64,000 bases of DNA, taken from Candidatus Bathyarchaeota archaeon (GTDB lineage: Archaea > Thermoproteota > Bathyarchaeia > Bathyarchaeales > Bathycorpusculaceae). Under the pieces are notes generated by a model. The model worked only from the letters and a program-made list of their open reading frames with translations, ran no database searches and had not been told where the DNA came from. Positions 1 through 64,000 of this stretch are shown here, piece by piece. Location of the stretch: positions 32,001 through 96,000 of the forward strand of contig CAVYXJ010000009.1 in assembly GCA_963772455.1 (NCBI GenBank), given 5' to 3'. Every line of letters begins with the position of its first letter. The first letter of the stretch is position 1. The translations under genes were made by a program, and so were the position numbers.

Positions 1-129
1 CAACAACAACGCTTTTTCACATGTTGTTCTTTTCTTAATTTTATTGACTCAAAAAGAATTTCTTGTTAGCTATCTAATCTTAAACTCTTTAAGCATGTTA
101 TCTGCAAATATTGAGTACGTGAGTACATA

Positions 130-1053
130 GTGGACAAAATAGACATGAGCTTAATCCTGCTTCTACTACAAAACTCAAGACTATCCTATGTAGAATTAGC
201 TGAGAAACTTAACCTTTCAGTAAACGCCGTCCACAAACGCATCCAATTACTAATCGAAACAGACGTCATTCACAAATTCACAGCAAAAGTCAGCATGTTA
301 GCTTCACAAGCCATTCCAATATACATTTCTGGAACATCACAACTCCCAAACTTCAAAGATTTACCCGACAAACTAAAGTCTCATGGCTCAATTTACTGGT
401 TAGCAATAGGCAGTGGAAAATTCCTCTACATCGGCGCATACATCAAAAACCTAGCCGAACTAGAACCTACCATATCCTTCATTAAGAAAGAAGCTCAAAT
501 CTCTGAACAAACCGTAGCCATAGCACAACAACCTCAGATGCCTCTTTTGAATCTGAAACCAGCGGATTTGACGTTATGCAACTTGGATTATCAAATCATT
601 AGTTCACTTAGGGGTGATGCACGCAAACCAATTGCGGACATTGCAACCGAGCTGGGAATATCATCCAAAACAGTTCGCCGCAGACTCAACCGGATGATAA
701 AAAACTATTTAATTGAACTTACTTTGGAATGGTACCCCGATAAATCAGACGACATAACTACTCTTATGGACATAAAATTAAAACCGGAATCCAACCTAGC
801 CAACGTGGCCTACCAAATTCTAAAGAAATACTCAACAAACGCCTTGTTCTACTGGAGTTTTGCAAATATCCCCAATGCATTAACATTCGTTATATGGACA
901 AATAGTATGGGCGAATTGGACAAGCTTCATCAAAAAATAGAAATGGAACCAGAAGTTGCTTCAGCAGTGCCCTACGTTCTCTTCACAGGCTACATCTTTG
1001 AAACGTGGCGCGATAATTTGTCCCAAAGTATGTTGTCCACTTCTTCAACGTAA
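130..1053 (+). CDS. Tandem (double-domain) Lrp/AsnC-family transcriptional regulator
   Basis: Two AsnC-type wHTH motifs: LQNSRLSYVELAEKLNLSVNAVHKRIQLL and LRGDARKPIADIATELGISSKTVRRRLNRM, each followed by a RAM-like domain. Confidence 0.85.
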   Translation: MDKIDMSLILLLLQNSRLSYVELAEKLNLSVNAVHKRIQLLIETDVIHKFTAKVSMLASQAIPIYISGTSQLPNFKDLPDKLKSHGSIYWLAIGSGKFLYIGAYIKNLAELEPTISFIKKEAQISEQTVAIAQQPQMPLLNLKPADLTLCNLDYQIISSLRGDARKPIADIATELGISSKTVRRRLNRMIKNYLIELTLEWYPDKSDDITTLMDIKLKPESNLANVAYQILKKYSTNALFYWSFANIPNALTFVIWTNSMGELDKLHQKIEMEPEVASAVPYVLFTGYIFETWRDNLSQSMLSTSST

Positions 1054-1314
1054 TGGTGATTCTTATTGTGAAGAGATTTTGGAAAAAAACGTTTGAGAAA
1101 TCGCAGTAAGTTCAATGCGAAACCACAAAATCCAGCCAAGAACTCAACGAAGAATACCTATCCATAAAAAAGCTACTCAAAACTCAACTGACCTAAAATA
1201 AGTCAGTATTGATACCCAGCTCATCAAAACTCTTACCTAAAAAACTATTAACTAATTTCAGCAAAAGCTTAAATGGTAAAATCAGGAGTATTTTTGGTGA
1301 CATAGCTGGAGATT

Positions 1315-4300
1315 TTGTCATCAAGACGGGCAATTACTAAAACGGTTGCACTCGTCTTGATAATAATTGCATTAGTTGCAGCTTTAATTCCGATTGATTT
1401 GTATTACTCTTCGTTGTCAAAGGATTCGGCAAATCAGGATTCAACACCTTCACCAACCCCTTCGTCAACAATTTCACTTATTCCAACGCCATCTACTCAA
1501 CCAACATCGACACCGACGGCGACTCCACATCCTACACCAACCCCAACTTATCAGCCTGTCTCTACTCCCTATCCAATAGCAACTCCCTCACCTACCTATC
1601 CACCCCCTGGAACAGGACCAAGCACCACTGAAGCATTAGTTAACGAAACCCCGGTCACAATTCAAAACCTTCTAAGCGAATTAAGTCAGGATCAAAAATC
1701 AACATTTTCAACTAAAGCTAACTCTACCCTTGGAAATTGGACTGGAAGTATTGTTTATTCTCCTCTATCATGGATTGCAAATGACAAAGTCAGCTTGGGT
1801 ATTTCGGTTAATATTTCAAAAGAAGTTCTTTCAAGGTTTCTTGCTATTAACAAAAGAATAGACTCCACTTGTGTTCTTGTTACTGCTGAACGGGACTATG
1901 ATTCTCAAGGAAATCAACGAACACCTTGGGACAATACCTTTTCCACGATTCTAACCCCCTCTGGTCTCCCCATTGAAGCAGGAGGAAGCGCAGCCATTAG
2001 CCGCTACAACGGATATACACGGAGATCTCCAGTTGATGTTATGATTGAAGTTCCTTACTCTTCTCTTGACGTTTCGAACAATGCTGAATGGGCTTCAGGC
2101 TCACTTTACGGCAGTTTCACTCTACCCAACAACCTCCCCCCAGGAATCTACAGACTGCGACTCGATTTCGGATTTAAAGCAGGATCAAAATACATCGACT
2201 TCAACAACGCCACAATTGGCACAAGACCCACCTACCTCAACAGTATATCCTGCGCATACTCACCACCTATTCTTGCCAGCGGATGGAATGTCAATGGCAG
2301 TTGGGTTGATGCTTCACAAATAATTCGAAAGCCATACTGGGACCTGCTTTGGGATTATAGTTCAAACGGGTACCGCGGAGTTGTTGCTTCTGAGGACCAG
2401 AAGAGAGTAGCAATCTCGCCAAGAAGCCTAATCCATGATGCAGTTGTCTTGCCAAAAGTGAACATAAACGGTGTTCAGATTTCCTACAATATTGAACCTA
2501 ATTTTCTATTAGATAATGATAATACTCAAAGAAATATTCCTATGAATTATCGTTCGGGTCAATGGACTGTTAAAGTTACCTTTCCAAATGGCACAGTTAA
2601 GAATCTTGGAACTGCCAACTTTGCAGCTCAAAGAGGAAACGGCGCCTCAACACAAAACAGCACTTTCACAGCATGGAAACCCCCAGTATATGGTAACTAT
2701 TCAATTGAAGCCTACGGATGGATTCAAGATAATTGGGGTAACCGTTACCAGGGCGGCGGTAACTATACCTTCTGGATTGGCAACAGACTTACAGTCGCAA
2801 CAGCCACATTTCAAGGAATGCCCTACAATGTAGGCAACCGCTATGGCAGAGATTTAGCTTTTAACCCACCTGTACCCGCAAACGTAACTATGAAAGCACA
2901 GCTTTTCTTAAACTCAGACCCAAACAACGTAACTACCGTCATTTCCAGCGGCGTCGCCACAATGGGTGGCATTTGGGGAGCCGCCCAAGGCATGGTCGCA
3001 CTACCATTCCCAGCGCCAGGAGAATATTATGCAACAGTAACAGCCACTTATGTTGATCCAGGAGGAGTCCTCTGGGTAGCTGCAATGACTCATGCAGGAG
3101 TTGTTTATCCAACGAATTCATCAATTGTAGCCCACGGAAAAAAACTTCAACTTACAAACGGCACTTTAGTAGATCGAGGAGAAACAAAAACGGAAGGTTA
3201 TACAGTCTCCCAATGGAACACTTTACGCCTACAGCATATTAATTTCCCATACAACTTTAGCGATGTCTTAGAAATTGCAAGTGAATTTCAAGCATCTAAC
3301 AAGATTGAACCAGTCTTATCTTACAACAACGCAACAAATCCCACTGCATACGATCCAAACATACAAGGCATTGGTCGCACCAACATTGTAACCAAAACAA
3401 GCAATAACTTATCCCCAGAAATGTTCCCAGAATATATCACAGACTTGCAGTATTTCTACGGCGCAGCGGCACAACCAGGATTTAACGCAAGATTTATTGT
3501 TGCATACGATTATACAAGAGCACCTTACTGGCCAACAAGCAACACCAACTTTGGCGGCCAATATGGCGCATCGAACAATGGAGACCTCCCTGGAACAATA
3601 TACCGCCTCCTGGGTGGCGTTGTCCTAAAGAATAAAGATCAAACCCCCAACTATGCCGGATACCAAGCAACAGCCTTCGTATTACCTAAAGGAACAAACA
3701 ACAACCGTATCATAGGTCCAGGCGATGAAAATTTACCCTCTCCAGACAACACATCAGCTCGCTTCTTCCTTGTCCCAATAAGACCCGGCTCAATCTACCC
3801 CATAGGAGCAACTTTCACACCTGTTCTCCAAATTGACCCCATACTACCATGCAATGTTACATTCACACTAACTGCGCCCAATAATATGACGTACATTTCG
3901 ACAGGTCAAGGAGACAAATATGGATACTTTGTAGGCTCTAAAGGATTTATTTTGAATCAGACTGGAGTATGGACTTACTTGGTCAATGCCACATGGAATG
4001 GTTATCAAGGTCGTGTTCCAGGCTTGCCAGACGCTGGAGGTTGGATATACGTAATTGAAAATGGTACACCACCGGGTCCAGGAATAACAATGAAGATGCC
4101 TACGCAACAAACATTCTCTCCAACAGCCGGCTTGAATGTAACCGGACAAACCACCGCTTCAAAAGTCTTTTACGCCATCATTATTCCAGGCGCAGTTCTC
4201 GAGGAGGGTGTTTTGCCAGTGAACAATGGCAACTTCACCTATTACTTCAATCCTCAAGCTATGGCTGATAAAATCCAAACTTACGACATAATTTACTATG

Positions 4301-4440
4301 CAAATGGACAAGCACAAATCGGGAAAATAGTTCATTTATCATTTTTCTCTGAAGAAACTTCATCAGATGGCACAATTTATCACTCATTTGCCAGAGTAGT
4401 CTTAAGGGGAACCACTGCAGTCTACGTTAAAGAAAGATAA
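1315..4440 (+). CDS. Large membrane-anchored/secreted protein, 1041 aa, with a Pro/Thr-rich linker
   Basis: N-terminal hydrophobic helix, PTPSPT-rich stalk, many N-X-S/T sequons; GGTGA upstream. Confidence 0.75.
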   Translation: MSSRRAITKTVALVLIIIALVAALIPIDLYYSSLSKDSANQDSTPSPTPSSTISLIPTPSTQPTSTPTATPHPTPTPTYQPVSTPYPIATPSPTYPPPGTGPSTTEALVNETPVTIQNLLSELSQDQKSTFSTKANSTLGNWTGSIVYSPLSWIANDKVSLGISVNISKEVLSRFLAINKRIDSTCVLVTAERDYDSQGNQRTPWDNTFSTILTPSGLPIEAGGSAAISRYNGYTRRSPVDVMIEVPYSSLDVSNNAEWASGSLYGSFTLPNNLPPGIYRLRLDFGFKAGSKYIDFNNATIGTRPTYLNSISCAYSPPILASGWNVNGSWVDASQIIRKPYWDLLWDYSSNGYRGVVASEDQKRVAISPRSLIHDAVVLPKVNINGVQISYNIEPNFLLDNDNTQRNIPMNYRSGQWTVKVTFPNGTVKNLGTANFAAQRGNGASTQNSTFTAWKPPVYGNYSIEAYGWIQDNWGNRYQGGGNYTFWIGNRLTVATATFQGMPYNVGNRYGRDLAFNPPVPANVTMKAQLFLNSDPNNVTTVISSGVATMGGIWGAAQGMVALPFPAPGEYYATVTATYVDPGGVLWVAAMTHAGVVYPTNSSIVAHGKKLQLTNGTLVDRGETKTEGYTVSQWNTLRLQHINFPYNFSDVLEIASEFQASNKIEPVLSYNNATNPTAYDPNIQGIGRTNIVTKTSNNLSPEMFPEYITDLQYFYGAAAQPGFNARFIVAYDYTRAPYWPTSNTNFGGQYGASNNGDLPGTIYRLLGGVVLKNKDQTPNYAGYQATAFVLPKGTNNNRIIGPGDENLPSPDNTSARFFLVPIRPGSIYPIGATFTPVLQIDPILPCNVTFTLTAPNNMTYISTGQGDKYGYFVGSKGFILNQTGVWTYLVNATWNGYQGRVPGLPDAGGWIYVIENGTPPGPGITMKMPTQQTFSPTAGLNVTGQTTASKVFYAIIIPGAVLEEGVLPVNNGNFTYYFNPQAMADKIQTYDIIYYANGQAQIGKIVHLSFFSEETSSDGTIYHSFARVVLRGTTAVYVKER

Positions 4441-4479
4441 ACCAGAAAACACGAATCTCAAAGTTAAGAGTAATACTCA

Positions 4480-5046
4480 ATGAAAAAACGGTTAACAATC
4501 ACATTACTTCTTTTAGTCATGGTAGTAGTGGCTGGGTTCACAATCTATTTGTCAGCAACCCTATCTAAACCGGAAAACCCATCGGCTATTCCACGTTACT
4601 TAAGCTACAACGACAAGACAACCAAAATCTACCTAATTGATTCCATCACCTCTTACAGCAAAGCCAATGAAACATACGCTACAGGTGATGGACAAATCGT
4701 TGAGAAAGACACTCCATTGTTTGTAATTACAATGACTTTAAGAAACGATTATACCTCTGATAATCCAGCTCCACCTCTAAACAACCAAGAACAAACTTCA
4801 CCAGCTGACGGCACAGCTTATCTGTACTTAACTGCCCAACTTTATGATAAAAACGGCAAATTGAACGCAACAAACGTGTCCATTTCAGATTTTTCATTGC
4901 CAACAACATCTGGAACGGGGCTTGTTCTTTCAAGCGGACAAACAACTTCAGTCAATATCTATATGGCAACATCTCAAACCAACATTAACAGATACGAACT
5001 TAGCCTCTATTTCTTAGGCGACAGTATTCCAACCAAAAATATATAG
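4480..5046 (+). CDS. Secreted/membrane-anchored hypothetical protein (Ig-like beta fold likely)
   Basis: KKR plus N-terminal TM segment; beta-rich body; 39 bp after the 1041-aa gene. Confidence 0.7.
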   Translation: MKKRLTITLLLLVMVVVAGFTIYLSATLSKPENPSAIPRYLSYNDKTTKIYLIDSITSYSKANETYATGDGQIVEKDTPLFVITMTLRNDYTSDNPAPPLNNQEQTSPADGTAYLYLTAQLYDKNGKLNATNVSISDFSLPTTSGTGLVLSSGQTTSVNIYMATSQTNINRYELSLYFLGDSIPTKNI

Positions 5047-5177
5047 ACGCTTTAGATTTTCTCTTCACACGCAAACCCTTGATTCAAGTAATTTTTTTTC
5101 TTAATGATTTTCTAATCTATTTTAAGCTCCAAGATAACCGAAAAGTTGAAATTTGATCTAACGACACCTTTTATTAG

Positions 5178-5597
5178 GTGAATTTTTTGACAGTTAAACA
5201 AAAAGGAACAAAGGATGATCCTTGGATTCTTAAAACTCCATCTGGAACTTCTGAATTTAAAGCATACAAAGATGAAAAAGCCGATCCACCAGCAATAGTT
5301 GTTTGGGTTGGTAAAACGGAACTTAAGTACCAACTTCGAGCTTTGGATGATTTACAAAAGATGCTCAAGTCAAAAGGTGACTGGGTGCCGCTGGGCAGCA
5401 CTGATGAGCAGAAACCGACTGAAGAGGGAACTGTTGAAGCTTGGGGTAGGTCACCGAAAAACCCTGTTGGAGGATGGTATGGACTAAAGAAAGGTTTGCG
5501 AGGCAGATTTGCAAACTATGTGCCACCTATAATGGAGGCTTTGGGATTAGCAGAGGTTGAGCATAACCCAAAAAACAACCGAATGCGATCAAAATAA
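5178..5597 (+). CDS. Conserved hypothetical protein, DUF6855-like (probable start TTG 5187)
   Basis: Motifs GTKDDPWxLKTP, DEQKP, GTVEAWGRSxxNPVGGWYGLKKGLRGRF, HNPKNNRMR recalled from a mostly bacterial family. Confidence 0.65.
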   Translation: MNFLTVKQKGTKDDPWILKTPSGTSEFKAYKDEKADPPAIVVWVGKTELKYQLRALDDLQKMLKSKGDWVPLGSTDEQKPTEEGTVEAWGRSPKNPVGGWYGLKKGLRGRFANYVPPIMEALGLAEVEHNPKNNRMRSK

Positions 5598-5661
5598 CAA
5601 ATCTTCCCAAATTTTTTATCTCCGCTATTTTTTATTGAAGTGTCTATTAAAAAAAATGAAA

Positions 5662-5700
5662 GATTCCTGAACAAAAAAAGAAAAGATAGTTGTTGGTTTT
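5662..5700 (-). terminator. T-rich archaeal terminator after PQQ paralog 1
   Basis: Minus strand AAAACCAACAACTATCTTTTCTTTTTTTGTT directly after the stop. Confidence 0.5.
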
Positions 5701-8308
5701 TTATTGTTTCTTTTTGATTGCAAATAAGATTGCTGCGCCAACTATTGCGATTGCGACGATGATTGCTATTACACCTGCAATTACGTATGTTGTCAATGTA
5801 TTGGTTGTATTATCAAGTGAGATAGGTTCTGGTGTTGCTATTATTGTTGGGGCATCGCTTACTGTTGCATAGGTGGTTGCCCATGAGTTTCCATAGGATT
5901 GGTCACCTGCAAAGGTTGCTGTAATTTTGTATTGTCCCGATATTGTTGGGTTCCATGCATAGGCAAAGTTACCTTTCTCGTCGCTGGTCACCGTGTTGAG
6001 GTGGAAGAAGTTGTTGTTTGGGTCAATCACATCAATTGATACTGGGACTCCTGTGACTGTTACGTTGTGGTAGAATCCATCAATTGGTCGTTGCATATGT
6101 AGAAACTCCATGTAGGTCGACATTGATTCTTTGGATACGCATGCTGCACCTGTTTGGGCTGGTGACTGGTCGAGGATAGTGCCTGATATTATTGCTGTTG
6201 TTCCTGCAGTAATAGCTGTTTGTGGGGCAGAAATTGTTGTTTGACTTTGTCCTACTCCAAATACGTACATGTTGCCATCGTATCTGTTATCATATGTTAG
6301 GTAGCCATCTGCAACTGCACCTGCTGATCCTCCGCCTGAAATATCCCATAAGTATTCGCCTGTAGTCGCGTTAAGTGCCCAAAGTCTCCAGCCTCTTGTG
6401 AGCGGCTCTGTTGGTGAATGTTCGCCGTTTGCATAATAGAGTACACCATCTGCGATTTGGGGTGAGTTACTAAAGAGCGTCATGGAAGGGTATGTTGCGG
6501 ATTCAAATGGAATGGCTGGTGTTGAGTAGTGCCAAACGATCTTGCCGGTGTTCCAGTCTAGTGCATAGAAACCTGCATATGAGAAGTCATAGATTAAGCC
6601 GCCGTAAGAAGCGATTGTGTAGGCTCCAAAATCTCCCCATGGGTATTCTTCGCCACCTACTTCACCGGGTTTAGCAGTTTGCCAAAGTAGTTGTCCTGTC
6701 TGTAGATTCCAACAGTCCCACCATCCACCGAGTACGCGTACGGTAACTTTTCCATGGTCTGCACAGAGGCCTGTGGGGAAGAAGATGTCGTTTGAGGTAA
6801 CGTTCCAAAGCAGTTGCCCTGTGGTTAAACTTGCAGCGGTCAAATACTGTCCAAGTGCATGACCTGCGCCTGCTGGTGTTATTGTAGCTGAAGTGACTGC
6901 AATGTTTGACTCAAAGTCTACTGAACCTAGACTGCTAAATGGGTAAGTTACGTTGCTTATTATTCTGGTGTTGAAGTCTGTGCTTGTTCCGGTTGTTGTC
7001 CAGTTTATGAGTTTATAACGGTTTGCACCTGCGGTTGCTCCAAGGTCTTGCACTGTTAATGCATAGGGGTCTTTGTACATGGTGCCTGAGCTTATTGGCA
7101 GCGTGATGTTTAAGGTGACTGCGCCGCTCCATGGATTGTATTTTATCATCCTTGATGATCCGATGTACACGAGCGAGTATGTGCCTGTTCCCTGACCAGT
7201 CTGTTCTGCGCCTGGTACTGAAGATGCGACTTGGTTAAACGTAATCACGGTCGGTGGCTGAGTTATGCCTGTTTGCTCCCAATAGACCTGCCCCGTGCGT
7301 ATGTCGTAGCATTGCCAGACGTTTACTGTCTGTGAATATGTTACACCGTTTATTGTTGTTGTCATTGGTTTGCTGATTGTTTGGTATGCTCTGCCTTGAA
7401 AGATTATAGTGGGAGTGCCTGCATAGGCGCCTTCGCCTGGGCCCACTGAACGATAGCCAAATTGTCCACCTGCAATGCCTGCTAATGCACCTTGTCTCAT
7501 CCAAGCAATGTGTGAAGTTTTAGGACCCTCCACGTATGGGGTGAATTTATAGTTGCTTGCGTATGCGTTGGTGTTTGCTGGCCACCCTTCACCGCCACCT
7601 ACTCCTGTGTAAGGAAAGTGTCCGCCTATGACCCACCATTCACGGTTTTCGATGGGTATGGGGCGGGTCCAGTAGTCTGTTGGAAGCTGCGCTGCAGGAT
7701 ATGAGTAGACTGGTTCTTGTTGTACTGTCAATGAAACTTCTGGACTGGTTGAAGCTTGGTACCAGGCTGATTGAAAGCTTGCTGCTCCGCCAAATCCCAT
7801 TCCACCTGTGCTGGTTCCTGGTGGGAGGTCTGCTTGAGTAGCATAGTATTTGCCATTGTAGTACCATCCTGCTTGTAAGTAATTGCCGGCAAAGTTGAAT
7901 TTGAATTTGTATATTCCTAATTGGTCTACACCATATTGAATCCATGCTGTGGCGTCTCCTTGATAGGAGTTTATTGGTCCGATGGTTTCAGTTGTATTGT
8001 CTGGTTTTGTTACTGTTATAGTATAACCTGAGAAGAAGCGTTGGTAAGCTATTGGTGGTTCAAGCCATATGTTGATTAGAACTGATTGACCTTGGCCAAT
8101 CGGGTTGGGACTGATACTGATGAATGCGGTTGTTGGGATTGTAACATTTGGGGTTGTGCCTTGGGGAGGTGCGGTTGGCCACGGTGTTAGTTGTGGGGCT
8201 CCTATTTGTTCTACTTCTGCATTCGTTGAAAAAGATACTAGATGCGATTGAAATCAGCATTATTACAAGAGACAATATTGCCAAGATTTTATTTCTAGTT
8301 GATTGCAT
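5701..8308 (-). CDS. PQQ-binding-like beta-propeller surface protein, paralog 1 (one frameshift near 8230)
   Basis: Signal peptide in ORF 8308-8060; after a shift at the A5 run near 8230 one frame reads SPNPIGQGQ...YWTRPI... into ORF 7800-5701; TGxxxW propeller repeats; C-terminal TM and KKKQ. Confidence 0.85.
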
Positions 8309-8490
8309 TTTTATTTCCTCATATATTGTTGGAAAAAAGAGCCAGATCTAAAGATAGAATACTCTCTCTCTCCATAACGCCGATTATTGGTTTTAATTGT
8401 TAATAAAAGGTATTGGAAAGTGACCACTGACGACAAAAAAAATCAAGAAAAATTGGCAGACAAAAGCAAATAGATTAGCTGAGATGTTTT

Positions 8491-8511
8491 AGAAAAAAGA
8501 AAAAAGAGAAA
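8491..8511 (-). terminator. T-tract terminator downstream of the Lys-rich micro-ORF
   Basis: Minus strand TTTCTCTTTTTTCTTTTTTCT about 22 nt after the stop. Confidence 0.5.
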
Positions 8512-8533
8512 TGAATGTGCCTACGCCGAGGTC

Positions 8534-8590
8534 TTATTTTTTCTTTGCTGGTGCTTTCTTTACTTCTTTTTTAGCTGGTTTTTTTGCCAT
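8534..8590 (-). CDS. 18-aa lysine-rich micropeptide MAKKPAKKEVKKAPAKKK (histone-tail/H1-like)
   Basis: Hand translation ATG(8590) to TAA(8534); GAGGT SD 8 nt upstream; TTATAAATA box at 8638-8630; downstream T-tract; below the ORF-track size cutoff. Confidence 0.7.
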   Translation of the reverse strand: MAKKPAKKEVKKAPAKKK

Positions 8591-8627
8591 TTGAAATAAC
8601 CTCGGGATTCAATGTATGAGAGCTATT

Positions 8628-8682
8628 GGTATTTATAATTTGCTGAATTGAGGAGAAAACAGATAACAAAGCTTAATACTTA
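8628..8682. promoter_or_regulatory. Back-to-back TATA boxes for the micropeptide (-) and the histone (+)
   Basis: Minus TTATAAATA (8638-8630); plus AAAGCTTAATA (8668-8678) with a purine-rich BRE-like stretch. Confidence 0.55.
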
Positions 8683-8717
8683 CTTGAAAAGAAAAAGAGG
8701 CTGTGGATGAAGTCGCT

Positions 8718-8939
8718 ATGAACGAATTAGAAATTTCTGTTGCTCCGATGCATAGAATATGCAAAAAAGCGGGAGCAAAAAGGGTAAGTGAAGAAGGAGC
8801 AAAAGAACTTGGAAAAATTCTCGAAGGGATTGGTGTAAAGATTGCAAAAGAAGCACTGGATTACGCGACATACGCTAAAAGAAAGACAATTAAAGTGGAA
8901 GATATCCAAATCGCTGTAAGAAAAGTTATGGAAAAATAG
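8718..8939 (+). CDS. Archaeal histone (HMf family), variant with Y49 and K51
   Basis: APMHRICKKAGAKRVS...AKRKTIKVEDI aligns colinearly with HMfB (R10, G16, R19, R52, T54, D59 conserved); ATG 8718 preferred over GTG 8703. Confidence 0.95.
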   Translation: MNELEISVAPMHRICKKAGAKRVSEEGAKELGKILEGIGVKIAKEALDYATYAKRKTIKVEDIQIAVRKVMEK

Positions 8940-9057
8940 CAACCTAATTTCTTATTTAAGAATAGAAAAATATGAGCGTATTTCAAATCTCCTGTTGTGT
9001 CTTATTGCTTACAGAAAAAGTATGCTTATTAATTTCCAATTAACCTCTTGAAGAATA

Positions 9058-9715
9058 ATGAACGAATTCTCTCTTCATTCAGAAATAAAAAAAGCTTACT
9101 CGCTTCCTGGAGATCAATTTGAGGTTAAATTAGACAACTACATCGTCGATCTCTTGAGGGAAAATTTAGTAATCGAAGTTCAGACAAAGAATTTTTCAGC
9201 CCTAAAAGAAAAACTTCAAGTGCTTACTAAAAAACACCAGGTGAGGTTAGTCTATCCTCTGCCTGAAAGAAAGTTGATAACACATGTTACAAAAGATCAC
9301 AAAGTCCTAAATACTCGTAAATCCCCCAAAAAAGGAAAACTAACTGATCTATTTCGTGAGTTAGTCATGATTCCGCAAATGATCAGTGTAGAGAACTTTT
9401 CTTTAGAAGTTTTACTCATCGATGAAGAAGAGATAAGGTGCGACGATGGAAAAGGAAGTTGGAGAAGAAGAGGAGTCAGTATCGAAGACCGGAAGCTTCT
9501 GAAAATAAACAATCGAATTCTATTCCAAACCAAAGATGACTATCTCAAAATACTTCCTGAAAGCCTAAATGAAGTTTTCACCAATAGAGAATTAGCGAAA
9601 TCAGCAAAGATTTCAGTGAAGACTGCAAGGCAAATAACTTATTGTTTAAGAAAAAGCGGGATTGTTCAGATTAGCTGGAAAAAAAGGTAGAGAAATAATT
9701 TTTCAGTATGTATAG
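9058..9715 (+). CDS. PD-(D/E)XK nuclease-fold protein with C-terminal HTH (probable frameshift near 9672)
   Basis: SLHxxIK...YIVDLLR..LVIEVQT motif; FTNRELAK...ARQITYCL HTH; alternative frame continues AGKKGREIIFQYV*. Confidence 0.65.
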
Positions 9716-9802
9716 AAACAAATCGCCTTAGAGAAGAAGAAAAATTCTTCTATCTGTAAACTAAGATTTCCAATAAAATTTCCTCGAAATACAAAAAAGA
9801 GA

Positions 9803-12406
9803 TTATTTATTTTTGAATATTAGTTGACCGTTTTTTTCTTCTACGATTATAGTTGTGTCCTTACTGATTTTTTCAGATAATATCATTTTTGAAAGTTCAT
9901 TCAAGATGTCTTTTTGAATTACTCGTTTTATTGGTCTGGCACCGAATTGGGGATCAAATCCAACGTTGGCAATGTGGTCGATAGCTTTCTTGGTGGCTGA
10001 TAGTTTAATGTTGTTTTTCTCCAGCATCTGCTCAACTTTCTTTAGTTGAAGCTCCACAATCTTTCGAACTTCCTCTTGAGTGAGGGGTTGAAACATTATT
10101 ATTTCGTCGACGCGGTTGAGAAATTCAGGTCTAATGCTCTTCTTGAGCAACTCAAAGACCTGCTCTTTAGTTTGGATTAAAATTTTCTCTCGGTTTTCAG
10201 AGTTAATTTTCTCAAGGTTCTCTTGGATGATGTGTGATCCTATGTTTGAAGTCATAATGATTATGGTGTTCTTGAAATCGACTGTTCGACCTTTATTGTC
10301 GGTAAGTCGACCGTCATCAAGAACTTGCAATAGAATGTTGAAAACGTCTGGGTGTGCTTTCTCGATTTCATCTAGTAAAACCACAGAGTAAGGTTTGCGT
10401 CTCACAGCTTCAGTTAATTGTCCGCTTTCTTCATAGCCAACATAGCCAGGCGGAGCACCTACCAGCCTGGAAACAGTATGCCTTTCCTGATACTCCGACA
10501 TATCGATCCGAATCATATTATTCTCGTTGTTGAAGAGAAACTCTGCTAATGCCTTGGCTAATTCAGTTTTTCCAACTCCAGTTGTACCCAAGAAAATAAA
10601 AGACCCAATTGGACGCTTAGGATCCTGCAAACCAGCACGACTCCGACGTAACGCATCCGAAACAGCTCGGATCGCCTCCTCTTGCCCAACAACTCTCATG
10701 TGAAGCTCACTTTCTATGTTTAGCAGCTTTTGCTTCTCGGTCTGTAACATACGACTAACAGGTATTCCAGTCCAGCTCGAGACAACTTCAGCAATTTCCT
10801 CTGCACCCACCTCTTCGTTTACCAACGCTGAATCCTTCTGCAACTCGGTTAATTTCTTCTTCAAACTCTCAATAGCTTTAGTCGCTTCGGGAATACCACC
10901 ATATCGAATCTCGGCAACCCGCCCAAGATTACCCCGACGGTTAGCATTCTCTTCTTCAAACTTTAACTTTTCAATCTCATTCTTCTTAGCTTGAATCTGA
11001 TCAACAATTTCCTTTTCCGAGTGCCACTTTGCACGCAAACTATTTCTTTGTTCGGTTAAATTTGCTATTTCCTCATTTAGCGACTTGAGCTTAACATCAT
11101 TCTTTTCATGTTTGATGGCTTCACGTTCAATCTCTAATTGCCGAATCTTCCGATCTACATCTTCAAGTTCCTGAGGTTGAGAATTGATTTCAAGTTCCAA
11201 CTTGGCAGCTGCTTCATCAATTAAATCAATTGCTTTATCGGGTAAGAAACGCTCTGTAATGTACCGCTGAGATAACTCAACAGCGGCAATTATTGCATCA
11301 TCCTTAATTCGAACATGATGAAACACTTCATAACGCTCTTTTAGTCCCCGCAGAATCGAGATAGCATCTAAAGCATCAGGCTCATTAACCATAACAGGCT
11401 GAAAACGCCTCTCCAAAGCCTTGTCTTTCTCAAAATACTTCTGATACTCCTTCAAAGTAGTCGCGCCAATAGCTCGCAACTCACCTCGCGCTAACGCTGG
11501 CTTAAGAATATTAGCAGCATCCATCGCACCCTCGCCTCCACCTGCCCCAACAAGCGTATGAATCTCATCGATGAAAATCAAGATTTCACCTTCCGCCCCA
11601 ACAACTTCCTTAATTACACTTTTAAGACGCTCCTCGAACTCCCCCTTGTACTTAGCACCTGCAATCAAAGCACCCATATCAAGAGAAAAAATCTGTTTTG
11701 ACTTCAAATTCTCAGGAACATCACCGTTGACTATGCGCTGCGCAAGACCTTCAGCAATAGCGGTTTTACCTACACCTGGCTCTCCGATCAAGAGAGGATT
11801 ATTCTTTGTCCTTCTAGATAAAATCTGAAGAACCCGCCTAATCTCAGCATCACGACCAATAACCGGATCTAATTTTCCAGCCTGAGCCCTACTATTTAGA
11901 TTAACAGCAAACTTGTTAAGAGCATTGTAAGTTTCCTCTGCAGTGGGCGAATTAACAGACGCTCCCTTACGCAACTGATCAATTGCAGACTTGAGGTCTT
12001 TTTCGTTAACTCCACTGCGTTTTAGCAACCGCGAAGCTGAATCATCTATCGACAATATTGCCAGCAATAACTGCTCCACAGAAACAAACTCATCTTTGGC
12101 AGCAGAAGCCAATTCTTGAGCTTTACGAAGAACCTTATTAGAATTCGAAGAAAGATACGGCTCACCTCCACTAACTTTAGGCAAATCATCAATTTCCCTA
12201 TCTAGCAAAGCAGAGAAAGAACTAAAATTAACCCCAAGTTTTCCAAACAAAAAAGGAACTACATTCTCATCAACAAGCAAGATTCCCTTCAACAAATGAA
12301 GCGGTTCAACTGCTTGATTGCCCCTTGCTGAGGCAATTTCTACTGCCTTTTGAATAGCTTCTTGAGATTTAACCGTAAAATTATCCAGACTCATACCACT
12401 CACCAA
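9803..12406 (-). CDS. clpB: ATP-dependent chaperone ClpB
   Basis: Clp N-domain; [10 protein letters not shown]; Walker A GEPGVGKT and GTTGVGKT; coiled-coil M domain; GAPPGYVGY; FGARP. Confidence 0.97.
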
Positions 12407-12612
12407 AATTCAAAGATAAAATGAACTATTTTCTACAAAACCTGAATGCTTTCTACGAAATAAACTTTTAGCAAAAAAAACTAAACAAATTGGTGGCTAT
12501 GACAACAACACTGCATCCACAAACAAACTTGTTTGTTAATGGGTTTATGGTTAGATTCTGAATTCATAAATCTAATAAAAGTAAAAGACCAACGAATTGT
12601 GTTGAATGTCAG

Positions 12613-13345
12613 TTGAAACGTAAGAATCGGATACTTTTCTTATTAATTGGATTATGTATTCTCTTTACAACAATAGGGTTATTTACCGCCTGGAATAGCG
12701 GTATGAATGTTGGTTTAATGGGAAATGCGGAACAGGCGATGATTACATCGGTCCGATTTGTCGAAGGCGCTCCAACCGGTGACACAGTAAAAGTAACAGT
12801 TCGAAACGCAGGCGCCAGCTCAGTGGCTATTCAACAAGGTTACGTGAATGGAAACAAAGCTACAAACATTAATTCAGAACAAGCTTTCGTAATTCCAAAA
12901 GCAACTTCATTAGAAATAACTTTGACATTTCCAAGACGGCACCTTAGTCTACTTAACTCAGCAACAAATCAAGATAACAACCGCCAAAGGAAACAACCTA
13001 GTTTACTCCTTAAATTATGATTCAACATGTACGTCAACTTATAATCCACTCGTTGATGATTTTGCTCCAACACCAAGACCACTTCAGGCTTATGAGTTGA
13101 ATCCCCCATTGCAATTAAGTTCATATCAAGCAATTGTTGTATTTACAACTTCAGCCATAGCTGCAATCTCTGTTACAGGCGCTTGCTTACTGGCAAATTA
13201 TGTACTTCATCCAAAAAATAGAAAAGAGCTCTTTGTGATGCTGTTTTTTGTAACCATAATTGTTGTGTTCACTCTAGTTGCAGTGGTATTTCCTATATTA
13301 TTTCCCCCACAAATCGCACTAATGCAACTGTTAATGTTTTTCTAA
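12613..13345 (+). CDS. Membrane protein with a pilin/Ig-like extracellular domain (frameshift near 12933)
   Basis: Removing one A in CCAAGAC gives a continuous frame FPDGTLVY...NPLVDDFAPTPRPLQAYELNPP joining ORF 13097-13345; N-terminal TM and two C-terminal TMs. Confidence 0.65.
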
Positions 13346-13428
13346 AAACAAATTGTTGACTTGAATTAGACGTTTCACGGTGCTTGCAAAGTCTTAAATG
13401 CCAATAACTAAGAGTAGAATCAAACTAT

Positions 13429-13983
13429 TTGGGGAAAAAACAAGTTTTGAAAATTAAAGGCATAGTCATATACGATACCTCGCACGGAAACACAAAGAAA
13501 ATCGCAGAAACAATCACAGAAACGTTAAAAGCAAATGAGATAGAAAGTGACCTCTTTGATATAAAAGAAATTAAAAAGTTAAACGCAAACGACTACAATT
13601 TTCTTGTTCTTGGCTCTCCAACTAAATTTGGCACAATGAGTTTTGCAATAAAATTTTTTTTAGGAAAAGTGAAAAGCGAGGAATGGGCGAATAAACCTTT
13701 CATAGCTTTCGATACAGAAAATCCTGAGAACGTTGAAAAATCACGTCTTGAAAAAAAGGAATGGAGTGCAGCCGAAAAGATTGCTATAAAACTCAAAGAA
13801 AAGAACATGCAGCAACTTCTGCCAGTTCATAAAGCCTTGGTCTTAGGATTAAAGGGACCTCTTGTAGAAGGCGAAATCGATCGGGCAAAAAGCTACGCAA
13901 AAGAAATTGCAACGAAATTAAACACCCAAAAAGCTGAGTCCTCACCAACAAGAAATATCACCACGGAAGAGCAAAATATCTAA
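13429..13983 (+). CDS. Flavodoxin domain-containing protein
   Basis: IYDTSHGNTKKIAE FMN-binding loop; LVLGSPT; AFDT. Confidence 0.9.
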   Translation: MGKKQVLKIKGIVIYDTSHGNTKKIAETITETLKANEIESDLFDIKEIKKLNANDYNFLVLGSPTKFGTMSFAIKFFLGKVKSEEWANKPFIAFDTENPENVEKSRLEKKEWSAAEKIAIKLKEKNMQQLLPVHKALVLGLKGPLVEGEIDRAKSYAKEIATKLNTQKAESSPTRNITTEEQNI

Positions 13984-14032
13984 AAAAAATTCATTTTCTG
14001 ACTACTTCGCTCAAAACGAACGTATAATAGTT

Positions 14033-14251
14033 TTGTCCTTGTTCTACGGATTCCTCTTCACATCAATCACCCTTCTTCTAACCACAATTCAAAACAGAGG
14101 CAGAATACATGGACAAACAGCAATTCTATTCCTCACCTTGGTCTTCTACTTCTCGCTCTACACACTCTTAGACGATCTTGAAATGTCCTTCCACTATATC
14201 AAAAATATTCCAATACTAACCCTGAAAATTAGACCCTTCCTCAGGAATTAA
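14033..14251 (+). CDS. Small hydrophobic protein or gene remnant
   Basis: 72-aa ORF with two hydrophobic segments; weak start. Confidence 0.3.
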   Translation: MSLFYGFLFTSITLLLTTIQNRGRIHGQTAILFLTLVFYFSLYTLLDDLEMSFHYIKNIPILTLKIRPFLRN

Positions 14252-14424
14252 CCAAAACTAATTAATCGTTTAAACGTAACAGCGTTCAGAGATTTCCAGA
14301 ACAAAAAAAACAAATCTTTTATGTTCTTTGTTTTTAATCGCGATATTCCAGATATTTTAAATATTGAAACAACTAACCATTTGCTCGTATACTTTGGTAT
14401 ACTATAATTATTGAAGGAAGAAAA

Positions 14425-17016
14425 ATGTCTAAAAAACAAACAACCTCAATTATTTTCGCAACAATATTCATCATATCAACCATAGCATCAATAATGCTAA
14501 TACCAGCAACCGAAGCACATTTGCCTGCATGGCAAATTCCAACATTTGCTTTCGTTCAACCCGTTATTAACCCAGTAGGCGTTGGACAAAATACATTCAT
14601 TTACATGTGGATTGACAAGACCTTTGGCACAGACACAGCACTAACAAACGACTGGAGATTCCACAACTACAAACTAACAATCACGGCTCCAGATGGAACA
14701 GTTGAAGTAAAAACTTTTGACGTAGTTTGGGATACAACATCTTCTCAAAGCTACTCCTTTGCACCTGATCAAGTCGGAACATATCAATTCTTGTTTGAGT
14801 TTCCAGGACAAAAATACACACAATACAGCTACAACCCCGCTTCAGCATTTGTTAACGACACTTACCTACCAAGCAGTGCAACAGCAACCTTAACCGTGCA
14901 ACAAGACCCAATATCCTACATACCAGATAATCCTCTACCAACCGAATATTGGAATAGACCAATTTACGGTGAAAACCCTAATTGGTGGACAATTTCATCA
15001 AACTGGTTTGGCAGCGGATCTACACAGTTAGCCAACTGGAGAAGCTATGTCCCTGATGGTGTAGGATCACAAACCTCACACGTTATGTGGATAAAGCAAA
15101 TTCAGTTGTCCGGAGGAGTCGTAGGAGGAGACACACTGGCAATCGAAGGAGACACTTTCTTTGAAGGAAGCGCCTACCTTAACCGATTCGTCAACCCAAT
15201 AATAATGGATGGAAAAATATTCTATAAAGAACCATTATCTTTCGGAAGCGGCGATGGCGGTCCAGAAAAATGTGTTGACCTGCGCACTGGAGAAGTTTAT
15301 TGGTCTCGCACAGACATGTTAAAACCATCTTTTGGCTACATATTTGCCGAACATAACCCACAGCAACACGGAGTAGTCGAACCTATGCTAATTGCAATCT
15401 CTGGGACAACATGGATAGGCTATGATGCAGACACAGGAAACTGGATTTTCAACTTAACTAGTGTTCCAACTGGAGGCAGAAGAATCGCTGGTCCAAACGG
15501 AGAATACCTACAATTATACATGAACAACATAGGCACCCCAACAAATCCCAACTATGTCCTAACCCAATGGAACTCAACACGATTCATACTTGACTATTCA
15601 GGAAATGCAATTAGACCCGTATGGACAGGCGTATTTAATGCAAGCGACGCAAAAGGCTACGACTGGAGTGCTCCAATATCTTGGCGCAACACAATGCCCA
15701 CTGCACCCACCATAATTGCAGCATACTATGGTGACTTAATGCTATGTTATAATGGCACTCTACCATCAAGCGGCTTTAGAACCAGCGTAATTAGCACTGC
15801 ACCATACACATACTTTGCAGTCAATCTAAACGCTTCCAAAGGCACAGTCGGCTCAATTTTGTGGATGAAGAACTTTGACCCAATAATTCAGAACATCACT
15901 GTCATACAAGGCGGCAACGACCCAGTACTTGGCGTATTCATTGAAAAACTAAAGGAAACCAACCAATGGGCAGCAATCAACATGAGAACAGGCGCAAGAA
16001 TGTGGGGACCAGTCGGTGATCAGCTAGCACTTGATTATTATGGCAACCCAGGACATGAACAAGTATATGCACATCTTGCTTATGGCAAAGTCTTCGCCAG
16101 TGGCTATTCAGGAGTAATCTACTGTTATGATGAATTAACAGGAAACCTACTCTGGACATATGGCAACGGCGGTGAAGGCAACAGCACAAACAGCGGATTT
16201 GCAGTACCCGGTCATTATCCAATCGCCATAAACGCAATTGGCAACGGAATAATCTACACCGTGACAACAGAACACACTATTCAAACCCCAATCTACAAAG
16301 GTTGCCGAGCAACTGCTCTTAATGCAACAGATGGAACCGAAATTTGGACAATTTCCGCAAACACAGCTGAATTCAATGAAATGGCATACGCAATAGCAGA
16401 CGGCTTCTCAGTGTTCTTCAATGGATACGACAATAGAATCTACAGCTTAGGAAGAGGACCAAGTGTTACCACCGTAACAGCTCCAAACCTAGCAGCAGCC
16501 TCTGGACAACGAGTAGTTATCCGCGGAACTGTACTAGACATTTCAGCCGGAACAAAACTTAACGAACAAAGCTCAAAACTTCCAAACGGCGTAGCATGCG
16601 CCTCTGAAGCAAGTATGACAAGCTGGATGCAATACGTTTACCAACAAAAACCTATGCCAACCGACTTCACAGGCGTCACAGTATCAATCGACGTTATAGA
16701 CTCTAATGGCAACTACCGAAACATTGGTTCTGCAACAACAGATGCAACTGGATCATACAGCATGTCATGGCTACCTGACATTTCAGGAGACTACACAGTC
16801 GTCGCTCGCTTTGCCGGCACAAACAGTTATTGGCCATCATACGCTGAAACAAGCTTCGCAGTCGACCCCGCACATCCAACAGAAGCACCAACAGCAACAC
16901 CAAACAACAGTTCACCAGCTGACTTATACTTCGTTCCAGCAGTCGCAGGCATCATTGTTGCAATCTTGTTAGTCGGCGTAATTCTAGCAATTCTTCTGCT
17001 AAGAAAACGACCATAA
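14425..17016 (+). CDS. PQQ-binding-like beta-propeller surface protein, paralog 2
   Basis: Signal peptide; NPVGVGQ; LPTEYWNRPI; TGxxxW repeats; GRGPSVTTVTAP; C-terminal TM and RKRP. Confidence 0.9.
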   Translation: MSKKQTTSIIFATIFIISTIASIMLIPATEAHLPAWQIPTFAFVQPVINPVGVGQNTFIYMWIDKTFGTDTALTNDWRFHNYKLTITAPDGTVEVKTFDVVWDTTSSQSYSFAPDQVGTYQFLFEFPGQKYTQYSYNPASAFVNDTYLPSSATATLTVQQDPISYIPDNPLPTEYWNRPIYGENPNWWTISSNWFGSGSTQLANWRSYVPDGVGSQTSHVMWIKQIQLSGGVVGGDTLAIEGDTFFEGSAYLNRFVNPIIMDGKIFYKEPLSFGSGDGGPEKCVDLRTGEVYWSRTDMLKPSFGYIFAEHNPQQHGVVEPMLIAISGTTWIGYDADTGNWIFNLTSVPTGGRRIAGPNGEYLQLYMNNIGTPTNPNYVLTQWNSTRFILDYSGNAIRPVWTGVFNASDAKGYDWSAPISWRNTMPTAPTIIAAYYGDLMLCYNGTLPSSGFRTSVISTAPYTYFAVNLNASKGTVGSILWMKNFDPIIQNITVIQGGNDPVLGVFIEKLKETNQWAAINMRTGARMWGPVGDQLALDYYGNPGHEQVYAHLAYGKVFASGYSGVIYCYDELTGNLLWTYGNGGEGNSTNSGFAVPGHYPIAINAIGNGIIYTVTTEHTIQTPIYKGCRATALNATDGTEIWTISANTAEFNEMAYAIADGFSVFFNGYDNRIYSLGRGPSVTTVTAPNLAAASGQRVVIRGTVLDISAGTKLNEQSSKLPNGVACASEASMTSWMQYVYQQKPMPTDFTGVTVSIDVIDSNGNYRNIGSATTDATGSYSMSWLPDISGDYTVVARFAGTNSYWPSYAETSFAVDPAHPTEAPTATPNNSSPADLYFVPAVAGIIVAILLVGVILAILLLRKRP

Positions 17017-17065
17017 ACAAGGCAAAAGTAAAAACAAACTTTCCCCTTTTTTGTTTTTCTTATTA
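17017..17065 (+). terminator. T-rich terminator after PQQ paralog 2
   Basis: AAAACAAACTTTCCCCTTTTTTGTTTTTCTT. Confidence 0.5.
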
Positions 17066-17208
17066 TATCAAAAGAGTTAATTCTCCAATGATTAAATTAT
17101 TGCCTTTTTTTCATTAAAAAAGCATTTTTATTCAGTTATTTTGGGGCAAATCTTATAAACAATTTAGCAAGACAAGGTAAGCTATAAAATTATGGAGATA
17201 AGAAAAAT

Positions 17209-19753
17209 TTGAAATTGAACAAAAATGGAATTATTTCAATAGCTCTACTTGCGATATTAGTGCTTCCAATTGCATTCATTGAAATACCAAAAACTAGCGC
17301 GGCAACATACACAAGCTATCCCTTCATCGGAGCAATGCCCAACCCAGTAGGCGTCGGGCAAACAGTACTACTTCACGTCGGCATGCTAACCGCACTCAAC
17401 AACGTAGTTGACGGTTGGCTTGGCTTGAAAGTTGAAATAGTAAGTCCTGACAACAAAACAACCCTACTTGACTGTCCGAAAACTGACTCAACAGGTGGAA
17501 CTGGTGTAGTATTCGTTCCAAACCAAGTTGGCAACTACACACTAACAACAATCTTCCCCCAACAGAACGCAACAAGCTCCGGCGTCTTTACCAACAACGT
17601 TTATAATGCAGCTAGAAGCGACTCAATCACACTGGTAGTTCAAGAAGAACCAGTCCAATACTATCCTGCCTTCCCAATGCCAACGGAATACTGGACACGC
17701 CCCATTGATGCCCAAATACGCGAATGGTATAGCATTGGTGGTCAATGGCTCAGAGCACCTGAAGGATTCTATACCCCATTCAATGATGCGCCATCAACAG
17801 CACACATTCTCTGGCAAAGACCACTCGGCGAAGACCAAGGCGGTCTAGTCGGCGGAATGGATCTAACGGACCAGAGGTACTTCCCAGAAGGCACTGACTC
17901 TTTTGAGAACGGCGACGCATACGAAGGCAGATGGCCCGTACAATTCATCATAGCAGGAATACTCTACTACTGCCCATTCGAAACTGGAATCCCTGACCAA
18001 CCAGTCGTAGCAATAGACCTACACACCGGCGAAGAATTATGGACTAAAGTCTTCATGAACAATCAAAGACCTTCATTTACTCAGTTAATCGATTGGAAAT
18101 GCTTTAACAACGACGGTGTTTTCATGTATCTTGGGTTCTCGACTTCCCTTAGCGGAGTAACAACTTTGTCCTTCTACGATGCATACTCTGGTAATTGGCG
18201 CTATAACATAACAAACGTACCCGGTGGCACTACAGCTTATGGACAACTAGGTGAACAATTAAGATACTCAATTGGCAACGTTGGCACTAGTTCTGCTCGT
18301 GTCTGGAACATGACTGTATGGAACAATACATATGTTGTTTCAGCAGGCAAGACAGGCATGGCTGAGAGCTGGGGTAGCCAAGTCAGAGGAGTCGTCTACA
18401 ATAGCACTACACGTCCAAACCACGGCTATAGCTTAAACGTAACATTACCTGAACTACAGGGCTCAAGCAATCCAAGCATACTCAAAGTCTTTCCAAACAA
18501 CCGCATCATCGGCGGCAGCGTCAATCAACAAAGAGTACACCTATGGGGCATAAACCTTAACAGTTCAACGGGCGCAATAGGTACACTACTATTCAACAAT
18601 ACATGGAATGCACCAAGCGTATGGGCTGACGGCAACATCACCGTAAGCGGCTTCTCAGGCGGATGGTGCGCATGGGGCGAAAAAGACAACGTCGCAGTCC
18701 TCTTCGGCAAAGAAAACCGAGTACACTACGGCTTCAGTCTTGAAACACGGCAACTTCCTATGGGAAACAGCACCTGAAAACTACTTAAACGCATGGGATG
18801 ACAGCCTAAACGTTGCAAGAATGATCGCCAACGGCAAATTCTACTCAACAAGCATCAGCGGAATAGTTAACTGCTATGACGTCACAGACGGCAAACTACT
18901 ATGGACCTACGCTGCAGAAGACCCATACACTGAAGAGCAATTCTCAAACAACTGGTGGCTACGCCCAATGTTTGTCACAGACGACTATGCATACTTTGGA
19001 CACCTTGAACACTCAGCAAACAACCCACGACCAAGAGGCGCACCGTTCATATGCTTAAACGCTACTTCAGGCGAGCTAGTCTTCAGAGCTGACGGTCTAT
19101 TCAGACAATCAAGATGGGGAGGACGCGCGATTATTGGAGATAGCATAATTGCAACACAAGACACATACAACCAGCAAGTATACGGCATCGGCAAGGGACC
19201 AAGCCAAACCACTGTTACAGCACCAGACCTTGGAGTACCATTTGGCTCATCTGTTGTCATCCGCGGTACAGTTACTGATGTTTCACCAGGAACTGAAGAC
19301 TACGGTATGCGAGCAAGATTCCCGAATGGAGTTCCAGCAATGTCAGACGCAAGCCAAAGCGAATGGATGACATACGTATACAAACAATTCACACGTCCAT
19401 CTACAGCAGTCGGCGTTGACGTAACCCTAAATGTTGTTGACGCAAACGGCAACTTCAGAGAAATTGGAACCACAACAACAGACACAAGCGGCACATATGC
19501 ACTAAACTGGAAACCAGATATCCCCGGCAAATACACAGTACTTGCTACCTTTGCAGGCACAGGCGCATTCTACGGATCTTACGACCAAACAGCAATAGTT
19601 GTTGACGAAGCCCCAGTAACACCATCACCTACACCAATAGCTGACACAACAACAGCAGCAGATCTATACTTACTACCAGGAATCGCCGCAATTATCATTG
19701 CAATCGCAGTAGTCGGTGCAATACTAGCGCTATTAGTAATAAAGAAAAAATAA
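17209..19753 (+). CDS. PQQ-binding-like beta-propeller surface protein, paralog 3 (frameshift near 18747)
   Basis: ORFs 17209-18777 and 18740-19753 join as SLETGNFLWE by removing one C; same motifs as paralogs; C-terminal TM and KKK. Confidence 0.88.
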
Positions 19754-19800
19754 ATAAACAAAAAACCAACAATCTTTCCTTTTTTATTTTTTTTATTCAT
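19754..19800 (+). terminator. T-rich terminator after PQQ paralog 3
   Basis: AAAAAACCAACAATCTTTCCTTTTTTATTTTTTTTATT. Confidence 0.5.
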
Positions 19801-20140
19801 TTCTGAGAGAAATTAGAGCTTATTAGGTTCTGGTTAAAATTCATAATAGTGGCCAATACCTTAATTCAATAACTCCTTTTTTTAAAAGTCCCAGAACCTT
19901 AGCAAATCGTTTCAATGTTTTTTGTTTAATACAAAACCCGCAGTCAAATTATGAAAAAACCATTCAGCCAATCAAAAACCCAAAATTATAAACTAAAATA
20001 CTGCAAATGATCCACATATTTCCGAAGAAAAATTTTCATTGAAATATCTGCAGGTTATCTTTTTGCGGATGTTAAAATTAAAAAAATTTTCTTAAGTAAA
20101 AAAAAACATCGTTCACAGTAGTTTTAGTTAGCTGATATGT

Positions 20141-20269
20141 TTATTGGCCATCTACTAGATGGGCTGTGCCATCTGGGCAGAATACTTTTTCGCCCATGGT
20201 AACTTTTGCAAAGCGACGTTTGCATTCGCTTAATTGTTTTTCGCATCCGTCACAATCGCGAGATAACAT
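20141..20269 (-). CDS. 42-aa Cys/His small protein, putative zinc finger (MLSRDCDGCEKQLSECKRRFAKVTMGEKVFCPDGTAHLVDGQ)
   Basis: Hand translation; CxxC...C...CPDGxxH; GGTGA upstream. Confidence 0.6.
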   Translation of the reverse strand: MLSRDCDGCEKQLSECKRRFAKVTMGEKVFCPDGTAHLVDGQ

Positions 20270-20504
20270 CTTTTCATTTCACCTATTTATGACAATTGTC
20301 ATAAGTGGCTTATACACATTTCTAAACAAAACAAGACATACCAACGTTAATAGATCAAAAAACCTTTTGATCAAAAAAGAGATTTTTTTAATTCTAATCG
20401 ACGTAATTCTCCATTTTCATAACGCATTTCGCAAACGATTTAGCAAGTCGATCCTCAGTCTGGAAATAGAGCGACCTTGATACCTTCAATAAATGAATCT
20501 AAAT

Positions 20505-20672
20505 TTAGCCTTTCAAAAGTTCATCCATTAACGTAAGTAAAAAATATCCTTGCTGTTTATCCAACTTAGTACAGGATAGACCATGAAATAAGTTGTAGAC
20601 TTCGACGCCATATTTCTCTTTAAGTTGTTTCACATTTTGTTCAATAATTTCAGTGCTGGAATTTTTACTCAT
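20505..20672 (-). CDS. 55-aa hypothetical protein (MSKNSSTEIIEQNVKQLKEKYGVEVYNLFHGLSC...)
   Basis: Hand translation; protein-like composition; purine-rich upstream sequence. Confidence 0.4.
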   Translation of the reverse strand: MSKNSSTEIIEQNVKQLKEKYGVEVYNLFHGLSCTKLDKQQGYFLLTLMDELLKG

Positions 20673-20716
20673 AGAAGTCCTTCACTTCTTCTAGTTTAAT
20701 CTATCAGATTTAAGAT

Positions 20717-21064
20717 TTATTGCCACCAGTGCTTCTTTGGTTCAACAAAGACAATTCTATCATCTCGCGTTAATTCGAAAACCTTACTTAAATTATATTT
20801 TTCAACTTTCGCTTCATAAGAACCCTCTGCAAGTTTAGCTATTACAATACCATTGTTATCAGTATTCATCGAGAACATCAATTTTTTAAAAGGAGAGCCA
20901 TTTTTGAGATTTTCAGTCCATTCCGAGACGGATATAGGCGTCTTTTCCAATCTGAAAACTTTGACGTTAACATTCGCAATTGGTTTATTTGCTTGAAAAT
21001 CAACCACATTTACAATAAGCGAGTTGATCTTTTCCAAAGCACCATCAATTTTTTGTGTTTCCAA
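20717..21064 (-). CDS. Hypothetical protein, carboxypeptidase-regulatory/prealbumin-like beta-sandwich
   Basis: LIVNVVD..NKPIANVNVKV...TDNNGIV...LAEGSYEAKV pattern. Confidence 0.6.
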   Translation of the reverse strand: METQKIDGALEKINSLIVNVVDFQANKPIANVNVKVFRLEKTPISVSEWTENLKNGSPFKKLMFSMNTDNNGIVIAKLAEGSYEAKVEKYNLSKVFELTRDDRIVFVEPKKHWWQ

Positions 21065-21386
21065 TTAGTAAACCTGAACAGTTCTATTCTGTAACTTGTT
21101 GATTTAAGATTTGTTAGTCTAAGTCCTTCTTTTTCCCGCACTAACAGCAGGCACTCTTGACGACAACTACTTTTTTTTCTTTTTTCTGTTTTTATTTTTC
21201 TTATTTAATTATGATGCGTCTTTTAGTAGCCTTAAGATATTTTTCATACAAGCTCTTATCATTTTCATTTCTAATATTTCTAAATCCTTTTCCTGTTCAT
21301 TTTCTATGTTCATTCAACGTAAATGTTTACCTTTACGTCCCGCTTCATTGACAGTTTTCCTCAGCCATTCAGAAGTTTGATTTGCT

Positions 21387-21659
21387 TTAATCTTTAAGTT
21401 TGAACAGAAGTACAGCAACTACTGTAGTCATTGTTCCTAACCAGAATATTAGGTCAACAATCAAGTTAAGTATGTTAACACTCCAATTGTCAACGGGTCC
21501 TGCAAAAGTGCTTAACGTATTTGTTCCCCATGTTAAGGGCAATCCATAATCTACGTGGACATAATCGGGCCAGTTGTAGGTAACTCCAACTATCAATGCC
21601 AAGGACGTTACAAAAATCCAGATCAATAGAAACATCAATATCAGAAATTTTTTTCTCAT
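21387..21659 (-). CDS. Small two-TM membrane protein
   Basis: TM, loop with YGLPLTW, TM. Confidence 0.7.
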   Translation of the reverse strand: MRKKFLILMFLLIWIFVTSLALIVGVTYNWPDYVHVDYGLPLTWGTNTLSTFAGPVDNWSVNILNLIVDLIFWLGTMTTVVAVLLFKLKD

Positions 21660-21797
21660 AAAGAAAACTAAAACTGACTCTCCCTAAAAAGTTTGTCCAA
21701 GCAAATCAAATCCATCTGTTCTAACTCATAGACACACTGTTCTGTTGATTAGTATAATATTAGACGCAGGTATTATCACATACCAAGGTAACAAGAA

Positions 21798-23720
21798 ATG
21801 ATTCAACAAGAAGTCAAAAAGAAAATGCGAATTTACGGCACAGCAGCAGTTCTAGCCGCAATGGTCCTAGTATCAGTAGTTTTCGTTTTAGGTTCAACAC
21901 CAGGTTTAACACCCCTAACAAATCAACCAGCGACTTCAAATTTGAGAACTTTTACAGATGAATCTGAACTTAGAAACTTTCTACTCACCAACAGTCAAGG
22001 AAGCACCAATTACGCCGGTGGACCTTTGGATTCAAAATTTTTAGGAGAAGGTTCACGTGATGCTTCATTTACGACAGCTGCCCCAACCATGGCATCTGAA
22101 TCCGCTTCCCAAGGCAATTCTCATTCAACAACAAACATCCAAGTAGCAGGTGTTGACGAAGCAGACATCGTAAAAAATGATGGTAGCTACCTCTATGTTG
22201 CATCCAACGATAATTCAAACTACATTTACATTCTAAAAGCTGATCCACAAGACCCAAGAACAATTTCAAGAATAACCCTTGACAACAACGTATACTTGGC
22301 AGGAATGTACCTAAGTCAAGACAGCAATAAACTCGTCGTTATAGGCAGCGAATACCAAGTTTACGCCCTCGATATAATGGCTCCGCGTGAAGGATATATT
22401 TCCCCCTACCTCAACGAAGTCAGAACATTTGTCAATGTTTACGACGTATCAGACAAAGTTAACCCAATACTTGCAAGAAACTTCACATTGAGCGGCAGCT
22501 ACTTCAACAGCCGAATGATCGGTGACTACGTATACGCCATAGTCAGCCAACCAGCCTACATCTTAGAAAACAACGCATTGCCTCTACCAACAGTCTATGC
22601 AGATGCAGCAACCTCAGAAATAGCCCCCTCAAAAATATACTACTCAGACTCGGCAAACTACTCCGACATAGCCAACAACTACTTCACTTACACAACATTT
22701 GTCGGCTTAAACATAAACGATAACGCAGAAAAACTGACAAATATGACAGTTTTGATGGGAGGAGCAAGCACCATGTATGTTTCACTCGACAACATTTACG
22801 TTACTTATCCAACATGGAGCGAAGCAGGAGATTATACTTCAATCTACCGAGTTAGCGTAAACAAAGACGTTTTAACATTTGAAACCAAAGGAAGCGTACC
22901 AGGTTACATCTTAAACCAATATTCAATGGATGAATACAACAGTAACTTTAGAATTGCAACAACCTCACAAAAACAACAAAGCAGCAGCAACATTTACGTA
23001 TTAAACATGAATTTGACCGTTGTCGGAAAAATAGAAAACCTAGCTGTAACCGAAACAATCTACTCAGCTAGATTCATGGGCAACAAAGCATACTTAGTTA
23101 CTTTTAGACAAACAGACCCATTCTTCGTGATCGATCTCAGCAACCCAACAGAACCAAAAGTCGCAGGAGAACTCAAAATCCCAGGATACTCAAGCTACCT
23201 CCACATGTACGACGAGAACCACGTCATTGGCCTTGGCATGGAAAACAACACAGTAAAACTATCGCTATTTGATGTAACAAACGTGAACAACCCAACAGAA
23301 ATAGCAAAATACATTGTTCAAGGTGACTACACATCATCAGACGCGCTTTACGATCCAAAAGCATTCCTATTCGACAATGCAAAAGAATTACTAGTTATTC
23401 CAGTCTCAATTACCCAATATGGAGTTATTAATAGCGGAAACGTAGTTCCTCCAAGCGGCAAAGATGTTGGAATAGCTCCTCTACAAGGCGGCTACTGGCA
23501 AGGAGCCTACGTGTTCAAACTAACTCCCGCAGGTTTCGAATTAGAAGGCGGCATAACACACCAAGAAACCACAAACCAACAAAACTATTACGGCGACTAT
23601 AACCTAAGCGTTATCAGAGCTCTATACATCGATAACACGCTTTATACAATATCCAATGGAAAAGTCAAACTCAACAGCCTAACAGACCTTACACAAATCG
23701 CAGAAATCATTATCAAATAA
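21798..23720 (+). CDS. Secreted beta-propeller domain protein (Beta_propel family)
   Basis: STTNIQVAGVDEADIVKNDG; NQYSMDEY; IYSARFMG..AYLVTFRQTDPFFVIDL; GELKIPGYSSYLH. Confidence 0.92.
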   Translation: MIQQEVKKKMRIYGTAAVLAAMVLVSVVFVLGSTPGLTPLTNQPATSNLRTFTDESELRNFLLTNSQGSTNYAGGPLDSKFLGEGSRDASFTTAAPTMASESASQGNSHSTTNIQVAGVDEADIVKNDGSYLYVASNDNSNYIYILKADPQDPRTISRITLDNNVYLAGMYLSQDSNKLVVIGSEYQVYALDIMAPREGYISPYLNEVRTFVNVYDVSDKVNPILARNFTLSGSYFNSRMIGDYVYAIVSQPAYILENNALPLPTVYADAATSEIAPSKIYYSDSANYSDIANNYFTYTTFVGLNINDNAEKLTNMTVLMGGASTMYVSLDNIYVTYPTWSEAGDYTSIYRVSVNKDVLTFETKGSVPGYILNQYSMDEYNSNFRIATTSQKQQSSSNIYVLNMNLTVVGKIENLAVTETIYSARFMGNKAYLVTFRQTDPFFVIDLSNPTEPKVAGELKIPGYSSYLHMYDENHVIGLGMENNTVKLSLFDVTNVNNPTEIAKYIVQGDYTSSDALYDPKAFLFDNAKELLVIPVSITQYGVINSGNVVPPSGKDVGIAPLQGGYWQGAYVFKLTPAGFELEGGITHQETTNQQNYYGDYNLSVIRALYIDNTLYTISNGKVKLNSLTDLTQIAEIIIK

Positions 23721-24025
23721 ATTTCTTTTCTTTTTTAATTAAAAAAAAATTATTATCACGGTTTTTTCCATTAATCAAATATGTTAATTTTTTTTTGAAA
23801 CTCAGGTATGCAGAAATTAAATTGTTCAACGTAATAACCCATCTTTTCCTACTTTTTGATTGCCACCCAAAAAAATGGTTTTCCCTAAGCAAAACTAAAA
23901 TTTGGCAACGCCCCTAATATTATAGAAAACAATATCAGTTCAATCAAAAACCATTCTAAGCCAAAAATATTAAGGAGTTTGCTTTTTGAAAAGAAATATA
24001 CAGAACATAGAGGAAAAGATTAAGA

Positions 24026-25120
24026 ATGTCAGTTTTTGCCTTTGACCAAGATACAATAAGTACGATTCGGTATTTACTGGCACTCCATCGCTTTAAAGAG
24101 TATTTAGTTGGACCTAAAGGACTATACGAAAATCTTTGCTCAGTATCTTTCAATAGAGTACTAATCCAGACCAGCCTAAAATTCACAAAGTTTCAGAAGG
24201 AAAATCCAAGTGATATAAAACCCTATGAGGTCATCCGTTTCTTGGAGCAGAAAAGCCATATCAACCCTTCGACAGCCCAAAAACTCAGAGAATACGTGGA
24301 TTTTTACGACCTCCTTATGAACCCTAATTCTCAAATCGACCAAAAAAAGATTAACCTTAAAGCTCAAGAAATATTGCGGTTTCTTTGCACTGAGGCAGGC
24401 TTGAACCAAGATAAAGAACTCAGAAATAGAACATTTGAGGATATAGCAACTCTTGGAACAAAGCTACCTTCTGCAAATGAGAAATACGAGAAGCTTGATG
24501 ATTCTGATTTTGACAATTTAAATAAACTTTATGAGAAGTGTCCAGCTTTGCAACTGGAAATAGGAAAAAAGTTAACACCCTCATTACAGGCTGCTCAAAT
24601 ATCAGGCTTTACGCCCAATACTGGCGGAATTTTGCTACCTTTTCTGACACATGAAACAAAGGATAATAGTGCCCTCTTTGAAAAGGCAAATGTTGGAGTA
24701 ACATTTACACCAGTTGATATTAGGATAGGATTGAACTTCGGAAGTCAAGCTCACAAGTACAAGATACGATATTACGAAATGCTTCTAAATGGAGAATTAA
24801 TGAACGAGTTTGAATCGCTCAACCGAAAAGACACTGGTTACTGCCTCTGTGACACTTTTTGGCACTATAACATAAGAAATTTGCAGTCCCTTCAATGGTG
24901 TCTCACCCTGTATGGCAGTACCAAGATTAATATCGAAAATGCAATTGAAGAGACTATTCAGCTAAAAGGAACCCCGCTGACAGCAAACAAATACTTAATC
25001 AGTAAAGTGATTAGAAGAAGCCGGGAAGATTTTGCTTACATTTTAAACGGAATTGTTGAAGAGATTTCCAAGACGCTTAATGAACTTTCCCCTACAATAG
25101 AACGCATCAATAAAGCATAA
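24026..25120 (+). CDS. Hypothetical cytoplasmic protein, 364 aa
   Basis: Long ORF with ATG and GAGG upstream; no recognised motif. Confidence 0.7.
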   Translation: MSVFAFDQDTISTIRYLLALHRFKEYLVGPKGLYENLCSVSFNRVLIQTSLKFTKFQKENPSDIKPYEVIRFLEQKSHINPSTAQKLREYVDFYDLLMNPNSQIDQKKINLKAQEILRFLCTEAGLNQDKELRNRTFEDIATLGTKLPSANEKYEKLDDSDFDNLNKLYEKCPALQLEIGKKLTPSLQAAQISGFTPNTGGILLPFLTHETKDNSALFEKANVGVTFTPVDIRIGLNFGSQAHKYKIRYYEMLLNGELMNEFESLNRKDTGYCLCDTFWHYNIRNLQSLQWCLTLYGSTKINIENAIEETIQLKGTPLTANKYLISKVIRRSREDFAYILNGIVEEISKTLNELSPTIERINKA

Positions 25121-25189
25121 GCTTGAACTCTCGGATGCCTTTCTGGGTGAATTCTCCAAAATTTGGACTTGAAAGTCTAACGTTATTTT

Positions 25190-26989
25190 TTATGGAGGGC
25201 TTTGATTGCTAAAGTCAGTGACCATCCATCTATCATCGCGTATTTCTATTTGAGCAAAGATTGTTTGTCCTGGCAATGTTGAAATGAGTTCATTCCATTG
25301 CTGTGCAGAGATATCTTTAGGTGTAGCTTCAATCCAGGGGTAAGTATTGCTATTCAAACGCAAAATTATATGTGTGGTTCCATCTTGAACATACTCATAA
25401 GAATTTAAAACGTTAGCGGAAATTCTAATATCTGAAGATACAATAGCTCCAAACAGTTTAGCGTATTCAAGTCTTGTTTGCTCCACCAATTGTTCACTAG
25501 TTATTCCTTCTTGATTTATAGTTGAAACAATCTTGTTAGTATCCTGCGCATCAACAATTGCGAAACCTGCCAAGTAAATCGTCTCATCACTCTCACCGCT
25601 TCCCTCATTCCAATAAATAGGAACATACCAAGCAAGTCGATTGTTTCCAGGAGTAACTTCAACAGTGTAAAGCAAAGGCATTACAGCGTAATAATCTCCA
25701 GTTGCAGGTTTGGGCAGTCTTCCTTCAACCAGATCTTCCGCCGTCATGCCGGAAATATAGTTTGATTGCTTAAGATCGTAATAAAGAACACCTTCACGAG
25801 TGGCCTTAAACACTCCAGACAGCGTTCTCTGATTTTCGGCTGGATTAACACATACCAAGGCTACAACATCCTTGTTTTCAGGATCTACAACATAACGAGT
25901 ATCCTCAGTCATCTGAAAACGATCCTGACTTGGCGGAACTATCCACAAAAACCCACCCGCAAAATAATCAAAACCATTGCCACGTTTAAAGTTACCAAAC
26001 TCGTTAATCATGTTCTCAAGCCAATCTTCATCGTAAACTTGAGTCATCCATGTTGGAATTTGGCTCAATGTTTTTGGCTCATATTCTAAATTACCTTGAG
26101 AATCATAAGCCAATGGTGTTTCGTATCTTCTTACAAAATCAAATCCCAAATTGTAACTGGTAACAACATAGATCGATTGATTAGTATCCATGTTCCAAGT
26201 CGGATATGACACACCGTAAGTCTTCGTCATATCATCTACATAGTTGCGAAAAGGAATATTTCGGTCCCAAAATAAGCCTTGCCCTACGTTAAATTGGATA
26301 TGCACTATTTTTGGGGCAGCAGCAGGTTCATTTGCATCCACAATAACGAATCCCTTGATGTAGTTTTCTGATATTATATTCGTTGAACCAATCGTTGCAA
26401 CCCACACTAATTTTCCTTCAGGAGACTTTGTAACGTGGCAATCCAATACCTGCGTGTTGCTACCAAACTCGGACATGTGACGTCTCGCAATCGAAATTGC
26501 TAGTTCTTGAGTCACCAAACGTACCATGTTATCCGGAATTGTGGTGCTAAAAGGTAAACCTGAAGTTTGTTGAATAAAACCATTGAAGTAATTGGCATTT
26601 GTTACTCGTTGAACTTCGCCAAACACTGTTATTCCGGATATCGAAACCAAAAAGATAGCAACCAAAATAATTCCAAGAAGTGTTCTTCTTTGTTTGAGCT
26701 TAAACTGAAACAGCGGTAATTGGCCTGATCGGAAATTGTTATCAAATTGCTCGACTTTAAAAAGTTTCATGGAAACAAAGTATTCAAAGAATGCTACGGC
26801 AAACCTTGAAAAAAACAGGAAATAAACAAATGTGCTAAGAGGAGTCTGGACAAGGACATTAATTCCAAAAAGAATTAACCCTATTACTAATGAGGCTATT
26901 CGACGAATCGACAAAATCCTAAATTTTGTAGGGGGTAATGGAATGTACCATATTATTGCCCAAATGGCAAGAAAAACCAGTAAATTCAA
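25190..26989 (-). CDS. Membrane protein with N-terminal TM helices and a large extracytoplasmic domain
   Basis: 3-4 TM segments followed by about 470 aa of soluble domain. Confidence 0.75.
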   Translation of the reverse strand: MNLLVFLAIWAIIWYIPLPPTKFRILSIRRIASLVIGLILFGINVLVQTPLSTFVYFLFFSRFAVAFFEYFVSMKLFKVEQFDNNFRSGQLPLFQFKLKQRRTLLGIILVAIFLVSISGITVFGEVQRVTNANYFNGFIQQTSGLPFSTTIPDNMVRLVTQELAISIARRHMSEFGSNTQVLDCHVTKSPEGKLVWVATIGSTNIISENYIKGFVIVDANEPAAAPKIVHIQFNVGQGLFWDRNIPFRNYVDDMTKTYGVSYPTWNMDTNQSIYVVTSYNLGFDFVRRYETPLAYDSQGNLEYEPKTLSQIPTWMTQVYDEDWLENMINEFGNFKRGNGFDYFAGGFLWIVPPSQDRFQMTEDTRYVVDPENKDVVALVCVNPAENQRTLSGVFKATREGVLYYDLKQSNYISGMTAEDLVEGRLPKPATGDYYAVMPLLYTVEVTPGNNRLAWYVPIYWNEGSGESDETIYLAGFAIVDAQDTNKIVSTINQEGITSEQLVEQTRLEYAKLFGAIVSSDIRISANVLNSYEYVQDGTTHIILRLNSNTYPWIEATPKDISAQQWNELISTLPGQTIFAQIEIRDDRWMVTDFSNQSPP

Positions 26990-27110
26990 GTCTCTTCCTC
27001 AAGAGAAAATATAGACCTTTCAATATTTAAAATAAACTAAAAAATAAACCAATTAAGGTTTAAAGAGTTATATTTCAAAAAGATAATATAATTCATTAGG
27101 GAGAATTGGC

Positions 27111-27593
27111 TTGGCTGGTTCAGATTTCATAGTATCGCTGGCTTTATGGTTCTTTCGAGCTTTCATTTCAAGTCTGATTTGTCTGCTAATTGGATACATA
27201 GGAATAAAGTGCATAACCCTTCTAACAACCAAAATCAAAGAGTTCGAGAGCCTCAAGGGTAATTCTTTAGCAACTAGTCTCTTTGTAGGTGGCTTTTTTG
27301 TTTATGCAGGTTTAGTAGTTTATGGCTCAATGGTTAATCCATTCTTTCTATCTCAATCAGTCAATTTAGGCGCTTATTTCAATCTGCAAAGACTTCTGGT
27401 TGTCGCAATCAGTTTCTTTGTAAGCTTATTCTTCGGCGGTTTATTCTACTTAGTTTTTGCAAAACTTCGACCATTCGGCATTGACTTAAATGATATCAAC
27501 AAACATCCATTAGCTATCGGAGTCTATTTGTTTTGCTATGAAGTGTTCTTAGGGCTAATAATGTTAGCAAGCTTAACCCTTCCGATAGGATAA
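27111..27593 (+). CDS. DUF350-like multi-pass membrane protein
   Basis: Two repeats of TM-[KEFESLKGNSLA / DLNDINKHPLA]-TM, typical of DUF350/YjfL. Confidence 0.65.
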   Translation: MAGSDFIVSLALWFFRAFISSLICLLIGYIGIKCITLLTTKIKEFESLKGNSLATSLFVGGFFVYAGLVVYGSMVNPFFLSQSVNLGAYFNLQRLLVVAISFFVSLFFGGLFYLVFAKLRPFGIDLNDINKHPLAIGVYLFCYEVFLGLIMLASLTLPIG

Positions 27594-27606
27594 CTGGCGA
27601 TATCAA

Positions 27607-28420
27607 TTGTCCAGCAAGTTACGACTCCTTTTGTTCTCGTTTCTTTTTATCACATTTTTAACTATAGGACAGACTGTAAAGGGATCTCCTGCTTCTAGCT
27701 TCAATCTACAAGATGGTGATTGGTTTGACAATTTTGGAATAGACAGAAACTACTATGCCGGACTTCACGGATATTTACCCAACCTTGCAACAGAAACACT
27801 CAACGAAAACAAGGAACTTGCTTTCACTATTGGTGAAACATTTTTAGCAGAATATCCAAGTGAGAATGAAAGGGCAGTTGCTATTTTGAAGTATGTTCAG
27901 CAGTGGACAGAATATGGCTATGATAGCGATAATGTTGTCAGAGATGGAGTTGCTCAAGAAGAATGGGCATGGAATGCTGATGAAATGGCTCACGCACTTT
28001 AACCAAGCTACAGGCATTACAGCCGTCGGAGACTGCGAAGACTTGGCTTTCTTATGTGGCACAATCTATGTTGGAGCGGGTTTTGATGCAGCTGTAGTAG
28101 ACGCTCCCGATCATGTTGCTCTTTTAATTTGGCTTCCCGAATTTTCTAACGCAAATAGCTACTGGGACGTTCCCAATGACAATAGAGATGCTGGCTGGAT
28201 TTGGGTTGAAGCCACAGGCAGTTCTAACCCTCTTGGATGGACTCCACCTGACTACCAAGATGGTGGATGGACGGCATACTCGATTGGTTCGTTGGAGTTT
28301 GTTTCTGAACCCCTACCGACTGAGGACACTTCGCCAACAATTAACTTGGATCTTCTTCTGGTAATTGGTTTTATTTTACTTTTAGTTATTCTTGCTCTTT
28401 CGAGGGTACGTAGAAGATAA
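27607..28420 (+). CDS. Secreted transglutaminase-like cysteine protease with C-terminal TM (frameshift near 27997)
   Basis: YGYD...W; GDCEDLA catalytic Cys; DHVAL His; WIWVEAT; signal peptide; C-terminal TM and RVRRR. Confidence 0.75.
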
Positions 28421-28521
28421 TCATAATCTACCATCTTGCAAAAATAAAAATGCATGCGGACTCATAAGAATCACAAAATACTTAACAGCCATTATTCACA
28501 ATCTTCTAATGGCTGCTTCAA

Positions 28522-29577
28522 ATGCTTCGAACCACGCATAAAGCGATCGCCGAAAGAATCGCTTCTGAATTAAGATTCTCTGAAGAAAACACTAAAATTT
28601 TTATAGATGGATCAACTGGACCAGATTCTCAGGGCGATTTTCCTCACGCAACAGGCCACAACAAAAAAACATTACTTAAAATTGACAAAGCTCGAAACCT
28701 ATTTCTACAAAACGATGAATACGCCTATGGTGAGCTTGCAAATGCACTTCACTACATACGGGATAAATGGACCCATAACCCAGAAGTTGAAACAGAACAG
28801 GTTCTAATTTTGGATGACGACAAATTTCTAAAATCAGTCGAGAAGTTAAACATTCCAAAGAAAGTCGCTGAAGAATACATGAGCTTAGCTAACATGCTTC
28901 TCTTCACAAAGAATTCAGGTATCGACTCCTGGTTTGATCATTCTTGGGGAATTTGGCATAGAGATTACTCAAGTTGCGTCTATGTTTTTGCGGACATACT
29001 AGAACTCATGCTACCCACACTCCAACCTGATACCTCAATTACGGGTAACAAAGAAAAGTTGAAAGCTTATGTTAAATCTAAAGCATTCAAAAACGCCACT
29101 CAAAATGGATTCTTCGCTTCCGTCTTAACTAATTTTGTTTACCCCAAACTAGCAGGTTATGCTGCTGCAGTGTACTCTTTGGCATCGCTTAGCCCACCGG
29201 TAGGTTGTAGCAACTCATTGCTTGACCTAAATATAGCTTACAGGTTAAGTCTGGAAATAGCTCGGTACACTCTGATGTCTCCTGAACAATTCAAATACAG
29301 TGACAGTTGGACAAATGGAATAAAAGACGAAAATGAAGAAAGAATTCCTCTTAATTACATATTGCCGCAATATCACGTTTTAATACCTAAACACCAGGAT
29401 GAGGTTCATAAGGAAAGGCTTCAGCTTTTTGATGCCGAAGCCGAGAGCTTTTTAGCAGAATTATCCATGATAAACGAGGTATCTCCAATCTTTAAATGTC
29501 GTTCTGGAACTTGGATCATTCTCTTTTTCAGACTCATTGAGTTGCTTAGAACAAATAGCCCAAAGCAAGAGCCATAA
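28522..29577 (+). CDS. Protein with an N-terminal zinc-dependent phospholipase C/P1-like domain
   Basis: TH(KAIA)...GSTGPD...FPH...LANALHYIRD metal-ligand pattern. Confidence 0.6.
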   Translation: MLRTTHKAIAERIASELRFSEENTKIFIDGSTGPDSQGDFPHATGHNKKTLLKIDKARNLFLQNDEYAYGELANALHYIRDKWTHNPEVETEQVLILDDDKFLKSVEKLNIPKKVAEEYMSLANMLLFTKNSGIDSWFDHSWGIWHRDYSSCVYVFADILELMLPTLQPDTSITGNKEKLKAYVKSKAFKNATQNGFFASVLTNFVYPKLAGYAAAVYSLASLSPPVGCSNSLLDLNIAYRLSLEIARYTLMSPEQFKYSDSWTNGIKDENEERIPLNYILPQYHVLIPKHQDEVHKERLQLFDAEAESFLAELSMINEVSPIFKCRSGTWIILFFRLIELLRTNSPKQEP

Positions 29578-29660
29578 ATTGGCTGACTCTTCACCAATTT
29601 CCCCTCTTCTAAATAGTAATAATGACGAAAATTTATCTGGTGCAACTTTGATATTTACAT

Positions 29661-30143
29661 ATGGAAAATGTCGAATATAATGAGTGGGTTCCTGCAGGAA
29701 CTTTAGTAAAGAGTTTATTTTCAGGCGTTATCTTAATTATCATAGTTGTAACTTTTGCAATTCTAATTTTCAATAAAGAATTTTTAATTGAAGATATTTT
29801 GGGAATTTCATTCGCTTGGGTGGTTTTGGCAATCTTGGCGTTAGTATTCTGGAATTACCGAGGGCTTCAAATAAAAATTAATGACAAGAGTCTCTCGGTA
29901 AATTATGGTCGATTTGATAAAAAGTCCTTTTTACTCAAAGATATTACGTCTTGCAAAACAACCAAAGCGTTTGGCAGATACCTTGGAGTAGGGGTAAGGG
30001 CTGGAATAGACGGGTCAATGGCTTATACAACTTCGTTTGCCAGAGCCGTTGAAGTTACACCCAAGGAAGGCAGAGTGTTTGTCTTTTCCTCTAAAAACCC
30101 TGAGAGAATATGCGAAATCATAAACCTAAAAAATCAAATCTAA
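29661..30143 (+). CDS. Two-TM protein with a bacterial-PH-like C-terminal domain
   Basis: Two TMs, then LSVNYG...GVGVR...VFSSKNPE. Confidence 0.7.
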   Translation: MENVEYNEWVPAGTLVKSLFSGVILIIIVVTFAILIFNKEFLIEDILGISFAWVVLAILALVFWNYRGLQIKINDKSLSVNYGRFDKKSFLLKDITSCKTTKAFGRYLGVGVRAGIDGSMAYTTSFARAVEVTPKEGRVFVFSSKNPERICEIINLKNQI

Positions 30144-30176
30144 AAGTGTTCCCAAGTTACAAACTTTAGGGTCGCT

Positions 30177-30623
30177 TTGATTACTGTAGCCGTAGTTTTG
30201 GTTTATGCCTTTGGAAGTTTCATTGGCGGTAGACTCATCGATAGATTCGGTCGAAAACGTTTCGTTGTTTATACTTGGTTCACAAGAGGCATACTGATTG
30301 CAGCTGTTGTGTTTATGCCCGATGTTTATAGCGCACTTTTTATGTCATTTATCGCAACTTTGATCGGCGGTTTCGCAGTCACGGGATCACATAATTTGAT
30401 TGTTGAACAAGTACCCACATCTCGAGGAACAATGATGTCGATAAACGGAGTCTTCACTTCAATCGGAATCACCATAGGAACCGCATTTGGAGGTCTTGCC
30501 CTTACTCAAGGTTTCCAAATGTTGGGCTTATCACTTGGAATATTCGCAGTCATTGCAGCACTAATAATCTTTATAGCCGCCAAAGAACCTTGCTTACCTT
30601 CTAAAAGCCCAGTTTCGGGTTGA
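30177..30623 (+). pseudogene. C-terminal half of an MFS transporter (truncated)
   Basis: GRLIDRFGRK motif; EQVPTSRGTMM; only about 5 TMs; no N-terminal half upstream. Confidence 0.65.
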
Positions 30624-30629
30624 AAACTG

Positions 30630-31259
30630 CTACTTTTTTTGTGGTGGTGTCATCGTTACAATTAAGTCTCTCGCGGCGCTTGCATACATCACATTTACAG
30701 CGTTTGATGGTGTAATTCTATGTTTTTTACCTGTTATTATTTTATTTAATATGTCTTGTTCCGTGACTGATCCTGGTGGTTTTATATCAATGACCTTGAA
30801 GGGGGCGCTTGTTCTCCTTGCTGAATCTATATCTTCCTCTTTGGAGAAAGGAAACAGATTGTACCCATGAGGTCCAGTTATTGACTCCAAAGTTATAATT
30901 GAAGGCTCGGAAGCTTTCTCCCACATATCTTCTAATGTACTTAGCATTCGCTTAATGTAAGGGTTTGAATTACAATAAAATAATTGAGGATCCAAATTAA
31001 CTTCGTTGATGGAATAGTTTTGAGACTGAAAGAGATGTTTTCCGTCTATTATGGTTACCCCAACATAATTCGCTGGGATATGTTTTACAAGGCCGAATTT
31101 TGAAAATAGTTTGGAGATTTCAAAGTTGTCTCTTGCGACTGGCGCGAGAATTTTGATAAGAACGCCTTGCGACTTAAGACTTTCAAAAATTTTTCTTAAA
31201 TAAATTGAGCGTCTTCGCTTATTGACAATAAATAGCAGGAGTATTGCAGTGACCAACAT
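30630..31259 (-). pseudogene. Internal fragment of a TrmB-like regulator (sugar-binding/PLD-like domain)
   Basis: GVLIKILAP...GVTIIDGKHLFQ...LEDMWEKA; no N-terminal HTH; both ends look foreign. Confidence 0.5.
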
Positions 31260-32697
31260 CTTTTTTCAAAAGGTATTCATGTATTGCTTTAGCTGATCTT
31301 CTGCCTGACCCCATAGCACTGATAACAGTGGCTTCTCCAGTCATTATATCTCCGCCTACGTATACACCTTCCAGACTTGTTTTACCGGTCTCTTGGTCAG
31401 CAACAATAGTACCTTGTTTTGTCGTCTCAAGCCCTTTTGTTACTTTTTGTATAATCGGGTTTGGTGTGCGTCCAATGGCAACGATAACGGTATCTACATC
31501 CATTACAAATTCAGAACCCTTAACCGGCACCGGCTTTCGTCTGCCAGACCCATCGGGCGCTCCTAGTTCCATCTCAACTAATTCAATTCCTTTAACCCTT
31601 CCCTGTTCATCTCCGATAAACCGGGTCGGCGATGCTAGGAACTTGCACGTTATGCCTTCTTCTTCAGCATTAAGCAGTTCTTCTTGTCTCGCAGGGATTT
31701 CATCTCTTGATCTTCGGTATATTATGCAGACATGCTCAGCGCCCAAACGTAAGGCACATCTTGCAGAGTCCATTGCAACGTTACCCCCTCCAATAACCGC
31801 TACATTCTTCCCAACTTTTATAGGAGTATCAAATACGGGGAAACGATAAGACTTCATCAGGTTAACTCTTATCAAGAATTCATTGGCTGAATATACTCCA
31901 CTCAAATTTTCGCCTGGTATTCCAAGAAATGTTGGCAATCCAGCCCCTGAACCAATGAACACTGCCTCAAAGCCACGATCGAATAGTTCTTGTGGTGTAA
32001 ATGTTCTTCCAATTAGTACGTCAGTGTATAATTCTACACCCAATTCTCTTATGTAGTCTACTTCTGCTTGAACGATTTCTTTGGGCAACCTGAATTCTGG
32101 GATTCCGTAAACCAAGACACCGCCGGCGACCTGAAGGGCTTCAAATATTGTTACTTTATGCCCAAGTTTTGCAAGTTCAGCTGCAACTGTTAATCCCGCT
32201 GGTCCCGCACCGATAACTGCTACTCTTCTACCGGTTAAAGCAACTTTCTTGGTTTCTATAAAAGCAGTCTTAATTTTTTTTTCTCGCTCCAAATCTGCAA
32301 CGAACCTCTCAAGTCTTCCAATCGAAACAGCGTCGCCCTTTTTTCCTTTGATACAGAATTTTTGGCATTGTTCTTCCTGAGGACAAACTCTTCCACAAAT
32401 AGCTGGGAGACTGTTCTTTTCTTTAATCTTCTTTATGGCTTCGTCATATTTTTTTTCTTTAATCAGCTTGATAAACGTTGGAATTTCAATTCCTACAGGA
32501 CATCCTTTGATGCATTGCGCGTTAGGGCAGGATAAACATCTTTGAGCTTCAGCTAACGCTTCTTCTAGATTATAACCTAAAGCTACCTCAGAAAAGCTCG
32601 TGGCACGGTCTTTTGGACCAAGTTTATCCATAGGAACAGCGCAAGTCCTGTCTTGATTGACAGGTTTTTTAACTATTTGTGGTTCCCGCATTGACAA
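31219..32697 (-). CDS. gltA: NADPH-dependent glutamate synthase beta-like / SudA / NfnB large subunit
   Basis: RCLSC...CIKGCPV; CGRVCPQEEQC; GAGPAG; YGIPEFRLPK; GGGNVAMD; GDIMTG. Confidence 0.9.
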   Translation of the reverse strand: MSMREPQIVKKPVNQDRTCAVPMDKLGPKDRATSFSEVALGYNLEEALAEAQRCLSCPNAQCIKGCPVGIEIPTFIKLIKEKKYDEAIKKIKEKNSLPAICGRVCPQEEQCQKFCIKGKKGDAVSIGRLERFVADLEREKKIKTAFIETKKVALTGRRVAVIGAGPAGLTVAAELAKLGHKVTIFEALQVAGGVLVYGIPEFRLPKEIVQAEVDYIRELGVELYTDVLIGRTFTPQELFDRGFEAVFIGSGAGLPTFLGIPGENLSGVYSANEFLIRVNLMKSYRFPVFDTPIKVGKNVAVIGGGNVAMDSARCALRLGAEHVCIIYRRSRDEIPARQEELLNAEEEGITCKFLASPTRFIGDEQGRVKGIELVEMELGAPDGSGRRKPVPVKGSEFVMDVDTVIVAIGRTPNPIIQKVTKGLETTKQGTIVADQETGKTSLEGVYVGGDIMTGEATVISAMGSGRRSAKAIHEYLLKKDVGHCNTPAIYCQ

Positions 32698-33593
32698 CTT
32701 CCTCCTCCATGATGTTCGTGGAACTCCACTGCTTGTTTCTCTTCTGAAGGATAAACTTTAAGTCTTTTAATTAACTCATCGAAGTTGGTTTGATGTGCAT
32801 CAAATTCTGGACCATCGACACAAGCGAATTTTGTAACACCATTAACTGTGACTCTGCATGCACCGCACATTCCCATGCCGTCAACCATTATTGGGTTTAA
32901 ACTAACGACTGTTTTGATCGCGTAGGGTCGGGTTACTTCCGAAGTGGTCTTCATCATTATTGGAGGACCTATGGCATATACGATGTTGAATTTGTATTTC
33001 TTGTCTATTAACGATTTCAGAAGGTCGCTAACGAAGCCTTTTTGTCCTTTTGATCCATCATCTGTTGAAATGTGGAGCTCGTTTGAAACCTTTTTCATTT
33101 CTTCTTCTAAGATAAGCAGTTCACGATTTCTTGCACCAATTATAGTGACGACACAGTTTCCTGCCTCTTTCAATGCCTTTGCTATGGGGTAAGCAGCTGC
33201 TGTTCCTACACCACCACATACAACTGCAGCTAAACCGTAGAATTTTATGTTACTGGGATTCCCCAACGGACCGATTAGGTTTGGAATTTGCTCTCCAACT
33301 TGGATGGCTCCGAGTTTTTTGGTTGATACCCCTACTTCTTGAAAGATAAGGGTGATTGTGCCTTCAGTTTTATTCCAATCAACCAGGGTGAGGGGTATTC
33401 TCTCTCCTTCGTTGTCCGTTCGCAAAATTACAAATTGACCTGCTTGGGCTTTTGCGGCGATTTCCGGCGCGTAAATTCTTATTTGTTTTACTTGTGGACC
33501 TAATTCACGTTTTTCTGTAAGCATATGGGAACTTATTGAAGTACCCAAGTGTTGAATTAGAGGTTCACTAATTTGCGTTTTTAACACCTTCAT
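32673..33593 (-). CDS. sudB: Sulfide dehydrogenase SudB / NfnA (PyrK-like FAD and 2Fe-2S subunit)
   Basis: GQFVILR...ERIPLT; GPLG; GGVG; TDDGSKG; MVDGMGMCGACRV...CVDGPEF. Confidence 0.9.
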   Translation of the reverse strand: MKVLKTQISEPLIQHLGTSISSHMLTEKRELGPQVKQIRIYAPEIAAKAQAGQFVILRTDNEGERIPLTLVDWNKTEGTITLIFQEVGVSTKKLGAIQVGEQIPNLIGPLGNPSNIKFYGLAAVVCGGVGTAAAYPIAKALKEAGNCVVTIIGARNRELLILEEEMKKVSNELHISTDDGSKGQKGFVSDLLKSLIDKKYKFNIVYAIGPPIMMKTTSEVTRPYAIKTVVSLNPIMVDGMGMCGACRVTVNGVTKFACVDGPEFDAHQTNFDELIKRLKVYPSEEKQAVEFHEHHGGGSCQCGNHK

Positions 33594-33861
33594 AACTATT
33601 TAACTAAATCATAACGGTGTTATACCCACCTTTAAACTTACCGAGCAAAATACAGAAAAAGACCATAAAACTCTTCATTTCGACGATCGATAATCAGCCT
33701 AAGCGTCAATGTGTGCATTGTTAGTCAAATTCCACGGATAGAATTTATCCTCTTCAGCTCACACTATCTTTTTCAATGAATTTATGAAAAACAAAAGCAA
33801 TAAGAACTCAAATCTGAATGTTCTAATGGGAGTTTAAATTATAACCCAGTCTAAAGACCAC

Positions 33862-35327
33862 GTGTATCCGAGTTTGTTTCCGAAGAAGGATATACTTCTC
33901 GTTTTTCCAGGAAAATATCGAGCACCAGAGCCACAGATTCCACTCGCCCTAATCTACACTGCGAGTTCACTTCAACGTGAAGGCCACAAAGTTCGAATCC
34001 TGGACATGCGTTTGGAAGATTTCAAAACCACGACCATTGGAAACCCATTATTTGTCGGAATAACTTGCATGAGTGGACAACAAATTCATTATGGATTAGA
34101 GTTTGCGAAAAAAGTCCGCTCGGAGAATTCCTCTTGTCCAATCGTTTGGGGAGGAGTGCATCCTACTCTTTTGCCTGAGCAGACTGCGGCAAGCAAATTC
34201 GTTGATATTGCTGTTCGTGGCGAGGGAGAAGGTGTAGTCCCAAAGCTGGCAAATAAGCTCGCTGCTGGTGAAAGATTTGCCGACGTTAGGGGTTTAACAT
34301 TCAAGAGTGAAGGATTAATCAAGAGCACAGGCGAGGCAGATCTTATAGATTTAGACGATATTCCAATCGAGTTGCCTTATGATCTTATAAAATTGGAAAA
34401 GTATCCCACACTCCAATCAGGCAGATTTCATATTCAAACTAGTAGGGGATGCCCACATCGTTGTGGATTCTGCTACAATACTGACTTCAACAAACGCAAT
34501 TGGAGAGGCAAAAGCGCTCTTCGCGTACTCGACGAAATCGAATATGTACTCCATAAATTTCCATCATGTTAAAATTATTGATCCTATAGATGACAACTTT
34601 TTTGTTGACGAACAGCGAGTTAGAGATATTTGTCAAGGCATAATCTCACGGAACATCAAAATAAAATGGCGAGCAAACTGTAGATTTGATTATCTTTCAA
34701 CCTATGATAGAGATTTTTTGAGCCTTTTAGAGAAGGCAGGATGCATGGAGCTGGATTTCGGTGGCGAAAGTGGTTCAGAACGACTCCAAGAATTCGTCTG
34801 CAAAGACGTCACTGCAGAGCAGATGTTGTATTCAGTAGGTAATCTCAGGAAATGGGCGCCTTCAATAGATCCTTATGTTTCTTGGCTCAGCGGACTCCCA
34901 AACGAAACCTACGTCGACCTGCTGAAAACTTTCGAGTTAATGGATAAAATGAAAGAGGTAAATCCACGGACACAGCATTATGGCATTTTTATGTACACAC
35001 CTTTTCCTAGCCCTATGATAGAGTCGCTCGGATCTGGATTTCAGCCTCCGCAATCTCTTGAGGAATGGGGAAATATAGAGGTTTTTCATTTCAAACCACC
35101 ATGGCACAGCAAAGCATACGTAGAGAAACTGCAGATAATATCGGCTGTTACTAGATATGCGTTTTACCCGAAATCTCGAATTGATGAGCATGGATTAGGA
35201 TTCAAATTGGGCTATGGAGTCATGAATCGAATCGCTCGGTATCGTTGGAGAGCACAGATATTTTGGTTTTCCAGTTGAGTTGAGACTTGCTAATGGTTTG
35301 GCGAGTCGACTTCGTGGTTTCCTATGA
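33862..35327 (+). CDS. B12-binding domain radical SAM protein (frameshifts near 34565 and 35250)
   Basis: WGGVHPT; GEGE; TSRGCPHRCGFC; DDNFF; GGESGS; the repaired frame ends ...SRLRGFL* at 35327. Confidence 0.88.
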
Positions 35328-36114
35328 TACCGTTCCTCAATTGGATAGTGTAGTCAAACACCAAAGTCTTCGGACTTAAAGAAAAAGTTATTCCAGCCCA
35401 TGAGAACCTATCTTTGACTTGCTCCCATCCACAGCACATAATCGCGCCTTCTCTTTTTCCAATAGAAAAGGAAATGTGATCTTCAAGATCGGAAAATTCT
35501 GCCACTTCTGCGTCAACTCTTGTCCATGCACCAATCTTTTTGTCTAGTAAGATTGAATTTCCGTTTCTAAATTTTCTGAAAAAAGTTGCACCTTGTTCGT
35601 TCAAAATAAGGATTTCTTGGCAACCTGTCATATCAACATCAGAGAAATCTGCACAGACTTTAATGTGGTCAGGATAACAATGATATCTAACGGTGACTTT
35701 TCCCCGCGATAAGACGTTGACGAAGTGTGTTTCTACTCCAAATGATTTCCTCAGCCTCATTATCCAATCGAAAATTGATCTCATGTTTCCACGGTTGAGA
35801 TATGCCCTTTCAAAGGTCTTGTGAAAAACTGAGTAAATTTTATTATTAATAAAAGCTCCATGTACTCGCTTTTTCGAAATCGAATCCAAAGAAAAGACCT
35901 TTGTGATTACAGTAACGTTTTCATCGTGCTCCTCAACGTAAAGATTTGCGTTTCTTGAGAAGAAAGTTGTGTCAGAGTATTTTGCAATAGGAACGCCGAA
36001 TCCTGCTCCTTCCTCGACGAGCTCTGAACCTTTAACCACCAAGACTAAGCCCTTCTGCAAAGCTGCGATTTCCAAATTTTTCGGTCTATTATCCGGGTAT
36101 ATTCTCAACTCCAC
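35290..36114 (-). CDS. Conserved hypothetical protein
   Basis: 274-aa ORF; LQKGLVL...EEGAGFGVP; NEQGA motifs. Confidence 0.7.
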   Translation of the reverse strand: MELRIYPDNRPKNLEIAALQKGLVLVVKGSELVEEGAGFGVPIAKYSDTTFFSRNANLYVEEHDENVTVITKVFSLDSISKKRVHGAFINNKIYSVFHKTFERAYLNRGNMRSIFDWIMRLRKSFGVETHFVNVLSRGKVTVRYHCYPDHIKVCADFSDVDMTGCQEILILNEQGATFFRKFRNGNSILLDKKIGAWTRVDAEVAEFSDLEDHISFSIGKREGAIMCCGWEQVKDRFSWAGITFSLSPKTLVFDYTIQLRNGIIGNHEVDSPNH

Positions 36115-36471
36115 AATTCCCCCTGAATTAAAGGTAAATGGTTTTACAAGGTGCCCCAGTCGGTTTAGAAACAGCGGTTCTTTTTTTTCAACTATAGGCG
36201 TTTGGTGTTTTAGCGTTAGAGTTTAACCTTCCTAATAAATTCCTTAATGGTCCACGATTATGTGAAAAGCTGATATTTCTTTGTTTGCAAAGTTTTAAAT
36301 TCTTTTCTGCTCGTTTTTTATTGAGGCAGCAAAATACATCTGAATCCTTTTAAGAATTTTCCTATCAAAATAAGAAAGATTTATTCAAAGGATGGTTTTT
36401 TTGAGGGAAACTTTACATTCTGGAAAATAAATTTACCAAAAAGACTATTCGTTCCTCTCCTCATAGTTTTA

Positions 36472-37605
36472 TTGGCCAAAATCGCAGGAAGCGTTCTTAT
36501 TGGCAATCTTTTGAACATTCAAGATTCAGGTACGTTCTGGTCAGACCCTAATAGAGCTTATAGTTGGGCTCAGGATAATGCTTTTTTTGCTAATCCAGGA
36601 ATTTTGGGAAACTGGCCTCTAACCTTCTTGGGTTGGGATAGCGCTTGGTACTTAAACATAATGACAAAAGGCTATGATTTTTCAATACAGAGCTACACTT
36701 TTTCGCCTGTTTTTCCATTTTTTGCGAAAATATTGAACTTTGTTTTGCAAAGTCCAATGATTTCCCTTGTACTGACAGCTTGTGTTTTTGGTGTTCTTTG
36801 GATTCCTCTTTACCAATTATTAGCAGAAGGCTATATCGGTAAAAAAGCCGCTTTGTTATCAACTCTTTTACTAGCGTTTTCGCCATATGTTTTCACTTTT
36901 ACAACTGTTGCTTACACTGAGGGTTCGCTATTGTTTTTTGTTTTAGGTGCCTGGCTCCTATTAAATAGGGGGAAAATATTTGGTGCAGCTGCTTTTGCAA
37001 TGATTGCACCTTTGACAAGGACTATGGGAATATTGATTGTTTTACCGATGCTTTACGTTTCACTTAAACAAAAAACTCACAGAATCCGAAACATACTGTT
37101 GAGTCTTCTACCAATAGCGTCCCTCACTATGTGGTTTGCAAGCTTGGGTATCTCTACTGGTGATTTTCTTGCACCGTTACATACATCTGAGTGGTCTTGG
37201 CTCTACTCTTTCCGAACTTTACTCACAGAAGGAATCCCACGATATGGCGTAAAAGCTTTGCTTGATGCGCCTTATCAACCATCCCCGATCGCTACCCATT
37301 GGCTTCTTCCAATTGCAGAAGTACTTTCCTTACTTTTCCCCATTTTGTTATTTTCCAGAACTTGGAAAAAAGATAAGTCATTATGGATTTATTCTTTCGC
37401 TGGATACATTGGAATATTATATTTCGGAGCGCTAGTTTCTACACCACGTTTTATTGCTGTCTTGTTTCCGCTATGGATTCCATTAACAGCTGGTTTTTCA
37501 GGAAGTAAGAAATCAATAATCATTGCAACAATTGTTGCCATTTCATTTTACATTATTGCTTTAGATCTATGGGTTAATTTTCTTAATGGACAATTCGTAG
37601 CATAG
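36472..37605 (+). CDS. GT-C mannosyltransferase, PIG-V/GPI18-like
   Basis: WDSAWYLNI..GY; FSPVFP; AYTEG; TRTMG; about 10 TMs. Confidence 0.75.
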   Translation: MAKIAGSVLIGNLLNIQDSGTFWSDPNRAYSWAQDNAFFANPGILGNWPLTFLGWDSAWYLNIMTKGYDFSIQSYTFSPVFPFFAKILNFVLQSPMISLVLTACVFGVLWIPLYQLLAEGYIGKKAALLSTLLLAFSPYVFTFTTVAYTEGSLLFFVLGAWLLLNRGKIFGAAAFAMIAPLTRTMGILIVLPMLYVSLKQKTHRIRNILLSLLPIASLTMWFASLGISTGDFLAPLHTSEWSWLYSFRTLLTEGIPRYGVKALLDAPYQPSPIATHWLLPIAEVLSLLFPILLFSRTWKKDKSLWIYSFAGYIGILYFGALVSTPRFIAVLFPLWIPLTAGFSGSKKSIIIATIVAISFYIIALDLWVNFLNGQFVA

Positions 37606-37758
37606 CTTTTTATCATTGATAGATCTTCGTTGGTTAATAGATTTTAGAGAGTCTGGCTAAATATCGAAAAGAATCTGGATCAAAGAATTCTTAGAAAACT
37701 CTTTTAGAAAAAGTTGATAAGAAATGAAAATAATAATCAGTAATGGAGAAAATTAGTT

Positions 37759-38949
37759 TTGGAACTTCTAAGTTATATTTGGATCTTGTGGATTTTTGGC
37801 ATGCCAATATATTTCAAATTGGCCTATGACATAATAAAATACAGAAAAAAATTAGTCAAGAAAACATTCGATCCAATCAACCCCAAAAAAATAATATTTC
37901 AAATAACTACAATCGGAAATATGAAAATTGTAAAAGATTCTGTTGAAAACATAAGACGGATATGCAAAGAAGTTCGATACGAAAATTACAAAATAAATGT
38001 AGTTTCGGAAGTAAAGGAAAGCTTCGATGGTGCAGTCACAATAACTGTTCCTCAAAACTATTCAACCGTCAACAATGCCAAATACAAAGCTAGAGCATTA
38101 CAATATGCGATAGAACAAAGAGAGGAAAATGGAGACAATACTCTTGGCACATGGATATATCATCTTGACGATGAATCAATGATTACCAGACAAGGTCTAT
38201 TATCAATTCTAGATCACGCAGATAATAATCGAGAACCAATCGCAGAAGGACTAATAACATATCCAAATAAAATGAATTCAGGCAGTAAATTGGTCAAATA
38301 TCTGGATGCTGTGAGACCAACATTTTGTTACTCTTGTTGTGCAATGTTGGAATCGCAAAAAAAACCTGATTGGTTACATGGTTCAAATCTGCTCATCAGG
38401 GCAGATATAGAAAAGAGTATTGGCTGGGATTTCCCCGATACCTGCGCAGAAGACAGTCTGTTTGGATACATTGCACATGAAAAATATGGAAAAATCTTTG
38501 GTTGGCATGGTGGAATTCTCGAAGAACAATCACCATTTACATTTTCTGATTTTATAAAGCAAAGACAAAGATGGATAAAAGGAAATATTGAAAATTTAAG
38601 CAGACTAGGACTCTGGGAAAAAGCAAAAGCAATATACAGATTGACAAGCTGGTTTCTTGGAGCAGTAAGCTTTTTCACACTTATACCTTCATTCATAATA
38701 AAACAATCATACTCAGAATTTCCATTTTTTATGTTGCTAACTCCTTTTTTTATTTTAAACACGATTATTCTTTTCGGAGTTTATCAAATAGGATTGCAAA
38801 TGAACTTTACCAAAGTTGATAAAAAACAAAGAATTTACGAACATGCCAAAATCTTTGTTTTGTCCCCATTACTTTGGTGTCTAGAAGCAATTCCAATGGT
38901 ATCATATTTCTTTAAGAGAGCCTCAAAGTTTTATGTAATTAAAAAATAA
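37759..38949 (+). CDS. GT2 glycosyltransferase, Egghead/BRE-3-like beta-1,4-mannosyltransferase homolog
   Basis: YKARALQY; WIYHLDDES; EGLITY; AED; EQSPFTFSDFIKQRQRW; C-terminal TMs. Confidence 0.8.
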   Translation: MELLSYIWILWIFGMPIYFKLAYDIIKYRKKLVKKTFDPINPKKIIFQITTIGNMKIVKDSVENIRRICKEVRYENYKINVVSEVKESFDGAVTITVPQNYSTVNNAKYKARALQYAIEQREENGDNTLGTWIYHLDDESMITRQGLLSILDHADNNREPIAEGLITYPNKMNSGSKLVKYLDAVRPTFCYSCCAMLESQKKPDWLHGSNLLIRADIEKSIGWDFPDTCAEDSLFGYIAHEKYGKIFGWHGGILEEQSPFTFSDFIKQRQRWIKGNIENLSRLGLWEKAKAIYRLTSWFLGAVSFFTLIPSFIIKQSYSEFPFFMLLTPFFILNTIILFGVYQIGLQMNFTKVDKKQRIYEHAKIFVLSPLLWCLEAIPMVSYFFKRASKFYVIKK

Positions 38950-39112
38950 ACTCAATAGTTGTGAAAAAAATCATTATGATCATTCCAATGTAGTTATTTT
39001 TCAATCCCTAATAATTTTAAATATGACGAACAACAACATAATTAATGAGACTGATTTATGAAAAAGAATCATTTTCAACTTTTTTTGATAATTTTAGGGG
39101 AGGTGAACCTTC

Positions 39113-39469
39113 TTGAGTAGAAATGGAGTAATCGCCTTCACAATTTTAGGTTTGATTATTGGATTAGTTGTAGGGTACTCTATATCATTTGCAATGCCTG
39201 CCCAGAAACCCTCTATCTCTTTGAATTCAGAGTCGGTTAAGGCGGGTGAGCAATTTACAGCTACTCTTACTGGTTTTCCAGCTAATACCGAAATTTATGG
39301 TTGGACAGTAAACGAGAATGTTTCTGTATGTTTTACCGCAGGGACTACGGATGCTAACGGCAGACTTGTAGCTTCAGCGAGTGCACCTCAAACTGTGGGA
39401 ACATTGCCTTTAGTTGCATGTGATAAATCTGAAACTATCTGGGTAGCAACAAGTTTAACAGTGACCTAA
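39113..39469 (+). CDS. Small secreted/anchored Ig-like protein
   Basis: GGAGGTGA SD; N-terminal TM; GFPANT...GTTDANG. Confidence 0.75.
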   Translation: MSRNGVIAFTILGLIIGLVVGYSISFAMPAQKPSISLNSESVKAGEQFTATLTGFPANTEIYGWTVNENVSVCFTAGTTDANGRLVASASAPQTVGTLPLVACDKSETIWVATSLTVT

Positions 39470-39598
39470 GTAAAAAATCAATATTTTTATTTTTTCAAAA
39501 TCAGTCTATCTTTTTTTGCTGTCTCTTTTCTTAAATTATGTTGAGGGTGCAGTTACAAACTAAGGAAATTCAGTGATTATACTATCAAACGGAAAAAA

Positions 39599-39973
39599 TC
39601 AAGGTGTTTTTGAGATTTTTATTTCTTTGAAGGCAAAGTAAATTATTACTAAACTCCAGATCAGAGGTATTGGTATCGCAATACTTGGAAAGAATACGTA
39701 GAAGGCAAAGATTCGTTGAGTAACAGTTAGAGCTATTGCAAGAATTGGCGCCCATTTTCGCCTTCTTTTTAGGCCAATGAGCGTTATAACAAAAAAAGCT
39801 ATAGCTAAGGTTGCTTCTGAACAAGCGATTAAGGAATCTAACCGATACATGCCATTCCATATATTGACAGGTAAGGCAGCCCAGATTGCAATAGCTGTTG
39901 CATCTAAAACTATGTTTGCAGCAATTAGATAAGTAAGTATCTTATGCGAGTTTCGTTGCATAGACTTTGACAT
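39599..39973 (-). CDS. Four-TM hypothetical membrane protein
   Basis: Hydrophobicity pattern; follows arsM. Confidence 0.65.
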   Translation of the reverse strand: MSKSMQRNSHKILTYLIAANIVLDATAIAIWAALPVNIWNGMYRLDSLIACSEATLAIAFFVITLIGLKRRRKWAPILAIALTVTQRIFAFYVFFPSIAIPIPLIWSLVIIYFAFKEIKISKTP

Positions 39974-40001
39974 TAATTATCAATCTAAATACTTTAGCAA
40001 T

Positions 40002-40829
40002 TTATTTTGTTTTGATGGCAGATACTTTAACGCTTACTATGATGTTTGCAGCCTCTATTACCTCTTCTTTTGTCATTTTCGCCATTTTTATTGCTTCCTT
40101 CAAAGTAGATTCACTTACTATGTATTCGAGCGGGTAAGTTTTTTCGTCTACAACTTTTACTTCTTGAAATCCAGCTTTGCGTATGAGTTCAAGATATCTG
40201 TCTTTAAGCTCCGCTCCAGAGATGCATCCAGCATATGCTTCCACATTTTCTCGGATAGATTCAGGCAGCTCTTTTAAGAGGACAATATCCGAAACCATTA
40301 ACCGTCCTTTCGGAGCGAGAACTCTGTAAGCTTCTTCAAAAACGCGCTTCTTGTTTGGGGCGAGGTTGATTACGCAATTTGATATTATAACGTCGACTGA
40401 ATTGTCTGCAACAGGTAAGTTTTCAATTTCTCCCAATCTGAACTCGATATTTGCGTATTTGCCTTTCTTCGCGTTAGCTCTTGCTTTTTCAAGCATTTCA
40501 GGAGTCATGTCAACGCCAATTACTTTGCCTTGCATGCCCACTTTTTTAGCTGCTAAAAAACAGTCAAAACCTGCACCTGAACCCAAATCCAGAACTCTTT
40601 CGCCCTCTTTCAAAGAAGCCAAAGCGATAGGATTACCACAACCTAAACCAAGATTGGCACCTTCTGGAACCGTACTCATCTCTTCTTGACTGTAACCTAT
40701 CATCTTGCTTACTTGTTCGTTAGTGGGAGCTGAGCAGCAGCTTACACTTGAAGCACAGCAAGAGCCATTTGTTTTAGCAACTTTTGCATAACGATTTCTA
40801 ACAAGTTTCTTAATTTTTTCTTCTTTCAT
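40002..40829 (-). CDS. arsM: Arsenite S-adenosylmethionine methyltransferase
   Basis: N-terminal CC..CC; NLGLGCGNP; LDLGSGAGFD; ISNCVINL; GCISGA. Confidence 0.93.
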   Translation of the reverse strand: MKEEKIKKLVRNRYAKVAKTNGSCCASSVSCCSAPTNEQVSKMIGYSQEEMSTVPEGANLGLGCGNPIALASLKEGERVLDLGSGAGFDCFLAAKKVGMQGKVIGVDMTPEMLEKARANAKKGKYANIEFRLGEIENLPVADNSVDVIISNCVINLAPNKKRVFEEAYRVLAPKGRLMVSDIVLLKELPESIRENVEAYAGCISGAELKDRYLELIRKAGFQEVKVVDEKTYPLEYIVSESTLKEAIKMAKMTKEEVIEAANIIVSVKVSAIKTK

Positions 40830-40831
40830 AA

Positions 40832-41089
40832 TTAACTCTCCTGATCAGTTACTCCTTTGAGTAATGGACCTAGGGTTTTGGTCACTGCACCACGAAGTTT
40901 TTCTGCTTTGATCATCATAATACAGCATACTTCTCCATCTTTCTCACAGGCAACCACAGCAATTTTGTCGCTTGGCTTGAAATCTGCCTTTTCTCGCAAG
41001 TCTTTTGGGAGAACAATTTGTCCCTTAACATCGATGGTTACGATTGCATCAATTCTGCAGGAATCTCCTTTACACATCACCATTTTCAA
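40832..41089 (-). CDS. AbrB/SpoVT-fold Cys-rich protein, HgcC-like
   Basis: CRIDAIVTIDVKGQIVLPKDLREKA..KPSDKIAV...EVCC...LGP. Confidence 0.75.
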   Translation of the reverse strand: MKMVMCKGDSCRIDAIVTIDVKGQIVLPKDLREKADFKPSDKIAVVACEKDGEVCCIMMIKAEKLRGAVTKTLGPLLKGVTDQES

Positions 41090-41118
41090 TCATCCGTTAT
41101 TGATAAATTCAATTTCGC

Positions 41119-41151
41119 TTTTAAATATTTCTGAATAATCAGAAAAATCAG
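41119..41151. promoter_or_regulatory. TATA box and palindromic operator candidate upstream of hgcC-like/arsM
   Basis: Minus-strand ATATTTAAAA (41128-41119) abutting TTTCTGA-ATAA-TCAGAAA (41128-41145). Confidence 0.5.
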
Positions 41152-41349
41152 ACCATATTACTACATTGACTTCATTGAAAAATACGAAGTATTTCCTACC
41201 AATCAACTTAAATATTCGCCACCCTCACTCAAATAATCAAAAGTGCTGTCAAGTTATTGGACGATTGTTTGAGGTAATTTTATGAATAGTTTGTAGAATG
41301 TGACTTTCTGATAGAAAAGAAGTTTCAAAAAGCAAAAGGAGAACGAATA

Positions 41350-41749
41350 TTGAAAAAAATACTATTTGTCTGTGTTGAAAATGCAGGTAGAAGCCAAATG
41401 GCAGAGGCTTTCGCAAAAAAATATGGAAACAACAGAAGTTATAGCCTTTAGCGCTGGAAACAAACCAGCAGAAAGAGTTAATCCTATGGTTGTTGAGGTT
41501 TTGAAGGAAAAAGGCATCGATATCTCAGAGAATAAGCCAAAACTAATTACGGCAAAGATGGCAATGGACTCAGACCTGATTGTCACGATGGGTTGCAACG
41601 ACCAAGGTATTTGCCCTGGACCATTCTTTAAACCCACAATCGAATGGAACCTCGAAGACCCAAAAGGAAAGCCGATTGAGAAAGTTCGAGAAATCAGAGA
41701 CCAAATTGAACAACAAGTATTAGAGCTAATTTCCAGATTAAAGGAGTAA
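41350..41749 (+). CDS. arsC: Arsenate reductase, LMW-PTPase family (frameshift near 41428)
   Basis: TTG start gives MKKILFVCVENAGRSQMAEAF (CX5R); continues in ORF 41366 with SAG..PA, VTMGC, CP, WNLEDP. Confidence 0.88.
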
Positions 41750-41900
41750 ATCTAAAATGAAACTAAACATTCCACTAAAAATAAAATGTTAAACCCATAT
41801 TGAAAAAGTAGAAAAAACCTACAAGGAAACTCACACTAAGTTCGATAATATCGTTAAGTCGTTCAAAAATATAGAAAATGCTAGAAAAACTTTACCGCAG

Positions 41901-42272
41901 TTGACCACAGCGTCGATTGTAGCGAAGGTAATAACCTTGACAGTGAATGAGGGTCATATAAGAATTAGAGATTGGGAAGAATACAAACGATTAGTTAGTG
42001 AAAAGAAACCGCGTTCAATTACTTTTATCCTTGAACAAAACGGGCTTTCACCAAATAGGGAACTCTCATCTCTTAGAATTATAATGTTGCATGATAAACG
42101 CTATTATATGTTCCTTGATTTCACCAAAGATGGTGCATTAAGAGAAACTGGCATCCCGTTGCACAAGGACAAAAAAGGAATAATGAATTTAGATGAAGAT
42201 GAGGTCAAGGCTATTTTGAAGAAACAATTTGAAAAAGATAATGTTGAAGTTTTTTCATTTTGGACAACATAA
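41901..42272 (+). CDS. Hypothetical protein (start probably downstream, near 41937)
   Basis: Open frame with protein-like composition; LRETGIP. Confidence 0.65.
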   Translation: MTTASIVAKVITLTVNEGHIRIRDWEEYKRLVSEKKPRSITFILEQNGLSPNRELSSLRIIMLHDKRYYMFLDFTKDGALRETGIPLHKDKKGIMNLDEDEVKAILKKQFEKDNVEVFSFWTT

Positions 42273-42482
42273 AAGAAGGCCAAAGGTTTAAGCAAATCAT
42301 TCAAAAATCATTCATAACTTGTTAAAAAGGTATGAAATGCTTGAGAAATAACAATAATAAATTCTTAATGACAAGGATGGATTTCTTCTGAGAGCTCTAC
42401 TGAATGCTGGTTTAATTCCAACCCCTAATCGATATTAAAAAAACATAAATAATAATCAATAGAAAACAAACGTGGTTATGGA

Positions 42483-43973
42483 ATGACAACCAAGTCAATA
42501 ATCATAATTGGGGCAGGCCTTGCTGGTTTAGCTACTGGATGTTATGCACAAATGAATGGATTTACAACCAAAATCTTCGAAATGCAGGAAAAACCCGGTG
42601 GGGTCTGTGTATCTTGGAAACGCAAGGGATACATTTTTGATTACGCTGTGCACAATGTTTTCGGAATTACCCCAAACTCAGTAAACAACCATATGTGGCA
42701 AGAATTAGGAGCTCTACACGGTTTGAGCGCATATAGCTTCAAAGAGTTCACACAAGTTGAAGATGCCGGAAAAGTTCTAACAGTCTACACTAACCTTGAC
42801 AAACTTGAAGAGCACCTCAAAATCCTTTCACCCTCAGATGAGAAACAAATTAGCGAATTTATCAAAGCAGCCCGCAAATTCAGCGGCTACGACTTGTTCG
42901 CCGCTATGTCAGGCGGAGTGGGAACTAAACTTAAGATGTTACCATTAATGGGTAGTTTAATGAAGTACAGCAAAGTAACCTTAAAAGAATACGCAGACCA
43001 ATTCACTGACCCATTCCTGCAAAAAGCATTTGCAACTATCCAATATGACATCCCAGAAGTCCCAACAGTAATAGCTTTGATTTTCTTAGCAACATTAAAC
43101 AACGGTGACGGCGGCTGGCCTTTGGGAGGCTCCATGGCACTCTCAAACAACATCGAACAACGTTACCTCGAACTCGAAGGCAAATTGTTCTACCGATCAA
43201 AAATTAAAAAAATAATTGTTAAAGACAACATTGCCATTGGAGTGCAGCTTGAAGACGACTCAGAGCAATACGCTGACTTAGTGGTTTCGGCGGCGGACGG
43301 GTACTCCACAATCTTTGGCATGCTTGAAGGTAAATACACAAACCCAACTATCAATTCCTACTACAAGAATTACCCAAAGAAACAAGCTTTTGGTTTGGAG
43401 GTTTGGTTTGGCGTTGCCCAAGAATTCCCAGGTGAACCTCATGCTTTGGTGCTTTTTCTAGACAAGCCCATCTCTGTGGAAGATGTACAAAGAGATAGAT
43501 TGGATTTGGAAATCTTCAATTTTGATCCCTCATTGGCACCGAAAGGTAAAACAGTTATCAAAACAGTTTTTGATTCTAACTATGACTACTGGAAACAACT
43601 AGCCTTCAATATACAAAAATACCAAGCGGAAAAACAAAAAGTCGCCGATCTTATCGCTCAAACATTAGAAAAGCGGTTCCCTGGCTTTAAGAGCAAAATT
43701 GAAGCCACAGAAATAGTGACACCCATTACAACTGAGCACTGGACGGCTGCACATCGCGGTTACCAAGCATGGGGCGCCCCCAAAGAATACCAAAATGAGG
43801 TCACAAAAAACGGCGTAAGCAAATCGCTGCCGGGACTTAACAACTTTTTCATGGTAGGACAGTGGGCTATTGGAACCATTGGCTTAAACACCGTTTGCCT
43901 ATCGGGACGCCAACTAATCCGCGACCTCTGCAAACAAGAAGGCAAGAAATTCCAGACAACAACAAAACCCTAA
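42483..43973 (+). CDS. Phytoene desaturase-family NAD(P)/FAD oxidoreductase
   Basis: IIGAGLAGL; PGGVCVSWKRKGYIFD; WPLGGS; TPIT; FMVGQW. Confidence 0.88.
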   Translation: MTTKSIIIIGAGLAGLATGCYAQMNGFTTKIFEMQEKPGGVCVSWKRKGYIFDYAVHNVFGITPNSVNNHMWQELGALHGLSAYSFKEFTQVEDAGKVLTVYTNLDKLEEHLKILSPSDEKQISEFIKAARKFSGYDLFAAMSGGVGTKLKMLPLMGSLMKYSKVTLKEYADQFTDPFLQKAFATIQYDIPEVPTVIALIFLATLNNGDGGWPLGGSMALSNNIEQRYLELEGKLFYRSKIKKIIVKDNIAIGVQLEDDSEQYADLVVSAADGYSTIFGMLEGKYTNPTINSYYKNYPKKQAFGLEVWFGVAQEFPGEPHALVLFLDKPISVEDVQRDRLDLEIFNFDPSLAPKGKTVIKTVFDSNYDYWKQLAFNIQKYQAEKQKVADLIAQTLEKRFPGFKSKIEATEIVTPITTEHWTAAHRGYQAWGAPKEYQNEVTKNGVSKSLPGLNNFFMVGQWAIGTIGLNTVCLSGRQLIRDLCKQEGKKFQTTTKP

Positions 43974-44324
43974 AAACAAAACAACAACCACAACACAAAC
44001 CTTTTCAAATATTTAAAAGCCTCAATCTGCATGCACCACACCTGATAAAAAAACCAGCCAAAACAGACTATCAGTATTTTCTGCAAAATCAACTGACTAT
44101 TCAACAATTATATAATGTGAAAAGTCCACAATCAACATTGAAAAAATTCTCCCACAACCACAAAAACAACTAAACAAAAACAAAGACTAGCAAATACAAA
44201 AAAACCATACAATTTCTTGCAAACAATACTCATTTTTTTCTATAAGACAACCTCTACTCCGAGTTACAGGAATCTTAAGTGTACAAAATTGAAAAACCAT
44301 AAAAGCAGAAGCCCCTGATTAACA

Positions 44325-44987
44325 ATGATCCATATGCGTTGCCAAATCCTAACAAAAGTAATATTCTCCTTAATTATTTTGGCTGTCTTTTGTTCTTCAG
44401 TTACAGCTGAATCTATTTCCACAGATAGAACAGTAATTGTTTCTGCTGTAATTGACGGAAGCTCATTTCAAATTGGCTCAAGCGAAACAATAAGACTTGC
44501 ATCAATCGACACTCCAAATTCAGGTCAACCAGGATATTCAGAATCAAAAAATTACTTAACCACTCTAATACAAAGCAAAACCGTTTACTTGGACACTGGC
44601 GTGGCAGCAACAACTGACCAACAGGGCAGATTACTGAGCGTTGTTTACTTTGACTACAATTCAACACACTATGAAAACGTCAACATGGCAATGATTCAAA
44701 ACGGCTACGCAACACCAAATAACCAAAATAACAATGGATTCGACATAGGAACCTGGACCTGGTTTGTCTTAAAACAAGCACCCACATCATCTCCAATCGA
44801 AACAGTTACTCCTCAACCCTCAGAAACGCCTACTCCTACACCCTTCAGCCAACCCAGCCCCTCCATTAACCCTACTATTCCAGAATTATCTACCAACACA
44901 ACCATTCTAATCATAGCATTGACAACGCTACTAGTGGCAACTCAGTTATACAAAAAAAGAAAAAATAAAGAAGTTCTCTTCTTCTAG
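44325..44987 (+). CDS. Thermonuclease (SNase)-fold secreted protein with PEF-CTERM-like anchor; catalytic site degenerate
   Basis: VIDGSS, IRLASIDTP, DQQGRLL, NVNMAMIQNGYA; P/T linker; IPELS-TM-KKRK. Confidence 0.8.
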   Translation: MIHMRCQILTKVIFSLIILAVFCSSVTAESISTDRTVIVSAVIDGSSFQIGSSETIRLASIDTPNSGQPGYSESKNYLTTLIQSKTVYLDTGVAATTDQQGRLLSVVYFDYNSTHYENVNMAMIQNGYATPNNQNNNGFDIGTWTWFVLKQAPTSSPIETVTPQPSETPTPTPFSQPSPSINPTIPELSTNTTILIIALTTLLVATQLYKKRKNKEVLFF

Positions 44988-47900
44988 TTCGTTTTTCGCT
45001 TTTTCATTCGAACCACCATCTGTGATCCAATTGCTATTATGGTGCCAACGATTGCGATTATTATTATTGTCATGCTTGGCATTTCAGGGATTGGTGGAGG
45101 GGTAGTTCCGGATGGTGGTGTAGCGACTGGAGTTGCGGGTGTTGGTTTTGGTGTTTGCTGGTTTGTCGGTTGATTTGTTGGATTAGAGATCGGTTGAGGT
45201 GTTGTAGAGCTTTGGGTTGGTGGAGGAGATGGATTTGGATTTTGGGTAGGCGGAGGAGTTGGCTGACCTGGCGACTGCGATGGCGGGGGATTAGAGATTG
45301 GATCTGTTCCCTTGCTCACCATTACTGAAACTTCAGGGTCATTGTAAATTGAGTATCCATCCCATCTTGGGAAAGCTTGGGTTAGGAAGTACATTGAAGA
45401 TGATATGTCAAAGCCTGTTGAAGATTTACCCGCGTCTGATTGGTAGCTTGATTGGAAGTTCTGTATGGATGTTGTCTGGCTTGTTACATTAAATGTTCTT
45501 AACTCATCTGTTGCTGAAGTTGGTTTTCCCCAATCATAGATGCTACCCAACTGTATAGACGCAAATTTAATGTTGGATAGCTGTGAAGCTACATCGAATC
45601 TCGATGATGCCGTTACGCCGTTGTTGTTGACATTTGAACCTGATGCGTCCTTTACATTCCAACCCATTGAAGTTGAAGCTGTCACATAATAGTTTATGGC
45701 TAAGCTTCTGTTCGCAAGAACATCATTACCCATTAACGGAACCATTATGCCGCTGCTATTTTGCTCTCTGCCATCCACGACGTCAGCTGGAAGTTGCCAG
45801 TTGCCCACAGTCTGGTCAATTTTCATTGAGGCACTGTTGTATTCTCCTGCAGTTTGTGTACCTGCGAAGTGAACGTCAAATGCTAGTTGGTCTATGGATG
45901 CAATGGTGGGTTTGTTCATTAGGTTGGGGGCGTTGAAATCTGAACCGTATATTGGACGGTCCCACCAACCCCACATTGAACGTTGAGCATCATAGGGGAA
46001 CAATGTACCGTTAACGTCACTATAAGCTACGCCAAAGTCAATCTTTGCATTCAATGGAAGAACCATACTTCCTGAAGCAGCCATGTTTCCAAAGGCTTGA
46101 CCTGGAGTGACGAAAGTTACCGTTCCAACCGATTTAGGCATAAAGTAATGCGTCTGGCTTGTACCATTGAGCAAGTTGAGTCCTGCAAATTCATACTTTA
46201 AGTCAATGCCTCCATTACCCACTTTATCACCCGAGATTACGTTAACATTGTAGTTTTGGTCAGTTCCAAACCAAAGCCAATTCCACTCGTTAGTGTTGCT
46301 ACTTATCCAATCCCAATTGTTAGCTTTTGCTTGGTCTAAGACGTCAGCCCACGACTGATTACGCACCATGTATGCAATGTCCCAATATCCAGGGTTTGCC
46401 TTCTGGGTTTCACTGTTCACGATTACATTCTTTATCTGAGCCATCTCTTGCGTACTTACCCCTGTCATGTCAGATGCATGATACCATAGGTATTCTTCAC
46501 TCCACTGTGAAGTAAATCTGACTTGCAGTTGACCCATCCAGGCCTTCAGGTGAATTTCATCACCCACTTTTGCTGAGTTGGGATTCCAGACAGTATCTAC
46601 CTGCATGCGTTTTTCAGTTTGGACACGAGTGTCTGTGCCAGAATGCACTTTCCGAACATAGTATTGGTCACTGGTAGTAGCTGGATCTCCATCTATGTCA
46701 ATTGCGCCTGTTGTGTCAACGGTTTTGTAGGCTTTAATTCCCCACATTCCAAATTGAGGAGTCCCCACAATTAAGCTGTTAATTGCGCTTGAGGTTGACA
46801 CGCCAAGGTCTGTTAGTCTCCAGGTATAGATTGCTCCTTGGCTTTCGTGTGTTTGGTAGATATTCATAGTAGACCTTTGGATGGGCAATTCTTCATTGGC
46901 TATGGTGACTTGGTAGGATTGTTTCCAATTGTACTGGTCATCGATATCATAGGACTGCCCGTTTAAGTTAATGGTGTTTATTTGTCTGATAGTTAAGTTG
47001 CCATTCCAAGAGAACTCATTTTGGAGCAGAGCAATTGTGTAAGTTGAGCCTCCTAAGGTGACTTCCAAGGTGTTAGGATACCTGTACATTGCTTGTTGTG
47101 TAGACCATTCCCCATTCCAATTGTCCACAACGGGGCTTGGATCCAAGACGAAGTAGTCCACTCCATTGATAGCCACGCTGTATCTTGGGTAGTAGTTGCT
47201 ATATTGATTGGTGAAAACTTGTGATCTAATCATTGAGGGAACATTCCACCAATTATCCACAAGTTGCAAGTCTAAACGGCTCTGATTTACTGCGTTGACA
47301 AGATAGAAACCTGTAGAATCTTTGAGCATTGATGCGGTCGTGGTGTTCATCCGTAACCAAGTACTACTGTCGGTGGAAATTGTTGGTGCCTGATAAGTTG
47401 TTGCAGTGTACATGTGACGTTGATCGTTGGCTAAGGGATCTGCTATGTTGTAGATGATTCCGCCATCTGTTAAGTTAGAATAAGTTAACACATTAGAGAA
47501 CACATACTTTTGATTTCCAATTACAGTACTCCATTGGTTAGGTTGGTCAAATGAAACTACCCACTGAACGTCAAGGCGGGTACCATTAGTTAAGACCAAG
47601 TAGCTACTTGTTCCACCTCCACAGACATAAGCAGTTGTTACGTCAACCTTCTTTGTACCGTTAAGATAAATGGCATAGCCACCCTGAATTACTGCAACTG
47701 TCTGGTTTGCAGAAGCTTGGTTTCCATTTAATTGCCATTGTTTGCCCACATTCCACGGACCATCGATGCTGTTTATGTTTCCGTTCCAACCAAACTGGGT
47801 AAGACTGTAGATTCTGTCTCCCTCCAGAGTTATGAAATAGCTTACCATTTGGTTGCTATCCCAGGGAGCTTTTGTCTGAGGCATGTATGCTCCATCAAAA

Positions 47901-50900
47901 CTGTACGAGTTGACGTTTTGAACAAAGTTATAGCAGGTACCAGGTCCATAAGTGCTACCCATTACCTTAAAAGGTGTTCCAACTGGCACTTCTGTGCCAT
48001 CTCCAAAGTATACGCCAGTATGAGTAGATTCCTCTGACACAGCTGGAATTGTGATGTTGTAGAGAACTATCTTGTCAAAGATCGATTGAGGCTGCAATGT
48101 ATAAGGAACTAGTCTTGTATAGTTAGTACCTGTTATGGGAATATGGATTTCTTGCTCCCAACTAGCGGGAGTAGACCAATCAAAGTATATTCTGGTGTTG
48201 TCAAGCGTCTTGAAGTAATTACGAAAAACTGTTTGTCCAGAAGTATCTAAAGTACTGTCCATACTTGCGCACATATCGGTTGTATAGTAGGTTTCGCTGC
48301 CAACGTGCACTTTCCACACTATCAAGTTCATAGTTGAACTAATATCTAGTCGAGTCCCATTTGTCATCATCAAATAGAGAGTTGCATTTTCATAGTCGTA
48401 GCCATAACGGTTTGCTGTCCAAGATTTCTGGGTTGAGTCGTATCCTGTAGTTGTAACTATGCTCCCTGCAGCTGCAAGTTGACCAGATTGTTGAGAGTAG
48501 GTTCCATAGTTTAAAGTCCAGCCATTCTGCCTAACATTCCAGTTAGCTTGGCCATTAATGTTGGAGTAGAATGTGTTGTAATCAACTGTTGGGTACGTTA
48601 CAGTTTGCCGTGATCCATCAATGTCTATGTAGTATGACTGAGAGTTCGCATCGAAGTTTAACAGGTAATCAGATCCTGCAATCGATATGGACTTAAAGGT
48701 TAAGAGTTTTTGACCTTGAGATTCGATTCCTTGAAGGTCCCACCAAGAGGTCGCCATCGCCCCTGGATAAGGAAGCTCATATTTAGCTCCTCCAACCACA
48801 CCAAGATCTGAATAGAAGTAACTTTGTACGTAATTGTCGTTGTTTTGACCGTTAATGGGAATCAAAAGAGTTTGACCTTGATAAGTAGCCTGGTAATACT
48901 GGTTTGGCCAACCAATCAAACAAGTTACTCCATTGATTATTACAGTGCGTTGGTTATCAGGAACCGAATAATCTCTGATTGTAATTCTGGTTCCGTTTTT
49001 AGCGACAAGATAGTATCCAGAGCCGTCGGGCAAAGCCTGCCAGTAACCTGGATCCCTTAGAAGAACAACTGAATCACCAATTTTTACTCCTGATCCCGCC
49101 GATTGAACCAATAAAGTAGTGTCGCTTTCGGTGTAAACTTGGTTAGTTTTGTCCCAATGGTTTGTAGTGCTGTTAAACGCACTGTTTTCAAACGAACCGT
49201 TTATGTAAACTCTCGTCCCATTTAGCAACTCATAGTAGTATGGAACATAGCCTGGTTGTTGCACTGAATAATCTGGAACCGCATGGTTCATGAACGTATC
49301 TAACGTCGTTCCATTTGGCAACGTCACAGTCGAGCCATCTACAAGTATGTAGGCGTTTGCTGTGGATAATTGCAGGGAACGTATGATAGTTTGGTAAGCT
49401 TGGTCGATGTAAAGCTTTGTTCCGTTTTGTAGTTGATAATATTGGGTTTGTCTGCCTATGGATGGATCATAGGGTCCTGTTTGTAAGTATTGTGTCCAGT
49501 CTGTTTGTCTTGCTTGATCGTATTGAACCTGAGGCTTTATGAGCAAGTTGTTACCGGCTACCGTTACGTACGGCACCTGATTAACTTGGTATCTGTTCGC
49601 ATTGTATGTGGTGTAAAGAGGGTTAGAGGGAGGGCTTACAAGCCATGTTTGCCCAGATGTACCATTAACGTAATAGGTTGGCTGAGAGGTCCACTCTGTG
49701 ATTTGATGCAAACCCCAACCTTGACTTGGATCCTGTCCATAAGTCATGTTTTGGAAAATCATGCTATACCAATAGTTGCCCTGCGGGGCAGTAGCAGCAA
49801 AGGTTACCCCCAAATTCACTGTAACAACCCCATTTACCAACGAAACATTTGCAGAGTTTAGATCAGCATAACTTGAGCGTACTTGGAACGCAGGATCTGT
49901 ATCAGCAACGTAACATGTGGTTGTATCAATCCAGACGTTGGGTGAATTTGGATCTCTTGCATATTCTGTTTGGTTAAAACGACAGTATTCCCAGTGCCAA
50001 TCATTCAGGATAGTTTGGTTCCAAATTAAGTGAGGAGACTCTACCCAATCCCACATGCTTGTGACTGAATTGTACTCAGTATGCCAATCAGTAACGTTAA
50101 CGTATGCCCAGCCCAAATGAGACCCGTAGACATATCTGTTAACGTTTGTTCGATTATAGGAAGTGGATGTTAATTGACCAGTGGTTAAATCTTTGACGAG
50201 CCGAATTTCAACTTGTGAATTCGAACTCTGGTTTTCACTCCATGAACCAAAGTTTGATGAGAAAGAAACACCTACTGCATCTAAGCTTTGATAAATTTCG
50301 GAACTGCCATAGATTTTGCTTTGCACTATGAAAGGTTTATTTTGCCCTATCATAAACATGGATTGCGTTGTTACTGGACGGCCTTGAGCATCCAATATGG
50401 TTGAAACCGCTACTGGTCTATCGACGACTATTTGCATGTCACTTTGATCTGTGTTTTGCCAGTTAGCCCAAATTTGTCTATTTCCCGCAAAAACGTTCAA
50501 TTGAAGATTATACTGATCTTGGTTGTAATCGGTTGTATTCGAGAATAAACCAACAAACTCGACAACATAATTGTTGGGTCCAGTCTGATAGCTGCTACAA
50601 TCAGCTAATGATAGAGCAAAGAATTGACTTGCTGGATCAGAAGCATTGATAGGGTTTAGAACTGAATATTGAACTTGCTGCTGCGAAATAGTATCATATG
50701 CTGAATAACAATAACCTTGCTTTAAATCAAAACTTTGAGTTGTTTGATTGTATATCATCATCAATTGATCTTGAACCCAAATTTGTTGAGTGGTTAATTC
50801 ATCCCGATTGGTTACTGGGTTCCACATTTTGTTTTGGATAGTTATCTGATGATTATTATTAGGTGAACTAATCCATCTTTGCTCAAGATGGGGTCCCCAA

Positions 50901-51973
50901 ACTTGTTGATTACGAGTAACTTGGACAGTGCTATTCCAGTAATAAGTACCTAAGGAATCATTATACATCCATCCACCTTGCTCAGTTACAACTTTTTGGT
51001 ACCACCCTGTAACATTCACGTACTGTTGGATATTCCAAGGGATGTTGAGACCAATTGTTGCGTTTGAAAATTGGCTACTCGTCACGTTTAGCTGCATCTT
51101 GAACTTTGCACCCTTCGAAACCGAGAGCAACTGATTATTTTGCATATCTAATTTTTCAAAAGTCCAATAATCCTGCATTCCTCCAAAAATAAATCCGGCT
51201 TGGCCAACGGCAATCTGGCGATTGTTAGAGATACTTCCTTGTCCAGTCATTGAGTTTACGTCTATCCCGTTGTTAAACTGGTCTGTTATCTGCAGATTAA
51301 CCCAATAAGGTCCAATCGGTGCGGAACTGTTGAATGCACCAAAAAATTGAACTCTCCAGCCCAAATCAGTTTCAGTTATATTACTTATTTCAGGATTGAA
51401 ATTATAGAAACTATTTTGCGACTGGAATTGCGGCGGTCCTTGCATAGGAGTACCACTCTGGTTGTTAATGTTACTATTAATGTTCCAAACGTTTGTTTGA
51501 TTCCAATTTCCCTGCTGCATGCTATTAACATACATTAATTTACATTCAGCGTGACCCGTGATCGACCCATTATCTGAACGCAAATCAGTATTCCACCCTA
51601 ATCCTGCTTGCCCAAGGGTTGCATTGCCAACAAAAACGCTTTTTTGGATATCAATAATAACAGTGAAGGGCTGATTTAGAGGAATATAATTGTCGTTGGT
51701 GATCAGAGTGCCATTGGGGAGAATTATTGAGAAAGAGGGATAAGGACCAAACTGCCAACCCTGATTTGTCCAATCATAAGAGTTTTGGGTGGTTTGATCC
51801 TGGCTTTCCCAAGAAAGGTTATTGCCCTCTGGAATATCAGCGGCAATTGGTACTATGAGACCGCTCATCGAAAAAACTATTGCTAAAATAAGCATTGTTG
51901 CAAACAAACGTTTAGTATATAATTTTGAAATAGGACGAGCCAACATGTTAACGCCTTTGCTTAGGCATCTCAA
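44984..51973 (-). CDS. Giant (about 2,320 aa) cell-surface glycoprotein with PEF-CTERM-like anchor
   Basis: Signal peptide; many NGT/NXT sequons; P/T/Q stalk; IPEMP-TM-KKRK; start possibly ATG 51946. Confidence 0.85.
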   Translation of the reverse strand: MRCLSKGVNMLARPISKLYTKRLFATMLILAIVFSMSGLIVPIAADIPEGNNLSWESQDQTTQNSYDWTNQGWQFGPYPSFSIILPNGTLITNDNYIPLNQPFTVIIDIQKSVFVGNATLGQAGLGWNTDLRSDNGSITGHAECKLMYVNSMQQGNWNQTNVWNINSNINNQSGTPMQGPPQFQSQNSFYNFNPEISNITETDLGWRVQFFGAFNSSAPIGPYWVNLQITDQFNNGIDVNSMTGQGSISNNRQIAVGQAGFIFGGMQDYWTFEKLDMQNNQLLSVSKGAKFKMQLNVTSSQFSNATIGLNIPWNIQQYVNVTGWYQKVVTEQGGWMYNDSLGTYYWNSTVQVTRNQQVWGPHLEQRWISSPNNNHQITIQNKMWNPVTNRDELTTQQIWVQDQLMMIYNQTTQSFDLKQGYCYSAYDTISQQQVQYSVLNPINASDPASQFFALSLADCSSYQTGPNNYVVEFVGLFSNTTDYNQDQYNLQLNVFAGNRQIWANWQNTDQSDMQIVVDRPVAVSTILDAQGRPVTTQSMFMIGQNKPFIVQSKIYGSSEIYQSLDAVGVSFSSNFGSWSENQSSNSQVEIRLVKDLTTGQLTSTSYNRTNVNRYVYGSHLGWAYVNVTDWHTEYNSVTSMWDWVESPHLIWNQTILNDWHWEYCRFNQTEYARDPNSPNVWIDTTTCYVADTDPAFQVRSSYADLNSANVSLVNGVVTVNLGVTFAATAPQGNYWYSMIFQNMTYGQDPSQGWGLHQITEWTSQPTYYVNGTSGQTWLVSPPSNPLYTTYNANRYQVNQVPYVTVAGNNLLIKPQVQYDQARQTDWTQYLQTGPYDPSIGRQTQYYQLQNGTKLYIDQAYQTIIRSLQLSTANAYILVDGSTVTLPNGTTLDTFMNHAVPDYSVQQPGYVPYYYELLNGTRVYINGSFENSAFNSTTNHWDKTNQVYTESDTTLLVQSAGSGVKIGDSVVLLRDPGYWQALPDGSGYYLVAKNGTRITIRDYSVPDNQRTVIINGVTCLIGWPNQYYQATYQGQTLLIPINGQNNDNYVQSYFYSDLGVVGGAKYELPYPGAMATSWWDLQGIESQGQKLLTFKSISIAGSDYLLNFDANSQSYYIDIDGSRQTVTYPTVDYNTFYSNINGQANWNVRQNGWTLNYGTYSQQSGQLAAAGSIVTTTGYDSTQKSWTANRYGYDYENATLYLMMTNGTRLDISSTMNLIVWKVHVGSETYYTTDMCASMDSTLDTSGQTVFRNYFKTLDNTRIYFDWSTPASWEQEIHIPITGTNYTRLVPYTLQPQSIFDKIVLYNITIPAVSEESTHTGVYFGDGTEVPVGTPFKVMGSTYGPGTCYNFVQNVNSYSFDGAYMPQTKAPWDSNQMVSYFITLEGDRIYSLTQFGWNGNINSIDGPWNVGKQWQLNGNQASANQTVAVIQGGYAIYLNGTKKVDVTTAYVCGGGTSSYLVLTNGTRLDVQWVVSFDQPNQWSTVIGNQKYVFSNVLTYSNLTDGGIIYNIADPLANDQRHMYTATTYQAPTISTDSSTWLRMNTTTASMLKDSTGFYLVNAVNQSRLDLQLVDNWWNVPSMIRSQVFTNQYSNYYPRYSVAINGVDYFVLDPSPVVDNWNGEWSTQQAMYRYPNTLEVTLGGSTYTIALLQNEFSWNGNLTIRQINTINLNGQSYDIDDQYNWKQSYQVTIANEELPIQRSTMNIYQTHESQGAIYTWRLTDLGVSTSSAINSLIVGTPQFGMWGIKAYKTVDTTGAIDIDGDPATTSDQYYVRKVHSGTDTRVQTEKRMQVDTVWNPNSAKVGDEIHLKAWMGQLQVRFTSQWSEEYLWYHASDMTGVSTQEMAQIKNVIVNSETQKANPGYWDIAYMVRNQSWADVLDQAKANNWDWISSNTNEWNWLWFGTDQNYNVNVISGDKVGNGGIDLKYEFAGLNLLNGTSQTHYFMPKSVGTVTFVTPGQAFGNMAASGSMVLPLNAKIDFGVAYSDVNGTLFPYDAQRSMWGWWDRPIYGSDFNAPNLMNKPTIASIDQLAFDVHFAGTQTAGEYNSASMKIDQTVGNWQLPADVVDGREQNSSGIMVPLMGNDVLANRSLAINYYVTASTSMGWNVKDASGSNVNNNGVTASSRFDVASQLSNIKFASIQLGSIYDWGKPTSATDELRTFNVTSQTTSIQNFQSSYQSDAGKSSTGFDISSSMYFLTQAFPRWDGYSIYNDPEVSVMVSKGTDPISNPPPSQSPGQPTPPPTQNPNPSPPPTQSSTTPQPISNPTNQPTNQQTPKPTPATPVATPPSGTTPPPIPEMPSMTIIIIAIVGTIIAIGSQMVVRMKKRKTN

Positions 51974-52233
51974 CCGATTTCAATTATATCACTTATGAAG
52001 CAGGAATCAATACGTCAAATTTACCACGAACAAAACTACTCTTCTTAGACAAATCTAGATTATTCTTAAACAATATTAGCTTTCTTTCAATGGAAACTGA
52101 CCGAACGAGATTTCTCATAAATTTAACCCTCGCCGCTTTTAAAAATTGTTTTAAAGTGTAGCAATGTTCAACAATCCCACACATTGCACAGAAATTCAGA
52201 ACACTTATATTCAAAAAAACTTAACCAGAGTTT

Positions 52234-52368
52234 ATGATTCCAAAAAGTGGCGACAAATCAGAGCAAGTATTCAGCAAACTGACAACCCATGGGTATTCTG
52301 AAAGGGTTGCCGAAATAATCTGGCAATGGTATCATCCTTACTATAAAGTAGCTGCTGTCCAACTATGA
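52234..52368 (+). CDS. 44-aa small protein (MIPKSGDKSEQVFSKLTTHGYSERVAEIIWQWYHP...)
   Basis: Hand translation; GYSExxAxxIWxWY looks protein-like; TTATAT box about 25 nt upstream (possibly leaderless). Confidence 0.5.
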   Translation: MIPKSGDKSEQVFSKLTTHGYSERVAEIIWQWYHPYYKVAAVQL

Positions 52369-52546
52369 TCAATGAGGAGTCACTTCCACAAGTTTAATCA
52401 GTTTGGTTCACATACCAAAAAACGGCACTTCTAATTTCAGGCAGAAAAAAAACATTTGCCGAACATTTACAAATCCTACTCAACGTCTTTCTATTAGTTT
52501 GGTATCATTCAGAAATAAGAAGTGTAGATACAAAAAATATTCCGAA

Positions 52547-53065
52547 TTAATCAGGCATGTTTTGAAGAACCCAAACAAGAGTGTCCCTTTCAATTCTTCT
52601 CTTCTCATTTGAACGGTCTTTTGGATTCTCCGCAATTAATGTATTTAATTGATTAAGCTTATCATCGATTTTGTTTCTCAATTCTTCAAGATTGGCTTTT
52701 CTAAAAACTTCACTTTCAGACTTTTCAGAGTGATCAATATTTTCGTTTTCTATCTTCTTCAAATCTTCCAAAGGTTTTTCTAGCTTTACGTTTGGCGACT
52801 CAGGTATTAAACCTCCAAGTTTAATTGTTAAAGTATCTAATTTGGAAGTTGCTATTCCTCCTTCGGCAAAACTAAATTTCTTCATGAACTTTCCTATTAT
52901 GCCTGAAATTTTGTCTGCTTCTTCTTTGTCATTAAGTTTAATGAAGATTTTATTATGAGGATATCCAAGTTGATAACCAGAACTATAACCTCTTTCCTCA
53001 AGAATCCTAACAATAATTTGTGCTATGTTTTCATCGTTTGGTTCAAAAACTTCATAGTCCGGCAT
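52547..53065 (-). CDS. Hypothetical protein
   Basis: 172-aa ORF with ATG; AT-rich; C-terminal coiled coil. Confidence 0.65.
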   Translation of the reverse strand: MPDYEVFEPNDENIAQIIVRILEERGYSSGYQLGYPHNKIFIKLNDKEEADKISGIIGKFMKKFSFAEGGIATSKLDTLTIKLGGLIPESPNVKLEKPLEDLKKIENENIDHSEKSESEVFRKANLEELRNKIDDKLNQLNTLIAENPKDRSNEKRRIERDTLVWVLQNMPD

Positions 53066-53211
53066 ATTAAGTCACAACTACTTGCTTGTTTATATGCTGT
53101 GTAGATTTAAGACTTGTTAAGAACCCAAAACCACAAATCTGTGGGTCTATTCTTAAGGGCTAAATTCAAATGTGAATATCTAAGCAAGTGACGTATGAGT
53201 TTCAAAATAAA

Positions 53212-53304
53212 ATGAAAACTCTAACTAAAAAAATCGATGTAATCGTCATTATTGTGCTCTTTATATTTTCGATAGTTGAAGGAATCCTCGGCGGACATTT
53301 ATAA
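53212..53304 (+). CDS. 30-aa single-TM peptide (MKTLTKKIDVIVIIVLFIFSIVEGILGGHL)
   Basis: Hand translation; basic N-terminus and hydrophobic helix. Confidence 0.3.
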   Translation: MKTLTKKIDVIVIIVLFIFSIVEGILGGHL

Positions 53305-53354
53305 TTTCGCTAATTCTCAGACTCTATCTAAATTCGCAATATTGATCCATTATT

Positions 53355-53717
53355 CTATTTTAACCTATAATCACTAGAGATTGAGCTGTAGGGATTTTCT
53401 TTCTCTCGTCTCTCAGCTGTTTCCTTCATTTCTTCAACGACTTGACCTATACTTGTCACGGGCAACAAGTTCCCCAAAATAATTGAACGTGATAATAGCT
53501 TAATCTGTTCCCTGTATGCACAGTTCTTTATCTCAACAATGGTCAACTCCTTATCTGTCACATACAATTCTACAATACAGTCTTTAGGATGGTCTTCTGG
53601 AATTCCCCTGACAAGTATTGCGTAATAATCGTGTTTTCCCCTAGAAAAAAGACTTCCATCTGAGTCAACGATTGTCCAAATTAATGTTGTCAAAACTAGC
53701 GCTCCGTTTATCTGCAC
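53355..53717 (-). CDS. Hypothetical protein
   Basis: 120-aa ORF, GTG start. Confidence 0.5.
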   Translation of the reverse strand: MQINGALVLTTLIWTIVDSDGSLFSRGKHDYYAILVRGIPEDHPKDCIVELYVTDKELTIVEIKNCAYREQIKLLSRSIILGNLLPVTSIGQVVEEMKETAERREKENPYSSISSDYRLK

Positions 53718-53805
53718 TTTGATTAACTAATGCATAAAGAAAGATTAAAGTCTAGTAAAATAACCCAAATACATTAGATATACAAAAAAAAATATTCCAG
53801 AGCAG

Positions 53806-54537
53806 TTAATTTAGGCTTTCGAAAAGGATTCTTTTAAGAATCGTAGCACCATGTTTCATTTTCAATTTTTTCTCGCCTAACCGCTCTCGATATTCAATGG
53901 GAACTTCGACTGTTTCAAATCCTTGTTTGCCCACTTGATGATTTAATTCTACTTCTATATCAAAACCTTTAGATTTAATGACCCATTTTCTGAGTATATC
54001 TGCACGGATAACTCGCAACCCTGTCAAGGGATCCTGCAAATTTATTCCATTAAGAAAACTATGAGCAATAGCTAATAGTTTATTTCCAAACGTAAAGCGA
54101 CCTTGGAAAGCACTTCCTTGTGTTTGCTTACTAAACCTGTTTCCGCAAACCATACCTACATCTGAATTATTTTCAAGGATCTGAATCATTTCAGGCACAT
54201 ACTCAGCCGGATAAGTAAAATCCGCATCAGTTATAACCACATACTCAACATCCTCATCCATGCATTGCACAGCCTTAGCCAAAGCATCACCTTTACCTTT
54301 GCCATCTTGGAAAAAGATTTCTGCACCACACTCTTTCGCGACATCAACTGTTCGATCATGACTATGCCCATCAATTAAAAGAATACGATTAACATTTACA
54401 TTCTCTGAAAGCTCAGAAATAGTTGCGCCTACTCCTTCTTCTTCGTTGAGTGCCGCAATAAATACGTTTATTGGGTGAATAGTTTGATATTTTTGACCGA
54501 ACATTTTTGGTTCTTCCAAACTTTTAGGGATATTCAT
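53806..54537 (-). CDS. GT2 glycosyltransferase, dolichol-phosphate mannose/glucose synthase-like
   Basis: ALNEEEG; IDGHSHDRT; GKGKG; DADFTYP; DPLTG; GFDIEVE; RLGEKKL. Confidence 0.9.
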   Translation of the reverse strand: MNIPKSLEEPKMFGQKYQTIHPINVFIAALNEEEGVGATISELSENVNVNRILLIDGHSHDRTVDVAKECGAEIFFQDGKGKGDALAKAVQCMDEDVEYVVITDADFTYPAEYVPEMIQILENNSDVGMVCGNRFSKQTQGSAFQGRFTFGNKLLAIAHSFLNGINLQDPLTGLRVIRADILRKWVIKSKGFDIEVELNHQVGKQGFETVEVPIEYRERLGEKKLKMKHGATILKRILFESLN

Positions 54538-54809
54538 TTTTTGCGAGATATTTAGGTGTCACATGTTATTCAAGGGACAAAACCATTTGAAAATAGTTTA
54601 GTCCAATTCCGAGTCCCAAAAAAACTGGCAAAATGAATAAAGCCTTTCCTTTCTCAAACAATATATACCATCCATTAACTATTAAACGAATGTGAGTGTA
54701 TGGTTACACCAACAACAATGAGAAATTAGATTAGATTATATTCGAAAAAGAAGAAATCTGATTTCGACAAGAACAACCATCTTTTCCTAATAGATCTTTG
54801 ATAATCCCG

Positions 54810-55136
54810 CTACATTCTACGAGGTTTCTGGAATACTTGACTTTTTGGCACAACCGATTTAGTTTCTGCGTTTAAGAGTTGCTTTAGTTGCCAAACTAAT
54901 ACATCTCTGTCATTAGGTTGTTGGTGTATCCATAATTCGCGGTTTTCCCTAAATTGCTGACCCGTTATCTTGCCTTTTGACTGCAATTCACCAAGCAATT
55001 TAACGAATTCTCTCAAATCCTGCTGTTCTTTGGTAGGTTCATTTGTGTTTTTTCCTTCGCCTGAAAAATTAGTTTTGGCTCCTTCGGTATCAGATTGCTT
55101 ATGAGCGTTGCTGGGATTTGAATTATTTGCAGTCAT
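54810..55136 (-). CDS. Hypothetical protein
   Basis: 108-aa ORF with ATG. Confidence 0.6.
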   Translation of the reverse strand: MTANNSNPSNAHKQSDTEGAKTNFSGEGKNTNEPTKEQQDLREFVKLLGELQSKGKITGQQFRENRELWIHQQPNDRDVLVWQLKQLLNAETKSVVPKSQVFQKPRRM

Positions 55137-55314
55137 TTGCCAACATATAAGTAAGGTTATTCTGGATTAATAAAGTTACAATAAATTTTTTGAAATTAAT
55201 GAGAAAAAGGCTTTTCAAATGAACTTTATCTGGAAATTCATTCAACAGCTTCAAGAATCAGGTCTTCGAAAAAAGAATATTAATCGTGGTGATTTTGATT
55301 TCACGGTTAACCGT

Positions 55315-55725
55315 ATGAAAAAGAAAGTGTTCATCTCTGGTCCGATCATTGGCATGGAAAAACAGCAGTACTATCGAAAAACTATCACTGACATCGCCTG
55401 CAAACTTGGCTATGAAATTATAGACCCGTGGAAAAGGGAGCGCGTTCTCTACAATGGAAATGAGGAGTGCTGGTGGGACAAAGTACCAGTTTTCGACTTT
55501 GTCCAACGTGACTTAGATGACGCTGATCGATGCGACATCATGGTTGTTTACCTACCTATACTCTCCGCGGGCGCATGCATGGAAATGTTCTATGCCAAAC
55601 GCAAGGGCAAAAAAATCATTGTAGTATCTGAGATGGAGTGCCTTAGCCCTTGGATTGTTTTTCACTCTGACGTCATAATTAAGGGTTTTAATGGTCTTGA
55701 GGGAGTACTCAAACAGTTTCTTTAG
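55315..55725 (+). CDS. Nucleoside 2-deoxyribosyltransferase-like protein
   Basis: KVFISGPI; IDPW; RDLDDADRCD; SAGACMEM; ATG 55315 preferred over 55219. Confidence 0.8.
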   Translation: MKKKVFISGPIIGMEKQQYYRKTITDIACKLGYEIIDPWKRERVLYNGNEECWWDKVPVFDFVQRDLDDADRCDIMVVYLPILSAGACMEMFYAKRKGKKIIVVSEMECLSPWIVFHSDVIIKGFNGLEGVLKQFL

Positions 55726-57331
55726 GCTTCATTTGCTTGAATTCTTCTCGGATTTTCATTTGTCTTCGTTTGCGGTTGTAACCTAGTGAAAAGTCGTGTG
55801 CTGCATCACGGATTTTCCTGAGCAGAAGTATCATTTTGCTGTTCTTGTTAAAGTTTCTTGGCGCCGACTCATCTGGCAAATAGATTTCTTCATGCTCCTT
55901 CGCTAAACCAATAATCGGAAGTTGCAACCCAAGCGTTTGCAAAGCCGCTTTTGCCGCGCTTACCTGCCCTGGTCCACCGTCAATCATCACTAAATCGGGC
56001 AACGGGGTTTTCTCTTCTATCAAACGTTTGTATCTTCGGGCAACAACCTCGTTTACTGCAGCGAAATCATCTTGTCCCTTGAAAGTTTTGATTTTGAATT
56101 TGCGGTAGTTCTTCTTGTCGGGTTTGGCATCTTTGAAGCTGACCATACCTGAAACCACATGTTCAGTGCCCAGGTTTGATACATCAAAACACTCGATAAT
56201 GCGTGGCAGAACTGGCAAATTGAGGTTATTCTGCAAATCAACCAGTGCGCTATCAATATTTAAGGTTGATTCCAAGTTTTTCTCTGCCAACTGCACAAGA
56301 CCCAACTTATCTGCCCGCCTTGGAATCGTCAACGAGACTGGCGCACAACGCTTAGCCGACAGAAACTCTTCCAACGCTTTTTTCTCTTCAGCTCCCTGCC
56401 AACACGTCTTGTTTAAAAGAATTTCTCTTGGAATCGGATTTGTTGTGTAGTATGCTTTCAAGAATTCCTGTTCAATCATTGGTTGAACATCAACGCTGAA
56501 CTCTTTTTTGCCCAGTAATACTCCTTTGCGCATACTCATCTGAACTGCCAACATCTTCTCGCCTACCTGTCTAAACACCAAAACATCTTGGTCAAAACGA
56601 CGCTCTTGATCTACGATTTGATGCTCTGTAACAAGCTTTATTGAAAGGATTTGGTTACGAAGTTCAAGTGCTGTTTCGTACTGTTGGGCTTGTGAGGCTG
56701 TCTGCATTTGAGTTTTTAATTGTTCAATCGTTTGTTGATAATTTCCATTTAGGAACGATCGCGCGTTCTTTACTTGTTCAAAATATTGTTGCGCAGTAGC
56801 TTTGCCGATGCAGGGTGCAGAACACAAGTGAATGTGGTAGTTTAAGCAAGCACGCTTAGGCAGGGTCTTACATGTACGTAGTTTGAAAACCCTCACTACT
56901 AATCGTTGTAGGTCTTGACGCGTGAAGCCGTCAGTGTAGGGTCCAAACGATTCCAGTTTACGAGCAACTTTACGGCTAGTAAGTACCCTTGGAAAATCCT
57001 CTCTTGTAAGCGAGATGTAAGCAAATGTTTTAGCATCTTTTAAGTTAACATTGTATTTTGGCCAGTGCTGCTTAACCAGCTTGTTCTCAAGCAGCAACGC
57101 TTCAACCTCGTTATTCACCACAATCCAATCGATATTTCTAATTCTTGAAACAAGCTGCTTTGTCTTTTCAGGTTGATCGGAACTTGAAAAGTAACTTTTA
57201 ACCCTAGACCGAAGGCTTTTTGCTTTACCAACATAGAGAATTTCGCCTGTTTCATCCTTGTAGAGATAAACGCCTGGGTTAGTTGGAATATCGGAGCTTT
57301 TGAAGTCGGAGGGACAAGTTATTTGGATCAT
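55709..57331 (-). CDS. uvrC: Excinuclease ABC subunit C (no C-terminal HhH domain)
   Basis: GIY-YIG PGVYLY...YVGKAKSLR; Cys cluster; UVR domain; IECFDVSN; DDFA; IDGG; RDAAH. Confidence 0.95.
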
Positions 57332-60229
57332 GCAGGCTGCTTCACTGCCAAAACAGTTTCTGCCCTGCGATTAAGTATTTTTTCCAAAAACACCCCTGTG
57401 TAAGAGCCACTGTTTTTAGAAACTTCTTCAGGAGTTCCTTTAGCGAGCAATTCGCCGCCTGCAGCTCCTCCTTCAGGTCCCAAATCGATGAGGTAATCGC
57501 AGCTTTTAATCACGTCTAAGTTGTGTTCAATGATGTAGACAGAGTTGCCGTTGTCCACTAATCGATTCAAGACTTTTACCAGCCGTTTAGTGTCGTCAAA
57601 ATGAAGCCCTGTAGTTGGTTCATCTAACATGTAAATGACATGTCCAGATTTGTGTTTGCTAAGTTCACGGGTGATTTTAATTCGTTGGCTCTCGCCTCCT
57701 GACAACGTAGTTGAGCTTTGTCCCATCTTGATGTATCCAAGCCCTACCTCGAGTAGCGTCTCAAGTTTTCTTGAAACCCTCGGTGTGTTCTCAAAGAATT
57801 TTGCTGCTTCCTCTACTGTCATATCTAAAACTTCAGCTATGTTTTTGCCCTTATAGAGCACGCCTAATGTTTCTTTGTTGTAACGTTTTCCTTTGCATTC
57901 GCTGCATTGAACATAAACGTCAGGTAGAAAGTTCATTTCTATTCGCAAAACCCCATCACCTTGGCAGGTTTCGCATCTACCGCCTTTAACGTTGAAGCTG
58001 AATCTACCTTCTTTGTAGCCGCGCGCTTTAGCTTCTTTTGTAGAGGCAAAAATTCGTCTTATCTCATCAAAGAGTTTAGTGTAGGTTGCAGGGTTGCTTC
58101 GCGGCGTTCGCCCGATGGGGTCTTGATCGATAACTATAACGTTGCGCACGACACTTGGAACGTCGATGGATTCATATTTGCCTATTTTGTCAACCTGTTC
58201 ATCGAACATTTGGCGTAGTGCTGGAATAACTGTCAAATTCATCAATGTACTCTTGCCTGAGCCGGAAACGCCGGTAACTCCACATAAAACGCCCAACGGA
58301 AGCTGAAGACTAAGGTTTTTAAGGTTATTTTCTTTTGCACCTTTAACAGTGATGTACCCAACGGGTTGTCGCCGTTCAGTTGGCACTTCAATTTTCAGTT
58401 CGCCAGAGAGGTATTTTCCTGTGAGGCTACGTTTGTTAACCATGATTTCCTCAGGTGAACCTTCGGCAACAATATGTCCACCGTGAACTCCTGCTCCAGG
58501 ACCCATATCAACGATGTAGTCAGCGTTGCGTATGGTTTCCTCGTCGTGTTCTACCACAATCAAAGTATTACCTAAATCCCGCAAACGATGGAGAGTGGCT
58601 ATTAGTTTCGCATTATCTCTCTGATGCAAACCAATGCTCGGTTCATCCAAAATATATAGAACACCCATCAGGTTGCTGCCGATTTGCGTAGCTAAACGAA
58701 TTCGCTGTGCTTCGCCTCCAGAAAGCGTTCTTGCCGCCCTAGAAAGTGAAAGGTAACCCAAACCAACATTCTTCAAAAACCCGAGCCGTTGGTTAATTTC
58801 CTTAAGCACCTGTTTGGCAATAACTAACTCTTTTCCCTCCAACTGGTCGGGCAAGTTAAGGAAGAAATCAACGGCGTCTTCAATCGAAAGGTCAGTAACA
58901 TTAATTATGCTTTTACCAAGAATCTGAACCGCAAGAACCACAGGCTGAAGTCTTTTGCCATTGCAGGCGGCGCAGGGTCTTGAGGTCATGAATTTTTCAA
59001 TGTCCTCTTTTCGCCATGCACTCTCAGTTTGACGATATAGCCTCATGGTTTGCGGAATTATACCTTCCCATCCGTCTCGCATCCACATGCTAGCGCCGTT
59101 TGACCAGTTGCCGTTAATAGGTTCTTTATCGCCGTACAGGAGCACACGTAACTGCTCTTGAGTAAAATCTTTAAGTAGGAGTAAAAACGTCAAAGCCATA
59201 TTGTTTTCCCACGGTTGCAAGCTGCTGTGCACGCCAGCTAAGTTCCATAGTGCCCTTGTAAACAGCTAAGCCACCGTCCATTATTGAGAGGTTTTTATCT
59301 GGAATAATCTTATCCTCTGTAACCTCAGTGATTTCACCTAAGCCATGACAAGTTGTGCATGCACCAAACGGTGAGTTAAACGAGAACATACGTGGTTCGA
59401 GGCTTTCAAAAACGATTTCAGGATGATTTGGGCAAGCTCCAAAGGTACTGTACATAGTTTCATCTGCGAAGCGCTCAAGTTCCTTTTTCTTTTCACCCTC
59501 AGCTTTTTCAGAATTGATGAGTATCATTGTTCCTTTACCCACCGAAAGAGCCTGTTCTACAGCTTCAGAAATTCGTGAACGTTCCTCATCTTCGATAAAG
59601 ACTGTATCGATAACAGCTTCAATCCAGTGTTTCTCGTACCTGACAAGTTTCAATTCTTCTTTTATGCTATCGGAGTCGTAGATTTTTTGGTCGGCACGGA
59701 TTTTTGTGTATCCTTGTTTTTTAAGGTCTTCAAAAACTTGTTCATGTGTGCCTTTGATACCTCGAATGATTGGAGCTAAGAATGTCAATTTTTTTGTTTT
59801 TTCAGCCATTATTAGGCTGGTGATGTTTTCAGGACTTTGAGGGTGGATGCTACTGCCGCATTTAGGACAATGATGAATTCCGATGCGTGCATAGAGCAAC
59901 CTTAGATAATCGTAAATTTCTGTGACTGTTCCTACGGTTGAGCGGGGGTTTTTGCTTGTGCTCTTTTGCTCAATTGAAATTGCTGGAGAAAGTCCTTCAA
60001 TAGAATCTACATCAGGCTTATCCATAAGACCTAAAAACTGCCTAGCATAAGCACTCAAGCTCTCAACATATCTTCGTTGCCCTTCAGCATAAATCGTATC
60101 AAAAGCTAAAGTTGATTTTCCAGAGCCTGAAAGCCCAGTAATCACTATAAATTTATTTCGAGGTAACTCTAAATCAATATTCTTTAAGTTATGTTCACGT
60201 GCACCTTTAATTGAAACATTATCTCTCAT
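57328..60229 (-). CDS. uvrA: Excinuclease ABC subunit A (frameshift near 59177)
   Basis: GAREHNLK; GLSGSGKS; zinc fingers; LSGGEAQR; GVSGSGKS; the two ORFs join as [13 protein letters not shown]. Confidence 0.95.
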
Positions 60230-60308
60230 GCCTTAAACCAAATTCCTATCTAATTCTATTTTATAACCAGTTTATTCAGGGAGATTAGAACCTTTTTACG
60301 CAAAAACC

Positions 60309-62267
60309 TTACTTTTCTGGGGCAACTGCGTTATTTTCGATTTTCCTCTCTAATGCTCTATTCAATTCAGCAATAGCATCTCTTAACTGAATAGCAAGTT
60401 CAAAATCCAATTTCTCAGCTGCTTCATGCATTTTCGCGTCTAATTCAATAATTTGGCGTTTTATGTCTGACTTTGGTAGGTGTTTGGTACCTTTGATTAT
60501 ACTTTCTTTTTGTGATACACCCTTCACTATTGTTTTTGGCGTGATATTGTGGAGTTTGTTGAAGCGTTTTTGGAAACTTCGTCTGTAAAGAGTAATCTCT
60601 ACAGCTCGTTTAATTGAGCGAGTTTCCACATCGGCATAAAGAAATACTTTGCCGTGATCGTTTCTTGATGCCCGACCTATTGTTTGAATTAAACTGCGCT
60701 CATCCCGCAGAAACCCTTCTTTATCAGCGTCCAAAATGAATATTGTTGAAACTTCAGGAATGTCTAAGCCTTCTCTAAGCAGGTTGATGCCAACGAGAAT
60801 GTCGAATTCTCGAATTCGCAGTTGTCGAATTAATTCTATCCGATCCAAGCTATCTATTTCTGAATGCATGTATCTGACGCGGAAACCTTCCTTGCATAAG
60901 TATTCGGCTAGATCTTCTGCCATGCGTTTTGTTAAAGTTGTAACTAAAACGCGGTCACCACGTTCAATGGTTTTTTTGGCTTCCGTCATCAAATGCTGCA
61001 TCTGACCCTCAATTGGATGAATCTCAACCTCAGGGTCTAAAAGTCCTGTGGGTCTCGTTATTAATTCAACTGGCAAACCACTTTTTTCAAGTTCATATTC
61101 GGCAGGGGTCGCTGAGACAAATAGGACTTTGCCCATTTTCTTTTCGAACTCTTCAAACTTTAGCGGTCTGTTATCCAATGCACTGGGCAACCTGAAACCG
61201 AAATCCACAAGATTCTTTTTTCTCGCATAATCGCCGTTGTACATTGCACGTGACTGAGGAATAGTCTGGTGGCTCTCATCTATAATCAACAAGTAGTCTT
61301 TGGGAAAATAATCCATCAACGTAAACGGAGGCTCCCCGGGTTTGCGCCCATCGAAGTGGCGGCTGTAGTTTTCCATTCCCGCACAAAACCCCACTTCCTT
61401 AATCATTTCTAAATCATAGTTTGTTCGCTGCTTGAGCCTGTGCGCTTCCAATGGGGGCAAATTGGGCAAGGTTGCTTCAAGTTCTTTTTTAATAAGTTCT
61501 AGTGCAAGTGAATGTTTCTCTTCAGGCACCACATATTGACGTGCAGGATAAAGTGTAAACTTGTCAAGCGCAGTCTTCACATCACCGCTTACCAAATTAA
61601 CTTCTTTGATTTTTTTGATTGTATTTGCTTCAAGTTCAATACGCAAAATTTCATTCTCATAGGATGGCACAACATCTACCACGTCTCCTCTTACGCGAAA
61701 TCTTCCCGGCTCAAGAACCATATCGTTTCGTTCATACTGCATGTCCACTAGTTCATGGATAAGTTGCGTTCTTGACATTTGCTTGCCAACCTCAAGAACT
61801 GCCGCCATAGTTCTGAAATCGTCTGGGTTACCTAAACTGTAAATGCAGCTTATACTGGCCACTATTATAGTGTCGTTTCGACTTACGACGCTTGAAACAG
61901 CGTGCATACGCATCTTTTCAATCTGCTCGTTAACAGAAGAGTCTTTTTCAATATACATATCTTGAGCTGGCAGGTATGATTCAGGCTGATAAAAATCGTA
62001 AAAACTAATGAAGTATTCCACTCGGTTATGGGGAAAGAGTTCTTTTAACTCCGCATACAACTGTGCCGCTAAGGTTTTATTATGTGCGATGATAAGGGCA
62101 GGTTTTTGTTGTTTGTTGATTACGTTAGCCATTACAAATGTTTTGCCACTACCTGTTATGCCAAGAAGAGTTTGTTTGGGTCTAATTGAGAAGTTTTTCA
62201 CTAGCTGCTCCACTGCAGATTGTTGCCCAGGCGAAATTTGGAATGGAGCTACAAGTTCAAACTGCAT
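60309..62267 (-). CDS. uvrB: Excinuclease ABC subunit B
   Basis: GITGSGKT; HNKTLAAQL; YQPE; DESH; GFRLPSA; C-terminal UVR domain; ATG 62267 preferred. Confidence 0.97.
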   Translation of the reverse strand: MQFELVAPFQISPGQQSAVEQLVKNFSIRPKQTLLGITGSGKTFVMANVINKQQKPALIIAHNKTLAAQLYAELKELFPHNRVEYFISFYDFYQPESYLPAQDMYIEKDSSVNEQIEKMRMHAVSSVVSRNDTIIVASISCIYSLGNPDDFRTMAAVLEVGKQMSRTQLIHELVDMQYERNDMVLEPGRFRVRGDVVDVVPSYENEILRIELEANTIKKIKEVNLVSGDVKTALDKFTLYPARQYVVPEEKHSLALELIKKELEATLPNLPPLEAHRLKQRTNYDLEMIKEVGFCAGMENYSRHFDGRKPGEPPFTLMDYFPKDYLLIIDESHQTIPQSRAMYNGDYARKKNLVDFGFRLPSALDNRPLKFEEFEKKMGKVLFVSATPAEYELEKSGLPVELITRPTGLLDPEVEIHPIEGQMQHLMTEAKKTIERGDRVLVTTLTKRMAEDLAEYLCKEGFRVRYMHSEIDSLDRIELIRQLRIREFDILVGINLLREGLDIPEVSTIFILDADKEGFLRDERSLIQTIGRASRNDHGKVFLYADVETRSIKRAVEITLYRRSFQKRFNKLHNITPKTIVKGVSQKESIIKGTKHLPKSDIKRQIIELDAKMHEAAEKLDFELAIQLRDAIAELNRALERKIENNAVAPEK

Positions 62268-62477
62268 TTTACTTTCCCACAACGACAAGAATTGACCGAA
62301 CAAATGAATTAATTAAGTTTTTCTAAAAAGTAAGTTAGTTTGAGTTAATCTCTGTGTTTGAAGAAAAAAATATTTTTGTTTATTAGCAATTCTTTTTCTA
62401 AATTTGAAAAGCTAATGAAAGCGAATAATTAAAAATAAATACTATCATCCAATAAAGAAAAAATCTTTAAAGAAATC

Positions 62478-62771
62478 TTATTCTACGGTTAATTTTCCAA
62501 ATTTACCAACGTTAAGCTGAATTTCACTCTTAAAACTCGTAACATAACCGTTTTCGATTTTAATATTATCGCCTACGTTGATTTGATCAATCTGCTCGTT
62601 CCAAAGCGTCAACTTTACACTGCCAGATTCGTCAGCAACTACAGCGTCAACTATTCGATAAGTTTCATCTTTAAAGCGTGATTTAACTTCTCTAGGATCG
62701 CCTTTATCGACGACTTTGGCTTCAACGCTAACTCGTTTCATGCCGTCTTGCAAATCTTTAATCGAAACCAT
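62478..62771 (-). CDS. ssb: Single OB-fold single-stranded DNA-binding protein (crenarchaeal SSB-like)
   Basis: IKDL..G...ADESGSVKLTLW...IKIENGY...QLNVGKFG; GGAG upstream of ATG 62771. Confidence 0.85.
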   Translation of the reverse strand: MVSIKDLQDGMKRVSVEAKVVDKGDPREVKSRFKDETYRIVDAVVADESGSVKLTLWNEQIDQINVGDNIKIENGYVTSFKSEIQLNVGKFGKLTVE

Positions 62772-62901
62772 TGTATTTTCCTCTCCTAAACTGTTCACTG
62801 ACAGTCGGTTTTCAATTGCAAAGGTGGGCTGCAATCATATAAATCTTGCTAACTAAAGAAGATTAGAAAAAATTGTGGCAAACGCCTTTTACAGCGTTGA
62901 C

Positions 62902-64000
62902 TTAGACTGCTCCAACTAAGAAAACCAGGAGCAAAACAACTGCGGCTAATGAAACAGCAGATAAAACAATTCTTTTTACCATGGAAAACTCTGGTTTGAG
63001 TTCTCCTACGATTATGGCACCCACTGCTCCCAGCCATACGTAAGATACTATGAACATTCCTGAAACTATGGTTCTGAAAGTCAATGTTGCTGCATCAATG
63101 TTGTTGAAGATTGTTGTTGACATTGCGGGAAGTGTTTTTAGTGCTTCAACTGGGTAATAAAGCGCTGCGTATGGATCAAAACGTACGCCTAACGATAGAT
63201 CAAACGGATAATATACAGGGGGCAAAGCAAACGTTGCTACTAAGTTAACTATTGAACGAATAACCATAATAACCAATGCAAAGCCAAAAGCTACAAAAAG
63301 AGGTTTCCAAAGCACCTGGCTTTTCAGAAGTCTACAAATCAAGTAAATGAAGCCCGTTAATATGAACCAAGTGAAAATAAACTGTAACGAAAACAACTGT
63401 AGAAATTGTAGAAGGATACCGGTGCTATTGTATTGGACCGGTGTGAGATACTGTCCATGAAAGAATAAGGCTCCAACATGTAAGTTAACATTTGTATTAG
63501 ATGGATAAGTGAAATCCAGCTTTAAGGATGTAATGTTATTCCAAGTGGGATTACCATTAGCTTTCCAACCAGCAGAGTTGGGTCCAAGAGTAAGTGAAAG
63601 GTTGTTCCATTGACCAAGTATTGAACTGTTTGATAATTGAGGCGTTAAGTCAAATTGGTATGAGTCAGTGTCTCCAAGTGAGTATAAGGTTATTGTTGCG
63701 TTTTGAGGAGCATAACTTCGGGCTGAAGCTGCTTCAAGGTGATTGAGAGATTCTGGAAGCCACTTGTGCTGCAGTCAACATTGAATAGGTTACCTAAAGC
63801 CGCTGTTACACTATTAGTATTTGTGGCATTAATTTGCAGACTGCTGTTACCAAAGAGGCTATAGTAAGCATTCGAATCTGTAGGTGGAAGTCCAAAACCT
63901 GCAACGTAAATACTGTAATTAAAATAATCATCAAAATTGTTAGTTAACGCAACATTTTGACTGCTTCTCCAGACTGAAGCATTGGTAAAAGTTGGCAACT
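62902..64000 (-). CDS. Yip1-like membrane protein with an extracellular insertion; partial, frameshift near 63710
   Basis: Repaired frame PQNATITLYSL...GNPTWNNIT...GALFFHG runs into the TM-rich ORF 63396-62902; 5' end lies outside the window. Confidence 0.65.

What the first reader, a model, noticed from the sequence alone, without database searches (positions are those of the whole stretch)
8491..8939. Histone-tail-like 18-aa micropeptide gene transcribed back-to-back with an archaeal histone
Seen: minus-strand ORF 8590-8534 encodes MAKKPAKKEVKKAPAKKK (9 of 18 Lys, net about +8, repeated [P]AKK). It has a full expression cassette: TTATAAATA box, GAGGT SD 8 nt before the ATG and a downstream T-tract. 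Its promoter sits about 30 bp from the divergent histone promoter. Known: K/A/P-rich AKK/PAKK repeats characterise the linker histone H1 C-terminal domain, the H2B N-tail and bacterial H1-like proteins (AlgP, Hc1/Hc2); most archaeal histones lack tails. Inference: a trans-encoded histone tail or minimal linker histone co-regulated with a tail-less histone. This would be an undescribed two-part archaeal chromatin module that gene callers miss.
Basis: partly seen in the sequence, partly recalled or inferred. Interest (0 to 1): 0.85.

Follow-up and report, generated by a model that had tools for sequence, protein, structure and literature searches.

The report
Conserved lysine-only microprotein gene beside histone
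A tiny 18-codon gene for an almost pure lysine/alanine peptide, missed by gene callers, is conserved in many Bathyarchaeia and here sits back-to-back with a second histone gene, so it may be a very small free-standing chromatin or nucleic-acid-binding protein.

Summary
Window 8590..8534 (-) encodes MAKKPAKKEVKKAPAKKK, with a TATA box, a GAGGT Shine-Dalgarno, a TAA stop and an oligo-T tract. It lies head-to-head with a 73-aa tail-less histone gene (PF00808).

It is not a chance ORF. The cassette is found in 46 of 120 genomes of the genus. The frame is open in 32 of 32 distinct copies, ATG and GTG starts alternate, and length changes come in whole codons. Lys codons vary only at the third base.

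Histone linkage is real but lineage-specific. In 43 of 49 copies in this genus a histone gene lies within 700 nt. Genomes with the micro-gene usually carry an extra, faster-evolving histone.

The gene is one paralogue of a wider family of 13-23-codon micro-genes (56% Lys, no Arg), with clear relatives in two families of the order and weaker candidates across Bathyarchaeia. The older locus lies beside ferritin-like and ECF-S-like genes, not histones. In another genus the histone is 140-180 kb away.

Best reading: a polycationic nucleic-acid-binding microprotein, with this paralogue co-opted to a histone variant. The "trans histone tail" idea is only partly supported. Expression and binding are untested.

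The parts
8491..8512 (-). Oligo-T tract (TTCTCTTTTTTCTTTTTTCT), the likely archaeal terminator of the micro-gene. Conservation between genomes ends just after it.
   Evidence: sequence. Alignments of 32 and 53 copies.
8526..8531 (-). CCTCGG in the 3' UTR, complementary to the CCGAGG that holds the SD. A possible 5'/3' pairing or anti-SD mimic; its function is not supported.
   Evidence: Each of the six pairs forms in 46-50 of 53 copies, but no pair shows a compensatory change and the result is not above shuffles. The fold z-score is -0.01.
8534..8590 (-). Micro-ORF of 18 codons plus TAA: MAKKPAKKEVKKAPAKKK. This is 'type B', the histone-linked paralogue.
   Evidence: Frame open in 32 of 32 distinct copies, ATG 20 / GTG 12, Lys codons vary only at the third base. 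All length variants are whole codons.
8599..8603 (-). Shine-Dalgarno GAGGT, 8 nt before the ATG, inside the conserved CCCGAGGTT.
   Evidence: 16S 3' end GGATCACCTCCT. In the 55-cassette alignment one GAGG base is invariant and the other three are at least 90% conserved.
8629..8647 (-). Promoter block TTCAGCAAATTATAAATAC (BRE-like plus TATA). The TATA proper is 8630-8638, 39 nt upstream of the ATG.
   Evidence: The same block (consensus TTTAGCAAATTTTAAATAC) heads all 55 aligned cassettes from several genera.
8661..8680 (+). Conserved upstream region and TATA-like box (TTAATAC, 8673-8679) of the divergent histone gene, 38 nt before its ATG.
   Evidence: The stretch TTTGTTATCT (minus strand) is conserved in the alignment. 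Its function as a promoter is inferred.
8718..8939 (+). Histone gene: 73 aa from ATG 8718 (an alternative GTG at 8703 gives 78 aa). Tail-less, and a fast-evolving paralogue.
   Evidence: PF00808 E 6.7e-12. Homologues are 73-79 aa. Tightly linked histones are 78.5% identical to each other on average, unlinked ones 93.0%.

Best explanation
Window 8534-8590 (-) is a real micro-gene that is very probably transcribed and translated on its own. It is the histone-linked paralogue of a family of 13-23-codon, lysine-only micro-genes. The family is clear in two families of this order, and weaker candidates occur in other Bathyarchaeia families. Each member carries its own BRE/TATA promoter, SD, GTG or ATG start, TAA stop and oligo-T terminator.

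The product has a net charge of about +8, with no Arg, His or aromatic residue. I infer that it is an unstructured polycation. It most likely acts by non-sequence-specific electrostatic binding to nucleic acid. It would be a counter-ion or condensing agent for DNA, in the manner of the linker-histone C-terminal domain, protamines or polyamines.

In this genus the paralogue sits next to a second, faster-evolving histone gene. The two share a roughly 125-bp divergent control region, so they are probably co-expressed and act on the same chromatin.

Shown: conservation, the coding signature, the family relationship, and the linkage and co-occurrence with a histone paralogue. Inferred: transcription, translation, nucleic-acid binding, co-regulation, and any effect on chromatin.
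For: Conservation:
- The cassette DNA is found in 46 of 120 genomes of the genus at E <= 2.3e-11. Five further genomes give only weak partial matches.

Coding signature, from the 32 distinct copies out of all 40 loci then held that matched over at least 100 nt (counts):
- The frame is open in 32 of 32.
- The start is ATG in 20 and GTG in 12.
- 0 of 18 first and second positions of Lys codons vary, against 4 of 9 third positions. My hand count puts the chance of that split at about 0.007; the copies are related, so this is only indicative.
- Ala2 (GCN) and Pro14 (CCN) each show all four third bases.
- All length variants (17, 18 and 19 codons) are in frame.

No RNA structure: fold z-score -0.01, alifold -0.38 kcal/mol with no compensatory pair, and no Rfam hit.

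Family:
- A second cassette in the same genome (C13:26337, VAKAPKKDDKKAKKKK) has the same promoter/SD architecture.
- Its DNA matches 96 of 301 genomes of the family, in 15 of 70 genera.
- A sequence model of 55 cassettes gives strong hits in 8 of 15 further genomes of family f1, and one in family f6 at E 4.2e-11. 7 of the 12 hits inspected, 11 of them outside f1, contain K-rich ORFs of 13-25 codons, and I noted promoter, SD or T-tract motifs around them.

Composition over 62 distinct peptides: 56% K, 23% A, 8% P. There is no Arg among 1012 residues (564 Lys), although Lys to Arg needs one transition and AAA/AAG alternate freely (480/408).

Histone link:
- 43 of 49 copies in the genus have a histone within 700 nt: 32 divergent with spacing constant to 5 nt, 7 divergent at 299-694 nt, and 4 in tandem.
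- 43 of 46 genomes with the micro-gene have two or more histone hits, against 8 of 74 without it.
- Tightly linked histones evolve faster: 78.5% against 93.0% mean pairwise identity.
Against: - There is no direct evidence of transcription or translation.
- The family's older locus is not near a histone. In 19 of 20 loci from other genera a ferritin-like gene follows the micro-gene. In genus g21 the histone is on the same contig in 2 of the 5 genomes checked, 140-180 kb away, and on another contig in the other 3.
- 4 copies in this genus have no histone within 1.5-3 kb.
- 6 of the 8 genomes with two or more histones but no micro-gene were inspected. None has such an ORF beside the histone loci fetched.
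- Co-occurrence with the second histone could reflect one shared gain in a subclade, since related genomes are not independent.
- The promoter and UTRs are as conserved as the ORF, so part of the conservation is not protein-level.
- Charge-driven DNA binding is inferred from composition alone. RNA, ribosomes, polyphosphate or acidic proteins are equally possible targets.
Confidence: 0.5

Rival explanations
1. A ribosome- or RNA-associated microprotein: a very small basic peptide that fills an rRNA pocket or coats RNA, comparable in size to the smallest ribosomal proteins. On this reading the histone adjacency is incidental.
For: The micro-gene family has a strong consensus promoter and SD, with clear members in families f1 and f6 and candidates elsewhere in the class. 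The length is nearly fixed at 16 codons in 47 of 48 parsed copies of the older locus. That fits a core housekeeping role better than a variable low-complexity DNA coat. The older locus is not linked to chromatin genes.
Against: The sequence is conserved mainly in composition: 62 distinct peptides, with variable spacer residues. It contains no Arg or aromatic residue (0 of 1012), whereas the known tiny ribosomal proteins are Arg-rich (recalled, not tested). No linkage to ribosomal genes was seen in the loci inspected. A Pfam eL41 search found nothing, but its control had no power: 0 of 14 control genomes passed the cut-off.
Confidence: 0.18
2. A cis- or RNA-level regulatory element. This could be a Lys-rich leader peptide that senses Lys-tRNA or polyamines, or a small RNA whose SD is masked by the complementary 3' UTR. 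It would control a neighbouring gene, such as the ferritin-like gene or the histone.
For: In other genera the micro-gene lies upstream of, and on the same strand as, a ferritin-like gene in 19 of 20 loci. CCGAGG (SD) and CCTCGG (3' UTR) are complementary, each pair forming in 46-50 of 53 copies. Half of the codons are Lys.
Against: The micro-gene ends in its own oligo-T tract. In the 7 of 9 loci where it is plainly seen, the ferritin-like gene has its own conserved TATA about 40 nt before its start. In this genus both paralogues persist with no ferritin-like gene downstream in any of 30 loci. The histone-linked copy is mostly divergent from its neighbour (39 of 43). There is no covariation or excess stability. 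Downstream flanks differ between genomes.
Confidence: 0.07
3. No protein at all: a conserved bidirectional promoter/terminator region or a small non-coding RNA in A-rich DNA, whose open frame and Lys richness are by-products of AAG/AAA-rich sequence.
For: AT-rich intergenic DNA easily reads as Lys (this point is made in PMC10919886; I read passages only). The flanking non-coding parts are equally conserved. There are no expression data.
Against: The frame is open in every copy parsed: 32 of 32, 48 of 49 (one variant was not parsed by my pattern) and 48 of 50. Start codons swap only between ATG and GTG. The stop is TAA in 96 of 98 distinct ORFs. Indels are whole codons. Lys codons never change at the first two bases. 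The genome holds only 2 such ORFs with SD and TATA. There is no Rfam family and no consensus structure.
Confidence: 0.05

Closest known systems
Linker histone H1 C-terminal domain and H1-like proteins that consist only of such a domain (bacterial Hc1/Hc2 of Chlamydia, AlgP of Pseudomonas)
   Same: K/A/P-rich low-complexity polycations with AKK/PAKK-type repeats, very little Arg, presumed disordered, binding DNA or other polyanions by charge. The abstract of PMC2848022 (listing) describes Hc2 as 165-237 aa built from lysine-rich pentamers. AlgP is named in the title of PMC9239181 (listing). The rest is recalled.
   Different: This peptide is 10 to 15 times shorter (13-23 aa) and nearly fixed in length. 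It is encoded as a stand-alone micro-gene. It has no globular domain and no detectable homology: no Pfam hit at E <= 0.1 and no significant NCBIfam hit for relatives of 20-60 aa.
N-terminal tails of histones: eukaryotic core histones, and the rare tailed archaeal histones of Heimdallarchaeota LC_3, Huberarchaea and Bathyarchaeota B23
   Same: Lys-rich and positively charged, and here genetically associated with a histone fold protein. Tailed archaeal histones, including one from Bathyarchaeota, are described in PMC6136690 (passages read).
   Different: The peptide is not covalently attached, being a separate gene on the opposite strand. It has no Arg or Gly pattern. The family also occurs far from histone genes. 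No fused form was found among the 120 histone homologues listed.
Protamines and polyamines (small polycationic DNA condensers)
   Same: Small size and high charge density. The mode of action proposed here is charge neutralisation and condensation. This comparison is recalled knowledge and inference.
   Different: Protamines are Arg-rich, while this family has no Arg at all. Polyamines are metabolites rather than gene products.
Smallest ribosomal proteins (eL41, bTHX and similar)
   Same: Size class, strongly basic, often missed by gene callers, expected to be highly expressed (recalled).
   Different: Those proteins are Arg-rich and conserved in sequence (recalled). Here only the composition and the KK spacing are conserved. 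Membership could not be tested, because the Pfam eL41 model had no power in the control genomes.

Membership tests
Archaeal histone (PF00808, CBFD_NFYB_HMF), for the neighbouring gene 8718-8939 | Match to the histone-fold profile above Pfam's gathering score | tested here: met
   E 6.7e-12, 45.9 bits against a cut-off of 21.4. Also found by the whole-genome search at 45.4 bits.
Linker histone H1/H5 | Winged-helix globular domain, or detectable sequence homology to an H1 family profile | tested here: not met
   The 18-aa peptide is too short to hold a domain and too short for the scan itself. The 23-aa relative had no Pfam hit at E <= 0.1. The 20- and 23-aa relatives had no significant NCBIfam hit (best was Rv3852_fam, E 1.2, 9.7 bits against a cut-off of 100).
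Histone tail | Covalent extension of a histone-fold polypeptide | tested here: not met
   It is a separate ORF on the opposite strand with its own promoter and terminator. The adjacent histone and the best 120 homologues are 73-79 aa, with one of 99 aa lacking any K-rich extension.
Leader peptide / transcription attenuator | ORF lies in the 5' leader of the regulated gene, on the same transcript, with alternative RNA structures | tested here: not met
   It has its own oligo-T tract. The neighbour is divergent in 39 of 43 linked copies. The ferritin-like gene shows its own TATA in 7 of the 9 loci inspected. There is no conserved structure.
Known RNA family (Rfam 15) | Covariance-model match | tested here: not met
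   0 matches at E <= 1 in window 7800-9800.
Ribosomal protein eL41 (PF05162) | Match to the family profile | tested here: inconclusive
   There is no match in the genome at E <= 1, but the control reached the cut-off in 0 of 14 genomes, so the test has no power.
Bathyarchaeial Lys-only micro-gene family (defined here) | The cassette, in order: TTTAGCAAAT-TAAATA promoter block, GAGG 5-12 nt before GTG/ATG, 13-23 codons with about 55% Lys and no Arg, TAA, T tract | tested here: met
   The window copy scores 61.6 bits, E 2.0e-16, against model R1. This match is partly by construction, because one of the model's 55 sequences is this copy. It also aligns with the other cassettes.

The most novel reading that the evidence does not exclude
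The peptide is a diffusible, genetically encoded 'histone tail' or minimal linker histone. It would be made from a promoter shared back-to-back with a dedicated, fast-evolving histone variant. It would bind the DNA, or an acidic surface, of that variant's hypernucleosomes and tune their compaction. Its strict use of Lys and total avoidance of Arg would let charge be switched by lysine acetylation or methylation. That would make a two-gene archaeal chromatin module in which fold and tail are separate polypeptides. The wider Lys-only micro-gene family would then be a general, so far unseen class of archaeal nucleoid polycations.
Probability: 0.2. Interest if true: 0.9.

Novelty: new variant of a known kind. 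Interest (0 to 1): 0.68.

Why it matters
Archaeal chromatin is usually described in terms of tail-less histones, Alba and a few other proteins. Histone tails and linker histones are treated as eukaryotic inventions with rare archaeal precedents (PMC10919886 and PMC6136690, passages read).

A conserved, probably highly expressed family of 13-23-residue Lys-only peptides would add a component that standard annotation cannot see. At 57 nt the gene is far shorter than the genes that callers usually report (recalled). The bacterial look-alikes I tested were absent from a collection of 15 billion proteins.

The histone-linked paralogue gives a direct, cheap test: a synthetic peptide plus the recombinant histone variant. 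That experiment asks whether a 'tail' function can be supplied in trans, which bears on how tails and linker histones arose.

Even if the target turns out to be RNA or the ribosome, the family is a clean example of a deeply conserved micro-gene in an uncultured, globally abundant archaeal class.

Tried and rejected
Expression. No RNA holder was listed for window 8300-9000. Three metatranscriptome runs from the same study, kept as contigs, laid 0 records on it at 80% likeness. This says nothing either way.

Structured RNA.
- No Rfam match.
- Single-sequence fold z-score -0.01.
- RNAalifold on 53 copies gave -0.38 kcal/mol with 4 pairs and no compensatory change.
- The SD/3'UTR complement has 83.6% of cells paired, but all 500 shuffles reached that value and no pair has a double change.
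I rejected structured RNA as the main explanation.

Fused tail-plus-histone form. Among the best 120 of 767 histone homologues of 40-128 aa, none has a K-rich extension. The other 647 were not inspected, and the 'longer' length class was not searched.

Virus or plasmid origin. The pattern scan of viral contigs gave 2 hits. Both are N-termini of unrelated 61- and 40-aa ORFs, with no histone nearby.

eL41. The Pfam model found nothing and had no power in the controls.

Bacterial look-alikes.
- 24 short matches had more than 40 open in-frame codons upstream. The Verrucomicrobial ones are C-terminal tails of frames of roughly 900-1000 codons and not micro-genes.
- 61 looked stand-alone, 16 of them Bathyarchaeia.
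- I did not establish that the bacterial ones are genes or relatives of the archaeal family.

Pattern hits that were false. These lay inside longer ORFs or were unrelated: L074-L076, L079, L116-L119 and L122.

Literature. Six searches and passages of three papers turned up no description of such micro-genes. The main text of the GMSC small-protein catalogue (PMC11364881) does not contain the words lysine, histone or Bathyarchae.

Not attempted. Complex prediction and structure prediction were not used, because the peptide is under their 30-residue minimum.

Correction. An earlier count said 5 of 9 Lys third positions vary. The correct count is 4 of 9.

Spacing figure. The 106-110 nt printed is measured to a point 18 nt upstream of the histone ATG, so the ATG-to-ATG distance is 124-128 nt.
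Full report
**What is in the window**

The minus-strand ORF 8590..8534 translates to MAKKPAKKEVKKAPAKKK*. On the same strand, searches show:
- TTATAAATA at 8638..8630, inside the block TTCAGCAAATTATAAATAC;
- GAGGT at 8603..8599, 8 nt before the ATG;
- a TAA stop;
- CCTCGG at 8531..8526;
- a T-rich run at about 8510..8491.

On the plus strand, 8718..8939 (or from GTG 8703) encodes a 73-aa histone: PF00808, E 6.7e-12. A TATA-like TTAATAC at 8673..8679 lies 38 nt before its ATG. The two TATA-like boxes are 34 bp apart and the two start codons 127 nt apart.

The genome's 16S rRNA ends in GGATCACCTCCT. An SD core of 4 nt or more precedes 350 of 1385 long ORFs (25%), against 4.4% of random positions. 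GAGGT is therefore a plausible ribosome-binding site in this organism.

Titles of matching public records name the organisms as Candidatus Bathyarchaeota or Bathyarchaeia MAGs.

**Chance or gene?**

A census of the whole 2.45-Mb genome (39.7% G+C) found 19 ORFs of 14-40 codons with at least 40% Lys. Only 2 of them also have SD-like and TATA-like motifs upstream: this ORF and one on contig C13.

The 171-nt cassette (8480-8650) matches 51 of 120 genomes of the genus at E <= 0.001. In 46 of these the match runs the full length (E <= 2.3e-11), at 71-93% identity.

For the coding test I took all 40 loci then held that matched over at least 100 nt, which gave 32 distinct copies. One search shows:
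- The frame is open in 32 of 32.
- The start is ATG in 20 and GTG in 12.
- None of the 18 first and second positions of the nine Lys codons varies.
- 4 of the 9 Lys third positions vary, and only between A and G.
- Ala2 and Pro14 each show all four third bases.
- Replacements are confined to residues 6, 9, 10 and 15 (A/V/E/T).

All length variants seen in 48 parsed copies are 17, 18 or 19 codons, so every indel is in frame. Conservation stops just after the T tract.

No RNA explanation holds up. There is no Rfam match. The fold z-score is -0.01. RNAalifold on 53 copies gives -0.38 kcal/mol with no compensatory pair. The CCGAGG/CCTCGG complement has each pair formed in 46-50 of 53 copies, but it shows no covariation and does not exceed the shuffles.

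I conclude that this is a protein-coding micro-gene under purifying selection for lysine. Translation itself has not been observed.

**Linkage to histones within the genus**

I fetched 50 places, and 49 hold the element. classifies them:

| Arrangement | Places |
|---|---|
| Histone divergent, spacing constant to 5 nt (124-128 nt ATG to ATG after correcting my script's offset) | 32 |
| Histone divergent, 299-694 nt | 7 |
| Tandem, histone upstream of the micro-gene | 4 |
| No histone in the fetched flank | 6 |

So 43 of 49 have a histone within 700 nt. Of the 6 without one, 2 lie 94-121 nt from a contig end and 4 have 1.5-3 kb of flank on each side.

can be cross-tabulated. 43 of the 46 genomes with the micro-gene have two or more PF00808 hits, against 8 of the 74 without it. 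I looked at 6 of those 8 genomes and found no K-rich micro-ORF within 1.5 kb of the histone loci fetched.

Histones tightly linked to the micro-gene are more divergent than unlinked ones. Mean pairwise identity is 78.5% (30 sequences) against 93.0% (22 sequences). The loosely linked or tandem ones are intermediate, at 86.1% (10 sequences). In a poorly resolved tree, 21 of the 22 unlinked histones cluster on short branches (support 93/75), together with 6 loosely linked ones. Three rows in that run were labelled 'unlinked' only because my motif missed variant micro-ORFs.

The linkage is therefore real and has survived local rearrangements. It could still trace back to very few events, and related genomes are not independent.

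**The wider family**

A back-translated pattern with up to 1 mismatch hit 62 of 401 genomes of the order. The reversed-pattern control gave 13 matches in 12 genomes. Real copies turned up in genera g1 (32 of 88), g21 (15 of 23) and g31.

In g21 the cassette has the same promoter and SD, a GTG start, and peptides of 17-23 aa such as VAKKPAKKEEKKAAPAAKKK and VAKKPAKKEVKKAPAKKAPVKKK. No histone lies within 3 kb there. In the 5 g21 genomes checked, the histone is on the same contig in 2, 140-180 kb away, and on another contig in 3.

Instead, the g21 micro-gene lies between two other genes:
- a divergent ECF-S-like membrane protein (PF12822, 30.3 bits, just under the 30.7 cut-off);
- a co-directional 326-aa ferritin-like protein (PF00210, E 3.6e-37).

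The second census hit in the window's own genome is at C13:26337 and encodes VAKAPKKDDKKAKKKK from a GTG start. It has the same promoter/SD architecture and the same ECF-S-like neighbour, and its cassette aligns with the others. Its DNA matches 96 of 301 genomes of the family: 62 of 88 in g1, and 15 of 70 genera overall.

In 48 of 50 loci parsed, 47 peptides are 16-17 aa and one is 13 aa, for example VAKAAKGKKKKAAKKK. In other genera the ferritin-like gene follows in 19 of 20 loci. In g1 it follows in 0 of 30. In 7 of the 9 loci inspected the ferritin-like gene shows its own TATA, so it is a separate transcription unit.

A sequence-only model of 55 cassettes (R1) matched 32 of 151 sampled Bathyarchaeia genomes at E <= 0.01. 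Hits were strong (E <= 4e-19) in 8 of the 15 other f1 genomes sampled, and one hit in family f6 reached E 4.2e-11 (VPKKAKGKKKKVEKK). They were weak elsewhere. 7 of the 12 hits inspected, 11 of them outside f1, contain K-rich ORFs of 13-25 codons, and I noted promoter, SD or T-tract motifs around them.

In a phylum-wide sample, 17 of 151 genomes matched. 4-5 of the 13 further hits inspected hold short K-rich ORFs. That is only a lead.

The finding is thus a lineage-specific, histone-linked paralogue of an older micro-gene family.

**Composition**

Over 98 distinct ORFs encoding 62 distinct peptides:
- The residues are 55.7% K, 22.7% A, 8.2% P, 5.0% V and 4.7% E.
- There is no Arg, His or aromatic residue among 1012 residues, 564 of them Lys.
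- Starts are GTG in 78 and ATG in 20; the stop is TAA in 96 of 98.
- Lys codons are AAA 480 and AAG 408.

Lys to Arg needs a single transition, of the same kind that is freely accepted at third positions. The complete absence of Arg therefore points to selection for lysine itself and not merely for positive charge.

**What it most likely does**

None of this section is shown; it is inference from composition and context. The peptide has a net charge of about +8 and I expect it to be disordered, so it should bind polyanions. The nearest known behaviour is that of the H1 C-terminal domain, bacterial H1-like proteins, protamines and polyamines.

Several features favour a role on chromatin for this paralogue: the fixed 124-128-nt head-to-head spacing with a fast-evolving histone variant, the co-occurrence of the two genes, and the Lys-only composition. 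Histone tails and H1 are Lys-rich and are regulated through lysine modification (recalled).

The family-wide distribution away from histones, and the near-fixed 16-codon length at the older locus, keep a ribosome or RNA role open. The rivals and their weights are given in their own section.

**Comparison with what is known**

- No Pfam match at E <= 0.1 and no significant NCBIfam match exists for relatives of 20-60 aa.
- Tailed archaeal histones exist, including one from Bathyarchaeota (PMC6136690, passages).
- Tails are otherwise rare in archaea and may arise easily from AT-rich upstream DNA (PMC10919886, passages).
- Six literature searches found no description of free-standing Lys-only micro-genes.
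- Supplements were closed, and small-ORF catalogues may list them.

**Limits**

- There are no expression data (searches gave nothing usable).
- The peptide is too short for the protein-search, structure and complex tools.
- Genome samples were draws, not complete sets.

**Verdict**

This is a well-conserved, unannotated micro-gene family of real interest, with function still to be tested.

Noticed in passing
Own genome, contig C13:26337-26387 (+) (locus L253:2138-2188), outside the window: A second Lys-only micro-gene encoding VAKAPKKDDKKAKKKK from a GTG start, with the same promoter/SD cassette, divergent from an ECF-S-like gene. It is the more widespread paralogue: 96 of 301 genomes of the family match its DNA.
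   Followed up: yes
L120:2425-2817 (-) and L121 (family f11 of the same order): An Alba protein (PF01918, E 6e-19) carries a roughly 43-residue K/E/P-rich N-terminal extension that begins MAEKPAKKPEKK. So a chromatin protein with a fused Lys-rich tail exists in a sister family.
   Followed up: partly
L124-L241 (named bacterial MAG records from genome contigs): About 44 short ORFs that look stand-alone (15-63 codons) are made of AKK repeats, mostly in Planctomycetota (for example VAKKAAKKAAKKAATAKPAAKKAAKKAAKKK). Others are in Phycisphaerae and Bdellovibrionaceae. I looked up 8 short ATG-start matches by exact sequence, and none is in the 15-billion-protein collection. In one search, 5 of those 8 were in fact tails of longer frames. 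Whether the stand-alone ones are genes, or are related to the archaeal family, is open.
   Followed up: partly
L147, L148, L164, L173, L179, L182, L190-L192, L195 and others (Verrucomicrobia): Here the same AKK-repeat stretch is the C-terminal tail of a frame of about 900-1000 codons. Its N-terminus looks like pyruvate phosphate dikinase, but that is recalled and not tested. It would be a metabolic enzyme with a Lys-rich tail.
   Followed up: partly
Own genome C7:454215 (-) and C12:46712 (+): Two further K-rich 30-codon ORFs, beginning MAKKPTKAEEDKKK... and MPKKEKPLTKKERDEK.... The second has an SD-like motif. Their conservation was not examined.
   Followed up: no
Window 8526-8531 and 8599-8606 (-): The SD region CCGAGGT is complementary to ACCTCGG just after the stop codon, which resembles the 16S 3' end. 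Each pair forms in 46-50 of 53 copies, without covariation. In g21 the complement is mostly lost.
   Followed up: yes
L329, L333, L338 (other classes of the phylum): Weak model hits (E about 1e-3) contain short K-rich ORFs: VSKKAKAKPKKKAAKKKS, MSCSKPVKKPVKKATKKKKKK and MKKEKKEEKKEEKKK. Two have a TATA-like box close enough upstream to suggest leaderless transcripts. This hints that such micro-genes may exist beyond Bathyarchaeia.
   Followed up: partly
L073 / L220 (family f7 of the order): A 21-codon ORF, MAKKPAKKKEKKKKEETKEEW, stands behind a strong GGAGGGGAGGTGA motif. It has a Lys-rich start and an acidic end with an aromatic residue. It is different from the family described here.
   Followed up: no
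Window 5701-7800 (-), 9058-9690 (+), 9803-12406 (-): Neighbouring genes: a 699-aa PQQ-like beta-propeller protein with a hydrophobic C-terminal stretch (PF13360, E 2.2e-10), a 210-aa ORF with no Pfam match, and a ClpB-type AAA+ chaperone (PF07724, E 2.7e-73). None is conserved next to the micro-gene in other genomes.
   Followed up: partly
G048 (4 copies), G019 and G076 (2 each), same genus: Several genomes hold more than one micro-gene/histone pair. G048 has 6% contamination and 120 contigs, so strain mixtures cannot be told apart from true duplications.
   Followed up: no
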